A DNA stretch of 13,348 nucleotides, taken from Amoeboradix gromovi X-113. Taxonomy: Eukaryota > Fungi > Sanchytriomycota. The translations under genes were made by a program, and so were the position numbers. The stretch is from contig JADGIF010000235.1 of assembly GCA_018985225.1 (NCBI GenBank), forward strand, positions 1 to 13,348. The letters are read 5' to 3'. Of this stretch, positions 1-13,348 are shown piece by piece; position 1 is the first letter of the stretch; every line of letters begins with the position of its first letter. The notes beneath the pieces are model-generated. The model was not told where the DNA came from, made no database searches, and saw only the letters and a list, made by a program, of their open reading frames with translations.

Positions 1-185
1 GAGCATCTAAGCAAAAGGTGGATTTTCTTAGACGGTACTCTTTTCTAGAGTCATTTTGTAATGTTATACTAAAATCATTACTCTTATCTATTCTAGTTTT
101 TACAGAGTAGTAGTGATATTTTATTTGAAATAAAGATTGGATGAAAGAGTAAGAGAATAGCTGTACAGAATATTTATTTTTGAAA

Positions 186-339
186 TTTCGATACAAAAAG
201 TTGTTTATTTTCCTTTATACTCGTCAACTCCGCAACTAGCTAAATGTCCACTCGTCTCTTAAATCCATAAAGTAATAAAGCTGAAATAATGTTCCAAGTT
301 GCTACAGAAAGTTAGTCCAGTTTTTATATTTGATGTCCC
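186..339 (+). repeat. Left copy of a ~155-bp non-coding repeat, inverted relative to 13181-13348
   Basis: Manual alignment: 186-339 (tttcgatacaaaaag...tttgatgtccc) matches the reverse complement of 13181-13348 with 7 substitutions and two indels (13 nt and 1 nt extra in the right copy). It ends 16 nt before the YOS9 ATG. The outer boundary cannot be fixed because the partner copy runs off the window. Confidence 0.97.
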
Positions 340-355
340 AACTGTACTCTGAAAC

Positions 356-1237
356 ATGATTATCTTCTCTATCGCCTTTTCAGCGTCTGTCTTTTCTGAT
401 CTGGTTAGCCCACAGCTCTTTGACTTCAAATTTGTGAAAAGTGAATCAATTCCAGAAAACACAGTGGTCTATAAAACTGAAAAAAGAAAATTTCATTGCC
501 AAATCCCGCGTAGCCCGGATATCATGACTACTCTCACACCAAGAGATGATATAGACTATTCCCAGTACATTTATATCCCCAAATGTCTGTACTTGAACAA
601 CGGTTGGTGGACATACGAGTTTTGTAATGAAATTATCAGACAGCTACATCTTAGCAATAACATTGAAACAGATGCATATGTCCTAGGTAAACAGAACTCC
701 AATTATAAGGTACAGGAACGCAGTGGCCAATTTGCAATAATCAAGGTCTTTGACAGAGGTACAACCTGCGATGTAAATCAAAAGCATCGCCAGGTGCAGG
801 TTGAATTTTCTTGCTTTCTGAATAACGAGAAGCTCAAATTAAATAACATTTATGAAGAATCTACCTGCCTGTACAAAGCTACAGTTCATGTTCCTGAGCT
901 TTGCGCTGTTGAAGGATTTCAAAAGAAGACCAATACCAATGATATTATTTGCTATTACATTGACGACCAACCTCCGAAAATTAAAGAACCTGTTGCCAAG
1001 AGTGAATCGCAAGATGAATCTCCAGAAATGGAGACTACCGAGAACTTAAAGAGCGACGGTCACTTGGATTTGGGTAAATTATCAGAAATTGTAAATAAGA
1101 TCATTAGTCAGAAAGACAATATTCAAATGATTCTAATGGATGATGAGAAAAACATCGATTTGGAAAAGACCATAAATGAGCTGTTGGCCGAAAATAAAAA
1201 GAAAAAGAAAACGTCAGAGAAAAAAGAGGAACTTTAG
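356..1237 (+). CDS. YOS9: OS-9/Yos9-family ER lectin (MRH/PRKCSH domain, ERAD glycan sensor), 293 aa
   Basis: Short N-terminal hydrophobic signal (MIIFSIAFSA). MRH motifs CLYLNNGWWTYEFC, IRQLH, YVLG, GTTCD..HRQVQVEFSC and IYEESTCLY..VPELC, with the mannose-binding Q-R-E-Y residues apparently present. C-terminal KEEL is a KDEL/HDEL-like ER retrieval signal. Confidence 0.88.
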   Translation: MIIFSIAFSASVFSDLVSPQLFDFKFVKSESIPENTVVYKTEKRKFHCQIPRSPDIMTTLTPRDDIDYSQYIYIPKCLYLNNGWWTYEFCNEIIRQLHLSNNIETDAYVLGKQNSNYKVQERSGQFAIIKVFDRGTTCDVNQKHRQVQVEFSCFLNNEKLKLNNIYEESTCLYKATVHVPELCAVEGFQKKTNTNDIICYYIDDQPPKIKEPVAKSESQDESPEMETTENLKSDGHLDLGKLSEIVNKIISQKDNIQMILMDDEKNIDLEKTINELLAENKKKKKTSEKKEEL

Positions 1238-1241
1238 AACC

Positions 1242-1253
1242 AATAAATTTACT
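1242..1253. terminator. Back-to-back putative polyadenylation signals of convergent YOS9 and MDM31
   Basis: 14-bp intergenic gap (1238-1251). AATAAA on + at 1242-1247 directly abuts AGTAAA on - at 1248-1253, which overlaps the MDM31 TAG. Confidence 0.5.
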
Positions 1254-2901
1254 AAATCATTGCATTATGTTGCATATTGCTTCTATCCAAATACCATTCT
1301 TGCCTTCCTCTTAAATAGTCGAACAGTCTTAGCAAGCTAAAAGCCATTTCCCCCAAACTCCAGATACCCAACCTCTTCAATTTCATTGATCTTAACCTTT
1401 CGTCTTGATACAGCTTAAACAAAGATATTCCCGCTGCCTTCGATATGCAGTCCACTAGACCGCAATTGTAAATACTCCAAGCACCATTAAAGTCTGAGGT
1501 TTCCATAGTGAAATTAGACACTATAGATACATTAGTATGATGATTGTTTAGGAAACCTACGATGGGACGAGCGAACGCATTCCATCCAAATATATTGTTT
1601 AGATTAGTAGGAACATCAGCCTTCAAATCTTTCATTTTAAGATACATCGTAAAATTAATAGAAGTGCTATTAGGTTCAATATTAGAGTATTGCGATAAAT
1701 CTTGCACTTCTTGGGGGATGCCTAGTTTAGATATTTGCCAAGTAATTTCTTTTAAATCACTCACGAAAGAATGGTTCGAGCCTGTTGGAACATGTATTAC
1801 AGCATTTAAATCAACCGTTCCCTGATTTATCCATCCTAATGGACCAGTAGCACCATAATTAAACAGATCTATGGGCAAATTATCAATTTTAACACTAACT
1901 GACTGAAATGGTAGATCAGAATTATTTTCAAGATTATGGAGGCTAAACAGACAGTCATCGTACATTCCGGTAATAGAATCACTTTTCAAAATATCGTGTA
2001 CAATCCAGTTCTTTCTAAATGTCTTACAATGACCATTAAACACATCTATTTTAATCGGCCTAAAATCAGCATAAATCATGTTTATTGATAGATCAGAGAC
2101 CTTCAAGCCATCTATAGCAATATCAGGCTCATTCGGGTCCAGCTTAGCACCTAACTCAATAGAATAATCTACAAATCTCTTATCAAATTCACCTCTGATT
2201 CCTTTGAGCTCAGCACTCGTAATAAGCCCTTTCCCAAACAAAAAATTGATCAGTGATAGTTTAACTTTGACCTCTTTTATGGTTAGATCGAGCAAAGTGT
2301 GGTTTACTTGGGAATAATCGATCTCGCTTGTTCCAGATGGATTTGCGGAATAGTAATAATGGTCTCCAACATTACCTTCATCTGGCCTAGACTTGGAAAC
2401 AGTAATATCTTTAAACACTATCTTACCCTCTTTAAAAGAAGGAATAATAGCAGACTCAAATATAACAGTCGCATTCAACAGCGCTGTTATATGGCGTCCT
2501 ACTAAATAAGCAATCAACTCTTGGAATTGTAAAGAGTTAAGTATAATAAGCAACAACGATATAAAGGTAGTAGTTCCCACTAGTAGGAAGAAGGTATGAG
2601 ATAAAAACAACCAGCTTAATAACGCAAACAAATCATCCGAAGTCCAACGCTTGCGATTCCTTTTTAATGAGTAAATAATCCTGGATTTAAAATTGTTATC
2701 GGTATGGGTGGTTTGCTTATAATTTAATTTTGACGACATGAAATTCCGGCATTGAATAAATGGGTAACTAAATATTGTTCTTGGTGCGCGACATTGCATT
2801 GGAAAGTTACATTGTCTGATAAGTTTAGGTCGTATTTTATTCATTCTAGGTATAGAACGACTTATAAGGCGCCGAGAAATGAAATGCAGTGATTTGATCA
2901 T
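1252..2901 (-). CDS. MDM31: Mitochondrial distribution and morphology protein, Mdm31/Mdm32 family (inner membrane), 549 aa
   Basis: Family-like motifs DDLFALLSW..VGTTTFISL..N..QELIA, FESAIIP.FKEGKIVF, GMYDDCLFSLH, GPLGWI..GTVD, RPIVGFLN, FNGAWSIY..GL and KRLGIWSL. The ORF-track start at 2955 is GTG. The first ATG (2901) begins an Arg-rich, acid-free presequence-like segment (MIKSLHFISRRLISRSIPR). Confidence 0.9.
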   Translation of the reverse strand: MIKSLHFISRRLISRSIPRMNKIRPKLIRQCNFPMQCRAPRTIFSYPFIQCRNFMSSKLNYKQTTHTDNNFKSRIIYSLKRNRKRWTSDDLFALLSWLFLSHTFFLLVGTTTFISLLLIILNSLQFQELIAYLVGRHITALLNATVIFESAIIPSFKEGKIVFKDITVSKSRPDEGNVGDHYYYSANPSGTSEIDYSQVNHTLLDLTIKEVKVKLSLINFLFGKGLITSAELKGIRGEFDKRFVDYSIELGAKLDPNEPDIAIDGLKVSDLSINMIYADFRPIKIDVFNGHCKTFRKNWIVHDILKSDSITGMYDDCLFSLHNLENNSDLPFQSVSVKIDNLPIDLFNYGATGPLGWINQGTVDLNAVIHVPTGSNHSFVSDLKEITWQISKLGIPQEVQDLSQYSNIEPNSTSINFTMYLKMKDLKADVPTNLNNIFGWNAFARPIVGFLNNHHTNVSIVSNFTMETSDFNGAWSIYNCGLVDCISKAAGISLFKLYQDERLRSMKLKRLGIWSLGEMAFSLLRLFDYLRGRQEWYLDRSNMQHNAMI

Positions 2902-3055
2902 GGAGATTTTGAAGTTTTGAGAATGTTCCCACTTGCTTGTAATATCATAATACACTAATGGTCTTATTATTCAAGATTCCATAGTAACAAGACTATAAAA
3001 CGGAATGAGACTTGTAATAACCTCAATTTTCAAATTTATTGAAATAAATATGAAT

Positions 3056-3241
3056 TTATTTACTTTTATCCCCACAATGCTTCATATAAAGAGTCAACAG
3101 ATATCCATTAAATAATACTTTCTCTTCTTCTGTCTGTGCTATTAATCGATTACGCAGATATTCGCAACCAACATCTGTCTGAGGTTGACCAGTCATTATT
3201 CCACTTAAAACTGTTAAAATAATAAATATCAGTGAGGACAT
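3056..3241 (-). CDS. Small putative secreted protein, 61 aa, two Cys, no recognised family
   Basis: ATG at 3241 (the track start at 3244 is TTG). Signal-peptide-like MSSLIFIILTVLSG followed by a helical-looking segment bounded by Cys. The TAA stop overlaps AATAAA, as in neighbouring genes. Confidence 0.55.
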   Translation of the reverse strand: MSSLIFIILTVLSGIMTGQPQTDVGCEYLRNRLIAQTEEEKVLFNGYLLTLYMKHCGDKSK

Positions 3242-4135
3242 CAATTAAGAACTATTCAGTTTTAAAGGAGAGCCCAAACGAAAAGAAATTGACGGAAATA
3301 AGAACACTTTCGATGAAAAGCTGAATGGTGGTAAAATTTAATGATCAAATGAAAAGGAGTTGATGAGTTATTAGGATTTAGGACCTCAAATAAAAACCGT
3401 TTGAAAATTTAGTATAAAATTCCAAATAGACCATTGCACCCCGGAAATAATTGTAAACACCACAAAACTCAAGAAATGCGTGTTTTGCACATAGTGCTTG
3501 TATTGAAGCAGGTAATAACTCATAGAAAGTCCTGATTTACGAGAAAATAAATAGTTTGTACAAAGAAACTGAAAAAGTCTGTCGCTACATTACAATGGTT
3601 GCTCGAAGTTCTTAATACACTGAGACGAGATTGATTAAACATGCCCATACTTCAAGTAAATGTTCACTGCTGCCTTATTTCTCTATTCGCTTGTATATAG
3701 GAGTTTGTTCGTGTATATGTCTCCAAATTGGTTTTCTTTGAGACTTCACACCTTTTACACGTGAGATCAGTAAATGCTTCAGTTCATACAACCAATCTGT
3801 TTCCTTTTTGTTTGCGCTTTACTTAGTTATTAACTTAGTTTCTGTACATGTTAATTTATGCAGGTAAGAAGTCTAAAAAGAGAGTTTACAGTAAAGATAT
3901 AGCTCACGCAATCATGAGAAATAATTTATTCGATTAAAATAGAAACCTGAGCTTTGCAATTAATCTGTAATTACTATTAGTGAATGAAAAAAGACAGATA
4001 ATTAGGCCACTGTAACGCCAGATGAACTAGCGGAGGTATTTATATGCAAACCTTGATTACTATTTCAATAATACATAGTATAATGATACCAGATCAGACA
4101 AGCTCCAGTTTATTTACTAGGAACGAAAGTCGAAT

Positions 4136-7100
4136 CTATTTACTTTGGCTGAGAATTTCGTGTATTTTTAAAATAACATTTTCGATGTAAATTTTTGGTA
4201 TTTCTTGTTTCTCAATTCCTAAAAATGCTAATGATGGCGTTGCTTCGCCCGTTATTCTCAACTTGGGATCTATAATGGTCTTTGTTGATGCATAGTTGTA
4301 CTTAATTCTTGGTGACCTTGTATACTTATTAGCCTCTTTGAGATACAAGCTTATTATGTCTTGAATAAATTGATAATTTTTTAATTGCAGCGTCACATCT
4401 ATTATATTCGATTCAAACTCAAAATCGTAGATCAAGTCCAATTCGCTCATCCTCACATCTGCTAATATCTTGATATTTGGGATGTTACCCAATACTTTAC
4501 TGCTATTTGTCCCCTTGAATGGTTCCAAAATAAATCTGTCATTTAAAACACTCTTTAGAAGTTGTAGCCTCTCTATTTTCATACTTGTATTGTATTTGCT
4601 CCCTTTATAAACCTGTACATAATTCAACCTATCAACCTGAATAGTCATCACATCTCTGTTACTCAATGTAGAAGAACCCAAGATAAATTCAAAATAGTCC
4701 AATTGCACCTCGATATTGTGTTCCGATCCATCTGATTTTGTTCCCATAGTGTCTTCAGTTGTGTTCCATGGCATTTTATTCACAATTTCTAGTAAAGCAT
4801 AAATGTTGGGTATCAATACACTGCTACTGCATCCATATAGCCTGTCTATACGCATAAATATTTTGTCGGAACTCTCCATTTTGAATCCACTCATTTGAAG
4901 CAGTAACACTATCTCTAGTTGATATTTCGATGCTACCTCTAGATGTCCTATGTTTCTCTCAATTAAATCTGTATCCTGCATGTTGATCATAAATGTATTC
5001 CTTCCTTTTATATCCAATATTATGCTACTTATCTTGTTATTGTTTATATCCAGAGCCATTAGATGCCCACTTCCCATCATTTCTCTTGCACTAAGATCCA
5101 AGTCTATCTTACCGATGGTCATAAATGGCTTAAATGAAGTGTTGCTGCTACTTTCAGAATCACTTTTCATCGAAGTCGCAATGATTCCTTTGAAGAGGTC
5201 ATACAACTCATATATTGATTCAAGCTCTACGTTTCCTGTTATTTCCTTTATTGATGGAAACTCCACTACTCTTACGCTCATCTCTTTAAACTGGTTGCAT
5301 ATTATCACTGTACAGATTTCGAATGTAAACGGGATCATGGTGAATCCTGAAAAGTCGATTTTAAACAAGTGCTGTTCGTATGCCAGTTTAAGGTTTGCAG
5401 AAGATATTATTGTATTAAAGCTATTCCCAGCCGCATAGTTATTATCTTTAGTTGTCCAAATCTCAATTATATATCCCACATCTAATTCTCCATTTAAATC
5501 ACTCATAATTAGCTCATTGTTGCTATAATTGATACCAGTTACCTCTATTTCATTTATGTAGTCTACTTGTACCATTTTCAGCCTAAACTCATTGATTCCT
5601 ACACGTAGATTTAGGTCCTCTGATTTTGCAACATCCATCGTATCCATTATGTCTATTATGTGAGCATATAAACCCATTAACATTTCTAGTCTCTCTTGGT
5701 TTAAGTCTATAGTCACGATATCTACCTTTATCTCCTCTTTATATTTTAGATCCTTGACTTCTACAAATTGCTTATTATACATTGATCCCTTGTTGATGCT
5801 ACTGCTTATATACACGTATTGCATGTGCAGAATGCCTTGTTTTCTACTCATTGTTGGTATATGTACCAATATGATGTTTCCATCTGTGCTGCATTTTATG
5901 GATATGTTGCTTCCTTGAATATCGGGCAACGAACTGCCGCTGTCTTTTGCTAGCATGCCTTTATGAACTTTGCTGTTTATGCTGTAATATCTTACTAAAG
6001 TTCTTATCCATTCAATCTGCACATAAATATCACAACTGTTTATAGTAATTAAACCATCACTTAGCACCGCTGCGCTGCTCACGCATATTAGTTTATGACT
6101 GATTTCTATGTTAATGCTATAACGATTGACTATTGTGTCAATTGCGGCGGTAAGCACGCTTTCATTGATTTTCATTGCGCAATTTGCAATGATATTTGTT
6201 ACGCCTGCTGAGCCAGAAACAGTGCCTGGTATAAATGGGATAGCATACTCTGCTACCAACTGCATTAAATCCCCATATTGACATTCAATTTCAACTGGAA
6301 CATGCATCAACAAAATATTTGTGTTGTGATACATTTGGATCCCACTAGTATTGATGTTTAAAATATGATTGAATATTGCAGTGGTGCATGAGCAGTAGAT
6401 ACCCTTGTTCATCAATAGAATGAAATTTAAACAATGACCAACTAGGGGTATTATGAATTTGTTAATGACCACGGTATAGCGAGAAACGGATGAATTATTA
6501 TTGCTTTTAAGCTCAAAGTCGGACACACTCTCTAAAATGCCTCTTACGCCTTTATACATTTCAATTAAAGTGTTAACATTACACACATTGATTGTGTTTA
6601 CACTTACAACATGGTTAAATAGAAATGTGTGAGTAATACATAACAACTCGGAATGGTCATGCATATTTAGCAATTGAATCAAATGTATAGATAACGAGTT
6701 GTTGTACATTAAGTGATTTAAATGCAGAATGTATGATAATAAAGATATTTGCACATGATGGATTGAAATCAGAAGCATTGTATCTTCGTTACTTGTGTTA
6801 GCAAAAGATATGGAGGAAAATTGATGATATAAGCGGATCAAATCTGCCATTCCACCTAACGGATCCACAACAAGCTCATGAACAGAAACATAAGTATTCG
6901 CATTGTTAATAACAGATAGATTCGTAATGCTAATAGAGCTAACAATACATTTGCTTCTATATAAATGGGCATGGCATAGTAACAAACTGAATTTCGAGTT
7001 ACTGGTCATTACATCGACTATAGGAATGCCGTAGGTTAGCGCATTGATAAGTTGTTTGTTCACTGACTGGGACCTGAACTGGGCAAGTGAGGGATGAATT

Positions 7101-10100
7101 CTAATGATATAGACGTTGTTAAAGAAGTTGAAGGACGGAACATCATGCGGAACAAACTTGAACTTAAATTGGTCCAAAAAATGAGATAACAAAGTTAAAA
7201 TGCTAGATAGTTTAGCATACATTGGATAGAGCACTGAAATAAAATCTATGTCCAAGTTAAAAGTTAGTAAATCGCATTTTATTAAGGAGAGATTAGTGGC
7301 TATAATCTGATTGTTATTGCATGTGGCGCTAATAGATTTGCAGCCCTGGGAAGACAATTCACTGATGAAGCATAAAATAGAATTATCCTTGAATTTCAAC
7401 TGAATAGTAGTTTCCAAAACTACCAGAAAATGAGATGGCTGTGCATTAGGTGCAACATTAAAGTAATTAGAGCAATGTTGCGTGTATTTCTGCATTAAGT
7501 TGAGCCATATCAGCTCATTGTTGCAAAGGTAAGGTAGTGCAATGTGTAGTGGATCAATATTGATAATAATGTCCATAAATTGAATTTGGTTAGTGATATA
7601 TTGAGGACTGTTTAAATAGACAGTAGCAGGAGAATGATTCAAGAGACAATTGGAAAGAGACACGGACACAAAATCACTGTTAACTGTAATAAATGGGAAA
7701 AGTGTACCATTGAACATATCAGCGTAGAGGAGTACTCTGAGATCTATTGTGCTAGGATTGTTAGGGATAACTTCAGTGATAGATATATCAACTGATTCAA
7801 TCATTATATCAAAGGTACTTGTGGAACTGGATATAGATAGAGCGTTTTCAAAGTCGTCAATTTGATGTTTAAACAATAAGAACCACTTGAGAAGATTTAA
7901 TAAATTTTGATAAGACACTTTCCCAGCTAAGCAGTCAGTAGACAAAAAGTGATTGGCTTTTAAACTGTTAAAAGTATAACTAAAATTTTTCAAGTGTAGC
8001 CCCGAACAATTTGCAACTGGAACATCTATTGAGAACATGGAAGATTCAGACGAGTGTATTTGAGCATTCAACAGTGGTACTTGAACATTTACAAACAGAC
8101 CATCAATTGTCGTATCCCATGTACACGGTAATGACACAATGGAGTTGTTTAACCTTAAAACAACAGACATGTTGGATGATTTATTATTCTTCAACAGTCG
8201 GGGCTTGCCATCCACATACTCCTGAACTGTGAGGGCAATGGTGAGCAGATTGTCCATAGCATTTGATAGATATTTGATCAAGTGCCCGAATACTGCGACT
8301 TCTCCATCACTAGCAATGATATTTAGATCTAGTATATTGCTTGTCATTGTAGACATATATGATCCGTTCATTAATATGCTGCCGAATGCCATGTATTGCA
8401 ACCCATTCTGATATATGTTGGCCTGGCAAAATAACGGGTTGACTACAAGTTTGCCGCAACTAGCATCAATGGCAAATGTTAATGATTCCTGAACAATCCT
8501 AGTAAACTCAGTTGTGAATTTCATGTTTAAATTAGTAATAACAATTTGCAGATGAGAACTGTCATGCATTGAATTATGAGTGTCAATTATGGTGAGATCA
8601 TTCATATTAAGTAACAACTGACCCTGATCTACTTTTATTACTATGCTGTAATTACTAGGTACGAAAATCAATTCATCATTAATTGAAAAATCAGAGAATG
8701 CATCAATAAGTAGATATAAATGGTCCCCCAGCAAGAATCCATTTATGTTGCTAAAATTGAGGTTAACTGATGTGTCTACAACAGCAGAGTATTTGCATGC
8801 GTACTCAATCCTTAAAGCATCACTAGACAATAGTAACTCATGGTTGAAACTGGTGTTTACCACAATATCTGTGAGTGTTGCAAACACAATAAAGTCAGTG
8901 GACTCCCCTTTATAATGATACAAGTCAATAGTGAATACACTGTCTTTGTCGGTTTTTATATCAATCCAGCTATAAGGGAATATTTTATCGATTTGAGTAG
9001 TATTTAAAAAATCATGTGTAAAGTTACGAAAAGGAAATCTGAAATCCGTACTGCCTGTACAATTGACCTTTATTCTTGTGAACTGCACTTGCCTTTGTAG
9101 ATCTACAACCCTATTGTACTCTGACAACTCTCCTATAAAAGTCTGAAAATATTTTCTCATTAATCGTCTTCGTTCTCTTTCAGCAAAAGGACCATATCTA
9201 ATGGTCGGATTCTTTATGTCTATCTCCAATAAATCAAAAACAGAGTCTGATATGTTATCGTCGGTCCATTTACCAAGCATTATATCATATTGATAATTAA
9301 TTTGAATTTCATCAGACTTTAATATTTCATATACAGCTGCATACTCCTGAATGTTTGCCTGATTTGCTACTGCATATCTATCCAACCCCATCCATTCTAC
9401 CTCGTCGGGTGCATCCAAATTATCATAATCAATATTTGTTTGCAATGACACTTTTCTACTTATTTTGCGCAACAATGTACCTAAAGTTCTGGTAGTAGTA
9501 TGTATATTTAAGGTATGATTACTGTGATTGTGTACAGGTATTTCTGAGTCGATATTTGGAATTAATTTCATTATACATTTCGACGCAGTTAATGTAACCA
9601 CTTGGGCATAATTTGTGTTATTGGATGCTTTAAATGATATTATACATTTACCGCTATTGAAATAAAAAGACAGCAAATGCTTTGTTGCCTTGTTTCCTAT
9701 GATTAAGCCGCATTTATCAATTGCCAAGGAAATTGGTAAAACCCATAATAAAAATGTCGGATCGTACATTAACTCGTCCACATCTATTAAAGATATTTCA
9801 GACCTAGATTGCACCTTGTTGTATAGTTGATTGTACAACGAAGTGTTATTGTAAAGAAATATCTCCATTCCTTTGATTTTGATACCCAGCCTACAAGGTA
9901 GAGTAGGGTCATCCAATCTCTCTTCCTTTATAGCATGAATAAACCAGTTAAGATACTTGTTATTCACATTAACAGGCAAGGACTCAACATGTTGCACCTT
10001 CCATAGCCAATATCGCAGAGTAATATTCATCTTGTGAACAGTGATTTTAAATCCTGGTGAGGTTATAGTCACGTTTTTCAAAGTAACAGAACCTGATAAT

Positions 10101-10282
10101 AATGCTATCTTTAAACTTTCTATAAATATAAAGTGAGGTAAAAATGCGCTAGTAATTTTAGACAAGAGCAAGCCTAGCAGTCGATTAAAGTAAAAAAATA
10201 TGAATAAGAAGCAGAACGATAGTACCAAGCCATAAACAAGGAAGGTGTAAACATTCAAATCTTTTGTAAATAAATCAAACAT
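4136..10282 (-). CDS. CSF1: Csf1/BLTP1 (KIAA1109/Tweek)-family bridge-like lipid transfer protein, 2048 aa, intronless
   Basis: N-terminal TM anchor followed by FFYFNRLLG, SL.IALLSG.V..KNV, ITLRYWL, LPCRL, GMEIFLYNN..LY, EWMGLDRY, EYA.V..IL and YGPFAERER. C-terminal DPKLRITGEATP. Beta-strand-like middle that is strongly diverged. Confidence 0.88.
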   Translation of the reverse strand: MFDLFTKDLNVYTFLVYGLVLSFCFLFIFFYFNRLLGLLLSKITSAFLPHFIFIESLKIALLSGSVTLKNVTITSPGFKITVHKMNITLRYWLWKVQHVESLPVNVNNKYLNWFIHAIKEERLDDPTLPCRLGIKIKGMEIFLYNNTSLYNQLYNKVQSRSEISLIDVDELMYDPTFLLWVLPISLAIDKCGLIIGNKATKHLLSFYFNSGKCIISFKASNNTNYAQVVTLTASKCIMKLIPNIDSEIPVHNHSNHTLNIHTTTRTLGTLLRKISRKVSLQTNIDYDNLDAPDEVEWMGLDRYAVANQANIQEYAAVYEILKSDEIQINYQYDIMLGKWTDDNISDSVFDLLEIDIKNPTIRYGPFAERERRRLMRKYFQTFIGELSEYNRVVDLQRQVQFTRIKVNCTGSTDFRFPFRNFTHDFLNTTQIDKIFPYSWIDIKTDKDSVFTIDLYHYKGESTDFIVFATLTDIVVNTSFNHELLLSSDALRIEYACKYSAVVDTSVNLNFSNINGFLLGDHLYLLIDAFSDFSINDELIFVPSNYSIVIKVDQGQLLLNMNDLTIIDTHNSMHDSSHLQIVITNLNMKFTTEFTRIVQESLTFAIDASCGKLVVNPLFCQANIYQNGLQYMAFGSILMNGSYMSTMTSNILDLNIIASDGEVAVFGHLIKYLSNAMDNLLTIALTVQEYVDGKPRLLKNNKSSNMSVVLRLNNSIVSLPCTWDTTIDGLFVNVQVPLLNAQIHSSESSMFSIDVPVANCSGLHLKNFSYTFNSLKANHFLSTDCLAGKVSYQNLLNLLKWFLLFKHQIDDFENALSISSSTSTFDIMIESVDISITEVIPNNPSTIDLRVLLYADMFNGTLFPFITVNSDFVSVSLSNCLLNHSPATVYLNSPQYITNQIQFMDIIINIDPLHIALPYLCNNELIWLNLMQKYTQHCSNYFNVAPNAQPSHFLVVLETTIQLKFKDNSILCFISELSSQGCKSISATCNNNQIIATNLSLIKCDLLTFNLDIDFISVLYPMYAKLSSILTLLSHFLDQFKFKFVPHDVPSFNFFNNVYIIRIHPSLAQFRSQSVNKQLINALTYGIPIVDVMTSNSKFSLLLCHAHLYRSKCIVSSISITNLSVINNANTYVSVHELVVDPLGGMADLIRLYHQFSSISFANTSNEDTMLLISIHHVQISLLSYILHLNHLMYNNSLSIHLIQLLNMHDHSELLCITHTFLFNHVVSVNTINVCNVNTLIEMYKGVRGILESVSDFELKSNNNSSVSRYTVVINKFIIPLVGHCLNFILLMNKGIYCSCTTAIFNHILNINTSGIQMYHNTNILLMHVPVEIECQYGDLMQLVAEYAIPFIPGTVSGSAGVTNIIANCAMKINESVLTAAIDTIVNRYSINIEISHKLICVSSAAVLSDGLITINSCDIYVQIEWIRTLVRYYSINSKVHKGMLAKDSGSSLPDIQGSNISIKCSTDGNIILVHIPTMSRKQGILHMQYVYISSSINKGSMYNKQFVEVKDLKYKEEIKVDIVTIDLNQERLEMLMGLYAHIIDIMDTMDVAKSEDLNLRVGINEFRLKMVQVDYINEIEVTGINYSNNELIMSDLNGELDVGYIIEIWTTKDNNYAAGNSFNTIISSANLKLAYEQHLFKIDFSGFTMIPFTFEICTVIICNQFKEMSVRVVEFPSIKEITGNVELESIYELYDLFKGIIATSMKSDSESSSNTSFKPFMTIGKIDLDLSAREMMGSGHLMALDINNNKISSIILDIKGRNTFMINMQDTDLIERNIGHLEVASKYQLEIVLLLQMSGFKMESSDKIFMRIDRLYGCSSSVLIPNIYALLEIVNKMPWNTTEDTMGTKSDGSEHNIEVQLDYFEFILGSSTLSNRDVMTIQVDRLNYVQVYKGSKYNTSMKIERLQLLKSVLNDRFILEPFKGTNSSKVLGNIPNIKILADVRMSELDLIYDFEFESNIIDVTLQLKNYQFIQDIISLYLKEANKYTRSPRIKYNYASTKTIIDPKLRITGEATPSLAFLGIEKQEIPKIYIENVILKIHEILSQSK

Positions 10283-10708
10283 GCTCTAAGAAAAATAAAC
10301 GGAGGGGGTAAGAGTGGCGAGTAAAATATATACTCTAATCGAGTGAGTAGATGACGAAAACCCTACTAAACAGTACCTGAGTCTGACTACTACAAGACTT
10401 ATGAGACCATCTCTGCACCGTTGGAATCATCCTTACTGTATCAAATTCAAAAAAGTATGATCTCGTGTATGGGATTTTTCGCTATAAATGAGCTACGCTA
10501 CGAATATAAAATATTATGTAAAATTGGTGAAAGAAGTAACCGATATACTGTGGTGGCGTTACTTACAAGCGCAACTGAGAGGACTACTGCAGCATGCTTC
10601 ACTAGGCTTGTAGGCTGTGTCGCAACTAAAACGCTATTAAATTACCAATCGAGTTCTCGAAATAAGACTTGCATGAAACTATCAAAGTTAGTACCAAAAT
10701 ACTATTTA

Positions 10709-11590
10709 TTAAGCCCTATTCTCTGCCGCATAAGAATTAGCTTGTCCTGGGTGACCGCTAAACTCTTGCGACTGCTCAGTATCACCAGCAATATCATTGG
10801 TTTTTGGATTTTCCCCATAGTATGAATGCTGAGAACTAGGTTTCCTTGTCAGAGTTTCTGAGCTCAGCTTTCTCTGATTATAATCGGTGCAGAAAATCCC
10901 CTTAAATAAAGTTCCTACGACTATAGCAGAACAAATTGGAGCAACCCAGTAAACCCATTGATTTGTCCAAACTCCAGAAACAACAGATGGTCCGAAAGAT
11001 CTTGCTGGGTTCATAGAAGCACCTGTTAACTCCTTGGAAATCAAAACACCAACCACTACACTAAATCCAATAGAGATTGGAGCCAAAATAATGCCGTTCT
11101 TACCTGTAGTGCACACTACTACAAACAGCAAGATCGATGTTATCATAAACTCCAATAAAAACCCTTGACCATCCGTAATATCAGGACCAAGTGTGGTGGC
11201 ACTCAATGATTGCCATTTACCTACACTTCCTCGGAATAAAGCAGCACCAACTATAGCAGCAACCAGTTGAGTGAGGATGTACAAAATGCAAATGGCTGGA
11301 GATATGGATCTCTTAATTGCCAAAACTAGCGAAATTGCTGGATTAAAATGCCCACCACTAATTCCAGAAAATGTGGACACAATTGCAACTAATGCTAATC
11401 CTTGAGTGAACGCTGTGACCAAGGCTGCAGTACCAGCATCGGTGTTCATGTACTGTTTCGGCACTACAGCGGATGCGCTGACAGCGTAGATAAACAGCAA
11501 GGTGCCTATAAACTCAGCTAGTATTCTTCTCCAAACTGTTGACACAGGCAATTTTTTGTATTCGGTTTCTTTGAATGGATTTTTAATCAT
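10709..11590 (-). CDS. Aquaporin / major intrinsic protein (MIP), 293 aa
   Basis: AEFIGTLLF in TM1, SGGHFNPAIS (NPA1), LEFMITSIL, TGASMNPARSFGP (NPA2), WVYWVAP, six hydrophobic segments. Confidence 0.97.
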   Translation of the reverse strand: MIKNPFKETEYKKLPVSTVWRRILAEFIGTLLFIYAVSASAVVPKQYMNTDAGTAALVTAFTQGLALVAIVSTFSGISGGHFNPAISLVLAIKRSISPAICILYILTQLVAAIVGAALFRGSVGKWQSLSATTLGPDITDGQGFLLEFMITSILLFVVVCTTGKNGIILAPISIGFSVVVGVLISKELTGASMNPARSFGPSVVSGVWTNQWVYWVAPICSAIVVGTLFKGIFCTDYNQRKLSSETLTRKPSSQHSYYGENPKTNDIAGDTEQSQEFSGHPGQANSYAAENRA

Positions 11591-12178
11591 TACCTGTCAC
11601 AAATTTAGACTGCGTGAAAGTAGATAACTATAAGACTAAAATTAGAGTACTGCGATTATAAATTGATTCCCGAAATAGACGTGAGGACCTCGATTGAATA
11701 AATCATTCATCGCGATTTAATTTCTTCGCTCTAGTACTTATGCTACAATTTATAGTTCACTAAAAATGTGATTTCAGTTCTTTTCATCTACCTCAAATGT
11801 CTTCAAATTGTCACAAACAGAGTATGCCAAACTTGAAGAGATAACCAAGAAGTGTTACCTCAAGTCTTCTGCACCCAGAAGTTAGTCTAAATGAAACCTG
11901 ATACAAAGAGATGGAAAAACATGATTTAACATAATGAAGCACTGACTAGCCAGTTGTGTACTGATTGTAGAACTCTTAAGATAAACAATTTGGAAACTGT
12001 ACAAAATGTCATTTGGAAGTAGACAGAGACCATATGACAGCAAGCAAGACATACTTGAAATACACGCATCCGTATTTAATCGTGCCTCAAAATATTAGTG
12101 TGAGCGATTGGCTCTCTGACCTTCTCTGTCGAAACTATTGATTTCTGGTAAATTACGACTTTAGATGGGAATTATGCT

Positions 12179-13142
12179 TTACTTAATTTTGTTTGTGTAA
12201 ATAATTCGATGTACTAATGATAAATCAAAAACGTGTCTCTGTAAATGAAAATCCAATTGAGTAGGTAGCAGTTTTGAATACTCTCTAGTCTTTTCAATCA
12301 AATAAGCCGCATCAAGACTTGGAAAGCTCCTAAGTAACTTCACCGGTGAAGGATGTTCTAGTATATCTTTTCTCATCTTGATTAGCTGAGCTGCAATGCA
12401 TATTATATTCAAATGTACACCATGTGCAAAATAAAAATCCCACAGCTTCAATACTTCTGAGAGGGGTGGGGTAGCTGATGATAGTGTCATTATAGCTAAG
12501 TTAGAATGAATTACAAGGGAATGCGTATATCTCTGCGGAAAGACTTTTTGATCTTAAGTAATTGTACAGTTCATTGTCTAGATGCTCCAAACAAGAATCC
12601 AACAAAAGAGCACCGCACCGGACACCCTCTGTGTTCTTTTGAACATAAGTGGGGCAGCTATATTGTATTAGTTGTGAGAAGCTGTAAAAAGCGTCGACCT
12701 CGTTCATGACAAACAGAAACGGAGCTGCCAAGGCATTCATTCCTTGTACGTAATAAAATAAACATTTTGTAGAATCCGATGTAAAAGAGAGATTTTTGTC
12801 CTTCATGTCCCATACGAAGGCATTTAAAGTTCGCAACAGCATATGTTCATCAACTACTAGCTTGAATTGTTCATCGGTTTTTAACGTTCTATGTGTGTCG
12901 TTCTTAATCTTCCCATATGCTTCACTGGCACCTTTCTGAACAAGTGTAATATATCTTTTAGATGAAACTACCTTGATTCCTAGTAATGCCTTCCAAACCA
13001 TGCCTCTTTGTGAATTTGATGACGCGTCTATTTTTTCATTGCTTAAGGTGACTCCATTTAATATCTGTTCAATAATTTCTCTGGTACTACTATCAGAGTC
13101 TTTTATCGTTTTGTTTATTTTCTCTAATAAGATGGTAGACAT
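12179..13142 (-). CDS. BUB2: Bub2/Cdc16 TBC-domain GAP (mitotic exit / spindle position checkpoint); two exons, 13142-12515 and 12495-12179, 314 aa spliced
   Basis: TBC motifs RGMVWKALLG, IKNDTHRT (Arg finger), YVQGMN (Gln finger), EVDAF, CPTYV, TPPLSEVLKLWDF and GVHLNI are spread over two adjacent ORFs. Removing 12496-12514 fuses them in frame (628+317=945 nt) and gives the family-like AEIYAFPSIMTL junction. Confidence 0.92.
12496..12514 (-). other. 19-nt spliceosomal intron (phase 1) in BUB2: GTAATTCATTCTAACTTAG
   Basis: GTAAT donor, CTAAC branch point, TAG acceptor. It contains the stop of the upstream ORF, and its removal restores the frame and the conserved FPS junction. Confidence 0.87.
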
Positions 13143-13180
13143 TTTTCCAAAATCTTGGCTTGTTTTACTTTTTTACATAC

Positions 13181-13348
13181 GGGACATCAAATATAAAAAC
13201 TAGACTAACTTTTTGTAACAACTTGGAACATTATTTCAGCTTTATTACTTTATGGATTTAAGAGGCGAGTGGACATTCAGCTAGTTGCGGAGTTGACGAG
13301 TATGAAAGGAGAATAAATAACTATTATAAATAACTTTTTGTATCGAAA
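13181..13348 (-). repeat. Right copy of the non-coding repeat, running to the window end
   Basis: Reverse complement of 186-339 with a 13-nt insertion (ttatttataatag on the minus strand, resembling a local duplication) and a 1-nt insertion. It ends 38 nt before the BUB2 ATG. Confidence 0.97.

Follow-up and report, generated by a model that had tools for sequence, protein, structure and literature searches.

The inverted repeat enclosing six genes on an Amoeboradix gromovi contig probably consists of two separate copies of a high-copy miniature transposon at which the assembly broke

We found that the inverted repeat bracketing six genes on contig JADGIF010000235.1 of Amoeboradix gromovi X-113 very probably represents a high-copy mini-transposon present as two independent insertions, at each of which the assembly broke. 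The window, that is the whole stretch of DNA analysed, is this complete contig of 13,348 nt, and it both starts and ends inside copies of an element of about 515 bp. The original prediction had listed a multicopy non-autonomous element among its alternatives and had suspected the repeat of causing the assembly breaks, and on both points it was right. The contig stops short of the outer end of either window copy, so that the independence of the two is deduced from the family and not seen directly. By this account the contig would have ended by chance in two copies, both with their left ends pointing inward, and the two insertions would be unrelated. The six enclosed genes are ordinary neighbours on an ordinary slice of chromosome and not a unit. 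The features that matter to the argument are as follows.

1..339, plus strand: left copy of the 515-bp unit, corresponding to element positions 177-516; identity with the full-length copy L022:1143-1659 is 96% across 340 nt
2..145, minus strand: decayed, probably Fanzor/TnpB-derived zinc-ribbon segment (...KEYRLRKSTFCLDA), which aligns with P0008, P0011 and P0003 and is cut by the contig start
310..339, plus strand: terminal inverted repeat (TIR) of the left copy (...AGTTTTTATATTTGATGTCCC), containing the 'ARS-like' TTTTATATTTG; its pattern was counted 1,574 times genome-wide
340..345, plus strand: flank of the left copy, AACT then GT, an instance of the family-wide A-N-N-T-G-T outside the left end
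356..1237, plus strand: Yos9-like lectin gene with a PRKCSH domain (Pfam PF07915, E 9e-9)
12179..13142, minus strand: Bub2-like TBC/RabGAP gene (Pfam PF00566 on both exons)
13175..13180, minus strand: flank of the right copy, GTAT then GT reading outward
13181..13348, minus strand: right copy of the 515-bp unit, which covers element positions ~362-516, carries a 13-nt insertion and is cut by the contig end

The similarity of the two arms is far beyond chance. Nucleotides 183/186-339 and the reverse complement of 13181-13348 are about 95% identical, with six substitutions within the element and indels of 13 nt and 1 nt, where seven substitutions and two indels had originally been counted. The left arm had been given too short an extent (186-339), for the whole of 1-339 belongs to the copy; this region, which is covered by 42 other sampled copies, is the left-end half of the unit in the orientation of the nuclease described below. 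The right copy aligns with the full-length copy in two blocks of 93.7% and 100% identity. As had been stated, the terminal CCC of each arm lies shortly before an ATG, 16 nt before that at 356 and 38 nt before that at 13142, and the family-wide A-N-N-T-G-T flank accounts for the 'nnn-TGTA' that had been noticed at both arms.

The element itself runs from GGGACA to TGTCCC and has TIRs of about 30 nt (GGGACAYCAAATATAAAAACT...), with A-N-N-T flanking it on each side. In every complete copy the two termini (GGGACAYCAAATATAAAAACTRGAC...) are inverted relative to each other, and both were found in the 19 complete units examined; complete units measure 283-517 bp, or 680 bp with a minisatellite. The earlier statement that neither TIRs nor a target-site duplication were visible arose because the 13-kb block was taken as the element, whereas each ~515-bp unit has TIRs and flanks of its own. 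There is no long ATG-initiated ORF in the unit, whose longest ATG-independent open frame has 137 codons. Being short, devoid of an intact gene, bounded by TIRs and dispersed in high copy number, the unit is very probably a non-autonomous TIR DNA transposon, or MITE. A search for a 21-nt terminus pattern, with up to two mismatches allowed, gave 1,574 matches on many contigs of the 10.5-Mb genome and none for the reversed form used as the control. This count, equivalent to a terminus every 6.7 kb, implies ~790 units at a mean spacing of ~13 kb, and these make up about 4% of the genome; searching the genome with the arm gave 783 first-look candidates.

Among the 19 complete units, six have an exact 4-bp target duplication (AAGT, ATAT in three cases, ACTT and ACAT), one has a duplication of 6 bp and four have one with a single mismatch. 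Intact duplications are thus present in about a third of complete units, above chance but fewer than a pairwise divergence of ~12% would predict. With both flanks combined, the A of A-N-N-T is found at 67 of 76 ends and the T at 70 of 76. Outside the left-type end (48 ends), the counts are 39 for A, 46 for T, 42 for the following G and 33 for the last T. In the orientation of the nuclease, this A-N-N-T followed by G-T reads AC-ANNT, and it is strictly one-sided.

The unit also retains the remains of a coding sequence. One minus-strand frame, which runs in the opposite direction to the genes nearby, has 2-4 stops as against 9-21 in the other frames, and in phmmer searches it matched only ORFs called on unit copies and environmental relatives. 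P0003, P0008, P0011 and L085 each match the TNB domain (PF07282) over a homologous stretch with E-values of 1e-5 to 3.5e-5 and 24.3-26.1 bits, all four scores being slightly below the Pfam cut-off of 26.3 bits. RuvC-I, RuvC-II, a zinc ribbon (CxxC...CxxC) and RuvC-III occur in this order in the relatives L085/P0011 and P0008. The environmental L085 shows GIDPGV, NEDYTSKHCSVC, KCNFC and ERD in succession, followed by a stop codon, 24 nt and a terminus identical to that of the unit; in it and in the full-length copy L022 alike, ~21-24 nt separate the stop codon from the right terminus ...GGTGTCCC. From the RuvC and zinc-ribbon motifs of the relatives, together with the terminus that follows the stop in L085, we infer that the unit is an internally deleted transposon of the Fanzor type, an origin that we regard as likely. 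The position of the gene's stop at the right terminus makes the arm seen in the window the left end of the element.

The window copy keeps ~48 codons of the mutated zinc-ribbon segment, with a C to S replacement in the CxxC motif, and to judge from its sequence the nuclease relic is presumably dead. Within this genome the longest relative of the frame has 256 aa, and comparisons of the unit's frame with the other Fanzors of this genome by tblastn, BLASTP and hhalign gave nothing significant. A PDB sequence search with P0008 returned no match, and AlphaFold, given a five-sequence alignment of the frame, produced an unusable model (pLDDT 43). The right-end 196 nt, where a guide-RNA scaffold would be expected to overlap the 3' end of the gene, gave folding z-scores of -2.55 (L022) and -1.17 (L028). 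The MITE probably arose through internal deletion of a Fanzor-carrying TIR transposon, and would be moved, now or formerly, in trans by a cut-and-paste transposase duplicating 4 bp, as in Sola2-type Fanzor elements.

Among the candidates examined in this genome, no transposase-bearing parent with matching termini was found. A DUF7869 transposase, with a homeodomain in some cases, is present in 29 copies, of which C556, C908, C811, C1105 and C558 were examined and coordinates were also obtained for C422, C576 and C787. It was set aside as the parent: terminus-like sequences near it are inconsistently oriented, do not form a conserved junction and occur at about the chance rate. The layout from arm to transposase seen in C558 is absent in C475, and in the C811 subfamily the repeat starts ~50 nt before the ATG and has no unit-type terminus. 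A longer element with a variant terminus (C367) was likewise set aside, as it encodes only a 521-aa unassigned frame. Nor is the unit identical with the TNB-bearing mini-Fanzor family of the same genome, with which it has neither sequence nor ends in common. Pfam has no model for Sola (PMC5751038), and among the examined sequences of this genome we found no Sola transposase with ends matching the unit.

A 515-bp repeat in about 800 copies is unresolvable by short-read single-cell SPAdes assembly, so contigs end within its copies. Of the 30 best copies, 17 are truncated where a contig stops, and more than half of the sampled copies lie at contig ends throughout the assembly. In an independent assembly of the source run, a contig of 12,887 nt crosses the junction at 13180/13181 without a single difference and ends at 13203, 23 nt into the element; past this point the assembly holds only fragments of ~55 nt with a summed depth in the thousands. 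Seven independent contigs diverge exactly at 13181, and the reads contain hundreds of alternative continuations beyond the element junction. The N50 published for the 10.5-Mb A. gromovi assembly is 13,376 (PMC8371127). The proposed cis element, a boundary for instance, dividing the genome into 13-kb units is not supported, as that spacing is the mean distance among ~790 copies and equals the N50.

These results bear directly on the possibility that the two inverted copies bound a 13-kb unit that moves or exists on its own, whether as a composite cargo transposon, as a linear mini-chromosome or through programmed fragmentation. The inverted arrangement of the two copies and the fact that the window is a whole contig would suit such a unit. 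However, the contig ends at different points of the element (positions 177 and ~362) and not at its termini, telomeric repeats are wanting, and both the multiple continuations in the reads and the accumulation of copies at contig ends across the assembly speak against it. The block, moreover, holds unrelated housekeeping genes and two older relics of another transposon family, and we consider such a unit extremely unlikely. Equally improbable is that the units are solo LTRs left by recombination between the two LTRs of a retrotransposon. One extra base on each side would give TG...CA boundaries, the copy number is high and Ty3/gypsy pol genes are present in the genome, but the duplication register fits GGG...CCC instead, TIRs of ~30 nt are atypical of LTRs, and the unit contains a TnpB-type coding relic. 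A Ty3/gypsy parent was rejected, as downstream of the only complete pol (C217) there are a polypurine tract and an LTR unlike the unit (TGTTATGAC...), and no pair of units flanking gag-pol was found. The conserved 160-nt arm could also be read as a multicopy gene for a structured ncRNA, for instance a guide-RNA scaffold, since Fanzor systems encode the guide RNA at one transposon end (PMC10530073), and among the best-scoring copies conservation within the unit is highest in the arm (94-97%). In unselected copies, though, its advantage is slight (90% against 86% for the rest), the arm forms the left end of the unit while the guide RNA of TnpB/Fanzor is located at the right end, and the folding of the arm is no better than that of shuffled sequence (z-scores +0.63 and +0.97). 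Rfam and tRNA scans gave no match, in Rfam even with E up to 1, and an ncRNA gene, which had been among the original alternatives, is just as improbable.

A further reading, compatible with two copies of a MITE at assembly breaks, concerns the genes next to the element. By this reading the element is an exapted cis element, whose left end provides a promoter, transcription start or 5' UTR to the abutting gene. In the window the Yos9-like gene lies head-to-head with the nuclease relic, only 16 nt outside the left copy, and the signal-peptide-like MIIFSIAFSASVFS after its ATG indicates that this start is probably genuine. The Bub2-like gene begins at a distance of 38 nt from the right copy; its two exons, each submitted to the Pfam search separately, lie on either side of an intron of 19 nt (12496-12514). 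Among the element ends next to genes, 12 of 28 start-facing ends are within 100 nt of the first ATG as against three of 18 stop-facing ends, and a TATA-like TATAAAA stands in the terminal repeat ~13-20 nt from the end. Yet the 28 gene starts against 18 stops adjoining element ends do not differ significantly (two-sided p ~0.18), so that the preference for 5' flanks proposed earlier is reduced to a weak trend. This trend is alike at both ends of the unit, distances to the first ATG are lower bounds, and spacers are so short throughout the genome that any intergenic insertion falls near an ATG. We therefore hold exaptation to be unlikely as an explanation of the arms. It is likewise doubtful, and slightly more so, that left ends such as the one at the Yos9-like gene have been co-opted as host promoters or 5' leaders or, as a separate matter, that the one-sided AC-ANNT is a TAM-like footprint of past RNA-guided homing. 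The suggested replication origin is not supported: TTTTATATTTG is indeed present at 322-332, but this 10/11 match to the budding-yeast ARS consensus sits in an AT-rich TIR of a non-yeast fungus, a sanchytrid, and carries no weight.

The 'six-gene cassette' is an artefact of a short-read assembly break and of little import as posed. The wider interest lies in a reduced 10.5-Mb fungal genome that harbours this family of ~790 copies along with several hundred copies of a second mini-Fanzor family. The genome paper mentions neither, and we found no report of them elsewhere. The two families determine how long contigs are in the public assembly, are the source of spurious short models among the proteins of the public proteome, and may also have led to chimeric joining of sequences across repeats. 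As a natural archive of Fanzor ends and target sites, the genome could prove rich.

Several known systems invite comparison with the 515-bp unit. Solo LTRs, such as the delta and sigma elements of yeast, are likewise dispersed repeats of a few hundred bp that lie beside genes and break assemblies; the unit departs from them in its boundaries and in the register of its duplications, contains a TnpB-type relic and shows no LTR-gag-pol-LTR layout. MITEs in general share with the unit the short, non-coding, TIR-bounded form, the very high copy number and the location in gene-poor spacers beside genes, and they are a classic source of breaks in short-read assemblies. However, most MITEs are deletion derivatives of a transposase gene, whereas the unit keeps a piece of what is probably a passenger gene for an RNA-guided nuclease, and its intact duplications are rarer than expected.

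Closer at hand is the other mini-Fanzor family of this genome, with ~600-bp units and a clear TNB domain (L058:1236-1835). It too combines the tail of a TnpB-type gene with a transposon end and occupies intergenic gaps in hundreds of copies, two old ones within the window. In contrast to the 515-bp unit, with which it has no DNA similarity, it has different ends and lacks a long TIR, and its TNB scores are 50-74 bits against 24-26 bits for the unit's relatives. A further parallel is offered by the non-autonomous Fanzor1 elements with Sola2-type ends (DFa-1/-3 and PPa of dictyostelids; Bao and Jurka 2013, PMC3627910), which are bounded by TIRs and carry a TnpB-like (Fanzor) gene. These and the unit have in common a 4-bp AT-rich duplication, AWWT in the Sola2-type elements (PMC3627910) and A-N-N-T in the unit, and both are derivatives without a transposase. 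In the unit, however, almost the entire nuclease gene appears to have been deleted as well, leaving a 515-bp MITE; its TIRs, of ~30 nt as opposed to 12-21 nt, have an unrelated sequence, the two central positions of the flank also admit bases other than A or T, and it has reached far more copies per genome size.

Comparison of the window with itself recovered an inverted repeat with one arm near each end (183-346 and 13174-13337, together with 186-208 and 13326-13348). In a gapped alignment of 183-343 with the reverse complement of 13177-13348 there are 149 matches, and inside the element the two arms differ by six substitutions and two indels, of 13 nt and 1 nt. The last element base lies 16 nt from the ATG at 356 and 38 nt from the ATG at 13142. 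Arms, differences and start-codon distances being reproduced, the repeat had been accurately described in the original prediction. The left copy is longer than had been seen there: window 1-339 aligns at 96% identity with a full-length copy, over positions 177-516 of the latter, and the contig therefore starts inside the element. Its right end falls at about element position 362.

Counting the arm in the assembly, as had been proposed, showed that it belongs to a dispersed unit. Searched against the A. gromovi genome (10,549,678 bases in 1,319 contigs), the 164-nt arm returned 783 first-look candidates, and all 40 scored copies were 94-100% identical. Copies lying inside contigs have a second, inverted 31-nt match to the arm tip 300-500 nt upstream, defining a complete unit of about 515 bp that opens with GGGACAYCAAATATAAAAACT and closes with its inverted counterpart, AGTTTTTATATTTGRTGTCCC. 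A genome pattern search with the 21-nt terminus, allowing up to two mismatches, gave 763 forward and 811 reverse matches, with none for the reversed control; since each unit has two termini, this amounts to about 790 units, or one per approximately 13 kb, making up roughly 4% of the assembled sequence. Thirteen complete copies taken without selection are pairwise 90% identical over the final 165 columns and 86% identical over the remainder. One subfamily carries an extra insert of about 170 nt containing a 13-nt minisatellite of variable length, with repeats like ATGAATTAGTACT, at these own-genome loci:

L025:~1760-1870, minisatellite-bearing unit
L015, minisatellite-bearing unit
L017, minisatellite-bearing unit
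L018, minisatellite-bearing unit
L048:5250-5420, minisatellite-bearing unit

The limits of the unit were fixed by pairing both ends of 19 complete units. Directly outside GGG...CCC, six of these have an exact 4-bp direct duplication (AAGT, ATAT three times, ACTT and ACAT), one has a 6-bp duplication and four have duplications with a one-base difference; this register rules out TG...CA boundaries. The first flanking base is A in 67 of 76 ends and the fourth is T in 70 of 76. At the end type that faces the genes in the window, the two bases beyond A-N-N-T are G (42/48) and T (33/48), a bias absent beyond the opposite end. The ending 'GATGTCCC-nnn-TGTA' that had been singled out earlier is explained by the A-N-N-T flank followed by G and T. 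The 4-bp flanks match in only about a third of the complete units (n=19). Intact duplications are more frequent than expected by chance and less frequent than predicted from the approximately 12% pairwise divergence, a deficit that could reflect either ectopic exchange between copies or chimeric assembly joins across the repeat. The possible joining of two loci through a 515-bp, 800-copy repeat calls for caution in the use of synteny in this assembly.

The published assembly (10.5 Mb, 36% GC, SPAdes single-cell mode) has an N50 of 13,376 (PMC8371127), which agrees with the mean spacing of the repeat. A contig end cuts 17 of the 30 best copies, and among the first 100 exact matches to the terminus listed, a quarter are found no more than 520 nt from where a contig begins and are oriented as expected for truncated copies. 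We compared window 11400-13348 with Logan contigs of the only public run holding its DNA; this run is probably the source of the published assembly, so that the assembly is independent but the data are not. One Logan contig of 12,887 nt covers 11400-13203 with 0 differences, spans the 13180/13181 junction and ends 23 nt into the element. Past 13203 there are only fragments of about 55 nt, whose summed depth exceeds that of the unique contig thousands-fold, and seven other Logan contigs diverge at exactly 13181. Thus, the element boundary at 13180/13181 is real and the repeat is the cause of the assembly break, as had been suspected in the original prediction. In window 13155-13348 the summed k-mer depth of the fragments over the element is about 4,700-fold higher than the depth of the unique contig next to it, a sum over variants in a library amplified from single cells and hence not a copy number. 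The true unit count could exceed the approximately 790 in the assembly.

Four full-length copies without frame-breaking indels retain the trace of a gene: one frame, on the strand opposite to the arm-last orientation of the unit, has 2-4 stops as against 9-21 in the other five. A phmmer search of 1.8 billion representatives with a 137-codon stretch of one such locus (L022) matched ten short proteins, of which five are A. gromovi ORFs called on unit copies and four come from environmental assemblies. The tenth, a 700-aa mollusc protein labelled coadhesin-like (38% identity, eight stretches), is taken as a spurious repeat match. In the public A. gromovi proteome (EukProt EP00835), P0001, P0002, P0006, P0008 and P0010 are short 'proteins' representing open frames on mini-transposon copies. 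Two of the ten, the environmental P0003 and the 256-aa A. gromovi protein P0008, match the Pfam Cas12f1-like TNB domain (PF07282) in the homologous region, as does P0011, an environmental protein of 298 aa with 65% identity to P0008; the scores, 24.3-26.1 bits (E 1e-5 to 3.5e-5), are just below the 26.3-bit cut-off. The frame of the environmental scaffold L085, which carries the best relative, reads GIDPGV ... FWGDGSFN ... NEDYTSKHCSVC ... KCNFCLDAQRP ... FERDMGSSSFILKRG followed by a stop codon, and these motifs appear to follow the RuvC-I, RuvC-II, zinc-ribbon and RuvC-III order of TnpB/Fanzor. The terminus CTAGTTTTTATATTTGGTGTCCC lies 24 nt past that stop codon and is followed by ATGA, such that the nuclease frame ends at a terminus shared with the 515-bp unit. 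Positions 1-217 of L085 are a bacterial-type ABC ATPase fragment continuous with the nuclease frame at GIDPGV, a junction due either to chimerism of the scaffold or to an insertion truncated at its 5' end. In the window, the left copy keeps ...KEYRLRKSTFCLDA on the minus strand, from 40 to 2. Hence the unit is probably an internally deleted Fanzor-type TIR transposon, with its right end behind the stop codon of the nuclease frame. The window's arm is likely to represent the left end, on the 5' side of what was once the nuclease gene, which would therefore place the Yos9-like (356-1237, +) and Bub2-like (12179-13142, -) genes head-to-head with relics.

Other families were considered as parents. 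A Ty3/gypsy parent was rejected on the basis of contig C217, where a polypurine tract and an LTR that differs from the unit come after the complete pol. That element (L046:19-4314) has an uninterrupted 1,431-aa gag-pol frame with zinc knuckle, RT, RNase H and integrase, its LTR starts TGTTATGAC behind the polypurine tract, and further Ty3/gypsy fragments occur on about 15 contigs. The TNB domain itself has at least 560 first-look candidates in the genome, with 150 of 150 scored being significant. Most are mini-elements of about 600 bp keeping only the nuclease tail and about 150 nt; this is a separate family with different ends and was discarded as the parent. A 569-aa open frame with TNB and HTH_OrfB_IS605 domains is present on C542. 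Neither pairwise nor profile comparisons of the unit frame with the genome's other Fanzors were significant, and a tblastn search of 13 complete units with two Fanzor proteins reached a best E of 0.19. Two relics of the mini-Fanzors in the window are old (71-86% identity to other copies) and fill its other large intergenic gaps. A DUF7869 (PF25273) transposase, some copies of which have a C-terminal homeodomain, was also examined as the mobilising partner.

Other transposon families in the window and the A. gromovi genome
Window 3526-3819, mini-Fanzor relic in the gap from the Csf1 stop to the Mdm31 start
Window 11909-12089, mini-Fanzor relic in the gap from aquaporin to Bub2; about 60 first-look relatives genome-wide
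L058:1236-1835, TNB-bearing mini-Fanzor
L065:1417-3126 (-), TNB-domain locus
L079:2412-4472 (C556), DUF7869 transposase, also in 28 other places

The 29 DUF7869 copies fall into several lineages only about 40% identical to each other. We claim no partner because the terminus-like sequences near several copies have inconsistent orientations, the arm-to-transposase arrangement of C558 is not repeated in C475, and proximity is about chance level given one terminus per 6.7 kb.

Readings of the repeat as a functional cassette fared variously. A multicopy non-coding RNA finds no backing, as Rfam has no match in the window or in one full unit and folding of the arm is not stronger than that of its shuffled versions (z +0.63 and +0.97); the window also has no tRNAs. 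The right end, the expected place of a guide RNA and a part absent from the window, folds with z -2.55 and -1.17 in the two copies examined. The 11-mer offered as a hint of a yeast-type replication origin lies within a transposon TIR in a non-yeast fungus and was given no weight. As for the supposed preference for 5' flanks, we took 50 element ends flanked by 700 nt or more and located the nearest long ORF: 28 face a start, 18 a stop and four have none, and within 100 nt there are 12 starts versus 3 stops, the first-ATG distances being lower bounds in a genome with very short spacers. The excess of starts stands as a count but is not significant overall (p about 0.18) and is equal for both unit ends. 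The element may possibly donate a promoter to the adjoining gene. In the Bub2-like gene a 19-nt intron at 12496-12514 (-), GTAATTCATTCTAACTTAG, joins two frames, which were searched singly as unjoined exons; ORF-based protein models would be cut there.

Our literature search turned up no publication on sanchytrid transposons or Fanzors, and the word 'transposable' is absent from the A. gromovi genome paper (PMC8371127). As a probably Fanzor-derived MITE, the unit belongs to a known type of element and forms a new family within it. Short TIRs and 4-bp duplications of the form AWWT are published for Sola2-type Fanzor1 elements (PMC3627910), and Fanzors also occur in non-autonomous elements of which only the transposon ends are left (PMC10530073); the A-N-N-T flanks of the unit fit this class.
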